A DNA stretch of 63,507 bases, filler included, from Reticulomyxa filosa (taxonomy: Eukaryota; Protista; Foraminifera), in the NCBI GenBank assembly GCA_000512085.1. It is 18 parts of 18 records of this genome, joined end to end, with 100 filler letters (N's around TTAATTAATTAA, not from the genome) between each part and the next. Parts side by side here need not be neighbours in the genome. Positions count along the whole stretch, not along the records: positions 54,128 to 60,351 come from ASPP01008827.1; 17 more parts are not named here. The stretch is one strand, 5' to 3'. A model generated the notes under the pieces. That model was given only the letters and a program-made list of their open reading frames with translations. It did not search any database and was not told the DNA's origin. Shown piece by piece: positions 1 through 63,507 of the stretch. The position numbers and the translations under genes are program-made. Position 1 is the stretch's first letter. Every line of letters starts with the position of its first letter.

Positions 1-37
<37 letters not shown>

Positions 38-116
38 CTTGTTTCCAGAATTCTATTCCAGTTAGTATTGTATTGTTATTAGTTATTGTTATTGTGGGTG
101 GTGTGATTATCAACCC

Positions 117-168
117 TTACAACACACACTTTGCTGACTTGGCAAGTGAACGAAGTTGTGTGTTGTAA
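117..168. repeat. Short inverted repeat / hairpin
   Basis: TTACAACACACA-CTT pairs with AAGTTGTGTGTTGTAA with one bulge, around a ~20-nt loop. Confidence 0.6.
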
Positions 169-417
169 ATAAGGGGAAATTATGTTATTGTTATTAATTA
201 TTGTTATTATGTTATTGTTATTATAATTATATTGTTAAGTTATTTTTTTATTTATTTATTGTTATGAATGGCGGCACAAGTTGTAGTAATAGATGAGTGC
301 AGTAACAAGTTAAGTTATATAATACACTTTATGTTTGTTTTTTTAAAAAAAAATAAAACTATTTTCATTCGATAGAATGACAAAAAGGACTTGAAGTGAA
401 AATAGATATAGATACAT

Positions 418-867
418 TTGCAGAATCGTTGGAACATAAGAAGTGACACCTACTACTATGGACCACACAAGTGTCCGCAATGTGATGAAAACAAAAGTAA
501 ACGAGATGCAGATGAGTCGCGAGAAAAACGGGAAATAGAAGATCGAGAAAAACTCGAAATGGAAACGATAGATTTTTTAGCGAGAAAAAGACAAGAAGAG
601 AAAGAGCTTGAAAAGTTGCAACGGCTGGTTCGGGAAAAAGAATTGGAACAAGAAGAGTACATACGCAAGAATAAAAAAAAACGAGGTTGTGAAAAAAAAA
701 TGAGAGATGCATTTTCCCAGCCTTTTGGAAGGACAGATGAAATATATTTTGAAAAGGTAATGTTCCCGCTGTTGCAATTAAACAGCACTGCACCCGCAGC
801 GGTATATGTGTGGTATAAATTTAATAATGACTATTTTAAGCTTATTAATGAGTATTGCATATTGTAG
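418..867 (+). CDS. Hypothetical charged coiled-coil protein with a CxxC (KCPQC); probably element-derived
   Basis: Intronless 149-codon ORF, E/K/R-rich, with no recognised domain and a non-ATG start. Confidence 0.3.
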   Translation: MQNRWNIRSDTYYYGPHKCPQCDENKSKRDADESREKREIEDREKLEMETIDFLARKRQEEKELEKLQRLVREKELEQEEYIRKNKKKRGCEKKMRDAFSQPFGRTDEIYFEKVMFPLLQLNSTAPAAVYVWYKFNNDYFKLINEYCIL

Positions 868-1281
868 CAGCGTAAAAGTGTTTATGACGTAGTAAGACTT
901 TTTTATTGTGGAAATGAATAAAATAAAAAACGACTTATGATGCTTACAACAACTTATTTCAATTGACATTGAGGATGATTGCGATATAACGTTTGTGGAC
1001 AATGAAGAAACTAATGACAAGTTCACAGTGTCTTGTTTTGGTGGTGAGATTAAAGAAAAAAAACAAAAGATTATTGCATAGCATCAGTTAGACGTTACGA
1101 GTCTACATGGAAAGTTATAAAAAGAATTAAGATTTTACAAAACGAAATTTTAAATAAATTTTAGTCTTGTTCCAAAGAAGACACCAAACTCATACTGTCT
1201 AAATCAAGTAGATCATTATGATTCCGGGCCAGTGACACGAGAGCCAATGCTTTCAGCGAACAAAACGTTTTTTTATTTTTA

Positions 1282-1492
1282 ACTTGTTGTGAAAAAATTT
1301 TTTAAGTAGTTGAATTTTTTTTTAACTTGTTTAATTTTTATATTGTCAACGATATATACGCTTGAAGAAAAAGGTGAAAAAGGTTAGTGCTTAGCGCCTT
1401 AAATTTGACATTCTGTCCAACCCAAATTCAACCAAAGAAGTAATTATATTTTTTGACTTGTTGAAAACATTTTTTAAGTAGTTGAATTTTTT
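1282..1492 (+). repeat. Imperfect ~38-bp direct repeat (1282-1320 and 1456-1492)
   Basis: ACTTGTTG...AAAA..TTTTTTAAGTAGTTGAATTTTTT occurs twice. Confidence 0.6.
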
Positions 1493-1641
1493 ATTTATAT
1501 GAAAGAGATGATGTATCTGGTCAATTGGACTATTATAAAACTTGGGATTGTGACAGGTCAAGCTTTGAACATTGTCCTGCCAGTTTTAAGCCAGGTCCAA
1601 TGCTCGAGCGAGCCCATTTAGATTTGTTCGAAGCTTTGGCT

Positions 1642-2206
1642 GAATGTTGGAAACATATTAACCACAAGTTATATAAAGAAAATAGGAGAAAAGTGGAATT
1701 GAAATATTGGAGCGATTTGTACAATACTGAACCTATTCAAGAAACAAGTATATATGGCAATAAAAAAATATATAAGAACACCAAATTTATCAAGGTCATG
1801 CTCATTCTATTATTCTTTCTCGTGGTGACAGAATACGTACTTCTCAAGCTACTCCTTTGTTTAATGAATTTCTTTGGCTTTACCAACTTCACGATATAGC
1901 TTATACCAAATCATTGAAGTCAGCTCTGGTGCTGATGGTGGTGTTACCATTGAGTAAAGTCATCGCAATACCCGATATGAACGACATTACTCTTTAGGGT
2001 GTCAGAAGATGAATATGATATCAAATTACGACAATGCTGTTTATCATCTTATCGTCTTCATTATCAGTATCATAGTCATAATGTTTATTGCCATATATAC
2101 TTGTTTCTTGAATAGGTTCAGTATTGTACAAATCGCTCCAATATTTCAATTCCACTTTTCTCCTATTTTCTTTATATAACTTGTGGTTAATATGTTTCCA
2201 ACATTC
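1642..2206. repeat. 123-bp inverted duplication (arms 1642-1764 and 2084-2206)
   Basis: The arms are reverse complements. The peptide ECWKHINHKLYKENRRKVELKYWSDLYNTEPIQETSIYGNK appears in ORF 1525..1899(+) and again in ORF 2021..2215(-). Confidence 0.95.
1776..1997 (+). pseudogene. Possible remnant of a parvovirus/adintovirus-type phospholipase A2 domain
   Basis: A stop-free frame not in the ORF track reads IYQGHAHSIILSRGDR...NEFLWLYQLHDIAYTKS. HDxxY lies at 1890-1904, preceded by a degenerate YxG loop. Confidence 0.3.
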
Positions 2207-2436
2207 TTTGTACATTGGACAAATTAAGGGTTGGTTTGCAATGTGCTTGGTATAAACCCAACGACAAATGCAATCAAAAGGTTCAACACTACGAATACCT
2301 GCAACTCCATGGCCTTGATGGTCATCTTATTGTGCTCCATGTGGTGCTCACAAGCCATACGTTTTCTACCATGAGTGCCTTTATTCATATGTTTTAAAAT
2401 TTGATGAATACTTTAGCTATCGTTATCCTTTAAGAA

Positions 2437-2996
2437 AAAGCATTTGTATATTTGGACCAAATTGATAATATGTTTGACTTTGTGTGTGATGTATATAAGC
2501 TTAAGAATGAGCAAGACATGCTCAAGTAACAAAAAGGCCTTATAATTCTATGCTGTGACAATGTCTCAAATTATTTATGAATTCTTTTTTTGAACAACAA
2601 GTAATGAACTATCGTGGGACATAAAAGAAAATAGTTGTTTCTGTAATGGAGTTAATGAATAATGGCATTTTGACAAAATATTCACGTTTTTATGCCCACT
2701 GTATTAAAAAATTTATTGTGCAGTTCCAATATTTTGAATTCAATAACAATATGCCAATACAAAATGCTGTTTTTATTTTGGACTGTGCAAAAGTTGTTTA
2801 TTTTAGTCATTTGTATCGTCTGCGATGTTATGTGGCTCCTGACATGCGTGACAATCTTTTGGTTCCTGCATATAGTGATGACAATTTGAAGCTGTATAAG
2901 ATATATGATGTTTTGTATGGTGACACAGATAGTGCTATTGTGCGTAATAATCTTATTGGACCTAATATTCTTATGAACAAAGCTTTAGAATGCTAG
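2437..2996 (+). pseudogene. Protein-primed family B DNA polymerase (pPolB) fragment, pseudogenised
   Basis: MFDFVCDVYKLKNEQDMLK (from 2470), then a frameshift near 2530-2538, then PYNSML*QCLKLFMNSFFEQ (motif B KxxxNS at 2568-2585). The same frame continues through a TAA at 2622 to PIQNAVFILDCAK and VLYGDTDSAIV (motif C, 2916-2933). Confidence 0.8.
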
Positions 2997-3430
2997 CCAA
3001 TTAAAAGCATAATTGAAAAATTATTGGTCTTAAATGCGTCGGTCCAAATACATACCAAATGGCAATAAAATATACTGATAGTCATGTAGTATTGTAAAGC
3101 TTTCAGTTTAATAGTATATCCCAAAAGCAATTCTTTGTGCTCGATGACAGTGGAAAGAGAAATTATCTGTTAGATCATACTGTTGATAATGTATTTGAAA
3201 TGAAAAATGTGTCAATCGTCTTACCACAATAAAAATTACTTAAGTCGATAAAAGTTTGACTTTTCTCTTATATAAAAGGATATATTTTGATTGGATATAT
3301 TGTTAATATAGAAAAATATGCGTAAAAACAAGCTTAAAGAGAAAATTGCATATTAGTAACACGTATTTAGACCAAAAGGGCGTTTTTAGTGGTTCGTGTT
3401 TGAAATTTTTAAATAAAATATTACCAAAAC

Positions 3431-3976
3431 ATGCCTAGACGAAGAAAACAAAATGAATCAAAAGCGAATGGACAACAAACAGGAAGCAACGGAGCAGCAG
3501 AAGGTGGTGACTTTGAATATCGCCACAAAGTAGAGCAACACTACACGCACTTGGCCCGAAGCAAAGCCATGATCCGCAATTACTGCATTTTAAACAGCTC
3601 AATAGGAGGAATGACAATGGTAATGGCATTGTTTCGAAATGATTGGAGCTGGAATGAAATAAAGGAAAAAGACTTCAATATAATGTGTGGGCATGGATTG
3701 AATTTCGTATTTGTGTTAATAGTGAGTGTAATTAGTTACTTAGGTGTTGCAAATAAACTGAATCCTCAGCTAATTGCACTTAATCAACCCTTGTCTGTTG
3801 TGACACTACTCACCTTTATTGGAGCGATATCTGTGTATATTTTATACACACGACAATGGAGTTTCGATTACATTGTGTGTATTGTTGGTTTATTTTGCAA
3901 TCTTCTACCTCAGGTCATGCTGTGGTTACATTGTTTGCAATTACAAAAAATTTTTCATTTAGTCGCAAAAAAATGA
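3431..3976 (+). CDS. JAGN1: Jagunal-family ER membrane protein
   Basis: N-terminal AEGGDFEYRHKVEQHY...K matches the Jagunal GTDGSDFxHRERVAxHY motif. It has four hydrophobic segments and a C-terminal KK. Confidence 0.75.
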   Translation: MPRRRKQNESKANGQQTGSNGAAEGGDFEYRHKVEQHYTHLARSKAMIRNYCILNSSIGGMTMVMALFRNDWSWNEIKEKDFNIMCGHGLNFVFVLIVSVISYLGVANKLNPQLIALNQPLSVVTLLTFIGAISVYILYTRQWSFDYIVCIVGLFCNLLPQVMLWLHCLQLQKIFHLVAKK

Positions 3977-4583
3977 CGTTTTTTATTGTAGCTCATCGGT
4001 TTTTTTTTTTGTTTTGAGTTATTGTTATTTGTTAAAACACATTCTTTTCTTTCAATTCATTGAATTTTTCACGTGCAACGTGCAAAATATGTTTTAATGG
4101 CTAGACCAAAAATTGAAGTTCCGTATAAGATATTCAATCCGAGCGGCCACATATTTCTTTAAAAAAAATTAACTTGCAAAGAAATCTCAGTATTGTCAAA
4201 AAAAAAAAGAAAGAAAGAATCAAAGCTCAAACGAAAAAGTCGATTAATTAGGCTTGGTAAATTCCAATGAGTTATTTCACAACACCCCAAAAGCAATTTC
4301 GTGTCGCCGTTGCATCACGCATACACAAAACCAGAAAAAAAAGACAAAAGGAAAAAATAAAAAACAAGATTAATATGCATTATAAGACAATGCAAATTCA
4401 ACACGTGATAATTACTCTATATTGCTACGGGTCACAGATGTATCTTCTTCAGGAACAAGTGAGGAAGAGCCTTTTCAAAAGGGGACCACAACCAAACAAA
4501 ATTTTTATTTTTTTAAAAACGGAGGTATTATTTTTTCATGGGACAAGGAGGGCCAGGGAAGAAAACAATTGACAAAACTTTGT

Positions 4584-6158
4584 TCAGTGAAGGATTTTTT
4601 GATATCTTCGACAGATGAGCCATACAGATAAAGCGACCAAGACAACTCCAAAAGAAATACCTCCATAGAAAGACGTATCTTTGAGTTGTCTGAGCAAAGT
4701 CAAAGAAGTGGCCAACGACTGAGTGACATCAGACGGGGCATAGGCATTGATGACCTGATATCCCATTGGAACGAGGAAATTGGGTAAATTGCTAAAATTA
4801 GTAACCATGATATCAAGCCCATTAGAGGAATTGATGTAAGAGATATTTTCCATCAATGGAAACAGTTGGAAGTTGGTTTGAAAAGCAAGCCAGTTTCTGA
4901 TGACAATTCCTGTCTGTGGCTCCAAATCAAAATATGTGGCATCGGTGTCAGGGTTCGGTGCGTCTAATCCTACCACTTCTTCAACGTGTTTCACATAGTA
5001 CTCTCCTTGATAAAAATGAGGGAATGACAGATACGCCATGGTCTGTTCTGGGATCTCTTTGCGAACAGAAAAATTCAATAGCCCGTCGTGGCCAAACGCA
5101 AAGTACTGAGCATTGTAAGGATAATTAGTTGCATTCTTCAATGTATTGTCAGACACTTTCCAGCGTCGCAAACACATTATGCACGCAAAAGCACAATTTG
5201 TTGGGGATGGTAAATAGTTTACAAGAAATCCGTATATAGCATATTTAAAAAGAAAAAAGTACATTATACATAACATATGTACATATATGTATATAAAAAA
5301 TAAAATAAAATAAAAAAGCAAGACAAAACATTTGAATCTCCACATTTCAAGTCCATTCGAGTAAACGACTTCATCAAAGGTATAATTGACTTTTCTGGAG
5401 AAAAGGCAAGTGCCAAGCGGTTAGATCATCGTCTTTGCCAACATGTCTCCATGGCCAGTTTCGGGTTTCGCGCGAAGGGTACACGTCTTCCATTGAAGAC
5501 CAGTACGAAATGTTCGTGGTGTTCCAGATCTCCTCAAGCACTCGCAAGTCATAGCGATCACAGTAGCCAGTGCGTTCCACCATATTTATTGAAGCTTGAT
5601 TTAGCAATCCATACTTAGTTTGGTCCTGTTTAATTAAAAAAAAAAAGTATACGTTTTTTTGTTTTTTTTTTGGGAGGGGGGTTGTAAGTTGAATTTTTTT
5701 TTTTTTTTTTATGATAGTCGCAAATACGAAACTACAGATTTGAAAGAGATTTTCGCCAAGCCAGGATCGCCGACTCCTAAAATGATATCTTGAATAGTGA
5801 CCTGATAAAACAATTTGATGCCGGGCAAGGAATTGAAATACTCGGCCCAGGAAGTGAGAGCAAAGCCAGTATTCATGGTGTTGAAAAATGTGAGCACGCC
5901 AGGGTTCAAAACGGTCACGGTTTCATTGATACCAACGCTGTTTTGTGAATTTGTCATATCTTCTTGGAACTCAAAGGAAAAGCTGTAACGATAACTGACC
6001 GTGCAAGAATCTTCGGAAAATACAACGTCGTTTTTAAACTCAAATCGTCGATAGATGAAAGGGCCAATCTCTTGCAACTGTGGTATCGATCCATTCAACA
6101 CTTCGTACGGATTTGTTATGTTGAATACGTAAAAGTTAAACAATTGGACTCCACTATC
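4584..6158 (-). CDS. CD36/LIMP-2 (scavenger receptor class B) family protein, multi-exon, 5' truncated
   Basis: FYVFNITNPYEVLNGSIPQLQEIGPFIYR, YLSFPHFYQG, YFDLEPQTG and a C-terminal TM helix. Exons ~6158-5756, ~5626-5343 and ~5166-4584. Confidence 0.85.
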
Positions 6159-6194
6159 CTAATCCATCATTATTGTTATTTTTATTATTAATTA

Positions 6195-6228
<34 letters not shown>

Positions 6229-6328
6229 NNNNNNNNNNNNNNNNNNNNNNNNNNNNNNNNNNNNNNNNNNNNTTAATTAATTAANNNNNNNNNNNNNNNN
6301 NNNNNNNNNNNNNNNNNNNNNNNNNNNN
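6229..6328. other. Artificial contig linker (44N-TTAATTAATTAA-44N, six-frame stop); first of 17
   Basis: The identical 100-bp cassette occurs at 6229-6328, 7882-7981, 10292-10391, 12508-12607, 16463-16562, 17591-17690, 22439-22538, 24332-24431, 26856-26955, 27975-28074, 44407-44506, 46367-46466, 47672-47771, 51117-51216, 54028-54127, 60352-60451 and 62281-62380. Genes are cut off at these points. Confidence 0.98.
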
Positions 6329-8217
6329 TGTATTGTTACGTGTTTTCTGTTATCCAAGTTAAGAGAGTATTTGTCTTTTCAACGTTTTTATCACATTTTT
6401 CCCATGCTTTTAAGATAATATCTTTATCTATCTTGGGAAATGTTTGTTGAAGTTGTTCAAGCATGATGAAGTTAAACCTTTTATTTTGATTTAGAACTTC
6501 TAAAATTGAAAAAGACCTTTTTTTACCGTATAGGGGAAGTTTTCAAAAGGATATTTTATTTTGGCAACTCCTTGAGATCGCTAATGCTTTTTTTGAAAGC
6601 ATAAACATGACTTGAGGCATCAAAAATGTTATTTAAAAGATTTTTGTCCTTGGATAATTTTCGGAGATTTTATCACAAAAATGACTTTTTTTGGCATGTA
6701 CAAAAGTTGAACTAAACGAAAAAAAAATGGCTTGACTATTTCCACTTTTGAATTTTTGCTCATGCATAAGAAATTTTTATTAAACATTGATCTAAAAAAA
6801 AATCGTTAAAACAATTTTTGCAATGCTTTTATGTTTATGCATAAAAAAAAGTCACTACGTGGAAAGTAGACCTTTCAGTGTTTTTATGATCACAAAACAT
6901 TATTTCGAGCGTGCATCAATTAAAAAAAATCATGCAAAAAAAAAAGCAGACAAATGAACATAAGGAAATAAATATTGCACGAAATGGATTTATTCCAAAG
7001 AAAATCCGTCCAGTAAATTAAATACAGTTAAAAAAAAGAAAGAATATTATAATGTTATCTACATTTCAAATCATGTTTTCCTTTTTCTCAAGCTCAGTGC
7101 AACAGTCTGAACAGAAATTGTTAATTTTCAATGCATCTACCAAGTAAACTGTTATTCTACCACGCTCGAAGCAACCAATACAGATGAGCATGCAAGTTAC
7201 CAGAAGACTATGCAGCATGCGATGGCAAAAAGAGACTATATTGCGGATGTTTGGATGCTATCACAGGGAATTGAAGATGATAAAATATGCAAGCGTTTGG
7301 AAGAAGAAAACAAGTGTACAATAGTGTCTCGTAATAAATAGTACCAACGGCCAGAAAATTTGTATCACATGCAGACGCAATAGCAATTTATTGTTTATTA
7401 CGTATTTCAAGTCAATTGATGTGTTTAATATAAGCACGCGCGGATATGTTGTATTATTTTAATTTGTGCCGAAAACGACGAAGCACAGCAGCTGAGTATT
7501 TGAAAGTTACATATAATTTTTTTTTAAATATATTTCTAATAATAATAAGAGATTAAAATGGATTCACATCTAAAGTCTATGGATATTATGTATTGTCAAT
7601 AATGCAACGATGGCAAAAATGATCTTGTTGTTCAAATGATCAAATAATTCGACAATGAAATACCAATTCAATAAAGGAAATGAACTGTTGTAATTCGAAT
7701 ATGGATACAGCGTCACAAACAGAGATTAAAAAATCGATAATATACACAATTTGAAATTTTCTCCATATGACCAAACTATGGTAATCACTGACATATTCTA
7801 AATTAGAAACATTTCAAGACGCAATGAAATGTAAAACTTGTCGCATTGCAGAAATCTATTATTCAGTAATGAAACAATAATNNNNNNNNNNNNNNNNNNN
7901 NNNNNNNNNNNNNNNNNNNNNNNNNTTAATTAATTAANNNNNNNNNNNNNNNNNNNNNNNNNNNNNNNNNNNNNNNNNNNNACATTTCAATTTATTAAAC
8001 ATGATACTTTACCAACTAAAAATGATACATTGTTTTGTACCAAAGTCAAAAAATGGACAAGGATCACTTAGAGTTGAAAATACCATTTTACATGCACTGC
8101 ATAGTTTTTAAAGGACTACTTGAAATATATTACGTATGATTGTTTGATAGAAAAAAATTTTCTTCGTTAATTCAATCCAAAAAAAAAAAAATTTTTTTTA
8201 TTGATAATAAAACAACA

Positions 8218-9600
8218 CTACCCCCAAATACGAATACAACCCTTACATGAACCATAACACATATTAACGCCACAGTCAACGTTATCTTTGATTTTGCTTT
8301 TCTTTTTAAAATGTAAAAATTTAAAGCACATTATTCCATAATCTTCTTTATAGTCACCTTCAATCACATGTAATTTATCCTTATTTGATCGAATATCCCA
8401 AAAGCAAATTGTATTATCAAAGGACCCAGAACATACCACATTTGAATAACCACCAATAACTTGACTGCTATCCTTTATTACAAATGGTGAATATTCAACA
8501 CAAGTCACACCCATTGAATGCCCATTGAATAATTGAATTTGTTTACCAGATCGAATATCCCACAAGCGAGTACTCCGATCTGCTGATCCAGAAAATATTG
8601 TATTTGAACCACCGCTATTTCCTATTTCGTTTGATCCATATTTTATACTATTTACACGATCTTCATGTCCTATGAATGAAAGTAATTGTTTAGTTGTTTC
8701 AATGTCCCATATACAAATGGTGTTATCATGTGATCCAGAGCAAATAGTATATCCATTACCACCAATCAAACCAATGCTATTATTTTTATTACTGTTATTG
8801 CTTTGCAATGGTGAAATATCAACACACCAAACACTTTTTGTGTGTCCATTGAAAACATGTAATGATTTGGATGTTTCAACATCCCATAAACGAATTGTTT
8901 TGTCATATGATCCAGAACACAAATATCGACCACAAGTAAATGGTGAAAATTCAATACTGCAAACACCACCAGAGTGTCCATTGAATACTTGTAATTGGCT
9001 ATTATGTTTGAAATCCCAAAAATGAATGTTTTTGTCAAATGATGAAGAACAAACAATATTGCAACGATTATTGTAATAATGATATGGCGAAAATTTCACA
9101 CAATATACAGCGTACAAATGCCTATTGAATGATTGAATTTGTTTGTTATTCTCAACATCCCACACACGAACGGTTTTATCGGATGACCCAGAACAAAGTA
9201 ATTGATCATCACTGAATGTTGAATAATCAATACTATACACACGCGTTGTGTGTCCAGTGAAAGTATGGAGTAATTTAGACGACGAATGAAACGTGTCGAT
9301 CATGAAGAAGGTAGTTGCCTGTGTTAAGTTATAATTATTGATGATAATAACACAATAATTTGAACATTTTGACTGTCATTAGAACAAAAAAAACAAAACA
9401 CAAAAGAACATAACATAATTGACAACAAGTTTGTCAAACTCATGAATCCACCCTAATTTAATGCTTGATATTCGGATCCAATACTGAATAATAAATTGCA
9501 TCTCACCTTCTTTTAGCTGATTCAGCCACAAATTACAAAAAAAAAAACTAAAACAAGTAATTTTCTGAACACTTGAAATAAAGCTCACCAGAGTTATCAT
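8218..9600 (-). CDS. WD40-repeat protein (lineage-expanded G-beta-like family)
   Basis: Repeated GH...CSGSxDxTIRLWD units in the 8218-9318 exon. Short upstream exons include IIQYWIRISSIKLGWIHEFDKLVVNY. Confidence 0.9.
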
Positions 9601-11712
9601 TCTTTTGACCTCTTTTGTTTTCGTTTGGGATCGTATTCGATGATGCAAAACGAAAAATGTTCAAACTTTTTTTTTAAGGTCACGTAAACGCTAATGTTAT
9701 GTTATTTTTTTTGTGAAATAAATTATTTTGTTATGTGTTTGTTTCAATTATGTAGTTAATAATACAAAATTAGTGGCAATTTAGATATGTTTTTGGATGC
9801 TCGATTAAATAGGAATGAGTTACTTGCAATCGAAGGATATGGCAAAGAGGACAATGAAGAATTATGTTTTAAATTATATGTTGAAAAAGAAGAAAAGAAA
9901 AATGAAAAAGCAAATGGTATTCATTCATAGATGCACGAAATGGCTAGTTTGTGTTTGGGGACGAACACATAGAATAAGTTTTTTTGATTTTGAAAGATAT
10001 TGTTACAAGAATTTATTTTGCAAATTATGTGTTTGACGAGGAAACGTTAGATTACAAATCATGACTTGTAATCTTGTGCTCAAAATAAAGATAAAAAAAT
10101 ATAATCTGTTAAATTAACGCTACCAGTTAAAGCCCATTGACGTGTACATTAAATAAAACAAATGCAAGTGTTTTAAAGGATATATGTTTAAGAAATTATC
10201 CATCTCCCGTTGTTGTTGTTGTGACAAATTCGATTCAGTTTGTGATTAAATCAAATTAAAAATATTGTTTCAATAAAAAAAAAAAAAAAAANNNNNNNNN
10301 NNNNNNNNNNNNNNNNNNNNNNNNNNNNNNNNNNNTTAATTAATTAANNNNNNNNNNNNNNNNNNNNNNNNNNNNNNNNNNNNNNNNNNNNATGGTTTAT
10401 AATAGATAATATTTCATTTGCTGACTGATCAAAAAAATGACAAGTTTTAAATTTTGATGAATGGAAAGTTATGATTCTGGAAATAAAAACATTTACTTCA
10501 ATTTTACATTATTTTTTAAAAATGAAATGGTATTTTTTTATTAAATTCAATCATTTTGTTTCTTTGAAGACTGTAAAATTTGATTTTTGCACAGATATCT
10601 TTAAATAATATTTTCATTCATTATCATATTTATTATCTTTAATTCGTACAAATAATCTATTATCAACGATCCAAAACATATTTTAAAGATTTAACATATA
10701 ATTTAATTAGACTGAAGATGTAATGCAACGAACATGTTAAAGCTGTAGAAGGTATGCAAAATGAACCAAAATCAGGAAAATGCAAAACAGAAATGAAAGC
10801 ATTTATAAAATTATATGATGATGTAATGAAAGAAGAAATATCTTGATCAAATCAATTGCTTCAATTAGTTTGCAAAAAATATTTTTGAATAATTTGATGT
10901 ATATTCCAGTGACTAAATTGTTTTGTATAAAGTGGTTAAACTTTTATTCTAGCTTGACGCTGTATCAAAATCAGATAATGGACAAGTGAAAGAAATGATG
11001 AAAATAAATTAAAAAATGATAATTCAATCAAAGGCCCAATTTATGTTCGGGATGAACATATGTGAATAACACTTTTTGATTTATCTTTTTTTTTCTTCAT
11101 TAAAAATATCATATTGCCAAAAACGTAAGGATTGAATGTAAACGGATCCTTAAAATAATACTTTTTCAACGTCTTTGTTTTCAGAGTGATGTAAATGGAT
11201 ATAGAATATGATATCATGAAGAATATATTTGCTTTGCATACAGCCACAGCTTAGAGAGAGCTATCTTAAGATGAACTATTCCTGAGATTAAAAGAGCCTT
11301 TTATCTGATTTGAATTGTTGATCATTCATATCTTGCTTCAGAAAAATATTGTTTTTGATATGCACACTGTTGTCCTTTTTATTTTTTCCTGTTTTGAGTG
11401 TTTGACACTATATCAAAAACAATAGCAAATAGACATTAAAAAAAGCAATCAAAAAATTAGTAGCAAAGAAAACTCAACACTTAAAATATTTTGCAACTTA
11501 TTTTAATATTTGATACAAGTATTATTTATTATTCTTTTCAACTCTTTAAAAAAAATTTTTAAAAAAATTGAAAAGCTGCATTCAAAGTAAAATAAAACAC
11601 ATCATTCAATGCTTACACTCAATCAAGTAATAAATTTAATATCATATTACTTTCCTTTTAATCAAACTTGTCAAACAAAAACACTTTCATTTCTTATTTG
11701 ACAAAAAGTAAA

Positions 11713-12507
11713 TTATCCCCAAATACGAATGGGACCTTTGCTTGAACCATAACACAAATTCAAATCATATTTAACATTCTTTGTCTTCTCTTTTTTTTTC
11801 AACAAAATAAATTTAAGACATAATATTCCATTATCTTCTTTCTCATCTCCTTTGATCATATACAGTTCATTTCTATTTGATCGAATATCCCAAAAACGAA
11901 TTGTATTATACTTCTGATCCAGAGTATATTACATTCGAATTACAAATACTATTATTTATTACAAACGGCGAATATTCAGCAGACCATACAATACTTGTGT
12001 GTCCATTGAACACTTGAATTTGTTGACCAGATCGAATATCCCACAAACGAACACTTTTATCATTTGATCCAGATAATATTGTGTTTAATAACTCACTTGA
12101 TCCATATTTTACACTCCACACATAATCTGTATGTCCATTGAATACATTGAATTGTTTTGTTGTTTCAATATCCCATATTCGGATGGTTTTATCAATTGAT
12201 CCAGAACAAATTGTATATCCATTTCCACCAATCACACCAATATTATTCATTTTATTATTATTATTATCATTTCTGTTATTGCTTTGCAATGGTGAAATAT
12301 CAACACACCAAATCGTATGTTCATGTCCATTGAAAATACATAATGATTTTGATGTTTCAACATCCCATAGACGAATTGTTTTGTCACCTGATCCAGAACA
12401 CAAATATCTACCACCATTAAATGGTGAAAGTTCAATTCCATAAACACCTAATGTATGTCCATTGAATATTTGTAATTGCTTATTATGTTTGAAATCCCAA
12501 AAACGAA
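11713..12507 (-). CDS. WD40-repeat protein, paralog of 8218-9600; 5' truncated, +1 frameshift near 11910
   Basis: Same repeat signature. GAA G(T)AT AAT carries an extra T, and the other frame continues DNTIRFWDIRSN...CYGSSKGPIRIWG*. Confidence 0.85.
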
Positions 12508-14214
12508 NNNNNNNNNNNNNNNNNNNNNNNNNNNNNNNNNNNNNNNNNNNNTTAATTAATTAANNNNNNNNNNNNNNNNNNNNNNNNNNNNNNNNNNNNN
12601 NNNNNNNAGTCGTCACGTTTTTTCCCTTTTTTTTTGGCGAGGTTCGGAGTTGTGTGCGTTAAATATGTCACGCTGCTTTAATTATGCTCCAAAAGGCGCA
12701 CATTGCCATCAGCTCCATATTCCAATTACAAATTATTGCGGGGCAATTTACAAAGTGCGATCTAACTATGGCGGCTTCCAAGTCAACACAGTGCAACACC
12801 AAATGGGCACTACCGCCATAATAACTATCTCGCCGACTATCACCACACCACCAACAGCACTCCATCACAACCACACCAACCACAAATATATCAAGCAAAT
12901 CAAATTCGTCCATACTTCAGTTACTTTTGATATACCTTCCATTCAATTAAGAAAACAAATAAGCAAAAAAAAAGAAGTGATGAAAAAATTTGATAAAAAC
13001 AACTAATGATGTCAATTTTACATATATACACATATAAAAATTTGACAGACAATGCGATCAGACATCTATTTGGAAGTATGTTGGAGTCGATATGACAGTC
13101 AAGGTGCTCAATCATTAAAATTTGGAGTAGTGGTACAGCAGCCAACAATGGCTCGCACATTGCAGGTGACTCGGAGTGGACAAATTGCCACAATGAACCG
13201 AACATATGCATGTCCGTTTTTTCATTGGGCGCAAGCTGCATACGACTGATAGATATCTACTGTGCGATTTGTTGGCACAAGTATATATTATATAAATATA
13301 TAACTCTATATCTATAAACAATTTTGAAGACACACTTTTTTCTTGATGAATTCAGTAATTATCTTTTTCAATATAAAACCCTTTACATTTTGACATTGTG
13401 TTATTAATAGAAAAAACGAGCGAGTGGAAAATGCCTTCAATGATAGGCACCATGGCGCACGTGAACAGCGCAGCAAAGAAGATGATCAACAATAAGTCGT
13501 GCTCGATATGTGGATAGCACGCAATGTAAGTGTTGGTGTGGAAGTTGGTGAAAATATGTTGTAAACGGCAGCATATGATCGATATCAATTTCATTATGCG
13601 TCGTCAGGTCGAGTTATTTTTTTTTGTTAAATATGTTATGTTTATTTGAAGACGTATATGTATAAATAAATAATATATGTACATACTTTTTTAAAAATAG
13701 ACATGGACCGTGCAACAAAAAAAAGGAAACGGAATAGAAGCAACCCCCGTCTCCGAAAGGGGACAAAGAGGTTTGCATTATCTTTTTTTAAAAAAAAATT
13801 CACATGGTATGTGTGTAATACAGGAATCCAGTCAAGTAGTTACATTTATGCCATACCCTCCACACACAAAAAAAGAATGGGGTCGAGGGCCACTCCGTAT
13901 TCGAAAGGATTAATGATGGTATATTATGTTTTATAATTTTTTTTGCTTTTGTTAAAAATGTAATTGTGTGTTTGTGTAATAATAGGAATTCCCCCGCATA
14001 AAGAAAATTTTTTTTTGTCCCCCCTCATATAAAAACAAAAAAAAGTTTTTAGTGTTTACCCCACAGGAAAAAAAAATGGAAATGGAAATCTAGCTCCAGA
14101 TGATAGTTATATGTATATTTTGTTGTCCTTTAAACATATACATATATAATTTTATTTGTGTATGTCCAGGAAGGTCCAGATCAAAATGTGTTATTTAAAA
14201 AAAAAAATTGCAAA

Positions 14215-14420
14215 AGGGTGGTGATGAAAAAAAAGGAGAAAATAATATAGAAAGTAGATAGGGTGGGAAGGAAAAAAAGGGGGAAGAGAAAAAAAAAGGG
14301 GGATAAATAATGAATAAAAGGATGGAAAAAAGAAAAATATGGATGAAAAGGGGTGGAAAAAATAAAATAAAATAAAAGATAAATGGAAAAAAAAGAAAAA
14401 TAATGATAAAGAAAAAAAAA
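14215..14420 (+). repeat. Purine (A/G)-rich low-complexity tract
   Basis: About 200 bp of A/G runs with scattered T and no C. Confidence 0.7.
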
Positions 14421-16676
14421 TTAAAGTATAATAATAATAATTATTTTTTAGTTGGAGCCAGACTCCAAAAATATTTATGTTCAGGCGAATGCCGACAAAA
14501 ATTAGTTAAGTAAAAAAAATATTTCCTTTTTTATGTTTGACTTGTTTAAAATAAAAAATATAGACTGGCGATGACAGTGGCAAGTCCAATGTTAAAAAAA
14601 AAAATCTAATATTACACTTTAAATACTTTCATTGTGTGTTCAAATTTTTTTTTTGCAACACTAAAATAAGTGTTTTTTTTTATTATAGATTGTAAGGGAA
14701 CAAAAATATGTGTGGACGCGCGAGCTTGTGAAAACATCAACAAAAGAATAGGTGCAGCGCAAGAGATTGTATTACCGTTCAATGGTTTGTGGAGGTGGTA
14801 TCAAGCTGTACCGGAAACAACACGTATTGTCGTGCATTGGTTTTTCATTTTATTTTAACCCAAAAAATTAAAAAAAAACAAAAAGTTACTATCAAAATAA
14901 ATTTGTTTGTGCTACAGACTTGGGGCCGAAGTACAAGGAACCAAAGTAGCTTCTGGAGAAATAACACGACGGATCTGTCGTGCAATTCCGCCAAAGGCAT
15001 AGAGACGCGCTTCAAATGGACAAGCCAACATGGCAATCACAATTGCTTGCTCCAACAAATTTTTGACTTGATAAATTGTTTATGATCATGGGGAAGCGAT
15101 TTGTGTGGAAGCTTGATGTTATGGGAAATCGAAGAAGCCAACACATATTTGCAGTCTTGTTAAGATCCAGTAAGCAGTCCAAGACACAACATACAGCACC
15201 TTCTTCATATGGATCCACCTCAATGCGACCTTGGCTGTATTCTCCGACATCGCCCTTTTCTCGTTCTCCAAATCTTGCTGTGGCAATAGCAGTAGATCGG
15301 GCTATCCATCATACTCGAATACATGTTTTAATGTAATGGCTTGCATTGGTCTACAATCTGCATTATCTCGTATCCAATATTCACATAAAAGCATACTTCA
15401 ATGTCTCCACATACCTTTGCACTACTGCAGTGAGGATGATGCGTATTGTTATAGCAATTACATTTGTTATAAAACCGTCTTGGAGTGTGCTGTGTTTTTT
15501 CGGATTGTACAGGTTGGATCAATTGTATCAGTAGTGGAAAGTGGCTTCAAGTACTGAAAGCAGTAGTACAGTGATAAAGATCTTCGGTAACAAGGTAGAC
15601 GGCCATTGGACAGATGATAACGGATAACAAAATGAACATATTGCGGATTGGAGTTGGACAGCTCATTTATAATTGCCGACGTTATGCGTAAGCGTATCCC
15701 TCAGATGGATGATAATGTGAGTATCCAACGCGGTTCAGGATATTGAAGATGTTCCAAATGGATTGTTGGAAGAAAGTACGCAATGTGTGAGATTTAATGG
15801 CTATGAGTACAGTCAATCATGTGCATGTAATCCGAGTGCTTTTCCATTACCATCACACCTTTTTACCGACATCAACGCTGATGCAAATTGCAGTTATACG
15901 TACAAAGATATTGAGAGTGTTTGTGTGAACATGAATCGATCATATTGCTGGAATCACATTTAATTTGTGTGCTAATTGTTTGAACTTATCTATTCTCAAA
16001 CGTCAGCCAGACTCATGCAATGTCAAAATTTATCAGCAAGCTCGGTCACGTATACGACAAGGGCGCATCCAATCAAACGAGTACATTATCGATAATTGAA
16101 TGTTACCTCCAAAGCGTCGTACCGAGATACGAGTGGCAATCGTCGTCACATTTGGGAAGCTAATCGATATTATTTCAAATAAGAAATATTGCTATCGAAT
16201 ATAATCTTTACAATGTACTGCAAATATGTCTGAAACGACGGCAGTGGTAATCAATTCTCCATTTTTTTTTTTCATGCAACACCACGCAATATACACAACC
16301 AATTATGGTAAAGAAAAGCAATTTGTGCGTCATTTCAGAAGACAACAACAAAAAGATTTTTTTCCAAATGGAACATCGATTGAAATGAAAGGTTATGAAT
16401 TAAAAATAATTTATTGGCATATAACACGTATAATTATACTTTCACCATCGCATCCACAAGTGNNNNNNNNNNNNNNNNNNNNNNNNNNNNNNNNNNNNNN
16501 NNNNNNTTAATTAATTAANNNNNNNNNNNNNNNNNNNNNNNNNNNNNNNNNNNNNNNNNNNNGAGCCCTACTGTTTGTTTGTTTATTTATTTTTTTTTTT
16601 ATTTTTTTCCTTCTCTGATGTTATCAATCGCACATGCGCACATGCGCACATGGGGGGGGGGGAAAAAAAAAAAAAA

Positions 16677-17505
16677 AGAATAATTGAAGTAGAGACGAAA
16701 GACGAACATCGCGGCTATGCGAAACAGCGTAATCCCACCACGATAATTCACGAGCACGAATTTGGAGAAGAACAACTCGCACATACAAAAAACTTGTCGA
16801 AACAGCTGAAGCAAGAGCAAGGATCTTTGATGGAGCAAGCGCCAGTGTTGGCCACGCATGTAACCAGCGTGCTTGAGGAGGACGACGAGCTGCTACCCAA
16901 AAAAGATCCAGCGAGCAGTGGTAGCGAGTTTGAATCGGAGACAGATCTTGAAAGCATGAACTACTCGCCGCAAAACGGCGTGAGAAAAAAAAAAGAGACG
17001 ATGCGAACACGCGTCGAAGAGCGAGAAAAGCGAGAATTGATGAATGAAATCCTGCATGACGAGCAAGTGCAAGATGCATTGACCACCGTGGTGAAGCTGT
17101 TTACATCTACAAAAATACAGCAGCAACAGCAACAGCAACAACAACAGCAACAACAACAACAACAACAACAACAAAAGGAAAGTATAAATAATACCTATCC
17201 TCGTCATTCGCGTCATTCCAAAGTGAAGACGCCTGTGTTGCCAATGACTCCCAATCAAAAGGAGGAGAAGAAAAGACAAATTGTCAAACACGTGTTGCTC
17301 AGTCTGAGTCGAACGCCGCTGAATGTGCCGTCTCCGGTCACTGAGGATATAAATGACGCGCCTGCGTCGGCTATGCTTTTGAAGGGAAAAAGCCAAGGCC
17401 ACTCGCAGTCGATGCCCGATATTGAGTTTGATGGCGAGTCCAATCCTAATCTTCCACAAGATGCTGAGAATTACAGTCCTACAAGAGCCAAAACCCCAGC
17501 CAAAA
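16677..17505 (+). CDS. Hypothetical low-complexity protein, internal exon with polyQ
   Basis: Long open frame flanked by intron-like homopolymer runs. (CAG/CAA)n lies at ~17118-17174. Confidence 0.6.
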
Positions 17506-17690
17506 GTTTTTGTTTTTTTTTTTTTTTTTACTATTTCCTTACATAAACTTTGATAAGAGAAACATTTTTTGCCGACTTTGCAAAAAAAAANNNNNNNNNN
17601 NNNNNNNNNNNNNNNNNNNNNNNNNNNNNNNNNNTTAATTAATTAANNNNNNNNNNNNNNNNNNNNNNNNNNNNNNNNNNNNNNNNNNNN

Positions 17691-18840
17691 CTTTTCAACA
17701 GAAATAGTCAGGTTTTGAGAGAACAATGTCTCTTGTTGTGCGGAAATGAAGACGCGTTTTAAGAAGATGTGTGGGGCAAAGTGTGCGGGATAGACAAGAT
17801 TGGATGCCGAGGACGAGGACGAGGACGAGGACGAGGAAGAGGAGATGGTGGTGTGATGGACGTGGGCAAAGGTAATGGGAGTGAAGACGACGACAGTGGA
17901 GCTGCCACGGGCGACGAGCAGACGACAGGAGTCGATGATTTTGACGGCGCGAATCCACGAGTGCGCCAGGTCGCTGTGGTCGTCGAGACCGTCTCGGAAC
18001 GAATCGTGTTTGTTCACTTCGATTTTGGTAAGAGGTACAAGTGCACCACTGATTCCAGCATTGGCAATAGGATTAGCAGTAGCAGTAGCATCAGGTGCAG
18101 TTGCAGTGCCTTGACTGGACCACTTCCATACATACACAGCAGAGGGACTGGCTGCAGCAAGCAAATACTCGACATTGTGAGTATTTGTCTTCTTCGTTTT
18201 CGTCTTTGTCTCTTTCTTCTTGCCTTTTTGTGTATTGTTATTATTATCATTCTGATCAATGCTGGAATGAGCTGTACTTGGCAAAGTGAACAGATCGATT
18301 GAAATGACGTGATCGTCCAAAGATAGACTAAAGAGTGCCTTAGGCACTTGCATGACCGACGACGACGACGACGATGACGACGACGATGATGATGATGATG
18401 TATTAACAACGGTCTTAACCAATTGCTTCACTTGTCTCTTATAATTTATCCAAATATCTTTCAACTTCCACACAAACAGGAAACGGTCTTCTCCTGCCGA
18501 CACCAAGAAATTCCCATCGTTGCTGTTGGCCATGTATCTTACCGGCGATGCGTGTCCTGCCAGACTGGCCACCAGCACGTTGCGCTGGTCTTCAAAGATC
18601 GCAATGTGGTTGCATCCGCACGCATAAAACTGGTTGTACGTCTTCGAAATCTTTTGCGATATCCTGCACACCGAATACGGTATGCTGTGCACCACATCGC
18701 TTGTGCGATACTGCGGTGATTCGCAATTTATCCGTCGCAAGCATTTGCCACTATTCACATCCCATGTTCGCATTGTCCGATCTGCTCCAGTGCTATAAAT
18801 TACTAATTGCGTATTATTATTATCATTATTATTATTATTA

Positions 18841-18874
<34 letters not shown>

Positions 18875-19406
18875 CATTGTTCATATGCTCCATTCGCAAA
18901 CACGTAATACGTGATTCGTGACCCCCGACAAAGTAACGCACTTCGACTGGATTGCTCTTGTCTCGTTTTGGATGGGCCACGCTGCTGAATTCAATCAGCT
19001 TGCATGCTTGCAGGATATCAAACACCACAATCCTGCCGTTGCTGTCACCTATTGCCAAATACACCACTCGTCTCTTCTCCTTTGTCAACTCTGTGTTCTC
19101 GTAAATCGTTCCGCATGTATATTGCAGTCGCAGGTGGTTACGCTCCGATATCTCTGTCATCAACGTCCCCACATTATTCTTGTTGCTCACCGATGATACG
19201 TCCAACTGCTCTTTCAGCTCCCATACTTTTATTCGGCTGTTTTCCGTCACCTATGCCAACCATTTTTTTTTTTTTTTACCATGCTATGCTTATGCCATGC
19301 TGTGTCACACTTTGTCTTACACTCCCCCCCTCCTTTTTTTCTTTTTTTTTTAACAAATGGCCCAAACTGTCACGAAATAATTCTGCGAAAAGCACTTTAC
19401 GCTCAT
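17691..19406 (-). CDS. WDR43: WDR43/Utp5-like WD40 protein (SSU processome), 3' truncated
   Basis: Exon 1 MSVKCFSQNYFVT (19406-19368) splices to VTENSRIKVWE. YLAIGDSNG, GGHESRITCL, GHASPVRYM and SAGEDRFLFVW follow the WDR43 pattern, with polyN and polyS inserts. Confidence 0.65.
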
Positions 19407-19734
19407 TGCTGATTAATAACAAATATTTATATTTATGATGATAATGATTTTACTTCGAAAAAAAAAAATTTCTTTCGAAAGCCGTTCTCTTTTTTTTTTT
19501 TTTAAATAAGTTGATATATGGATTAAAACACTGCTTTCAAATGCTTTGCGGAATCTAATGTTTTGCACGTTCTTTTTTCAAATCTTTGTAAACAATTTTC
19601 ACTTACGTCATCACAAATGAAAATTACAGACTAGTGACAATTTGTGTAAAGTTTTCTTGTGTCTCTTCTTTTTTTCCAATTTTGAAGAAATTTCGCTCAC
19701 TTGGCGGGCCTTGAAGAAAACAAACATCTCACAC

Positions 19735-21103
19735 ATGGAAAGAATGGGCTTGCAAGTGCCACGCAACTTTGACGAACTTAAACAGGCGTTGGAGGACGAA
19801 GGTTACCAAGTTGAACTGGTAACGGAGGACTCGAACAACTTGTTCCGTTGTATGAGTATGTATTTCCAACGGAACGAAGAGACTTTCTGACATATCGAGA
19901 CGCGTGCGCAGTGTACATGGAAATGCACCAAAGTGAGTTCATGGTATTTATGGAAGAGTCAGAGGTGCTAAAGTACTGCGAGAGGTTAGAAGAAAGCAAC
20001 GCCGACGAGGTCTTGTTTGCAACGGAAGTGGAATTGCACGCCTTGAGTCGCAGATATCGACTGAATATATCAATTCACACCTTGGACTCAGTCCGTGAAA
20101 TTGTGTTCAGTTCGTGCAACGACACACAAAAGTTGCAGTTAGTCCAACGCAACAATTATTTCCACTTGTTACTCACCAAAGATCAAAAAAAAGGTGGAGT
20201 AAGCAAAATAGCGACATAAACTCCGAAAATGTGCAAGGAGAGGGGGACACTACCGATTCCAACAACATGCGCACGTGCAAGTGCATGCCCAAAACAGGAG
20301 CTGCAGCAGCGTTGACCTGGCAATTTGGGTTTTTTTCCTTGTTTTGTGTATTGAGTTGTGTTTGGAGTGTAGTGTACTTTGTCAATGCATCGACGGCGTA
20401 TATGTGGACAGTCATTTGTGCAGTAGTGAAAAGTGCATTTGGGATTTATTACTTTAGTTCTTTGTTAAAGTTGAAAGACTCGGTAGACAAAATCCATAAA
20501 GAAAATTTACGTTACAAAAAAAACAATTTGGAGTTGACTCAACAACTGCACGAACTCTACCACGAGGTCAATCGATTGACCAATATTCGTATTAATCTGC
20601 AGTCCGACAGAGACACACTCACAAGGGCGTATCACATTTACAAAGGCTTTAATCAAAAGTTTCAACAGTTGCTCAATGGAAAGGCTGAAAATTTAAAGTT
20701 TTTGAAATCCAGAACCAATCAAATTGTCAAACGCTGGCGCGCCAATTTGGTTCAACATGAAAAAAACGTTTGGAACAAGTTGTGGGACTTTTTTGAACAT
20801 CAAACGTATCTTAATAATGACAATGAACTGAATGAAAATGAGAATGAGCACAATGATAATGACAACGACAATGATAATGAAAAGAATTTAAGCAACGAGC
20901 CACCAGCTCGTCAACCAGGCATTACTGCATTGCAGTTCCAACAATTGATTGCAAGTCTCCCTGCTCAGTACCAAGAACGATGCAATAAAATCAGAGATCT
21001 TCTACCAAAAGACGCACACATTACCTATCAGCAGTTTACTCAGCTAGTTGACGCTTGGGTCAATGAAAGTATCTCTGTGTCGGACAAAATTATTGATTTA
21101 TAA
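19735..21103 (+). CDS. OTU-like (catalytically degenerate) domain + two TM helices + coiled coil; two single-base frameshifts
   Basis: VTEDSNNLFRCMS (canonical DGNCLFR), YRDACAVYM, ATEVELHALSRRYRLNISIH and QRNNYFHLL. The frames join with one base missing near 19880 and one in the A-run at ~20185-20192. Confidence 0.65.
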
Positions 21104-21752
21104 ATTTTGTTTTGTTGGTCATCTGCTCATTGTACAACCATATATTGTAATTTTTGTTATTTAATGAAATCATTGTTTCCAATTTAGTGTAATCTTTTTT
21201 AAAGATAAAATATCATCTAAAGCACAATAATCTTGCATGTATTTGGCAAAAAAGCTTGCATTTGTTATTCAATGGCCACGCTTTCGGCAATTGAAAATGT
21301 CGGCTTGTATTACAATATTAAACACACTTTTATTGATATTTGAAGAAAACAATTTTGTTATCATTAATTCATCCAAATTTACCCTAAAATATTCTTTTTG
21401 TATTGCTATTCTTGCTCAACTGCTGTGTCATAACCGAATGAATACTGTAACATTTCAAATGCAAGCCTTTTGAAAGTGTAAAAATATTTTGTTCCCGAAA
21501 TAACTAGCTTTTAAATTTTTTTTAAGGCAAAACCAGGTTAGTAAGGTATAAAAATAGCATTTTTTCGCTATTTTACTCGTTTGAACGTTGCCTTTTAGGT
21601 AAGTTGCAAAAAGGGACTTATGAATAAAAAGTGAAAACAAAAATGTCAAATAAATTTTCTCTTTTGTTGCTTCAGCGTAGCCATAGCAAAAATAACAACA
21701 AAATTGAGTTGCTTTTGCAAATTTTTAATTTTTTTGACCAAGCACAACTTTG

Positions 21753-22438
21753 TTACCCCCATACTCGGATTGTTTTGTCAGAAGAGCACGATACAATTGT
21801 ATTACCATCTGACGAAATACTAACATCAGATATTAAACTAGAATGACCTTCAAACTTCTGTATTATTTGTTCTGATTCAACATCACACAAATAAATTATC
21901 TTATCATCCGAGCAAAATACAATAGTTTGACCATCTGGAAAATATTCTACACTTCTAATACAGCATAAGTGATTAAATAATACTTTTAATTCATTTCCAG
22001 TTTTTACATCCCATATTCGAACTGTATTGTCAATTGAACATGATAAAATTGATTTACCATCTGGCGAAAATTTTGCATTGGATATCTCTTTTGAATGTCC
22101 TTTTAATTTTTTCAATTCATTATCTGATTTTACATCCCATAAACCAATTATTTTATCTCGAGATGATGATACAGCCATTTGACCATCTGGTGAATAATGT
22201 ACATTCCATACAGTTTGTGAATGACCTGACAAGACTTTAACACATTTCCCAGATTCTATATTCCACAATCGTATTGTATCATCACTTGAACATGATACAA
22301 TATTTTTACCATCTGGAGAAATTTCTAGACCCCATACCCAATTTGAATGCCCTTTCAATTCTTTCAATTTCTTTCCTGATGCAACGTCCCACAATTGAAT
22401 TATTTTACTTGATGAACCTGAAGCAAGTATTTGTCCAT
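21753..22438 (-). CDS. WD40-repeat protein, 5' truncated
   Basis: Regular LKGHS...FSPDG..IVSCSxDxTIRLW repeats. Confidence 0.9.
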
Positions 22439-22907
22439 NNNNNNNNNNNNNNNNNNNNNNNNNNNNNNNNNNNNNNNNNNNNTTAATTAATTAANNNNNN
22501 NNNNNNNNNNNNNNNNNNNNNNNNNNNNNNNNNNNNNNGAGTGTCCCCCGATATGGCGAAACTGTGGCCTATTTGCATCATCATCCCAACAATTAAAATG
22601 TATTTATAATAACAACAACACAACAAATCTTTGCATGGGGCTCAGCTGACCTTTTGGCAGCATCCCACAAGTCCATGAATTTTTTTTATTTCAAAAAAAA
22701 AAAAATTTAGAGGCTCAAAAAATTTGATGAAGAATTTGGTCATGCATTTTTGTCTTATTACTCAATTTTTTGTGAATACCTTAATTTATGAGGAAATAGC
22801 AGATTGAATAAGAGCACCCATTCCATTGGTTGTAATGCCAGACCATAGCTCCTATTATTTTTTTTTTTTGTTTGTTTCGAGTGTGTTAAAGTTGGATGGT
22901 GTGCACT

Positions 22908-22943
22908 GGAGGGGGGAACGGGAGGGGGGAACGGGAGGGGGGA
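22908..22943 (+). repeat. G-rich 13-bp tandem repeat (GGAGGGGGGAACG x ~2.8)
   Basis: Seen directly in the sequence. Confidence 0.75.
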
Positions 22944-24431
22944 CTAACTCTACTTTTGTGTGTAAGTAATAAGTCAGGTCAGCACACTGACTTTTCTCCA
23001 CACACAAAAAAAGATTTTATATACAATAACTTAACTTAAAAAAATAACGAAAGGTGTGAGTATAAAAACCTAAACGTTTATTTTCTTTGGGTCTCCCCCT
23101 TGTCTGTTTTTCCTCAAAACGTGTATTGCTGTTTTTTAGTGCAATTTTTTTGGATACAAATTGATTTTGAGACAGATATTCCAATTTTTTGATCATAAAG
23201 TCAACCAAAATTTAAAAATCTTGTATTATTCAACTTTTTGTTTAGTTCTGTCCCTTTTCAACATGTCCACTACAACATGGATTACCAAGTTTTTCATGTT
23301 GAGCAAACAACAAGAGAAAACTCTAAGCGAGTTTCAACACCATATTATTGTATTGAAATCAACCCAACACCAACAACAAAACGAAATTGAAAACCTATAT
23401 ACGCTTGTAAAGTTTAGCGGACCTGCATGATCATTGTTATATTAATCCCTACTTCAACAAAAAATTTCGATGCAATGATCAATCGAGTTCAAAGTATGAC
23501 AAATAAACTGCGCTCTCCAATAAAGAGAATATGAATGAAGACATGGCAACCAGCAAAGAACAAAGAAGAAAACGAAAAGACAAACTCGCAGACATCGATA
23601 ATGTCACGCAATGTCGTTCCCCCCCCCCCCAAAAAAACTCAGTTGGCTCTAAATCTTTAAACCTCCGACTTCAGACAAAAGAGCCATATGCGTTATTGTT
23701 ATCATTTGGAGGACATACATTGTTAATGAAATACAAGAGTATGTGTGTGGACAACAAATAATAATAATAATAATAATAATGACAATGATGATAGTGAGAA
23801 TGAGAAATGGAATAAATGGATTGATCTAAAATGGATCGGTGATGATAAAAGAGAGAAGAATAAGAAAACTGGAACAAGTATCGAGGGGGTCTTTGAAAAA
23901 AATCATCTGTTCGGAAGCATCGACGAAGAACACAAAGATTACATGGCCTCCAAAGTAATCAATCTGATGAAAGAGCGTGCACGTCGACAAGGACGAAATA
24001 TTGATGCGACAGGGCGCGTTCTACTTCATCCAGAATGGCAAGTTCGACATCTTTGTCGACGCCAATCATGACCGCAAAAAAGGTCAGCGAGTACGCGCTG
24101 CTTTATCACACTCCCCGCACCGCCTCGGTCGTCTGGAGACTCGAAGCCCATGACTTCCATCACATTCGCCAGCAAATGTCACAATGGAATGTCTCCAGAT
24201 GCATTCAACGCACCAAATATCACTTTTTGGTTATTTATACATACCATACATACATATATGTATATATATATTATATATATATATATATACATACATGTAT
24301 ATATAATATATGTTTATATGTAGGGTAAGTANNNNNNNNNNNNNNNNNNNNNNNNNNNNNNNNNNNNNNNNNNNNTTAATTAATTAANNNNNNNNNNNNN
24401 NNNNNNNNNNNNNNNNNNNNNNNNNNNNNNN

Positions 24432-24448
24432 AAAAAAAAAAAAAATCC

Positions 24449-24483
<35 letters not shown>

Positions 24484-26083
24484 GAAACAACGTACACATG
24501 CACCCTCCAAAAAACACATGCATTAAAAACAAAGTCTTTGTCTTCAATTGGAACACTCCAAAACAAAGCTACAAACGAATTGCTCATTCGATTAAATATC
24601 GTGTTTGCTTTGTCTTTAAATTGCTCCTATAATATATACATGTATTTTATATACGTATGTGTACGTATACGCCACTCCATTCAAAAAAGAAAAAGTTAAC
24701 ATGAAATTCCTGAATCACAAACCACCAAAATCCATCACTAATGAGATCGATACTTTGTTTGGTATGAACAACGCGTGTATATAAATTTTTTTTGCGCGCT
24801 ATTTTCAAATTTGTGTGTTTCCAAAATTTGGGTAAGCATTTCCATTTCATTGACTCTGCTGGGAAGGGATTGAATTGTTGTGTCCAACGTCTCTGGCAAT
24901 TCTTCATTCTCAATTTGCAATGTCTGCAATTTGCCGGTGAACTTTGTACTTTGATTGCGTGATATACACTCCACAGCCGATTGGCTCTTTTGTGGTGAAC
25001 TTGAGGCACTTGACTCCACATCGGCAAGGGTTAAATCCAGCGCCGTCAAAAAAGTAGCTTAAAAAAAAAAAAAATTTAAAAAAATACACTCTTGTTTTCA
25101 CCAAAAAAAAAAAGTAGGCTCCGTTTTGAAGAGATTGAGTCCCAAGTGAGAGTATACGTATAAATTTTTTTTTGTTAAGTGTACGTGGAATGTCTGTTCC
25201 CCAAATTCTTTTCTGTTTTGTTTGTTTTTTTTTTCTTAATTAAAAAAAATATATATATGATAAATGAAAAAAATATAATTGTATACGTACAGCTGCGTTA
25301 ATAATGAGTTGCTCGTTTTGGGACGCCAATTTGTTCATGGACGGCGCTATTACATATAGCATGCACACACTCCATAGTTTTTTGAAGTTTGCATTGTTTG
25401 ATAGTATTTGTTGGGCCTGAAACAGTTGTTACAAATTAATTAGTTCCATTACATTGACTAGACATGGACGGGTTATTTTGCGATTTGACGTTTGGTGAGG
25501 CCCTCGTGTCTAATTTATTGTCATTAGATACGCCAACTTTGTCAATTGCTTCAATATTGTTTTGACTTGAGTTCTGTAACATTTTGTGACTGTCACCATG
25601 TTTGTGTATACGTTCATGCTCTGATTTGCACGTTAAAGGCTCAAATCCAATGATTATTTTAGACTGCTTTTCTTTCTCATTTTTTACAGTCTTTTTTTCT
25701 CTGGGAGACACAGACAGGCTCTGACTTTGTAGCGTTAAAAATGTAGAGGATGCCTTTTCTTGAGAATGGCTAACGTTCAATGTTCGATCATTGATTTGAC
25801 TACATTCTCTACTTGTTTGCTCCTCCTGTTGTTTCTTCACAATTTCGGTTTTTGACTGGGACTTTTTGTTGTCCTTTTGTTCCTCTTCCGCATTTTCTTT
25901 CAGCCATTTTTGGTTTTGCTCTAATATTTGCTTCTGCTGTTGTGTCTCCAAAGTCAGTCGCTCTAAATTTTCCTGCAGGCCCTCTGCCCAGTGAAAAATG
26001 TGTGAAATATCAAATTCATTATTATCTGTACTTTCCGCTTCAGCCGATGCGGCTTCTTTTTTCACAATTTCAAAAGCAGACAT
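24432..26083 (-). CDS. Hypothetical multi-exon coiled-coil protein, 3' truncated
   Basis: Successive minus-strand open segments (26083-25300, 25050-24780, 24628-24490) separated by AT-rich introns. Confidence 0.5.
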
Positions 26084-26542
26084 TCATTTCATGTGGTTCA
26101 GGGTGGGACAGCAAAAAATGTTCTATATTTGACTACAAATTATGAGTAGAAGTTGACAACAGTTCTTTATTATTATGCTATTTTATTGCGTATTATTGCA
26201 AATCAATATAGCGACTATGCAATCCATTTTATTTGCTCTCTGACTTACCAAAGGAATCATTTCATCTAACCACTCTTCATTATCACGTCTTGAAAAAACA
26301 ATATTTTAATTTTACTGTAACTTTTTTGTTGACAGTAACAAATTTTTGAAACAGACTTTAAAAATAATTTGCAATGAAAATTATAAAGTACGCAAATTGT
26401 TTAAGTAGCGTGTAAAAAGGGGAGCCAAAATTGTTTTATTTTGATAAAGGAACGTTCAAAATTCGGCATTCAAAAGGAGCTTGCCTTGAAGCGGGGAAAA
26501 AAAGTGTAACATTGGTGAACATTTTAGTTCATTAAAGGATAC

Positions 26543-26700
26543 ATGTCAGCTGTGAATGACGATGACTTGCTTCAAGACGGGTTGCGTAGACTGCACGTTC
26601 TGAAGACACTGAAAGACCTAGGGAAACTAACAGAAGAAGACTACGAAACAAGGAAGTCTGCGATAGTGGATGAAATGACAGCAAGTGGTTCAACAGTTCG
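26543..26700 (+). CDS. 5' exon of a protein with an N-terminal SHOCT-like motif
   Basis: LRRLHVLKTLKDLGKLTEEDYETRKSAI matches the SHOCT pattern LxxLkxLxdxGxITEEEYexxKxxL. The gene is divergent from the one starting at 26083. Confidence 0.55.
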
Positions 26701-27029
26701 AGATTCGAGGTGTAACTTTTATTTGCTTCAGCGCGCTTTCTTTTCTCTTCGGAGTGTATTGCAATGCATATCAATGGCATTTGATATATCAAGCGTTCAA
26801 AAAACCTGGGTTTAAATATGGTCAACAAACGACACCAAAAAAAAAAAAAAAAAAANNNNNNNNNNNNNNNNNNNNNNNNNNNNNNNNNNNNNNNNNNNNT
26901 TAATTAATTAANNNNNNNNNNNNNNNNNNNNNNNNNNNNNNNNNNNNNNNNNNNNACATAATTTGATTATGTGATGTTGTCAAGGAAGGAAATAAAAAAA
27001 ATTTGAAGAACATACTAATTATGGTAACA

Positions 27030-27500
27030 TGTGCATGCTTTTCATCAAATGAAAGTATTATGTTTCAGGATCAAAGCATTGCAAAATACGACTTTGGAAT
27101 GTGAAATCTGGTAAAAAAAATAACAGTTTATGCATCTGCAATGTAATTAACATGCAATTTTCATCAAATGATCAATTTCTTACATTCTTTTCTCATGATT
27201 TTATGACTTAAATATGGAATTTGCAAATTGGAGGAAAAATTATTGTGTGCTCTAATGATCAAACAATTAGAATCTAGAATGCAACATTACATACAAAAAT
27301 CAAATTGTAGAAAAATATGCAAAGATGAGGAATGGTCGAATTGTGTATTGATATTTGACAATATTCTGAAAATGGTTACCATTTTTATGAAAATTCGAGC
27401 AAATACTCATGTGATTTTGATGAGTGAAACTGGATGTGGGAAAACATTTTTGATCAAATTTTTGGGAGCTATGAAATTTTTCCTTTTGGCTCTTCAATGT
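27030..27500 (+). pseudogene. Degenerate WD40 repeats followed by an RNF213/mysterin-like AAA+ Walker A fragment
   Basis: Broken WD40 pieces (IRLWNVKSG, QFSSNDQFL), then LIFDNILKMVTIFMKIRANTHVILMSETGCGKTFLIKFL, which resembles RNF213 LTxDNxLKxxAIxxRxRCGIPVIIMGETGCGKTRLIKFL. Confidence 0.65.
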
Positions 27501-28148
27501 GCAAGAATCGAACAATTGGAAAAGATAATAAAAATTTTATCTCGCTTTGAGGCCGAAAATGTTTATGTACATTGCTTTCGTTGCTCCCAAGATGGATGAT
27601 GCCTCCTGAGAAAAATCTTGACAAAAATATTGATTTGTATTGAGATCGACATTTCCAAAAAAATTAGCAAAATTCCAACAATGTATTCAGTTTGAAATTA
27701 TCCTTATATTGTTCGAGACAGTCCAATACATTGACAAAAGGATTCAATATTCTCACTTGTTAAATAAAGAGGACCTTCATTGCTATCGGGCAAAGGTTGA
27801 GTTAAAAATTCGAATATATTATTCAATGTTGAAAAGTTGCCATGATTACAATAAATGATACAAAGCCAGTCAACAAAATAACAATCACGAATCATTTTCT
27901 CTCGTAACTGTGGAATGGCTTCACACAATTGATATAATTTTGTTGAATCAATTCTGATGAACTGTCGTGTGCTTNNNNNNNNNNNNNNNNNNNNNNNNNN
28001 NNNNNNNNNNNNNNNNNNTTAATTAATTAANNNNNNNNNNNNNNNNNNNNNNNNNNNNNNNNNNNNNNNNNNNNATGGTCATAAAAAAAAAAAAAAAAAA
28101 AAAAAATACTTTTGAGGGAAAAATAAAGTGTGATTGTTAATTGAATAG

Positions 28149-28637
28149 GTCGGAATTATTTTGTGCTATGAAGTTTTTTTTTTCTTAACACATTGGATTG
28201 CTCATTTCCCTTCTTTGTATGGCCACATTCATAAAATTCACCATGAATGGAAGGCGCCTATTGGAATGGCCGCTATTTATTGTCACTGGTTAGAACATAT
28301 TGTGTGTAATTTGTTTCCATTGATTATGGGTCCTCTTATTTTGGGCTGCCATGCAGTGACATTATGGGCATGGATCATCTTCGGTTTATTTTCCACAGTT
28401 TCTCATCACAGTGGCTATCACTTTCCTTGGATGTTGTCTTCTGAATATCACGATTATCATCACTTGGTATTCAACCAGAACTTTGGTGTGCTTGGCATAA
28501 TGGATCATTTGTTTGGCACAACATCAAAGTTTCAGGAATCGTATCAATATCAATTGCATAAAACTTTCTTAACTCCTGATTATTTTGAGATAAAAAATCA
28601 ATTGATTGCAACACGTGGAAAAACCAAAAATGAATAG
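28149..28637 (+). CDS. Sterol desaturase / fatty acid hydroxylase family (FAXDC2-like), last exon
   Basis: His boxes HWIAH, HKIHH and HDYHH, plus HSGYHFPW and NFGVLGIMDHLFGT. Confidence 0.9.
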   Translation, partial: VGIILCYEVFFFLTHWIAHFPSLYGHIHKIHHEWKAPIGMAAIYCHWLEHIVCNLFPLIMGPLILGCHAVTLWAWIIFGLFSTVSHHSGYHFPWMLSSEYHDYHHLVFNQNFGVLGIMDHLFGTTSKFQESYQYQLHKTFLTPDYFEIKNQLIATRGKTKNE

Positions 28638-31145
28638 TGCGTATTTTGCTTTATTATGTTTGTATGTCTTGTTTTTCTTTAAGCATGTTTTAATTAAAGT
28701 GGCCCGATACAAGCTAAAAATGTCCTGGCAACTCCGGTAAAAAAAACAGTTCTGATATGATAATTGCAAATGTTATCTATATTCAAATATTTTTCAATAA
28801 GGTCAAATTATAAAATCTTTCTTACTTTATTTATTACAATGAAGGACTATCATTCTAGTTATCGTCATTAGTGTTAGTGACATTTAAATTTTGTTTTGCA
28901 TTGAAAAAAAAAGAACATACAATCAAAATAATACAATTATCATTGAAAATAATGTTGATTATGATTATTGTATTACAAGTCCCTACTATAAATACTTGAA
29001 CGTAAATGGAACTGAGGAATCACCAGTAGGCTAAACTTTCTTCACAACTTACTTCTTTCTCCTTTGTCTCTTTCCTTTCTTATCAATTTACGTTTTACTT
29101 ATTTAATTTAATTTCGTTTCACGGAATTTACACTTTCTTTAAGTAGCAAACCTCTCGTATTACAGTTAGTGTGGACTGTTAAAAGCAGAAGTCCCACATT
29201 ATCAAGGAGTGCATGCAGTGATTTGTAGAATCAACAATAATTTGCTATTTATCACTTACAATAGAATACAAAGTAAAATGAAACATAGAACGTCACATTA
29301 TAGAGATGATTGATTTTCTACATGAAAAAACAACATTCATACATAATTTTTTAAAAATGTATCAAATAGTATACTTTTTAAATATCATTTTGGTTTTTTA
29401 TTAGTCTTTCATAATTATTTTAATATTTTGTCCTTTTTTTTTTTTTTTAGCTCAGTATAGTTCAATATTTGAGTTTTTATTTTTTTTAAAAATAGCCAAA
29501 TGAAATGATAATTTTAACAAATGACGTGCTATTTAGCTGTTGATTCAGTGTTGGAGCTTGCTCAAAGTTGTAAAAAAAGTTAGTGTTATCATGAGTGCGT
29601 AAATGGAAGATTACGTTCATCATAAAAACATCAAAAATTAGTAGTTGAAGCATAATCTTGTGGTCTTGCTTTGTAGTGTTATGATCTGTTTATGCATGTA
29701 ACATTAATTAATGTGTAAATGCAGATATTTACAATGAAGTTCTAGTTGATGAAATGCTAATAAAGCATTAATTGTAGTTTAGAATATAATGAAGATTGTA
29801 TATTTCAGCAAAATAATGCCACTAGCCACACAGCAATTACAGTAAAAAATAGTTTGAGCAAAATGTTATCAGCGTATTTGATTTCAATCTAAATTCAACA
29901 AATTTGAACTCAATCGAAAAAATGTGGTGGATATTAAAAACAAAAATATACAAAATGGACTATTTATGTCAAAAGAAGAACTTTTAGAAACAATTTGAAT
30001 TAGAATATGAAAAAATTGACAAATGGACATGCACAAAATTAATAAAATCAATGCTGGCGAATACAAACATTATACAAGGCAAAAGGTGATTTAACAAAAT
30101 GGTAATTTTCAATAAAAAAATTTTACCACAAAAAAAATCAGTTCTAATGCTTTTGAATAACTTAACTTGTTTGGCATTGTATAAAAAAGTCAAAAAAATC
30201 AATGATGAGTGTAGACAAAGTAAATAGTAGTCAAAAACAATCATGCCTTTACAATGCACAAACTTTGAAAATAACATTAAATTCTACAAAAATTGAGTTT
30301 TCTAAAAAATTACAACGTAGAAACTAATCTTTTTTTTTATAAATATCTACGTATTGAGAATTTTCTGAAAATGCTTAAAAAAAAGTTGGCAAGTTCATAG
30401 CTACGACATATACTCTATTGTCAACTTTTTATCGAAAATTTTCAAAAATCAATAAAATATTCAAATTTTTTAAACAATTAGTAAAGATTTAACAAAAAAC
30501 CCGAATAATATTTAAAAAGTACACTATTTGTATATATTTTTTTAAAAATAATTCTGAATGTTGTTTTTTCGTGGATGATTTGAAAAAAATTTTGAAGTGA
30601 TTGACAAATAATAAATAATGAATAGTCAAAAAATGAAATAAAATTAATTATTTAATATTTGATAAAATTATTATGAAATATACTAGATAAATAAATTTTG
30701 AAGACATAGTTAAAATATATGTTAATCATGCTATATATTTTTTATTTCATATTCAATAAATATGCTGTTAAAGTTTTTTATAACTGATTTTTTCTCGAAT
30801 ATGTTAATATTTATGACTTTTTGTAAAGTTACTAAAAAAAATTAACATCTAATTGTATTCTTCTTATCACTTGTGATAACGTATGTTCTTTTTTGTAAGT
30901 TTTTCATTTTTTAAAAATCTGTATAATTTGTTTCGGTCTAAAAACTTTGAGTTGTTAGTCTCATTTTCATTAGAAGTGACAGTGCTTTTTTTTCCCATCA
31001 ATTTTTCACCTCTATCAGAAATTAATATAGAACTAAGCTGCTTCTGTCGATTTGTTATATTCATCATACAACACTAATACGGTCAGTTCTCTTTTTTTGA
31101 GTTCACATTTTATAAAAAATTAGAAAAGACATTGTTATAGTTCCG

Positions 31146-33104
31146 ATGGTAATGTATATACTCTTTTTTTTTTCTTTTTCTTTTTTTCGCAAATGTTATT
31201 GTTGTGTCGATAGAGCACCCAGGAGCAAGGGCAAAGCAACGAGTCGAAGACCGAAAAACAAGAAAGTAAGTACACGGATTGTTACAAGCAGGGAAAGGCG
31301 TCTCTCAAGGATGTTGATCCCGAGATCTTTGAATTGATCAAAGAGGAAGAGAAACGACAAAGATGTGGTTTGGAATTGATTGCTTCGGAAGTTACTTTTT
31401 TTTCTGTTTAAAAGGAATAAAAGATGAATTTTTGTGTGTATGCTGGGAATGAATTAAAAAAAAAAAGATTTTACATCACGCGCAGTGATGGACGCGGTAG
31501 GTTCCTGCTTGACAAACAAGTATTCAGAAGGTTTGCCTAAGCAAAGGTATTACGGAGGAAATCAGGTGATTGACAAATTGGAAGTGTTGTGTCAAGAGCG
31601 AGCATTGAAAGTGTTTAACTTGGACCCAAAGGAATGGGCTGTGAACGTACAACCCTACAGCGGCAGCACTGCCAACTTTGCGGCAATGAACGGTTTGTTA
31701 AACGTGGGAGACCGATTTATGGGATTGCATCTTCCTGACGGTGGCCACCTATCTCATGGTTTCTATCGCCCGGAAAAGGCCGTCAACATTAGTGCCAAAT
31801 ATTTCACGTCCTTACCGTACTACGTTACGTTTTATTATTTTTTTGCACGAACGCATTTTCGGAAAATTTTTTCCCTTTTTTTTTTTTGTAATAAATTAAA
31901 AAATTTCAGATTGATCCCAGTACTGGCTACATTGACTATGATGACTTGGAAAAGCAAGCGTTGCGATTTTGCCCCAAGCTGATAATTGGTGGTTCTTCGG
32001 CGTACCCTCGAGACTGGGATTACAAGCGATTGCGCGAAATTGCAGACAAAACCAAGGCCATATTGCTGATCGACATGGCCCATTTCAGTGGCCTGGTGGC
32101 AGCCAAAATCATCAATAACCCATTCGAGTTTGCTGATGTTGTCACCACGACCACCCATGTTACAATTTTTTAAAAAAAATAAATAAACGAAATAAATTTT
32201 GTAAATCTTTTTATTGATCGTTTTTTTTAAAAAAAAAATTCCATTTCCTTAGAAATCATTGCGTGCAACTCGCGCCGCGTTGATATTTTGCCGCACCAAA
32301 TATGCCAAAGACATAAACTACTCGGTGTTCCCGGGCACGCAAGGAGGACCCCACAATCATGCCATTGCCGGTATCGCGGTTGCCTTACGCGAAGCTTTGG
32401 CCCCTGAATTTACAGAGTATGCGAAACAAATTGTTCTCAACTGTCGAACCTTAGCAAACGAATTGAAAACCATGGGCCATAAGATTGCCACTGGCGGCAC
32501 GGATACCCACTTGCTCTTGTGGGATTTGCGTCCTCATGTTATGTGTTTGATGGGACCCAAGAAAAACATTTTAAAAAGTAAAAAAAACTGCGAACAATAT
32601 TATAGTGCCGAATGAAACCATCATTTTGCACAAAATAATGCTCACCTCTAACTTTTTTTATGATGTTTGTATGTATTTTTATATGTGTAGGGGTTGACTG
32701 GTGCCAAAGTTGAATACGTTTGTGATTTGACTGCAATTACTATTAACAAGAACACGGTACATGGCGATAAATCGGCTTTGAACCCCGGTGGTGTGCGTGT
32801 AGGCACTCCTGCTTTGACTTCCCGTGGTTTCAAAGAAGAAGTTTTGAGACTACCTTTTTATATTATTACATTGTCATGTATGTATTGTGTGGTGAAATGA
32901 TACTTTTTCCAGGATTTCAAGGTTGTTGCAAAATTGTTGGACGAGGTTTGCCAACTCTCTATTGCCATCCAACAAGAAGCTGGATCAACGAAACATTCAG
33001 ACTTTACTGCAATCGCAGATAAAAGCGAGAAGGTGAAGGATCTGAAACGTAGAGTGGAAGAGTTTGCAGAAAAATTCCCAATTCCTGGACGAATCTTGGA
33101 GTGA
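31146..33104 (+). CDS. SHMT: Serine hydroxymethyltransferase, 7 exons
   Basis: [56 protein letters not shown]|KSLR (PLP lysine, split by an intron), [11 protein letters not shown] and [13 protein letters not shown]. Confidence 0.97.
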
Positions 33105-33511
33105 ATGACTTAACGTCAAAAGGAAGCAAAGCAAATGATTAGGCTAATTCCATCTGCTTCCTGCATGTGTGTCGATTTTTACCCTATTTCTTGGGACGAT
33201 TTTGTGTTAATTTCCAAAAGTTAGTGCTTGTGGAGTGAAAAGTTTGTTGTAAGCAGTGTATTCTTTGGTCGAATTTTTTGTCTGCACTAACAATAATTAT
33301 TGCACGACTTTGCAGCGTGCTTGTTGTTCTAATTAATTAGCTCGTTCAAAAACACATGGTTCCTATGAGAAATAAAAGTAAACCTTTCATTGTATACTTT
33401 TGCTATTGTACTGTTTCTCGTAGATTATCAAGCACTTAGCCAACAAATAAATATGTTTTGTTACATTCACTACGTTCAAGGGTTGCGTTTTTTTCTAAAA
33501 TTCGAGGGAAA

Positions 33512-35377
33512 ATGGAAACTGATAAGGATTCTGACGACATGGAAGACGCTAAAATTCCTGAAGATAACGAATCAACACTTAATGTTCAAAATAAAATTGA
33601 AATTGATAACTTTGAAGGTAATAGACAAAAAAGAAAAAAGAAAAAAAAAGCACAACAGCCTGTTGTCGAACCAAACTATGAGCTCGAAGTAAAGCCTGAA
33701 ATTTCGGAAGAAAGAAGAAAAGAACTTTCTTTTGCAGAATTTCGCTCGTGTGGGCAGTATCTCAAAATGCCAAGGGAACTACAAGAACTATTTCTGCTTG
33801 ATAAAGGATTTAAAGCAACATTTACTGTTTATGATGATAAAGGAAAGCCACTGACAGTTAATTTCTACTTGTAAGAGGAGAGAGAAAGAATAAAAACGAA
33901 AGTGATGCAAAAACAATTACATTATGTCTGTTGTCGTCGTTAAACTTGGTACGTGTCCAACGGATTTTAATGACAAGCGTAGGCGTCAGCATTGAAGAGG
34001 GAAGTGAAATCATGGGCACGCTCAAAAAATCGAATCAAACAAATTATAGAACGAAAACAAATAAAGCAAGAAGAGAAACCGGAAAAAGAACAACCTGAGA
34101 AGAAAGAGAAAAAGAAAATGTTAGCAGCAATAGCCAGTCTGAATGAAAGAAGCAACACAACTGCATCAACGACGACGTCAGAACGAAAGAGATCGCGAGC
34201 AGCGATGGACAGTATAAATGTAGAGGACGACTCTTTGCCAATTGCGAAACGACAAAGACGGGCCGACTATCCCAACTTGCGTACTGCCAACGACGAAATT
34301 AAGCACATTTCAACGATGCCAAATGACGACGACAATGACAACGACAGGGGCAGCGGCAGTGAGGACTCGTCTAATAGTAACAAGCTAGTCCGATTGCATG
34401 GATTCGATCTGCGCGAATTAGTTCGCAAAAAACTTGAAGATTTTGGATCGACTGTACCACGAGTTGTTTTGGATTGTAGATATGACAAAGAGATGGACGA
34501 AGAAGTTTAATTTTTTTTTTTTTTAATGAAAGAAATTTCAAAAAAATTTCTTTTTTTTTTATACGCATGCACATTTTGGTGTGTAATGAATAATTTGATT
34601 GTAAATTAAATAGCATACCCGAAAAATACACGGGCAAATAACTCAATTGTATGGGACAAATATGCACGCACCAATACCTCTTCGACTAATCATGACGTCA
34701 TTCTCGGACAGGTTAAAAGAATGGACGGAGAAAATCAAAGGTTCGGAAACGTGGCTGATAGATAGATACGAACAAAATTTGGATGAATTATTTGGCCCGC
34801 ACTCCGAAGAACACAGCAAGGTCATCTATTTGTCGGCGGACAGTGAAGTTGAAATGACAACCATGGAAGCTGATAAAATCTATGTCATTGGCGCTTTAAT
34901 AGACCACAACAAATTCAAAGGCATCTCCAAACAAGTAGCCAAAGATATGCAATGGAATACTGCCAAACTACCTATTCTCAATTACATGCACCGCAGACAG
35001 GGTACCGGAAATAGTATTGTCCTTACTGTTAACCAAGGTCTTAATATATATGTATATCATATTGTGTGATATGATATATTAATACACATGTATATTTTTA
35101 TGTCAGAAGAAAATTGATCGTATGAACGTTGAAAGCAAGTTTAAAAACAATACTATATTTAGTGGCTACTATTTTAATGGCATATTGGAATTGGAAAGAC
35201 TGGAGGAAAGCCTTGTACTTTGGAGTTCCAAAACGAAAAAACTTTGAGCTAATAGAACCACTCACTCCGGAAGAAATGGAACAACTAAAATTTGATGCCC
35301 ATTTAGTATTACGTCCGCGAAAAAAAAGGAACAAAAGGACAAAAGTGGAACTTCAAACAATGAGGAAATCCAAATGA
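33512..35377 (+). CDS. TRM10: tRNA (guanine-N1 at position 9)-methyltransferase Trm10/TRMT10A, multi-exon
   Basis: VVLDCRYDKEM, QITQLYGTN, IYLSADS, IYVIGALIDHNKFKG, TAKLPI, VLTVNQV and WRKALYFGVPKRK. Confidence 0.92.
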
Positions 35378-35932
35378 AACAAGACATACAAGACAATCAA
35401 GAACAATAGTGCTTTTTTCTCCCTTCTCTATTTCAAAAATCTCTAAACTGATCAAGTTTATTTTGCCGATCACTCGTGTTTATGCAATTGGCTGAACTGG
35501 TCACCGTTGTTTGTTCGAATTGTTTTAATCCATTACCTGCTCCAGTAAAAAAAAATTTGATGTGAAATTTTGCGCTGTTTTTAATTGAATTTAATTAACA
35601 CAAGAAAATAATATAATAACCTAAACTGAAACGTTGACTTAAGACATGTTTAATTACAATTTTTTTAAATTTGGATCCTGAGATCAAAATAAAAACTAAA
35701 AATATTCCAAAGACCTTTTTTTTTTAGCTATTTTATGAATTATGAAGGCATTAAACAAGAAAAAATTGAGCTTATTGTAAACCACGTGAAGGTGTCAATT
35801 TAAAAGCAAATTAAATTTCAAACACCTCACAAATATTCTTTCGTTTTGTATCAATAAACATGGCCGTCCTTTCACAAAGTGCAAAAAATAGGGAAAGAGA
35901 ACGCAAAGAAAACAAGAACAAAATAAAGCAAA

Positions 35933-36858
35933 TTACCTCCACAGCGAAGCCCAGATATCTTCATTCATGTCTCCAAGAGAACTCATGATATGGTCAGCAA
36001 TTACAAATTTTGGGCTGTGGTCAGGAAAAGTTTCAGGCACTGCAATGCACTTCATGCAAGCAGATTTTGCGCTGAGTGTTCCAGCTAAACTGTCTTCCAA
36101 TACCAGAATGTGAGAAGGACGAGAAACACCTAGTTTTTTCATACACTCCAAATACACCATTGGGTGGGGTTTTCCATATCTATTGTAATTCATTGTGGCA
36201 TAGAGTTCAATCAATCTCTTAACATAGGCTTTCTTTTTTGTCAGATACACGAAAACCATCCTCATTTAACTCCATGTGTTCAGCACTACACAATATTTGA
36301 AATCGATCTTTTACTATGGGTTTTAGCTTTTCAATGACAGTATTGATTAATCGTAAACTACTGCTCGATCCGATCGCATACTTTACATTTTTGGAATCTT
36401 TTTTTTTAATTATCTCTTTTGTCCCTCCTCTTTTTCCTCTTTTCCTCTCTTATCAACAAACTTACCAAAAAATTCTAAAATTTCTTTCAACCTTTTTTGG
36501 CTTGCCCCTTTTTTTTAACCAGATTAATGACAGTGCCCACAATCATATCTGTCAATTGTTCCTGGGTCAAACCTACACGGTCTTCGTCCCAAGGCTTTTC
36601 ATGATATCTCATTTTTACAATGTCATCTATTCTTATGCCAACTGTGCGTCTACATTCCTCTTCTGTCAATTTTATTCCCACTTTTGCAAAGCATTCAATC
36701 TCAGCCTCGAACCATAATGGCTCGCTGTCAATCATCAACCCGTCCATATCAAATATCACTGCTTCGTACGAGCGTTGTTGCTCTTTTCTTTCTTCCTTGC
36801 TTGTTTGTGATTCCTTTTCGATTGATTTTGGTGATAAGTCTGCGTCGACTGTAGACAT
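35933..36858 (-). CDS. HAD-superfamily phosphatase (HxpB/YniC, 2-deoxyglucose-6-phosphate phosphatase-like), multi-exon
   Basis: Motif I IFDMDGLMIDSEPLW, motif II AIGSSS, motif III GKPHP and motif IV LEDS. Confidence 0.9.
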
Positions 36859-37096
36859 GTTGGATATTGCTGATGATCGAAGTAAAAAGTTCAAAAAGGG
36901 GGAGAGCCTTAAACTTGAGTTTACTGAGTTTTTGGTTTGAAAAAGAAAAATCAAATTTTTGAATTAAATAAGTGGATAAAGTTAACCGCACAAAAAAAAA
37001 TACAATCAAATATTGCAAAAAAAAAAAGAAGTTTTTTTGGAAGTGGTTGAAGAAATTTGGAGGGAAGAGTAAAAAAAATATATGTACATCAAAATT

Positions 37097-37888
37097 TTAC
37101 GTTTGTTGCGCTTGTGTAACCTCAGGGAGAGGTTGAGTTAATTCAAGAATAGGCGTTTCATGGTCTTGATCAGAAGGTGCAAAGGAATCGGAATAACTTT
37201 CTTCGTCGCTTTCTACTTCCTCTTCATCGGAAGAAGCGTGCATAGGGCTCTGTTGATCAGGCTGTTTTTCATGACCACTTTCTTCACCAGAATCAGATAT
37301 CGTTTGGCCAGCTGGCAATGCCTCAATTTCCGTAACGACATCCTCAAAGTGAATCTTGTGTTTGGAAGACGAAGAAGAAGAAGAAGAAGGAACGTTACGA
37401 CCTGGTGAGTTCTGTGACCCGTATTGTGGTACATGACAAGCAAAATGGAAAAAGACAAACAAATACACTTTAAGAACAAGTTTGGAGTTGATGAAAAAAA
37501 ACACCTGATTGTTATCCAAAGGCATGATGTGCACAGCAAAGGGACTTGACTTGCGAGGAAAGGACAATTGGGCTTGACTTGGGGATCGACGAGACGAGCA
37601 GGGACGAGAAGGAACAGTAGGAGCTTTCTCGTCGTTATCGCTCTCCCTTTCCGTGGCAGGCTGAGAACAGAGTTGAAAATAAGAGGCACTATGATAAATA
37701 CTGCGTGCACTGGCATTCGTGTTGGGCCGGCTTCTAGTGGGACTGGCCATTTTCTTATTATTCACATTGTCAAGGGACAGAGTTGGAATTGAAATACTTA
37801 CATTGGGTTCCACATTTTCAACCGTGTCCCCCGTTGCTTTAATTATCGACACAATATGATTGTCCGACATTGGAGACATTGTTACAGC

Positions 37889-37920
<32 letters not shown>

Positions 37921-40061
37921 AATTGCTTTTGGTAGTGACAGTTGGTGCATTGGACGAATCAATAAATACCGAATCACAATCGAGCAATATGGACGTTGAC
38001 GTATACTTGCAATAATCGGGTTCATTTTGGATGAACCGCAGAGATTTATCACGTGATTGCACATTCTCATCTTCGGCAGCTTGTACAAACTCGGTAGCGT
38101 TGGATATGCTAATGTTGACGTTTGTGTCCACATTCGTGTTGCAGAGTGGCGCTTTATCCGAAAAAAAAGTGGACGTATTCGCCGACATTTCAAAGGCCCT
38201 TTGGTTCGCCAATGAATTGGATTTTGGCGTCGCGAAATACTGATCCAGCGCCATGTTTGGCGAGTGCAAAATCCTTGTGGACACCATGTGATGGGATGAA
38301 GTACTTTGGACATATGTGTGAAATGGGTAAGGATATCCACATAAGTTGCCATTATCAATGACATTACCGTTGTCATTGCTATTGTTATTGCTATTGCCAT
38401 TGTTGGAAGCGTTCCATTGATTGTGCTGTGACAGTGATATTTGTTGCGCCAACTCTTTTTGCATTGCGAGCAATTGTTGCAGCGTTTGTTCTTGTTGTGT
38501 TTTTTGTTCAACCATTTGACTACGTAATCTTCACATTTTTTGTTGGAATTTTCTGTAGATTTTTCTACCTTCATCCCCTTACATATCTTACACAACCCTC
38601 TCCTCCTCCTCTTTTCCTACTCACTTTCTTACCTTTGGATTTCATTTTCTTGTTGTTCAAATTTCGCACACCACATATCTCTTTCCTTTTCAAAATGCGC
38701 CTTCAAAAGTCGAATTACCTCGTCTTTCTCAATTGTTTTATGTGTTTCAAAAAAAAAAAAAAAGTATATAATTGAGTATACGTATGTGCAAAAAAAAAAA
38801 AAAAAACAACAACAAAACTTTGATCATGGTTATGAGCAGGTGAATTTGCTTCAATGGAAGATTGCGAGGCACCACGACGGAAATGGTGTTTGTCAGAAGG
38901 TTCATTGAAATTATACGCGTCGCTTCTCCCTGATGCATTTACGTTTTGAATTGCAGGGCTGTTTTCTTTGTTTGCTTTCAAATTGTTACTGTGTCTCGAA
39001 ATTGGTCGTTTATGGGCAGAGAGAAACGCTTTTGGAGACTCGACAAAGAGGTGATGAGATGGGCCTACTATCTGTGACTGCTCTCTCTTGGCAGAGTGAC
39101 TACCTGTATCGAGTTTAAAATTTGCTGACGCACCAAATTCTGTTTCTCTCGCCACTGTTGCTGTTGCATTTTTTGTGTTTCTATTTCCTTGTGTTTGTAA
39201 ATCTTCTTCCGGTGGTGGTGGGGTTGTCCAAGGAAAAGTGCTTTTTTGATTTTGATGTGAGCGTTTGGGACGATAAACTTGATCTGCTTCTCTAAGGATT
39301 TCTTGTTCATTTTTGTTATGCAACTCGTTTGTTTCCTTTTGTATACGTTGTTCTTCTTTCATCTCTTCATCCATTTGCAGTTTTTTTCGTTGCTCCTCCA
39401 GTCTCTTCTTTTCTTCAATTTGTCGTTCCAACTCGCTACGGTACTCCAAATACTCTCGCTGCTTTGCTTTCACTTGCTCTACTAAACACTGGCTTTTTTC
39501 TTCCATGTTCGCCTTTAATAATTTTTTTTTTTTAATTTCTTTATTTGCTTGCTTTGTAAAATGTTGCAAAAAGGATGCAATTTTTGTTGTTATTGTTTAT
39601 ACGTGTGTCTGTTCGAGTGCGAATGCAGCTTGCCGTTGCTGCAAGGAGTGCTGAATTGCAGGCTCCACACTGTCTTCTTCACTTGATTTGTAATCAAAAG
39701 GGTTTACGACATTTGCTATCTTGTCTCGCATGTGTGCTTGTAGTGCTGTGGGTGAGGAACCTGCAGATAACGGGTCGAGTTCTCGGAACGTGGCGGGATT
39801 CCGGTTGTTATCTTTTCTTGGTGCAAACATATTTAGAATGTGTACAAAATTTCGTTTCATTCTTTTTTTTTTTAATCTTGTTTAAATGAAGAAAATTTTT
39901 TTAATACTGATGGGGTGCTTCAGCACTGTAGACAAGTTTGCTACCACTGTTCCTCTGCGATCAACTATTGGATCACCTCCACCTCCTCGGCGCTTTGGCT
40001 CTCCAAAGATGTCAAAGTTGTCATTCTCAGGCTTTCGCCAAGCGGAAGAATGCTTTTTCAT
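37097..40061 (-). CDS. Large hypothetical low-complexity / coiled-coil protein, multi-exon
   Basis: Chain of minus-strand open frames (40061-39905, 39860-39600, 39520-38810, 38715-37500, 37430-37097) separated by AT-rich introns. Confidence 0.55.
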
Positions 40062-40405
40062 CGTTCCGGAGGCAGCAAAAAAAAAATGTTTCCTAAAGTT
40101 TAATTTAAACTCTTGTCCGTTTGCAAGTCTTTCTTTTCAACTGATTTGCATCAGCATAAAAAATGTGAGTGTATAACAGAAAAGCACGTTTAAGTCTTGT
40201 TTTTGAAGCAATATTTTTAATTGCGAGTATCATTAAGAAAAGGCTCCATTTTGTTTTTTTTCCTCATGAAATTCAACGATTCAACCATGCAAATGATAAA
40301 CATTTGAAGTTGCATACGTTCAAAGACTACAAAAAAAAGTTTGTGGTAAAGAAACAAATTCAATTCGGCGAAACCTAATTTTTGATGTTAAGAAGGACTA
40401 AGTCG

Positions 40406-43400
40406 TTAAAAAAAGCAAAACTTTCTTGTGGCGATGTCGTTTGGGAAAAAAACGAATATAACTAAAAAAGCAGCTTGTAAAAATGTTTTCTTCTTCGAGG
40501 ACAAAACAGGATCGGTTTGTTGAGTGATAAGTCGGTTGTTTGTTTGTTTTTGGGCACCCTTTGATTTAAATGTACACTCTTGACAAACCGCTTCCATAGA
40601 GAAAAAAAAAAAAGTCAAAACAATTAAAGATTTAGTGGACCAAATTGAAAAACACTTCATTCTTCAATTGAATATCTCTGAGCCACCACATTTTCCAAGC
40701 AGTGGCTCGCAAGTACAAAAGATAATGAGAGCTCTCTTTCCATCGATGAACGGAGAGCCTAACTGGTTTCAAATGGTCTTTCCAATGCGACCACTCAAAT
40801 GCCGTACTAGTCATTGCCGATAAAAATTTGTTATCTTTTTTATCTTTGGCAGATTTTTTGGCATTTGCAAGAGTGGAACCATTGCTATTTCCATCCAATT
40901 GATTTGCATCCAGATTGTTGTCATTGATATTGGTGCCATTGGCATTTGCAAGTGTAGTCGCGTTTGCATGTGCGTGTGCATGTGCATTGGTATTGATATT
41001 GGCATTCGCATTTGCAATGGAGACGATATTAGAATTGTCGTTTTGGTGTTGTTTATCGTCATTGTTATCGTCCTCGGTTGTTCCGATGGCTAGATTGCGA
41101 ATATCTTTGGCATCGATTTTGGGGAAATATAACAGAATGTTCCTGGAACGTATCCAGGGTTCGGCGATAATTAGAAACTCTTTCAAAAGTTCCTCTTTCA
41201 ATAAGAAGTCGACAAACACAATACGTTTCAAATTGGGTAAAATTTCGTTTAACTCCGCCAAAGTTTTGTTGGTCGTTTTGATTTGATCCAACAAGGGGTT
41301 ATAAATCAAATGTTTTTTATCCTGCCCATCATGTTCCACATCTTTCCAGTCCTCCGTCGTCCTCGTCTCGCTTTTTTCTATATTTTTCGCGGGCTGTTCC
41401 ACTCCATTTTGAAACAATGGCAGTAGCATCTTCAGCGTGCGAAAGTCTATTATCAGCTATTTGTCGGTTTATTATTTTTCCTTGCAATCTTATGTTATAT
41501 ATATATGTATATACATGTATATATATATATATGTTACTGAACTTCGACTAATTTGATACAATTGGAGAAATCAATACAATCAACACAATCCTTTGTTTTT
41601 TCATTGTATTCGGCGATTTCGGATTGAGACAACCCTCGCGTTTCGCTTTGGTTGTGATTTGGGTTGGCACTGACAAAATCGGGGTCCTTCACGCTGCAGC
41701 GGAACAGCTCCAAATACTTGGGCAGCGCCAAGGGGTGCTTACGATCCCATTTCACATCGAACAGCCGCAGCATCACCAACTCCTCGTTCATCGCGTTCAA
41801 TCTCTCTTGCAGCCATTGGTGTCTCCACGAGCCTTTTACGGATTCCAATGACAAGACTTTCAAACGAGGATAGTTTTGGCGAATGTCGTGATGCTTTTGC
41901 ATGCACATGCGCACATGCATATCAACGAATGAAAAGAATAAATAAAATAAAATAAAACAAATACATATACATGAACATGAACATGAACATGTAAATACAT
42001 TAGAAAATTAAAAGTAAACTTGTTTGTTTTGAACGAAAGGATTGGATTGTGTAAAGGAAAGGCATTGAACCAAAGGGAAGTGCAGATAAAGGAAAGGGAC
42101 ATTGTGTAGGATGTCGCCGTTGAAATAAAGGAATAAGATGTGTCGACTGGCCATTTCAAGCAAGTCGCCTAGCACGACCAATCGCAAAGGTTTTTTTTTG
42201 ACAAAGGCCCTCGTTTTCTTACGAGTCGCAGCAAGAGCAGCAGATTTGGCATCGACGTCTTTGTTCTCCTCTTTTTTCATGTCCGCCTCCATCATCACAG
42301 CGGCTTTATCAACTGTGGTTGTGATTGTGGTTATGGATGTCGATGTCAATGTGGATGTCGATGACAATGTGGATATTGGTATCAACGTCGCTGTTGCGAC
42401 AAATGCTGCACTTGTCTTGCAATCTTCTTCGATGCCGATATCGGCCTCAGTTTCTGTTTCAAAGTCGATATCAGTCTCTGCTTCGAGGTCGACCTCAGGC
42501 CCGACCTCGACGAGCTCTTCGTCCTCCTTTTCATCCTTGTCTTTTTCCTCGTCGTGTTGGACGTCGCGGTTCATCTCTCGTTGTCTCCATTCGATGCGCC
42601 GGTCGGGCCGTCTCCGTCTTGCTTATTGTCTTCATGTCTTTGCGGCGAGTAGGGCACGACAGCGTCTTTGGTTTTGCTTCGATGGACGCCGGGCGTCGAC
42701 TTTGATATCAATGGTGTGTCCAAGTTAACATCGACATCAACATCAACATCAACATTGGCATCAGCATCGGCATTGACATCGACACCAACACCAATATCAA
42801 CGTCAGCGTTGGCATGCACACTGTCAAAGCCAGAGTATTTGGAGCACGACTATGTATACCATTGCCATTACTATTCACATTGACATTGACATTGTTGGTG
42901 TTTATATTGGCACTTGCATTGGCATTGGAATGCAACATGTGAGGAGTGTACACTATATTGTGGTCCATCTTGCTGCTCTTCAAAGACACCTTTTTTGTCG
43001 TGTACGTTGTCACTTCAGTCAAGTCGCAGTCGATCTCCCACACGCCAAAATATATTATCAACTCGCGCCATATCGCCAATTTTATCATCTTTTGCGCGTG
43101 GTAAATGTCTATGTATTTACGATGGAAACATATATAGTACGCGCTTCGGCACGCTTCTTTCATTTGCTCTGCCGTGTCCAATGACAAGATACGGACCTTT
43201 TTTTTTTTTTTAATTCAGTCTTAGTTCTTTTTTTTTTTTTTTAATGAAAAAAAAAAATCTTTATACATGCGTCACACAACCTTCCTCTCCTCTTCTCAAC
43301 CCTTTCGCTTTTTGGCTTCAAAACTTTAAAGTCCGCCCAATATTTTACTTTCTGTAAATGCTCTCGCAAACTCTTGCATGTGTTGAACAGGTTCTTCAAA

Positions 43401-43543
43401 CCCACACTGTCCACATACGATATTACTGCGTCTATCAACGCTGTTGGCATCTTCAAAAACAGCTGCGCATCGGTCAATGGAAATATCAATTTGGGGTTTT
43501 CTTCCTCATCCAAAGCCAATAATCTTTGCAAATCTGGATCCAT
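40406..43543 (-). CDS. F-box domain protein with low-complexity inserts, multi-exon
   Basis: N-terminal FLKMPTALIDAVISYVDSVGLKNLFNTCKSLREH is an F-box pattern. Later segments are LRR-like (YPRLKVLSLES, LPNLKRIVF). The 3' end is uncertain. Confidence 0.65.
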
Positions 43544-44506
43544 TTACCGATATTCTTTGAAAGTTTTTTTACTTTAGAAATAAACTGGCCCCTCTTTGTC
43601 TCTTTCTTGTTTGCACAAATTTTTCAAATTATTTTGAAGATTTTATGTACTTGCAAATGAAAGTATGTTTATTTTTTTTGTTTGTTTAATAAAAAGAAAA
43701 AATGAAATAAACAGAAGAACTTTATGAGCGAACTTTACAAAAAGGAAGGTTGTCCAACAAGCAAAAAAGTTAAGTTGTACCATTAAAACATGTTATCAGT
43801 CCAACTGTTGTTAGTTTGTGCTTTTTTTTGACGTTTATGTTTTAGCAATGAAAAAAAAAAAAAGATTACAATATAATACAAACAATACAATACAGAAAAA
43901 TGTCATTAATTTGAAATCATTATTAAACATTATTCTTCAAAATGGATTAGTTTGCTAATTAAATGAAATAAGTCAAGTTTGATATAAATTATTGAAGTCC
44001 GACATAAAATTATTCAAATTCGATACAAAGATATATTGCAAACTTTACAAAAAAGTGAAATTATACTTAATCACAAAATTAATTAACTTATTTAGACAAC
44101 AATAAAAGTCGAAAATTCTACAGACTGATAATAAATATATTTCATCTTGAATATAAACGCAAAAAAGTATAAGTGATAAAAGCCAAGAAAACGACACAAA
44201 AACCAAAAAGAAACTAAAAAAAAAATCAACAGTTATCCAAGACATCAGAAGTGACAGAGGAGATCTACTTACACGAGCATTTGGATATGTTTTTTGATTG
44301 TTTAGGCAATTATATAACGCTTTGTTTCGCAAATTGCTTTTTTCTTTTTTCATTATCGCAATTGTTGAACATTTCTTGGATAGCTTATGCATCAAACGAA
44401 ATAATCNNNNNNNNNNNNNNNNNNNNNNNNNNNNNNNNNNNNNNNNNNNNTTAATTAATTAANNNNNNNNNNNNNNNNNNNNNNNNNNNNNNNNNNNNNN
44501 NNNNNN

Positions 44507-46366
44507 TAGTTGATGAGTATCCTCTTCAAATCTCTATAACTGGATGATTTATTTTGAAGGCTCTATACACATTCACAAGTTGAATTGAGGGCAAAATATG
44601 TTTGTTTTCAATAATGCCCAAAATAAAAAAGGCAGTGCTGTGAACCTGCTTAAAATCTTCCCATGTGCGGTTCACATTATCAAATACTTTGTTAAAAATA
44701 AAAAGAGGTGTTTGGTCTCTGGTCGATTCATATTGTTTATTGTACTTTTCCCAAATTTCATTAAACATCACACTTTGACTCCGTTCCAATATGATGTTCA
44801 TTTTTTGTTCATACGATTTCAATAGTTGGAGTTCATCTTTATAATCCTCTTTTACTTTTAAAAATCTTTGCTTTCGCAAACTCTCATTCTGTTGTCCAAG
44901 TTCTTTCAATCGATCTGACAAATCATGCTCAAATAAATAATCGCTGCGTATACGCTCGAACATGCGAAGTAATTCGAAAAATTGTCGACACTCGTTCACG
45001 ATTTTTTCTAAATTTTGTAATGACGGTTTTGAGCCCATTGAACAATAAGAAAAAATATCCTCAATATCTTTCCATTTTTGCATCAAATCTTCATAGACAT
45101 GAATAGGGAAAGATTGTCCTTTTTGATCAACTGTGTCAACACTTGATTGAAAACTTGAACATGGTGACTGCATTGGGTTTTTTTGTTTAAACCACGATTG
45201 ACATTCAAAGCAATATGCCAAACTTGAACAAAGCTTTTTACTTGCTGTCTCCACATTTTCTTCAGCTAAAACTTCTATTTCCGGAATATTGTTAATTTGA
45301 TCCAATATCCGTTGCCACAATTCCCATTTGACTTCTTTGATTTCCTCCGAGGTCCATTTCTTGTTGTTTAGCCATAATTCTTGATACCTTTCATTCACAC
45401 TTTCTATCAGATATTGATGAAACGATTTGGCCTTTGTAAATGTATCAGAAGACATCAGCTCAATTACTTTGGAGTGAAATGATACATTTTCAGAAGCGTC
45501 CTTCTTTTCTTCCGTACCATCTAGCCAATTTTTGAGTGAATCTTGGAGTAATTTCGAGAAGGGTTTATCATTACTTATCATACTCGAATTTGCTAATAAT
45601 TCAATCCAATAGACACGCTTTTTTTTATCTTCTAAGAGTAATTGCAATATGTTGCTTGTTAAAATTGTCTTTTCATTCTTTTTGTCTTCTTCGCCTTTCT
45701 TCGTTATGTGTCGTAGATTTATTATTGGATGCGAACAAAACAATACAGAGTTGTCAAAGATAAGTTAATGAATAAATGTATACATGCATGAGCAAATGAC
45801 GAAACTGTCCACATCAACTGCAATATCCGAGTCAACCCTTGATTTTCAATTCCCTTGTTGGTGTTGTTGAGTAATAATTGTACAGTAAGATCGGTATGCC
45901 GAGGATAGCACTGCAATAAAGTAACCAAATAACTTTCAATAAAAATGTTAGGATGAAATTCAGTGGTGCGCAAGCACAAGTCGAAGGTGACAACCTCTTC
46001 GAAAATCTTTTCGTCGATTGTCCGTAATTTATCAGCTTTAAAGTTAATGTTTTGCAACATTTTGCTAAAACACACAAATTCTTTTTGTTGAGTGATCCAC
46101 TTTGACAAGGCCAAGTAATTGAGACATGGAATTAGCATAAATTTATCAAACGCAGAACAAAGCTCTTTTTCCGTATTATCGTACAATACAGTTCCATCAT
46201 CATTACCAAATACAGAGAGATTGTGTACTATGATTTGAAGGACAAAAGCGTGGAGTTGTTCTGCTGACTTCTCTTTGGAAAGGGTATATATCATAACAAA
46301 AAATTGTCTTGCAGATAACCATTGTCTCATGTCCCACTCTTTCCAAAGTGCACACATGAATAGTGC
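44507..46366 (-). CDS. Internal fragment of a very large helical protein (lineage-expanded family, possibly RNF213-like N-terminal region)
   Basis: Two long ORFs (45722..46357 and 44526..45743) fill the contig, with no catalytic motif. Confidence 0.5.
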
Positions 46367-46699
46367 NNNNNNNNNNNNNNNNNNNNNNNNNNNNNNNNNN
46401 NNNNNNNNNNTTAATTAATTAANNNNNNNNNNNNNNNNNNNNNNNNNNNNNNNNNNNNNNNNNNNNGATCATCTTCCAATCACATTCAACATCAAAGCAA
46501 ATTGGTCAAGTCCTGATATCAAAAAACAAATAATTGAAGTATATAGGGAGGAAATTGGAAGAATGGAAACAATCATTACCATTATATTGTGGAAGTGATG
46601 GATCTTGGATACCATTTCTCAAATGGTGACTTTACGGGATGTGGTAGTTTTGATATTTGCATTGGTTGTTTATTCAAGTGTGGATATTGATCGGTCTAA

Positions 46700-47671
46700 T
46701 CCCACAATAATTGCCTCTTCATCTCTTCTTCACTGGTATAAATGGATGTCCATAATGCAACATCATCTGCAAACATTCCACGTTGAATTGGATGAATTCA
46801 TTCCATTTAGTACCACTTGTCCAAATCTATCAGATAGAAAGCTATCAAACCACCAATACATTCTACCTTTAATCTAAATTCATGTCTCATTTTGTATTTC
46901 AATCCATCTCTCCATATGCAGATGATATATCCAATAACACTGCATAAGTCACATCAAATGAAGAATAAATAGACTGTCAATCTGCCAGTATAATTCTTGC
47001 ATACGCTATGATTTCTATCTGGTTTCGGTATTGGGACAATATTCGCCTTCTTCTATAATTTGGGCATATCTAATTCTAAAACTCCAATCAAATAATAATA
47101 CAAGTGAATCAATCATCGCTTGACCACCATTCTTTATCATTTGATTGTGGATATTATCTGGTCCTTGTGCTTTGTTCATTGATATATGCCTCAATGTTTC
47201 AATCACCTCTTCTTCTGTAATTTCTCTTTGGTGGTACTCATTCCAATTGATGCTTTTCATCTTTGACCAATTGATAATGCTCTTCTATTTCACTTGAGAA
47301 ATCAGGAGGTTGTGGGGGTTGAGCAAACCACGATATCAATAATTCTACTTGCTATTTGATCGTTTGAGACAATGGCTGGAATTCATCGATCTAAATTGCG
47401 AGGATAACTGCTTTACCTTCTTGCAATGATCCAATTGTTTTTCCTGTTTTAATCTTCTCTTCAATTCACTCATAGCTTTTTGTATTTCCAATAATTTACT
47501 TTTGTTCTGTTCTTTCTGTTCTTTTTAATCGATGGACTTGTTTTCTTTTTCTTCTCAAGGCATCGCTCCACCATGGTTTGTTCCCTTTATTCACCATCTT
47601 TGTTCCAATGCTTTCCTTTGCTCAATGTACTGCATCGTCCAATGATTGTGGGTCATTTGGAAGCCATAATG
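46700..47671 (-). mobile_element. Decayed non-LTR retrotransposon (LINE) ORF2, reverse transcriptase region
   Basis: KPWWSDAL, EITEEEVIETL...KAQGPDNI, ANIVPIPKP, VTYAVLLDISSAY and MFADDVALW (46750-46776), with stops, frameshifts and internal deletions. Confidence 0.88.
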
Positions 47672-47825
47672 NNNNNNNNNNNNNNNNNNNNNNNNNNNNN
47701 NNNNNNNNNNNNNNNTTAATTAATTAANNNNNNNNNNNNNNNNNNNNNNNNNNNNNNNNNNNNNNNNNNNNTTTTTTTTATTTTTTTTATTTTTTTTTTA
47801 AAAAAAAAAAAAAAACAAAATTTTA

Positions 47826-48128
47826 TTGGGTGTATTTGCATCATGGTACGTATATAGACAAAATAGAGGTATTGACCAGCAAACTCTTGAGCTGCTTTTC
47901 ACTAGCAAGTATTGGAAGATGAGCTATGAAGATGTCATTCCGGTCGACTTTGCCACCAACATTATAGGACTCAATTATGGCATTTGGCCCCCGGCCATTT
48001 CTGAAAAACTTGAAAATGAGACCTCTGGCAAGTCTGAAGATTCACAAGCACCCGTGGTGCAAGCAACATCGTCGGAAAATAACAATAAAGTTGCGTCCGA
48101 AGAGGTTTGTTTGGTAAGTACTAACTAG
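47826..48128 (+). CDS. 3' end of an unidentified protein
   Basis: Open frame at the contig start, beginning with a hydrophobic segment. Confidence 0.35.
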   Translation: MGVFASWYVYRQNRGIDQQTLELLFTSKYWKMSYEDVIPVDFATNIIGLNYGIWPPAISEKLENETSGKSEDSQAPVVQATSSENNNKVASEEVCLVSTN

Positions 48129-49373
48129 CATTTAATTTGCTCTTCCCCCTTTTTTTCTTCGACAAATTCCGGATCGTCGAAACCAAATTATACAAATCAA
48201 TTGTTTGGAGAAAATGGTGTTTTGTATTAGTTTCTACAAATCGGAAAAAAATTTCATTCTTGTTGACTAGAACAACAAAAACGGAGCAGTTTATTAATGT
48301 ACTGGTCGCACTTCAATGTTTTGTCAGGAAAATTAATCAGTAATAATTTAAAACGAAAAACAAGAATGGCTTGGGGTCATTTGGAAGCGAATAGTATAGG
48401 CATACATACAATGCCAGCCCAAAAAATCACAAATCTTGGCAGGAAAAAAAATCTTTTTTGAACAATATTGAATTTCAAAATTTTTTACAACAATTAACTT
48501 CTTCAAAGTTGAAGTTTGGAATTAAGAATAATTTCTGTAAGTGTTTATGTCAAAGTTGCTTTTAACATTCGCAGTTACTTTAATGAAATCCAAAAATATG
48601 ACTTTTTCTAACATATACGTACAATTTTGTGTTTACTAATAAAATTAAGTCGCTTTGCTGTATGTTCTTTAGTTAATTTTAGCTTTGTTTTTTTAGAATT
48701 GCATATAATCTTTTCAGCTTAAAAGTCATAGTTATTATCGAATAAGAAACTTTAATTTTGCTTTTGACATTTAATAACATTTTTAAGTTTTTCATTGTAC
48801 TAACAACTTTACGCTGGGTCTAATTACGTATATCACAAAGTTCAAATACAAAAAAAAGATGATATTAATAAAGTAGCATTTTACGTTTACTATTTTTTTT
48901 GCAAACTACTGTATATATCTGTTGTGTGTTTTGTAATACATGAATTTCCGTACGCAAATAGTACTATTATATATTCTTTCATCATCAGTGTATTACAACG
49001 TACTACGTGATACATAGTCATAATTCTCTATATTTTAATGTAGTAATTTCTTCAGCTCTTTATTTTTTTAATTTACCTTACGTTTCCAAGTTGCGGTCCG
49101 ACATTGATTTTCAAATAAGAAGATAGATCTGATGATTTTTATATTTGAACTAAAAAAAATGGTTTTGCTTACTTTATCAAAAGTACGATAGATAAGATTA
49201 ATGTGTTATTTAATGAAAAAAACAGTAAATTCAATAGTGACATCCGATTCAGCATTACTGACAATATTTATTGATTGAGGTTTGTCAGTATTCGGTTTCT
49301 TGTTTGTTTATGTATTATTCATTTGTTTTGATTTTTTGTTCGAATGTTTGAAATTGATACAATGTTTCAATGA

Positions 49374-50051
49374 TTATTTTTCAAAGTGTGCAAAGCCAAT
49401 ATGCTCCATAAGTTTCATAAAATCATTAAAATCCACAAATTTGTCATTATTGCCCAAACGATCAGCGCGAGCCAACATTTTCTGTGTCGCGCTGTTGGTT
49501 ATCTTGTCTTGTTGCAGAATTAATCCAAATGCACTATAAATATCATCTTCGAAAATTATTCCACATTTTCTCCTGTCCAAAATGTCGAATACATATCTCA
49601 TATCTTCAAGGCTATAACGATATTGTTTTGGTTTTGTTCTTCGTTTTCGTTTTGGCTTTGTTTGATTGTCATTGCGATCATTGCTATTACTGTCTTGTGT
49701 TAATGAAACATCAAGACTTTGACTTTGGCTTTGATTGTTATCTTTTGACTCTCCTTCTATCTCATTGTCTATCATTTTTTCTTCATTCGATATTGCTGCT
49801 TGTGTAAGTGCTTCCGAATTTACCTCTTTTGATTTCTTTCGTTTGCTGACGATACTTTCGTCGCTTGTGTTTGGAGAAACGCTACGTTTTCGTTTCCGGC
49901 GTTTCTTCTTTTCTTCTGACGAGGAATTTTTTTTGTTTGGGTCTGCTTTTTTATTTGTACGCTTCTTTCTTCCCCCTTCTTCTTCTCTTGGGGGACTATT
50001 TTCACCACTTTGTTTCTTGGAGCGCTTTGGTTTTTCTTTCAAACTTCCCAC
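49374..50051 (-). CDS. Basic low-complexity protein with a C-terminal centrin/calmodulin-like EF-hand pair
   Basis: DMRYVFDILDRRKCGIIFEDDI and MLARADRLGNNDKFVDFNDFMKLM. Confidence 0.7.
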   Translation of the reverse strand: MGSLKEKPKRSKKQSGENSPPREEEGGRKKRTNKKADPNKKNSSSEEKKKRRKRKRSVSPNTSDESIVSKRKKSKEVNSEALTQAAISNEEKMIDNEIEGESKDNNQSQSQSLDVSLTQDSNSNDRNDNQTKPKRKRRTKPKQYRYSLEDMRYVFDILDRRKCGIIFEDDIYSAFGLILQQDKITNSATQKMLARADRLGNNDKFVDFNDFMKLMEHIGFAHFEK

Positions 50052-50531
50052 TCCTTCTTTTTTCTAATTTTTTTGATTTTTCTTGCATATTTCCATTTTT
50101 CAAGTCCACACAAAAGAGCAAGCCAAACTTTCTTGCTCAATCTCGAACTTCGCCTCATTATCAACGATTATTTATGCCTTAATAATCTTACTTGAATATG
50201 TTCAAATAGATTTTTTTAGAGCGAGCACATAATTGAACGGCTGCTTATCAATTTAAATTAAAAGTCTAATTAGAGTACCTTCAGACACATATAGCTGACG
50301 CTCTAAGTTTTTCATTGCAAGGTGTAGCTGTTTTAACTCCGAAACTTTAACAACAGTTGCTGTCTTTCTATTGTTTTAGCATCGACGATGTTATTCGAAA
50401 AACGTAATAATGTAAAACTTGTAAGAAACATTGTTTTATGTAGCAAGACCTGTGCAATATTTTTAAAAAGTCAACTGAGCGTGTTAAAACTGACGTTCAA
50501 GTACAAAAAAAAAAGGAGAAATTAAGAAAAA

Positions 50532-51116
50532 ATGTCTGAAGAGGAAGAGAAAGAATATCCCCTGGTTTCCTTTGAAAAAGTGCGTCAATATTATGATGTT
50601 GATGTCAAGCCAACAAAGGAGTTTGGCATTTCCATGGGTATGATGGAAAAGTGGTTGTACAAAGCTTCTGTTTAACTAGTATCAAAACACAAACAAGAAC
50701 AGTAGTGCAAGTAAAGACGGGAAAACATTTGCAATACAGATCGTGAGGACCCATTAAGCCATTTCCGAAAAGAATTTGAGCTTCCAACGGGCTTAGAAGC
50801 AGCGAAGCTGGAGCAATGTATATACTTTTGTGGGAATTCGTTGGGACCATTGCCAAAACGTACACGCACGTACGTGAACGAGGAGCTGAACAAGTGGAGT
50901 ACTATAGGTGTGGACGGACACTTTGACGGAAAGAGGCCGTGGATAAGAGTGGACGACAAATCGCAACGCTTGTCGGTCGACCTAGTAGGAGCAAAGAACG
51001 AAAAAGAAATCGCAGTAATGAATGGTCTAACGGTCAATTGCCACTTAATGTTTGTATGTTTAAAAAAAAAAAAAAAAAAAAATTTTCCCCTTTTTTTTTT
51101 TTTTTTTTTTTTTTTT
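50532..51116 (+). CDS. KYNU: Kynureninase, 5' part, 3' truncated
   Basis: DREDPLSHFRKEF, YFCGNSLGPLPKRTRTYVNEELNKW, GHFDGKRPW and EIAVMNGLTVNCHLM. Confidence 0.92.
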
Positions 51117-51802
51117 NNNNNNNNNNNNNNNNNNNNNNNNNNNNNNNNNNNNNNNNNNNNTTAATTAATTAANNNNNNNNNNNNNNNNNNNNNNNNNNNN
51201 NNNNNNNNNNNNNNNNTAATTAAATCATTTTTACATTGTATTTTTCAATATGACTATGTCAATATAAGTAATCGATACATTTGTAAATCATCGTTTTGTA
51301 TATTTGTGATTTGATTATTGAATGAAAATAATTGACAAAACGTATAAGTAATAGTTCTTTGCTAATCAAAAAATTATTTATTCATAAATGCATAACCAGT
51401 TATAAGTATAATGCATTTGAATGCCAGATGTTCACAAAGAGATTTAATATTTATCTGTTTTATGGTAACTGTTTCAACAAAAAAAATATTTATATGTATT
51501 GTAATATATATCAAATATTATAATTATTTTTTAAATATCATATCAAGTCAAGCCTAAAGAATTGATGTGATTTTTTCATATTGTCACGATCAGACAATGA
51601 AATGGATTAACAAACAAAAATAGATGACATTTTCCAAGCAAATCAAGTCAGTAGTTGAGTTTTAAAATGTGATATTATTATTTTGGTCAATTTCTGAGCT
51701 TGTTTAATATTTGATGCTTGCTTGTAATTTAATGCTAATTGTCAGAAAATTAGTGTGTAGAGTTTGTAGTACTTTTAAAGGGGAAAAGCAAATATATCTA
51801 TC

Positions 51803-53086
51803 ATGGCCGCAGCTTCGCCATCTTCTTCTACCAATCCATCCTTTTTTAAAGTTGCTACCTTGAAAGGTCACGAAGACAGTGTAACTTGTGTAGATTGGAC
51901 TGAAACAGCTCCGGCGTTGATTCTCTCAGGTTCTCAAGACAAAACAGTAAAAGTATGGGACATACGAGATAAGAAAGCGAATATACAAACATATGATTTT
52001 GGAAAAAGTGGTAGTATAACTTCAATAAAAATGAAATCCGACACAATCTTTGTTGCAACGAGTGATTGTAAAGTACACAAAATGGATATGAGAATGACCG
52101 ATCAATCACAAATGTCACATCAATATGTAGATGAAATTTCATGTATGAGAATAGGAAAGAAAGATAACGATGGCAGTGATATATTAATAATTGGGGATGA
52201 TAGTGGTCGTGTGACCCAAATGAATACAAATTCAAATACAATTTTGAGTGAACAAATAGTACATAAAAACGCAATAGTATGTGATATGTCTGTCGATGCG
52301 GAAAGTGAATGGGGATGGAGTGTGGGAACAGATATCACACTGATGCAATGGCAATTATGCGCAAAGTGTGTGCAAGCGAATAGTGATGAAAATGAGAAAA
52401 AACAGCAAAATACATCCAATGCCAGCAATAAAAAAAACGCAAAACATTCGACCAAAAAAAAAGACAGAAAATTATTGAAACAACATTCAATCACTGAAAT
52501 GCTTGAAAAGTATGGAGAAAACAATAGCAGTAATTCAGCTTCAATTAATCCTCCTTATGGCTATAGCATGGACGGCTTGCGAATTAACAATTCATCCAAT
52601 TCCAATGATGGAAATCATTCTGATTCTTCCAATCACTTACTTTCATTAGCTTTAGGAAACGGAGATGTTATTTTAAAGTGTTTTAATTCCAATTATCAAC
52701 ACAATGCTTGCACAGTGGTCAACGCTTATCATAGTGCCGTTTGCTCGATGTTTAGATAGATATACACATTTTTATCTATATACATATGTATGTATGCGTA
52801 TATTATTTCTTTTGCAAAGCTAAATATAAAAAAAAAAAAAAAAATTTGAAATAGCAAATTTGCACGCTTTCGTGAAGATATGTTTGTTTCGATTGGCACA
52901 AACAAAGAGATAACCATGTGGGGATGGAAAATTGAAGAAAAAGAAAAAACTAAGGAGATTAAAGTCAAACCGGTGATTAAATCACAATGCAACAACAAAG
53001 TCAATGATATGATCACAACGAACATAAGTGGAGCCAAAATTATTTTAGCAGATGTTTCCAATGATGTTGCTTTGCTCAATTGGTAA
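51803..53086 (+). CDS. WDR53-like WD40 protein, 2 exons
   Basis: LKGHEDSVTC, SGSQDKTVKVWD, DEISC, IGDDSG, INPPYGYS and LALGNG. Intron ~52750-52854. Confidence 0.7.
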
Positions 53087-54127
53087 AACACAAGCGTGCT
53101 GGTCCCTGACCTCCTAGAGGTTCTGGCCTTCAAAGCTGCGTATATCGCTTTCCTTCCTTTTGAAAAAACTGCATTGAATTAATGTCTGTTTTTCTCCGAA
53201 CTAAATTCCAACATCATAAAAAAAATAACAAACAATAATACTATCAATCGAAATCAGATTATAAAGAACACTTTACTTTGTTCTCTTTCCTTCTTCTTGG
53301 TTTTGAGGATTTTAAACATCAAATTTCTCAATTGTCACAACAAAACTAAGATAATAAAATAATTTAACTACTTTTGCCCATACACTTTTAATGACAATGT
53401 AAAAAATAAAGTTACGAATGTATCAATGGATCGTTATCAAATTAGCTAAAATAAAATTATGTTGGCACAACTAATAAGTTCAAGTTTTTTAATTACAATA
53501 TGAAACTAAATTCTTTCAAAAAACCAATAATAAAAAGTGTGATTCATGTGCTAGTTTTTGAGGACCCGTTATAATAATTAACAATTTAAAATTTATTACA
53601 AATTGTACAAATTTGAAAAATATTTTCACAATTTAAGAAGATATCTCACTATGTACCAATTTATTTTATTTAGTACAATTGATCTCAAACAAACAAAATA
53701 AAAATGATACATTTATCCAGTATATGCATCGCACTTCTTTATTTAAAAAATTTGACACAATCTTTATGTGTACAAACTAAAAATTAAAATAGTTATTTAA
53801 TAAGTTGGAATTATTAAAATAATTTTGTTGAAATTTTTGTTTGAATTAATTCCTTTGTCTTCTTTTCAAAAGTTGAATGGCAAAACACATCAATATAACA
53901 GTCACGTTGAAACTGATTTTACAGTAACAATAGGAAATGTTGAATGTCTATTTTGTATTGCACATTTTTGCTTTAAAAGTGTTATAATATCAAAATTAAA
54001 TCATTTCAACGTATCTTTAAAAAACATNNNNNNNNNNNNNNNNNNNNNNNNNNNNNNNNNNNNNNNNNNNNTTAATTAATTAANNNNNNNNNNNNNNNNN
54101 NNNNNNNNNNNNNNNNNNNNNNNNNNN

Positions 54128-57100
54128 TTTACATGAGACGACAAAAAAAAAAAAAACAAAGTCCATGTGGCCCTGTTTTTCACCTAGCATATCCTCTTGA
54201 AACAGGGTATGAAGCATCTCTTGCAAAATATACTCCTTTACCGTATAACGAAGTTGAATTGTAGTCACGTAAAAATCCCTATCACGTTCACATATATGTT
54301 CAGCGCAGTGATGCAAACAAACAAAAAAATCTTAGTTTCACAAAACTTTGTTACAAATCTCTGGGATGCTCTTGCTGTGTGAACCTTTACAAATTAAAAA
54401 CAAAAAAAGTTTGTAAAAATAAAAAATATTGAGATTTTCATTTTTAAAAGTATTAATAAATTTTAAAAAATAAAAAAAATCAACCGTGCCACATCCATCG
54501 AATGTTCTTTGTTGCAGGAGTAATTCTTTTGGTTGTCAACCAAGTATTCTCCAAATTTTGATGCTGGTACCATGTGTGCAAGTTTTGCACAACGAATACT
54601 TTGAGAACTTGGTAATCGGCTCGGCTTGTAGTAGAATAAAATTCTTTAACTGCTTGTTTTGCCAAATCGTGATTTTCAATGTCCACTGGCACGTTGTAGC
54701 CATCGCTCCCGCTGAGACTTGTGTAAGTTGGAATCCACCAGCTGGGAAGTTCGTCTTGTTCCTTGGAGTCATTGGCGTCCTCGTAGTTTTCCATTGCCCA
54801 CCATTTTTGTTCCTCATCTTTGTTGTTCTGAACAAAGACGGAGGGAGCCTAGTTTGAGTTGTGGTTTGTTCACAAGAGTGGCAGGAGGGGGGCACACATG
54901 ATAATGTGTTTAAAAAAAAAATGATAATTTGAACATCAAAGTTACAAAACTGGCTCATCATCATAAGTATCCATATTATTTTGATTGGATAGATCATCAG
55001 AATAGACCTGGTTTTGTCTCGCATTAGGCATGCTGACGAAGAAAATGTCGTACGCGGTGGTGTCTTGGCTTTCGACGCAATACCACTCCCCCATTTTGCT
55101 CTTCCGCACCCGGTCTCGAATTTGGTGCAGTATTTGATTCAACGAGCAATTTTTCTTGTACGCTTCAGATACCACGTCTTTCATGGATTGGCTGAGCAGT
55201 GAAGAGTCACTGACCACATGTCCTTTGGTGGTCGACCAGATCGTTAAAAGCCATCATCATTGTGTCCGTAATATTGTTGTTGTGTGACATGTTCTTCTTT
55301 TCCTCGAAAGATTACTTGATGAGCCTTGGGTGTGTTTCGACCACGACACGCGTCGACAATAAATATCTTTGGAAATTCTTGGAAGGATTTCATTCGATGG
55401 CAATTGAAAGCATTTCGGATTTCGTCGATCGACACCGATTTGCCTTCGCTTGTGACTAATACGTTTCCGTCGTCTCCATGTCCGCAAATGACCATGATTA
55501 ACCCGTCATAGTTGTTTGCGTTTTTGCGTAGTTTGTGACTAATGATTGTCCCTTCCACAAAGTCTTTGACATCTTCTTGTGTCATTTTTTCTGAGTCGTT
55601 GCACACAAATGTAAACTTGAGTTCTTTTTCGAACAAATCTTTAAAGTTTTTTATGTCCTTGTCTTTCACGTTCTTCAAGCTAGGCCATCCACCACTTTCA
55701 CTGTATTCACTGATCCCGACCATTATCACCAATGCCTTTTTCATTAGTTTCTGTGTTCCCGTTGTACTGGCCGCTTGGGCCGCTGCGTTCCAAACAACTT
55801 TAAACGATAGCTCCTCTTTTTCAAATGCTCTCAGCAAATCTTCATCCGAACCGATTACTTGGTCGCTCATATCCACAATTTTCAATTTTAAATTCATTAG
55901 ATGGATGTTTTCATAGTCCACATCTTCTAAATTGTGATAACTTTGCCGGAGCAATTCCTTAAACGTTAATTCTTTCAATTTTGTCGATTTTTGCTTGTTG
56001 TTAATTGTTAATTGCACTGTTACCTTTTATTTATTTATTTTTTTTGCAAAAACAAAAAAAAATGAAATTGATGTCGTTTAAAAAATCTTTAAAAATACAT
56101 CTATTGCAAATAGAATATCTCAACTTGGTCGTCATCGTCTTTATTGTCCTCTACATGCTATTTAAACAACAAAATCAAATTTTGCATTGAAAATAAAAAA
56201 CAAAGTGAAAATGTATTTATTTGTATTTTCTCGAGACATACCTCCTCCGGGGGACGGTAAATGATATAACTTTGAATAGCGACACAAATAGTATTGATAT
56301 TTACATCTTTTAAATCATTTTTCCATTTACTTTTGGTCAGCAACCACGTCCGAAAATCTTCACGTGGTAACTGTTCAAACTTTCCAATCATTTCTTGTTT
56401 ATCATTTTCATTTCTTTCTTTCCACCATACCATCCACTTCTTCCTCTCTTCCTTTCTCAATTTTTTTGTTTCCCCCACCCAATACAATCAGTTTTCTTTT
56501 TGTTGTCTTCCAACGCAAGGTCCCACACAAAAAAACTCACATAGGCTTCTTCGTTCAGTTCTAACTCTTCATCATTATTTTTTTCATTTTTTTGTTCTTG
56601 TTCATTCGATTGCTCCGATTGGTTTGACCCTAAGTCACTTTGTGTATCCTCCCATTCAAAATCTTCACGCATATAATCTTGTTGTAAACTTTGTTCCGGT
56701 TCTTGTCCTTGTTTTTGTTCTTGTCGCTGTTCTTGTTCTCGTTGCTGGTCTTGTTCTTTTCTTTTCTGCTCTTCCTCAGCAGTCATTTTCAGGATAGCCA
56801 ATATGTCATCATCATCACCGTAGTCTTGACTTGAGGAAAAAGGTAAATCGTTATGTTCATCGAAACTTCCACTACGCGTGACTTCGTTGCTGTGAAGAGT
56901 AGGCTGAGCGTGATTGAGTACAACAGAAAACGAGTTCAAAGCTCGAAGTAACGAAGCATCCACAAGAGGTCTGGGAATAGTGCTCGAGTGTTCGATTTCA
57001 GTATCCTGCATATCTTCATCCTCCACCCACACCCCGACCGCGGTCCTCAAGTGTGTATATATAGACTCCTCTCCATCGTACCCTCCGAGGACATGCACGT

Positions 57101-57995
57101 GCGTACGGTCTTCATTTAATATTGCCATGCAGCCGCTCAAAGCAATGGGTAGAGTGTACTTGGCTTTCGTCCATTCCCCTTTGGATATGGAGTATACATG
57201 CACTGCGTCGGTTGGTGCGGACAATGCATCCCATCCACCAAAAAACAAGATGGCATCGTTGATACGTACACATCCATATCCGTTGAAGGGTTGAATTGTC
57301 GAACAAACTTGTAACTTTTGAAATGTAAACTCGTTGTTTGTTTCATCGTACTCAATTGATAATCCTGTTTTTCTGCAAAATAATGTCATTTCTGTTTTCT
57401 TGTTTTTTGCCAATCTGTTGTCCGTATTCAGCACAAAACAGTGATAACATATACTGTTATCGTCTGTCGGTAAGGTACCATGTTTGACGTATTGAAATTT
57501 GTTTAAGTCAAATACATCTATATTCTTTGGGGAGTAAGTGATGAACAACAAATGATTGTTGCTTCCACCAAGCACTGCACGCACTCCATTATAATCATCT
57601 GGTTTTCTTCCTAGAACTACTGACCGTCTAAATTTTCCTGTAAAAGGGAGCCACTGACCGAAATCTTTTGCTGATTTCGATCCTCGAGATTGCTGATCGG
57701 AATACCTCATCACCAATGCATGTTTGTATACTCCGCCAAATGACAACAAGGTGGTTTCATTTGGGTCGTTGTTTTTCATCAACTTAATCACATAGTGTCC
57801 AGCCAATAAAATATCCTTTGGAAAAGGGTATATGGATTTGTACTCATTCGTAATTTCATCATAGGAGTAGCAATTGTTGCTTTGAAAACTTCCACAGATT
57901 AAGATTTCGTGTTTGTGAAACACACATTGACTTTGTAAAAGTGGAACTGGCAAAGGAGCCAGCCTTTGAAATGGATCTTGAGTGTCCATATTCAA
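54128..57995 (-). CDS. Multidomain Kelch - helical - PB1-like - caspase (peptidase C14) - PARP/ART fusion protein, 3' truncated at contig end
   Basis: Exons 57995-56541, ~56451-56242, ~56157-56125, 56023-54951 (1-nt loss in the T-run at 55246-55249), 54848-54485, 54384-54347 and 54278-54184, all with GT-AG introns that preserve frame. Motifs: Kelch (LFFGGW, VLGGYDG), ICGHG, IVDACRG, WMWHGS and LYGKGVYFARDASY. Confidence 0.8.
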
Positions 57996-58664
57996 GATTT
58001 TTTCTTACAAAGTTGCTTACTTTGCTCGTTTCGCGTTCGAGAATGTGGAGTAGATTTTGAATCACAGGGGCGAAAAAAATCAGAGTTAGCAAAACTCTTT
58101 TTGTCAGAATTTCTTTAGCTGTATAGAAAAACACTTAAGTAACAGCGTATTCATTGACCTTCTGTGCTAAAGTTTCCTTTTTCAAACAGTACAAACTGAA
58201 CATAAAATTGCTGTAATAAATTATATTTTGTGGATGGCAGTTGATCTTTGTCTTTTCAAGTTACATTTAAAAAAATATATTCGGAGCGGCATAAAATTCA
58301 ACGGCCCAAGTAATACTTAAAAACCTAACAATTTTTCTTCGAAAAAGAGTGTTACAAATGCCAATAATAAGCTTTGTGATAATACCAAAAAAATAGTACT
58401 AAATGTATGTTTTGCGTTGAGAAAGTCTAGTATCTTCACAACAAACATTTTTTTTGCAGTATTGTACCAAACGAAAATTAACAGATTTTTGTTGTGAATT
58501 TCTAGCCCATCTTGAATGAACATTGATCCAAAGATTAATATGCTGAGAAAAATTCATTTCATTTGATTTACTTCAAAATAATCAAGTTAATTAAAATTTT
58601 TTTAAACTTACAACAAAAAACCTCAAAAAGCTTACTTATTTCTTGTAAAAAAAAGATAAAGATT

Positions 58665-60351
58665 TTACACAGATTTTCGCTGTTGGAAAACGATATAATA
58701 ATCAATTGCGTTTTTACTTTCCACACAGTGCCATTCATTTTTATTGCAAATTTCCGTCATAATATCTTGCAACATTTGGTTGAATGAATAACCACTCTTA
58801 TATGTTGACGTGACAATATTTTTCATGCATTGACTCAACAATGACAGTTTGCCTACTGTATTTCCTTTGGTAGTTGACCAAATAACTAAAAAACCGTCAT
58901 AATTGCGTAATCCTCTTATTCCTCGGATTGCAGATTTCTGAGGCTCTGCAATCTTAGTGTGACAAACATCAATGATAAATATCTTAGGGAAATCTTCAAA
59001 TGATTGCATTCGCTCGCAATCAAAGGAATCTTGAAATTTAGCAATGGGTATATACTTTCCGTCACTTGTTACCAACACATCTCCTTCGTCTCCTCGACCT
59101 CCATATCCACAAAAAATCATAATCAACCCATCATATTTGTTTGTATTATTGCGAAGTCCGTGATCGATGATTACTTGATTCATAAAATTTTGAATATTTT
59201 CCTTTGTCATTTTCGGTGACGAATTACATACAAATGTATAATTCAATTCTTGTTCAAATAATTGTTTAAAATTTTCAGTGTCATCTTCTTTCACACCTGA
59301 AAGATTAGGCCATCTTTCATTGTCAATATATTCACTAATTCCAATCATTATTACCAATACATTTTTTATCTTTTTTTTCTTTCCAATTATTATTGAGGGC
59401 TGAAATGGAACCAAGTTTATTTCAAATAAGGGTCCACCACTTTCAAATTCTCTTTTTACATCTTCATCAAATTCAATAATATCATTTTTCATGTTAACCA
59501 ATTCAAGTCTTAAATTTTCAGTTCTCATTTTTTGGAGATGTTTCTCTTCCAAACAATTATGACTTTGACGAAGAAGTTCTCCAAATGTCAATTCTTTCAT
59601 TTTTATCAAGTTCTTTCTTTCACCCATTATTACACACGCTGTCAACTATTTATGTGTTATTATTATTATAATCCGATCAAAAAATAATAGCAATCAAAGA
59701 GTGTATAATTAACTTCTTCTTTGTTGTCCTCATTGTTCTATTTGTTAAATAACACAATATATCATTATCAATTAAATGTAAAAAAAAAAATGAAAAAAAC
59801 AACATAACAGAGTCAAGATAAGCATCAACAGAAAGGCGAATAGAATCTATATCATCTCCTGTGATTTCATTTTTCCATTTACTGTCATTCAATAACCACA
59901 TTCCAAATTGTTCGGTTGGTATTGTTTGAAATTTTGAAATAATCTCTGTTTTTTCTTTTTCTTCTCTTTGGCCCCACCATCTCCTCCACATTTTATATTT
60001 TCCCTTTTTTTTTGTTTGTTTGTATGTAGGCTATAACATATATACAATACAATAGAAAAAAAAACACAAACTCCCAACATTGATGTTTTTCATTTTTGTA
60101 AACACTTGATTTTCACTTTTCTTGATATTCTATTAATAAAGTAAAAATTTATTACATTTTCGCAATTCACATATTTTTATTGAAAAAAAAACATAAGTCG
60201 CATTTTTTTTTTGAGCATATACAAAGCAATTATCCTTAAATATAGGGACAACAGAAAAGTAACACTGAACATTGCCATATTGTTGCTCATTTTCCTCTTT
60301 TTTTGCTATTTTGTCCATTTTGTCATCGTTTTCTTCTTTTTCTTCTTTTTC
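58665..60351 (-). CDS. Tandem paralog: helical - PB1-like - caspase-like domain with catalytic His replaced by Tyr; no PARP; 5' truncated
   Basis: The WWGQREEKEKTEIISKF exon and the KELTFGELLRQS...VIMIGISEY...DGLIMIFCGYGG...PKIFIIDVCH...GFLVIWSTTKG exon align with the neighbouring gene. Confidence 0.85.
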
Positions 60352-60463
60352 NNNNNNNNNNNNNNNNNNNNNNNNNNNNNNNNNNNNNNNNNNNNTTAAT
60401 TAATTAANNNNNNNNNNNNNNNNNNNNNNNNNNNNNNNNNNNNNNNNNNNNCAAGTACAATGC

Positions 60464-60491
60464 AAAAAGCCCAGCCAAGAGGCTGGGCTTT
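60464..60491 (-). terminator. Rho-independent terminator downstream of tRNA-Lys
   Basis: The minus strand reads AAAGCCCAGCC-TCTT-GGCTGGGC-TTTTT. Confidence 0.85.
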
Positions 60492-60505
60492 CTGACAGGA
60501 ATTGA

Positions 60506-60581
60506 TGGTAGGCCGTGCGGGACTCGAACCTGCGACCAACGGATTAAAAGTCCGCTGCTCTACCAACTGAGCTAACGACCC
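60506..60581 (-). tRNA. tRNA-Lys(TTT)
   Basis: 76 nt: GGGTCGTTAGCTCAGTTGGTAGAGCAGCGGACTTTTAATCCGTTGGTCGCAGGTTCGAGTCCCGCACGGCCTACCA. Anticodon TTT, encoded CCA. Confidence 0.97.
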
Positions 60582-60598
60582 GTCCTTGAGAGAAAGCG

Positions 60599-60627
60599 AC
60601 TATACGCCCGTGGCTTTTTTGCGTCAA
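60599..60627 (-). promoter_or_regulatory. Sigma70 promoter of tRNA-Lys
   Basis: TTGACG-17 bp-TATAGT on the minus strand, 17 bp upstream of the tRNA. Confidence 0.75.
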
Positions 60628-60694
60628 GCTTTTTTTACAGAAATCTGCATTTAACCCTATCCGGGAACCCTTGGCCGCCAAGCGCAGACTCATT

Positions 60695-61018
60695 TCATGA
60701 CAATGGCGCCACGCTGTCCACAACCCAGCCCAGGTAGGCCGGCAAGCCGGTTTCCACCGGTAGCGCCACGATTTCTGGCACCTCGTACGGGTGCAGCTCT
60801 TGGATTTTGGCCTGAAGCGCCGCATATTGACCGGATGTGGTCTTGATCAGCAGCGGAATCTCGCTGGCGCTTTCGGTCTGGCCCTGCCAGCGGTACACCG
60901 ACTGGCACGGGGCCAGTATATTGACGCAAGCGGCCAGCTGCGCCTCTACCAATACCGTGGCCATCTGCGTGGCCAGTGCCGCATCCGGCACGTTGCACAC
61001 TACGATTAACACTTTCAT
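60695..61018 (-). CDS. cutA: Divalent-cation tolerance protein CutA
   Basis: LAACVNI, SVYRWQG, E..LLIKT and LHPYEVPEI. Confidence 0.95.
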   Translation of the reverse strand: MKVLIVVCNVPDAALATQMATVLVEAQLAACVNILAPCQSVYRWQGQTESASEIPLLIKTTSGQYAALQAKIQELHPYEVPEIVALPVETGLPAYLGWVVDSVAPLS

Positions 61019-61033
61019 GCGGATATCCGTTTC

Positions 61034-61498
61034 ATGCGTGGATTACTGATTCTGTTCCTGCTGTACCCGTTTCTGGAGATGTACTCGCTATTTGCGCTGG
61101 CCGACCACATCGGTGGCGGCTGGACGCTGGCCTGGGTCATCGTCACCTTCCTGCTGGGTAGCGCGCTGATGCGCAACAGCAAACTGGGTGGCCTGCTGAC
61201 GCTGGCCGGCACGCTGCGCGAAGGTAAAGTCTCGCTGTTTTCGCTGCTGTGGCCACTGCGCGTGATGCTAGCCGGCCTGCTGCTGGCCATCCCCGGCCTG
61301 GTCAGCGACGTGCTGGCCATCATCCTGATGCTGCCGTGGAAAGGCCCCAAACTGGCAGACCTCAACATGAACCAGCCGTTCGGCCAGGGCGGCGAGCAAC
61401 CGTTCCAGCGCCAGCCCGGTGGCGAGCAGGGTGACATCATCGAAGGCGAGTACGAACACGTACAGCGCCCGGCGCCGGACGACCGTCGCCTGCACTGA
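61034..61498 (+). CDS. fxsA: FxsA-family membrane protein
   Basis: YPFLEMY, IGGGWTL, AGLLLAIPGLVSD and C-terminal DIIEGEY. Confidence 0.9.
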   Translation: MRGLLILFLLYPFLEMYSLFALADHIGGGWTLAWVIVTFLLGSALMRNSKLGGLLTLAGTLREGKVSLFSLLWPLRVMLAGLLLAIPGLVSDVLAIILMLPWKGPKLADLNMNQPFGQGGEQPFQRQPGGEQGDIIEGEYEHVQRPAPDDRRLH

Positions 61499-61517
61499 GG
61501 CACAGGCCGTGCTGCGG

Positions 61518-61810
61518 CTACTGCGGTAACAGCATGGCCAGCGCGGCGGCGGCATCCAGCCCGTCTACCGCCACGATCTTGTGGCGATTGCGCTCGCCGC
61601 TCAGCAGGGTTACCGCCTTGCGTGGTACGCCCAGATAGTCGGCCAACCAGCGCAGCAGCTCGGCGTTGGCCTTGCCTTCTACCGGCGGCGCGGCCAAGCG
61701 GATCTTCAGCGCTTCGCCGTGCTCGCCCGCCACTTCGCTCTTGCGTGCACGGGCTGAACGTGCAAGGTTAGGCGTATGCCGGTCGGCTGAACGGTTAACC
61801 AGGTTTTCAT
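61518..61810 (-). CDS. yggU: DUF167 / YggU family protein (one G missing near 61750)
   Basis: True N-terminus [20 protein letters not shown](G)ARKSEVAG, then [15 protein letters not shown] and [13 protein letters not shown] is present where CCCGGT is expected. Confidence 0.88.
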
Positions 61811-61874
61811 CGGGCACCTTCGTACAAAAGGGTGCATTGTAAATCGACCAGACTCACTTCACGGGAGTATCACC

Positions 61875-62280
61875 ATGGATATCGGCATTTCCGAACAGGA
61901 TCGCGCCCGCATCGCTGAAGGCCTGTCCCGCCTGCTGGCAGACAGCTACACGCTGTACCTGAAAACCCACTTCTTCCACTGGAACGTCACCGGCCCGATG
62001 TTCCAGACCCTGCACCTGATGTTCGAGGCGCAATACAACGAGCTGGCGCTGGCGGTAGACCAGGTAGCCGAGCGCATCCGCGCGCTGGGCCACGTGGCGC
62101 CGGGCAGCTACGCCGACTACGCGCGCCTGACGTCCATCAGCGAAAGCCAGGGCGTACCGAAGGCGCAAGACATGATCCGCGAGCTGGTACAAGGCCACGA
62201 AACCGTGTGTCGCACCGCGCGTTCGCTGTTCCCGCTGGCCGACGCTGCCAGCGACGAACCCACCGCCGACCTGCTGACGC
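61875..62280 (+). CDS. dps: Dps (DNA starvation/stationary-phase protection, mini-ferritin), 3' truncated
   Basis: [31 protein letters not shown] and [11 protein letters not shown]. Confidence 0.95.
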
Positions 62281-62484
62281 NNNNNNNNNNNNNNNNNNNN
62301 NNNNNNNNNNNNNNNNNNNNNNNNTTAATTAATTAANNNNNNNNNNNNNNNNNNNNNNNNNNNNNNNNNNNNNNNNNNNNTATTTTTAAAAATAAAAAAA
62401 ATTATATGATCTAATAAAAACTCATACATTATTTTTTGTCTTTGTTTAATACTTGACACTAGACAACATGTTTTTTGAAAATGA

Positions 62485-63054
62485 TCATTTAGAAAAAAAG
62501 TAACAAAAAATATTTTTAATTTTATCTATAATATTATTATCTTTTTTCTTGTAGTAAACGTCTTTCATTGCATTAGCCAATAAACGTTGTGAACAGTAAA
62601 CTGGAATAATTGAATCAATTTTTTTTCCACAATCACAACAATGTCTAAACGTTTGCAAATCATTTGATGACTGTATATGTCCGCAACTCAAATTTTCATT
62701 GTCTTTTTGAAATGGAATGGCAGGCGATGTTATTAAACTACACCAATCATAATGTCCGATCGATTGTAGTATATCATCATCTTCGTCTAAACCAAACATC
62801 TTTTTAATTGTAGTTAATTCGTCTTTGTAATTTTGTTTATTTTTTAATTCTTGTTCTAAATTTTGTATAGTTATACTGTGATTTTGAATATTATTGTGAA
62901 GATGATTTAATGCGTCTTTCGTAAAACAATCTAAGTTTCTGTATATCCTTTTTGCATGCTTTGTGTATTTATGTATAAAAATTTGTAAGCAAACATTTGT
63001 ATGTATGTATGTATTAAATAAATAAGTTAAGAGTGCGATCTGAAAAGACATCAA
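62485..63054 (-). CDS. Hypothetical protein with coiled coil and degenerate RING/U-box-like Cys/His motif
   Basis: WCSLI...LSCGHIQ...HCCDCGKKIDSIIPVY. The start is uncertain. Confidence 0.4.
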   Translation of the reverse strand: MMSFQIALLTYLFNTYIHTNVCLQIFIHKYTKHAKRIYRNLDCFTKDALNHLHNNIQNHSITIQNLEQELKNKQNYKDELTTIKKMFGLDEDDDILQSIGHYDWCSLITSPAIPFQKDNENLSCGHIQSSNDLQTFRHCCDCGKKIDSIIPVYCSQRLLANAMKDVYYKKKDNNIIDKIKNIFCYFFSK

Positions 63055-63164
63055 TGAGATGAAAAGACACCAATGAGCTAAAAGACACTAAAATGAGCTG
63101 AAAGACACCAATGAGCTGAAAAGATACCAAAATGAGCTGAAAAGACACAAATGAACTGAAAGAC
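63037..63164 (+). repeat. Minisatellite of ~7 copies of an 18-21-bp unit (ATGAGCTGAAAAGACACCA)
   Basis: Head-to-tail copies with 1-3 nt variation and no spacers. Confidence 0.9.
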
Positions 63165-63507
63165 TATATGAAATTAAACTACACTCGCCACACGTAATTC
63201 AAGTGCCACATATAACTCGACACTCAAAAACACTTAAATATATAATTTTTTTTTTACAATACCTACCCGACTACTGGTCATATAATAGCATGCAATTTTA
63301 TCTTCGTCGTCTTCTGTTAATTCATCGTCAGCAATTAATTCTTTCAAATTGCGTTTGGTTTTTTTCTTTTCAGTTTTTGCATCCATGTTGAAGTTTGTAT
63401 TTTCGTTTATGATAGTATTCTTATTTGTGCATTGTAAATGTCCGTATTCGTCTTTGTGTTCACATCCTTCTTCGTTTTTGTATTTATGCACATGTTCACA
63501 TCCTTCT

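What the first reader, a model, noticed from the sequence alone, without database searches (positions are those of the whole stretch)
54128..57995. Single-gene Kelch-PB1-like-caspase-PARP fusion: candidate protist immune / cell-death effector
Seen in sequence: five separate ORF calls and unlisted small exons join into one frame through GT-AG introns. The key caspase-to-PARP junction is a phase-0, 102-bp intron (54849-54950: ...DDEP|gttttg...ctag|APSVFVQNNKDEEQKWWAMENY...). The protease has an intact dyad (ICGHG, His at 55478-55480; IVDACRG, Cys at 55346-55348). The C-terminal part reads LPSWW...VFVVQN...RWMWHGS..SIPEICNKGFLRDYNSTSLYGKGVYFARDASY. Established knowledge: this is the H-Y signature of PARP7/12/14-type ADP-ribosyltransferases; in animals caspases cleave PARP1, and these PARPs act in antiviral defence. 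Inference: a Kelch sensor, an oligomerisation module, a protease and an NAD+-consuming ART in one chain suggest a switch in which ligand-induced caspase self-cleavage releases or regulates the PARP. I do not recognise this architecture from any described system.
Basis: partly seen in the sequence, partly recalled or inferred. Interest (0 to 1): 0.9.

Follow-up and report, generated by a model that had tools for sequence, protein, structure and literature searches.

The report
Foraminiferan Kelch–caspase gene with PARP tail
On a short contig of the foraminifer Reticulomyxa filosa, a Kelch–caspase-like gene from a large species-specific family is followed, across a plausible in-frame intron, by the first half of a PARP10/14-type ADP-ribosyltransferase domain; this pairing was not found elsewhere, but no RNA evidence shows that it is made as one protein.

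Summary
The piece is the whole of Reticulomyxa filosa contig ASPP01008827.1 (6,224 bp).
- a Kelch exon;
- a 4-helix module and an 11-codon mini-exon;
- a PB1-like beta-grasp;
- a caspase-like C14 domain with its His and Cys intact;
- a -1 frameshift in the T4 run at 55246-55249;
- a GT-AG intron after 54951;
- three exons that read as about the N-terminal 55-60% of a PARP10/12/14/15-type catalytic domain, cut by the contig end.

GenBank already splits the locus at the frameshift into RFI_12165 (Kelch to p20) and RFI_12164. RFI_12164 splices the p10 exon to the first PARP exon.

The Kelch/helical/PB1-like/caspase part belongs to a large R. filosa paralogue family. The PARP tail is unique to this locus: it is absent from 150 caspase relatives, 120 Kelch relatives and six paralogue loci.

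One-gene status rests only on splice signals, a 25-residue C-terminal extension and an ab initio model. No RNA run was listed. Four of about ten paralogue loci carry single -1 frameshifts and none has a nonsense codon, which favours assembly error over decay.

The S1 pocket is not caspase-like (DxCRG, no SWR loop), so Asp-directed self-cleavage is doubtful. The immune-switch reading remains inference. Interest is moderate.

The parts
56541..57989 (-). Exon 1: ATG 57989, Kelch beta-propeller (about residues 1-340), then an acidic/Gln-rich low-complexity linker; donor GTGAGT.
   Evidence: Pfam Kelch_1 27.4 bits (cut-off 20.1) and Kelch_3 27.4 (cut-off 22). At least 229 R. filosa 'Kelch motif family' relatives at E 1e-80 to 1e-102. 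Paralogues start at the same MDT..PFQ.L..LP.PL..SQCV motif. Boundaries.
56242..56451 (-). Exon 2: family-specific 4-helix module (KKWMxWWKERNExDK...SKWKND); donor GTATGT.
   Evidence: Present once or twice in 25 family proteins. AF2 model pLDDT 86.7 with four helices. No PDB fold match, best Foldseek E 3.7.
56125..56157 (-). Exon 3: 11-codon acidic mini-exon (HVEDNKDDDDQ).
   Evidence: AG/GT boundaries. The same EDNKEE-type segment lies between the helical module and the beta-grasp in P0053, P0013, P0161 and P0099 and in the tandem paralogue. GenBank RFI_12165 instead reads through the intron here.
55742..56023 (-). First part of exon 4: PB1-like beta-grasp domain with a conserved SDED(L/V) motif.
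   Evidence: Alignment A1 of 31 sequences. AF2 pLDDT 84.5, beta-beta-alpha-alpha-beta-alpha-beta. Best Foldseek matches are PB1 domains of KIAA0049, NBR1, Cdc24p and Par6, but only at E 6e-3 to 0.1, alongside ubiquitin-like folds. No Pfam PB1 hit.
55250..55741 (-). Exon 4, caspase-like large-subunit (p20) region; catalytic His 55478-55480, Cys 55346-55348.
   Evidence: Peptidase_C14 E 8e-16. Caspase-3 p17 E 1.3e-7, with H and C aligned. Family profile against caspase-3 E 3.8e-14.
55246..55249 (-). T4 run where the frame shifts by -1; paralogues imply T5 (GFLT). The upstream frame stops at TAA 55246-55244.
   Evidence: GenBank RFI_12165 ends here.
54951..55249 (-). Exon 4 after the frameshift: small-subunit (p10) region plus a 25-residue tail that 12 paralogues lack; donor GTTTTGT at 54950.
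   Evidence: Peptidase_C14 positions 162-228, E 0.013. 57-77% identical to the paralogues' p10 regions. Alignment A3 shows the unique extension.
54828..54950 (-). It holds the in-frame TAA at 54942-54944.
   Evidence: The donor heptamer is identical to that of the intron at 54346. No transcript evidence.
54485..54827 (-). PARP exon A: linker plus the start of the ART domain, up to WMWHG (His 54486-54488). A possible alternative start ATG lies at 54794.
   Evidence: No Pfam or PDB sequence hit on its own. ESM Atlas: 9 of 10 structure rows are PARP clusters (TM by query 0.40-0.71), and the top feature hit is PARP at 0.88.
54347..54384 (-). PARP exon B (with the carried G: GSHSKSIPEICNK), linking HG(S/T) to the GF motif.
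   Evidence: Too short to search. The fit to the PARP10-type segment is by reading only.
54184..54278 (-). PARP exon C (GFLRDYNSTSLYGKGVYFARDASY...), with the triad Tyr at 54228-54230; donor GTGAAA at 54183.
   Evidence: Pfam PARP is the only family hit, E 0.0032, 17.4 bits (cut-off 26.7). All 20 PDB hits are catalytic domains of PARP13/10/15/12/14, E 0.012-0.8.
54128..54183 (-). Start of the next intron, running to the contig end. The rest of the PARP domain, including the third triad residue, is missing.
   Evidence: contig length 6,224 equals the piece.
58665..59991 (-). Context: tandem upstream paralogue with the same helical module, mini-exon, beta-grasp and C14 domain. Catalytic His is replaced by Tyr, Cys is kept, and it stops at TAA 58665 with no PARP.

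Best explanation
This is most likely one transcription unit of Reticulomyxa filosa, currently split in GenBank into RFI_12165 and RFI_12164. It would encode, in order: Kelch propeller, acidic linker, 4-helix module, PB1-like beta-grasp, caspase-like C14 protease (His/Cys intact), a 25-residue linker, and a PARP10/14-type mono-ADP-ribosyltransferase domain. The PARP domain is truncated by the contig end.

Shown: the domains, their order and strand, the splice-compatible frame, and the family context.

Inferred:
- The T4 frameshift is a single-base undercall of the assembly.
- The 102/123-nt intron is spliced.
- The protein works like its Kelch-caspase paralogues, as a repeat-domain protein that brings protease domains together through the adaptor modules. 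This copy would have gained an NAD+-using ART as an extra C-terminal effector through a locus-specific fusion.
- A role in conflict or cell death is a plausible guess from the lineage-specific expansion and the effector types. It is not demonstrated.
For: - Organism and contig.
- Domains.
- Every proposed exon boundary is GT..AG, and the phases close.
- Intron positions, the helical module and the mini-exon are shared with the tandem paralogue and with paralogue proteins.
- Kelch-caspase fusions recur in the family (P0013, P0020, P0025, P0032, P0161, P0184, P0236).
- The caspase ORF runs 25 residues past the point where 12 paralogues stop, and ends exactly at a GTTTTGT donor identical to another donor in the same gene.
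- Both candidate acceptors keep the PARP frame, and GenBank's own model RFI_12164 makes the join.
- The stop and the first PARP ATG are only 148 nt apart.
- Frameshift as artefact: 4 of about 10 paralogue loci have exactly one frame break each, all -1. Two lie in 5-nt homopolymers, and no nonsense codon was seen.
Against: - No RNA evidence.
- An in-frame TAA lies 6 nt after the donor, and an ATG at 54794 could start a separate PARP ORF.
- No PARP was found in 150 caspase relatives, in 120 Kelch relatives or downstream of six paralogue loci. The join therefore has no comparative support.
- GenBank models of this family are demonstrably unreliable: spurious 24-37 nt introns and over-splitting.
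- PARP identity rests on exon-wise, sub-threshold evidence, because the joined CDS was not searched.
- The frameshift may be real.
Confidence: 0.5

Rival explanations
1. There are two adjacent genes. The Kelch-caspase gene ends at TAA 54942-54944, as its paralogues end soon after the p10 region. A small stand-alone PARP-domain gene starts at ATG 54794.
For: - All 12 aligned paralogues terminate right after the caspase domain, and none carries PARP.
- An in-frame stop lies just inside the putative intron, and an ATG opens the PARP exon.
- Small stand-alone PARP-domain proteins exist as ESM Atlas clusters.
- The only support for the join is an ab initio model from an annotation that is often wrong.
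Against: - Only 148 nt would have to hold a 3' end and a promoter, whereas the neighbouring genes on this contig are about 675 nt apart.
- The caspase ORF is extended by 25 residues to a good donor, and the PARP frame stays open 18 codons upstream of the ATG.
- The donor is identical to a confirmed-looking donor in the PARP part.
Confidence: 0.25
2. The locus is a decaying pseudogene. The -1 frameshift at 55246-55249 is genomic, so no Kelch-to-PARP protein is made, whatever the splice pattern.
For: - The frameshift is in the assembly, and the upstream frame hits TAA at once.
- Large, fast-expanding families carry many dead copies.
- The tandem neighbour has already lost its catalytic His.
Against: - It is the only disruption in about 3.4 kb of coding sequence.
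- The catalytic residues and all splice sites are intact.
- Three other paralogue loci show the same kind of lesion, a single -1 shift with no nonsense codon. That pattern fits systematic base undercalls better than neutral decay.
Confidence: 0.2
3. The contig is an assembly chimera, and the PARP exons were joined to the caspase gene by misassembly in a repeat-rich genome.
For: The assembly is fragmented (contigs of 0.7-25 kb) and error-prone. The architecture is unique to this contig.
Against: - Composition is continuous across the junction.
- The junction lies in unique linker and intron sequence, not in a repeated segment.
- Splice signals and frame fit on both sides.
- No repeat was found at the junction.
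Confidence: 0.05

Closest known systems
Reticulomyxa filosa Kelch-caspase paralogue family (e.g. 'caspase-8' P0161, RFI_31453 P0184, RFI_17079 P0236; caspase-like proteins discussed by Klim et al. 2018, PMC5982838)
   Same: They share the Kelch N-terminus, acidic linker, 4-helix module, PB1-like beta-grasp and C14 domain with the DxCRG motif, at 45-60% identity.
   Different: None has a PARP tail, and all stop 6-8 residues after YDI(I/V)F. Some carry TPR, or no repeat domain, instead of Kelch.
Animal effector caspases (caspase-3, PDB 1nmq and many others)
   Same: Best solved relatives. The family profile gives E 3.8e-14 over the p20 and p10 regions, with catalytic His and Cys aligned and an ACRG motif.
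   Different: The S1-pocket Gln is Asp, and the SWR loop with the S1 Arg is absent. There is no CARD or DED prodomain. Substrate specificity is unknown.
Clade-3 mono-ART PARPs (PARP10, PARP14, PARP15, PARP12, ZAP/PARP13)
   Same: The last exon aligns to the YGKGxYFA strand of these catalytic domains, and only to these. The first exon's Atlas model matches PARP12, TiPARP and macro-PARP clusters. H and both Tyr positions are present.
   Different: No Macro, WWE or zinc-finger domains. The N-terminal partner is a caspase-like protease. The third triad residue and the C-terminal 40% of the domain are off the contig. Perina et al. 2014 (PMC4245714) list heterogeneous Rhizarian clade-3 PARPs but none with a caspase.
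Metazoan lineage-specific DED/TRADD-N proteins with C-terminal Macro and PARP14-like ART effectors (Kaur et al. 2021, PMC8195603)
   Same: The theme is the same: lineage-specifically expanded multidomain proteins that combine adaptor modules, beta-propellers and a C-terminal PARP14-like ART as predicted effector.
   Different: The adaptors differ (Death-fold and TRADD-N there; 4-helix module and beta-grasp here). Those proteins have no protease in the same chain, and they come from oysters and cnidarians, not a protist.
PB1 domains (NBR1, Cdc24p, Par6/aPKC, p62)
   Same: Beta-grasp fold, with PB1 domains as the best PDB matches. The conserved xDxxxxxIxSDED(L/V) stretch resembles the second half of the OPCA motif (motif comparison from my own knowledge).
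   Different: No Pfam PB1 hit. Foldseek E is only 6e-3 to 0.1, and ubiquitin, SUMO and RBD folds score alike. No clear conserved beta-1 Lys. Self-association is untested.

Membership tests
Peptidase C14 (caspase/metacaspase, clan CD) | Pfam PF00656 match above the gathering score | tested here: met
   58.8 bits against a cut-off of 21.4, E 8e-16. The p10 piece matches profile positions 162-228.
Peptidase C14 (caspase/metacaspase, clan CD) | Catalytic His-Cys dyad | tested here: met
   His 55478-80 and Cys 55346-48 align to caspase-3 SHG and QACRG.
Caspases proper (Asp-specific, family C14A) | S1 pocket Arg179 / Gln283 / Arg341 (caspase-1 numbering) | tested here: not met
   In the profile alignment to caspase-3, the Gln position is Asp, nearly invariant in the family. 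The SWR loop falls in a gap. The Arg179 position is ambiguous, Lys or Leu.
Caspases proper (Asp-specific, family C14A) | Uninterrupted p20-p10 reading frame | tested here: not met
   A -1 frameshift lies in the T4 run 55246-55249 of the assembly. Whether it is real could not be tested.
PARP catalytic domain (PF00644, ARTD) | Pfam match above the gathering score | tested here: not met
   Exon-wise only. The 32-residue exon scores 17.4 bits against 26.7, with E 0.0032 and PARP as the sole family. The first exon gives no hit. The joined CDS was deliberately not searched.
PARP catalytic domain (PF00644, ARTD) | H-Y-(E/I/L/...) triad | tested here: inconclusive
   H is in WMWHGS (54486-88) and Y in GVYFA (54228-30). 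Y is aligned to PARP10/13/15. The third residue lies beyond the contig end.
PARP catalytic domain (PF00644, ARTD) | ART fold | tested here: inconclusive
   The ESM Atlas model of RFI_12164 residues 79-193 matches PARP clusters at TM by query 0.54-0.71, but the model's pLDDT is 0.53 and only half a domain is present.
PB1 domain (PF00564) | Pfam match; beta-grasp fold with OPCA and/or basic surface | tested here: inconclusive
   No Pfam hit at E up to 10. The AF2 beta-grasp is confident. PB1 domains are the top Foldseek matches, but all are above E 1e-3. The OPCA-like SDED motif was judged by eye only.
Kelch-repeat beta-propeller | Kelch motif matches above cut-off; multiple blades | tested here: met
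   Kelch_1 27.4 bits against 20.1 and Kelch_3 27.4 against 22. It has E 1e-80 to 1e-102 to at least 229 'Kelch motif family' proteins. The number of blades was not modelled.
STAND/NLR-type immune receptors or apoptosome-like platforms | Central NACHT/NB-ARC P-loop NTPase | tested here: not met
   No NTPase domain appears in any exon. The gene may work like a sensor-effector protein but is not a member of this family.

The most novel reading that the evidence does not exclude
A single about 1,250-residue foraminiferan protein couples a Kelch ligand-binding propeller and PB1-like/helical assembly modules to a caspase-like protease of non-Asp specificity and a PARP10/14-type mono-ART. Assembly-driven protease activation would cut the acidic linker and release or switch on the ART as a conflict or cell-death effector. 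The His-less tandem paralogue would act as a cFLIP-like decoy. This would be a protist protease-ART death or immunity module with no described counterpart.
Probability: 0.12. Interest if true: 0.75.

Novelty: new variant of a known kind. Interest (0 to 1): 0.45.

Why it matters
If the join is real, it adds a protease-plus-ADP-ribosyltransferase architecture to the known ways of combining cell-death and conflict domains. It would do so in a rhizarian protist, where almost nothing is known about such systems. The R. filosa caspase-like proteins already matter in debates on caspase origins. This study adds three points:
- They sit in a large family with Kelch or TPR fronts and two uncharacterised adaptor modules.
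- Their S1 pocket is not caspase-like.
- One copy may have captured a PARP effector.

It also shows that the public annotation of this family is unreliable, through frameshifts, over-split models and spurious introns. That affects studies that use these proteins as outgroups.

Tried and rejected
- RNA evidence: the look-up of sequencing runs listed no run, so read laying could not be used. The intron and the T-run remain untested.
- PARP exon A alone: no PDB hit at E up to 10, no Pfam PARP hit and no homologue of 67-338 residues other than RFI_12164 itself.
- PARP in relatives:
  - phmmer of the PARP exons against the 150 best caspase relatives gave nothing.
  - Pfam on 30 of them, including all with long C-terminal tails, found no PARP.
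  - tblastn against eight paralogue loci gave nothing.
  - An Atlas search with the whole of RFI_12164 found no C14+PARP cluster.
- Metagenome scans were both blank: an exact pattern across the T-run allowing T4 or T5, and a relatives search with PARP exon A.
- The 4-helix module was tested as a death-fold candidate and found no PDB fold match. That idea was dropped.
- Complex prediction on two copies of the beta-grasp gave no verdict (score 0.00). This is evidence neither for nor against self-association.
- The p10 piece alone against PDB gave only chance Mediator hits. It was replaced by the family-profile search.
- Rfam, tRNA and tandem-repeat scans of the piece found nothing beyond the repeat that encodes the EQ-rich linker.
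- Literature searches for a described caspase-PARP fusion or foraminiferal Kelch-caspase were blank. The R. filosa genome paper is not held.
No domain-level PARP score or full-length model exists.
Full report
**Identity of the piece.** The caspase ORF matches a 952-residue database protein at 100% identity. This is hypothetical protein RFI_12165 of Reticulomyxa filosa, ETO24978.1. It lies on contig ASPP01008827.1 of GCA_000512085.1, whose 6,224 bp are exactly the piece 54128-60351 in reverse. GenBank has four gene models on the contig:
- a partial 187-residue model;
- a 320-residue C14 protein (the upstream paralogue);
- RFI_12165, annotated Kelch + C14, ending at window 55244;
- RFI_12164, 193 residues, window 55184-54480.

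**Checking the observation.** All coding is on the minus strand. I rebuilt the exon chain by reading frames and comparing with paralogues. Every boundary is GT..AG and the phases close.

| Exon | Window coordinates | Content |
|---|---|---|
| E1 | 57989-56541 | Kelch propeller and acidic linker |
| E2 | 56451-56242 | 4-helix module |
| E3 | 56157-56125 | mini-exon |
| E4 | 56023-54951 | beta-grasp, caspase-like domain, tail |
| E6 | 54384-54347 | PARP exon B |
| E7 | 54278-54184 | PARP exon C, followed by an intron that runs off the contig |

The frameshift is a T4 run at 55246-55249. Paralogues read GHNDDGF-LT(I/V)WSTTKGH continuously, so one T is missing relative to the family. GenBank's RFI_12164 uses the same donor with an acceptor 21 nt further on, giving 123 nt. 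Both acceptors keep the frame.

**The domains.**
- *Kelch.* It passes the Pfam Kelch_1 and Kelch_3 cut-offs. It has at least 229 R. filosa relatives at 45-51% identity. These are stand-alone, fused to WD40, or fused to C14. Paralogue N-termini show that the true start is the ATG at 57989, so GenBank's two extra upstream exons look spurious.
- *4-helix module.* E2 encodes a confident 4-helix model (pLDDT 86.7). The module occurs once or twice in 25 family proteins and has no PDB fold match.
- *PB1-like beta-grasp.* The first about 80 residues of E4 fold as a confident beta-grasp (pLDDT 84.5). Its best PDB matches are PB1 domains, but only at E 6e-3 to 0.1, with ubiquitin-like folds close behind. 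Pfam sees no PB1. 'PB1-like' is therefore fair as a description of the fold, not as family membership.
- *Protease.* It is a solid C14 member (58.8 bits). Its nearest solved relatives are animal caspase-3 chains. This agrees with Klim et al. 2018, who grouped R. filosa caspase-like proteins with animal caspases (PMC5982838).
- *S1 pocket.* In the profile alignment to caspase-3, the Gln of QACRG is an almost invariant Asp (DxCRG). The SWR loop that supplies the second S1 arginine is missing. From established caspase structural knowledge, this argues against Asp specificity.

- Exon C (32 residues) hits only PARP in Pfam (E 0.0032, below the cut-off). All 20 of its PDB hits are catalytic domains of ZAP/PARP13, PARP10, 15, 12 and 14, aligned on the YGKGxYFA strand.
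- Exon A has no sequence hit. However, the ESM Atlas model of RFI_12164 residues 79-193 matches PARP12, TiPARP and macro-PARP clusters in 9 of 10 structure rows (TM by query up to 0.71). Its best feature hit is a PARP cluster at 0.88.
- The two lines of evidence are independent and collinear. The His (WMWHGS) and both Tyr positions lie at the expected spacing.

I put the PARP identity at about 0.9. Only about 113 residues of the domain are on the contig, and the third triad residue is missing.

**Is it one gene?**

For:
- The parts lie on the same strand.
- Only 148 nt separate the TAA from the first PARP ATG, against about 675 nt between the two neighbouring genes.
- The caspase frame runs 25 residues beyond the point where 12 paralogues stop. 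It ends at a GTTTTGT donor identical to the donor at 54346.
- Two in-frame acceptors are available.
- GenBank's model makes the join.

Against:
- The join has no comparative support. No PARP was found in the 150 best caspase relatives, in the 120 best Kelch relatives or downstream of six other paralogue loci.
- The GenBank models of this family are poor. They contain 24-37 nt 'introns' inside conserved coding sequence, and one gene is split between the helical module and the beta-grasp.
- No sequencing run was listed, so there is no transcript evidence.

I rate the fusion at about 0.5-0.55.

**Frameshift.** A tblastn of an intact paralogue against ten family loci shows single frame breaks in four of them (L001, L004, L007, L008). 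All four are -1. Two lie in 5-nt homopolymers and one in a GG pair, and none is accompanied by a nonsense codon. This pattern fits systematic base undercalls in the assembly better than neutral decay. It cannot be proved without reads.

**Mechanism.** The family combines repeat domains (Kelch, TPR), two small adaptor modules and a protease. Related caspases elsewhere carry SAM (the foraminifer Nonionella stella) or kinase domains. This is the layout of proximity-activated, lineage-specifically expanded proteins. PARP14-like ARTs are known as C-terminal effectors of such expansions in oysters and cnidarians (Kaur et al. 2021, PMC8195603). The most likely reading is that this copy gained an ART effector through a local fusion. 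Ligand sensing, oligomerisation (complex test: no verdict), linker cleavage and an immune role are all inference.

**Verdict.** One-gene status and function remain unproven. If real, this is a new domain architecture built from known parts. Interest is moderate.

Noticed in passing
window 58665-59991 (minus strand), continuing upstream to the contig end at 60351: Tandem paralogue with the same helical module, mini-exon, beta-grasp and C14 domain. Its catalytic His is replaced by Tyr (CGYGGRG, with a 3-residue insert) and CRG by CHT, while Cys is kept. It looks like a pseudo-protease sitting next to an active copy, reminiscent of a caspase/cFLIP pair. The acidic low-complexity sequence at 60351-60270 suggests that its own N-terminal domain lies off the contig.
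   Followed up: partly
window 58159-58523 (minus strand): The first two exons of GenBank model RFI_12165 (MFIQDGLEIH...) have no counterpart in about 30 paralogues. Those start at the MDT..PFQ.L..LP motif, so the real start is probably ATG 57989.
   Followed up: partly
L004:5870-5930, L007:1040-1090, L008:2880-2910 and window 55246-55249: Four of about ten family loci have one -1 frame break each inside the caspase domain (A5 to A4, GG to G, T5 to T4, and one unclear). None has a nonsense codon. This suggests single-base undercalls throughout assembly GCA_000512085.1.
   Followed up: partly
L004:3781-6304; L002:4951-7681: GenBank models over-split this family. In L004 the helical module ends one model and the beta-grasp plus caspase start the next. 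In L002 a Kelch model and a caspase model lie 147 nt apart. In L005 and L004 annotated introns of 24 and 98 nt cut conserved caspase sequence.
   Followed up: partly
window 56242-56451; P0099, P0013 (two copies each): A conserved about 65-residue 4-helix module (KKWMKWWKERNEKDK...F..WLL..SKWKND) occurs once or twice between the repeat domain and the beta-grasp. It has no Pfam family and no PDB fold match.
   Followed up: partly
family-wide (alignment A3); window 55340-55360: The active-site motif is DxCRG instead of QACRG, and the SWR loop is absent. These 'caspases', used as outgroups in metazoan caspase phylogenies (PMC10959488, PMC11251625), may not be Asp-specific.
   Followed up: partly
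P0010, P0079, P0091, P0092, P0100: Related caspase domains carry other partners: TPR (R. filosa), SAM (the foraminifer Nonionella stella), protein kinase with or without RGS (unnamed metagenomic eukaryotes), and CH + MORN.
   Followed up: no
window 56691-56767: An imperfect 6/18-nt tandem repeat encodes the Glu/Gln-rich low-complexity linker after the Kelch domain.
   Followed up: no
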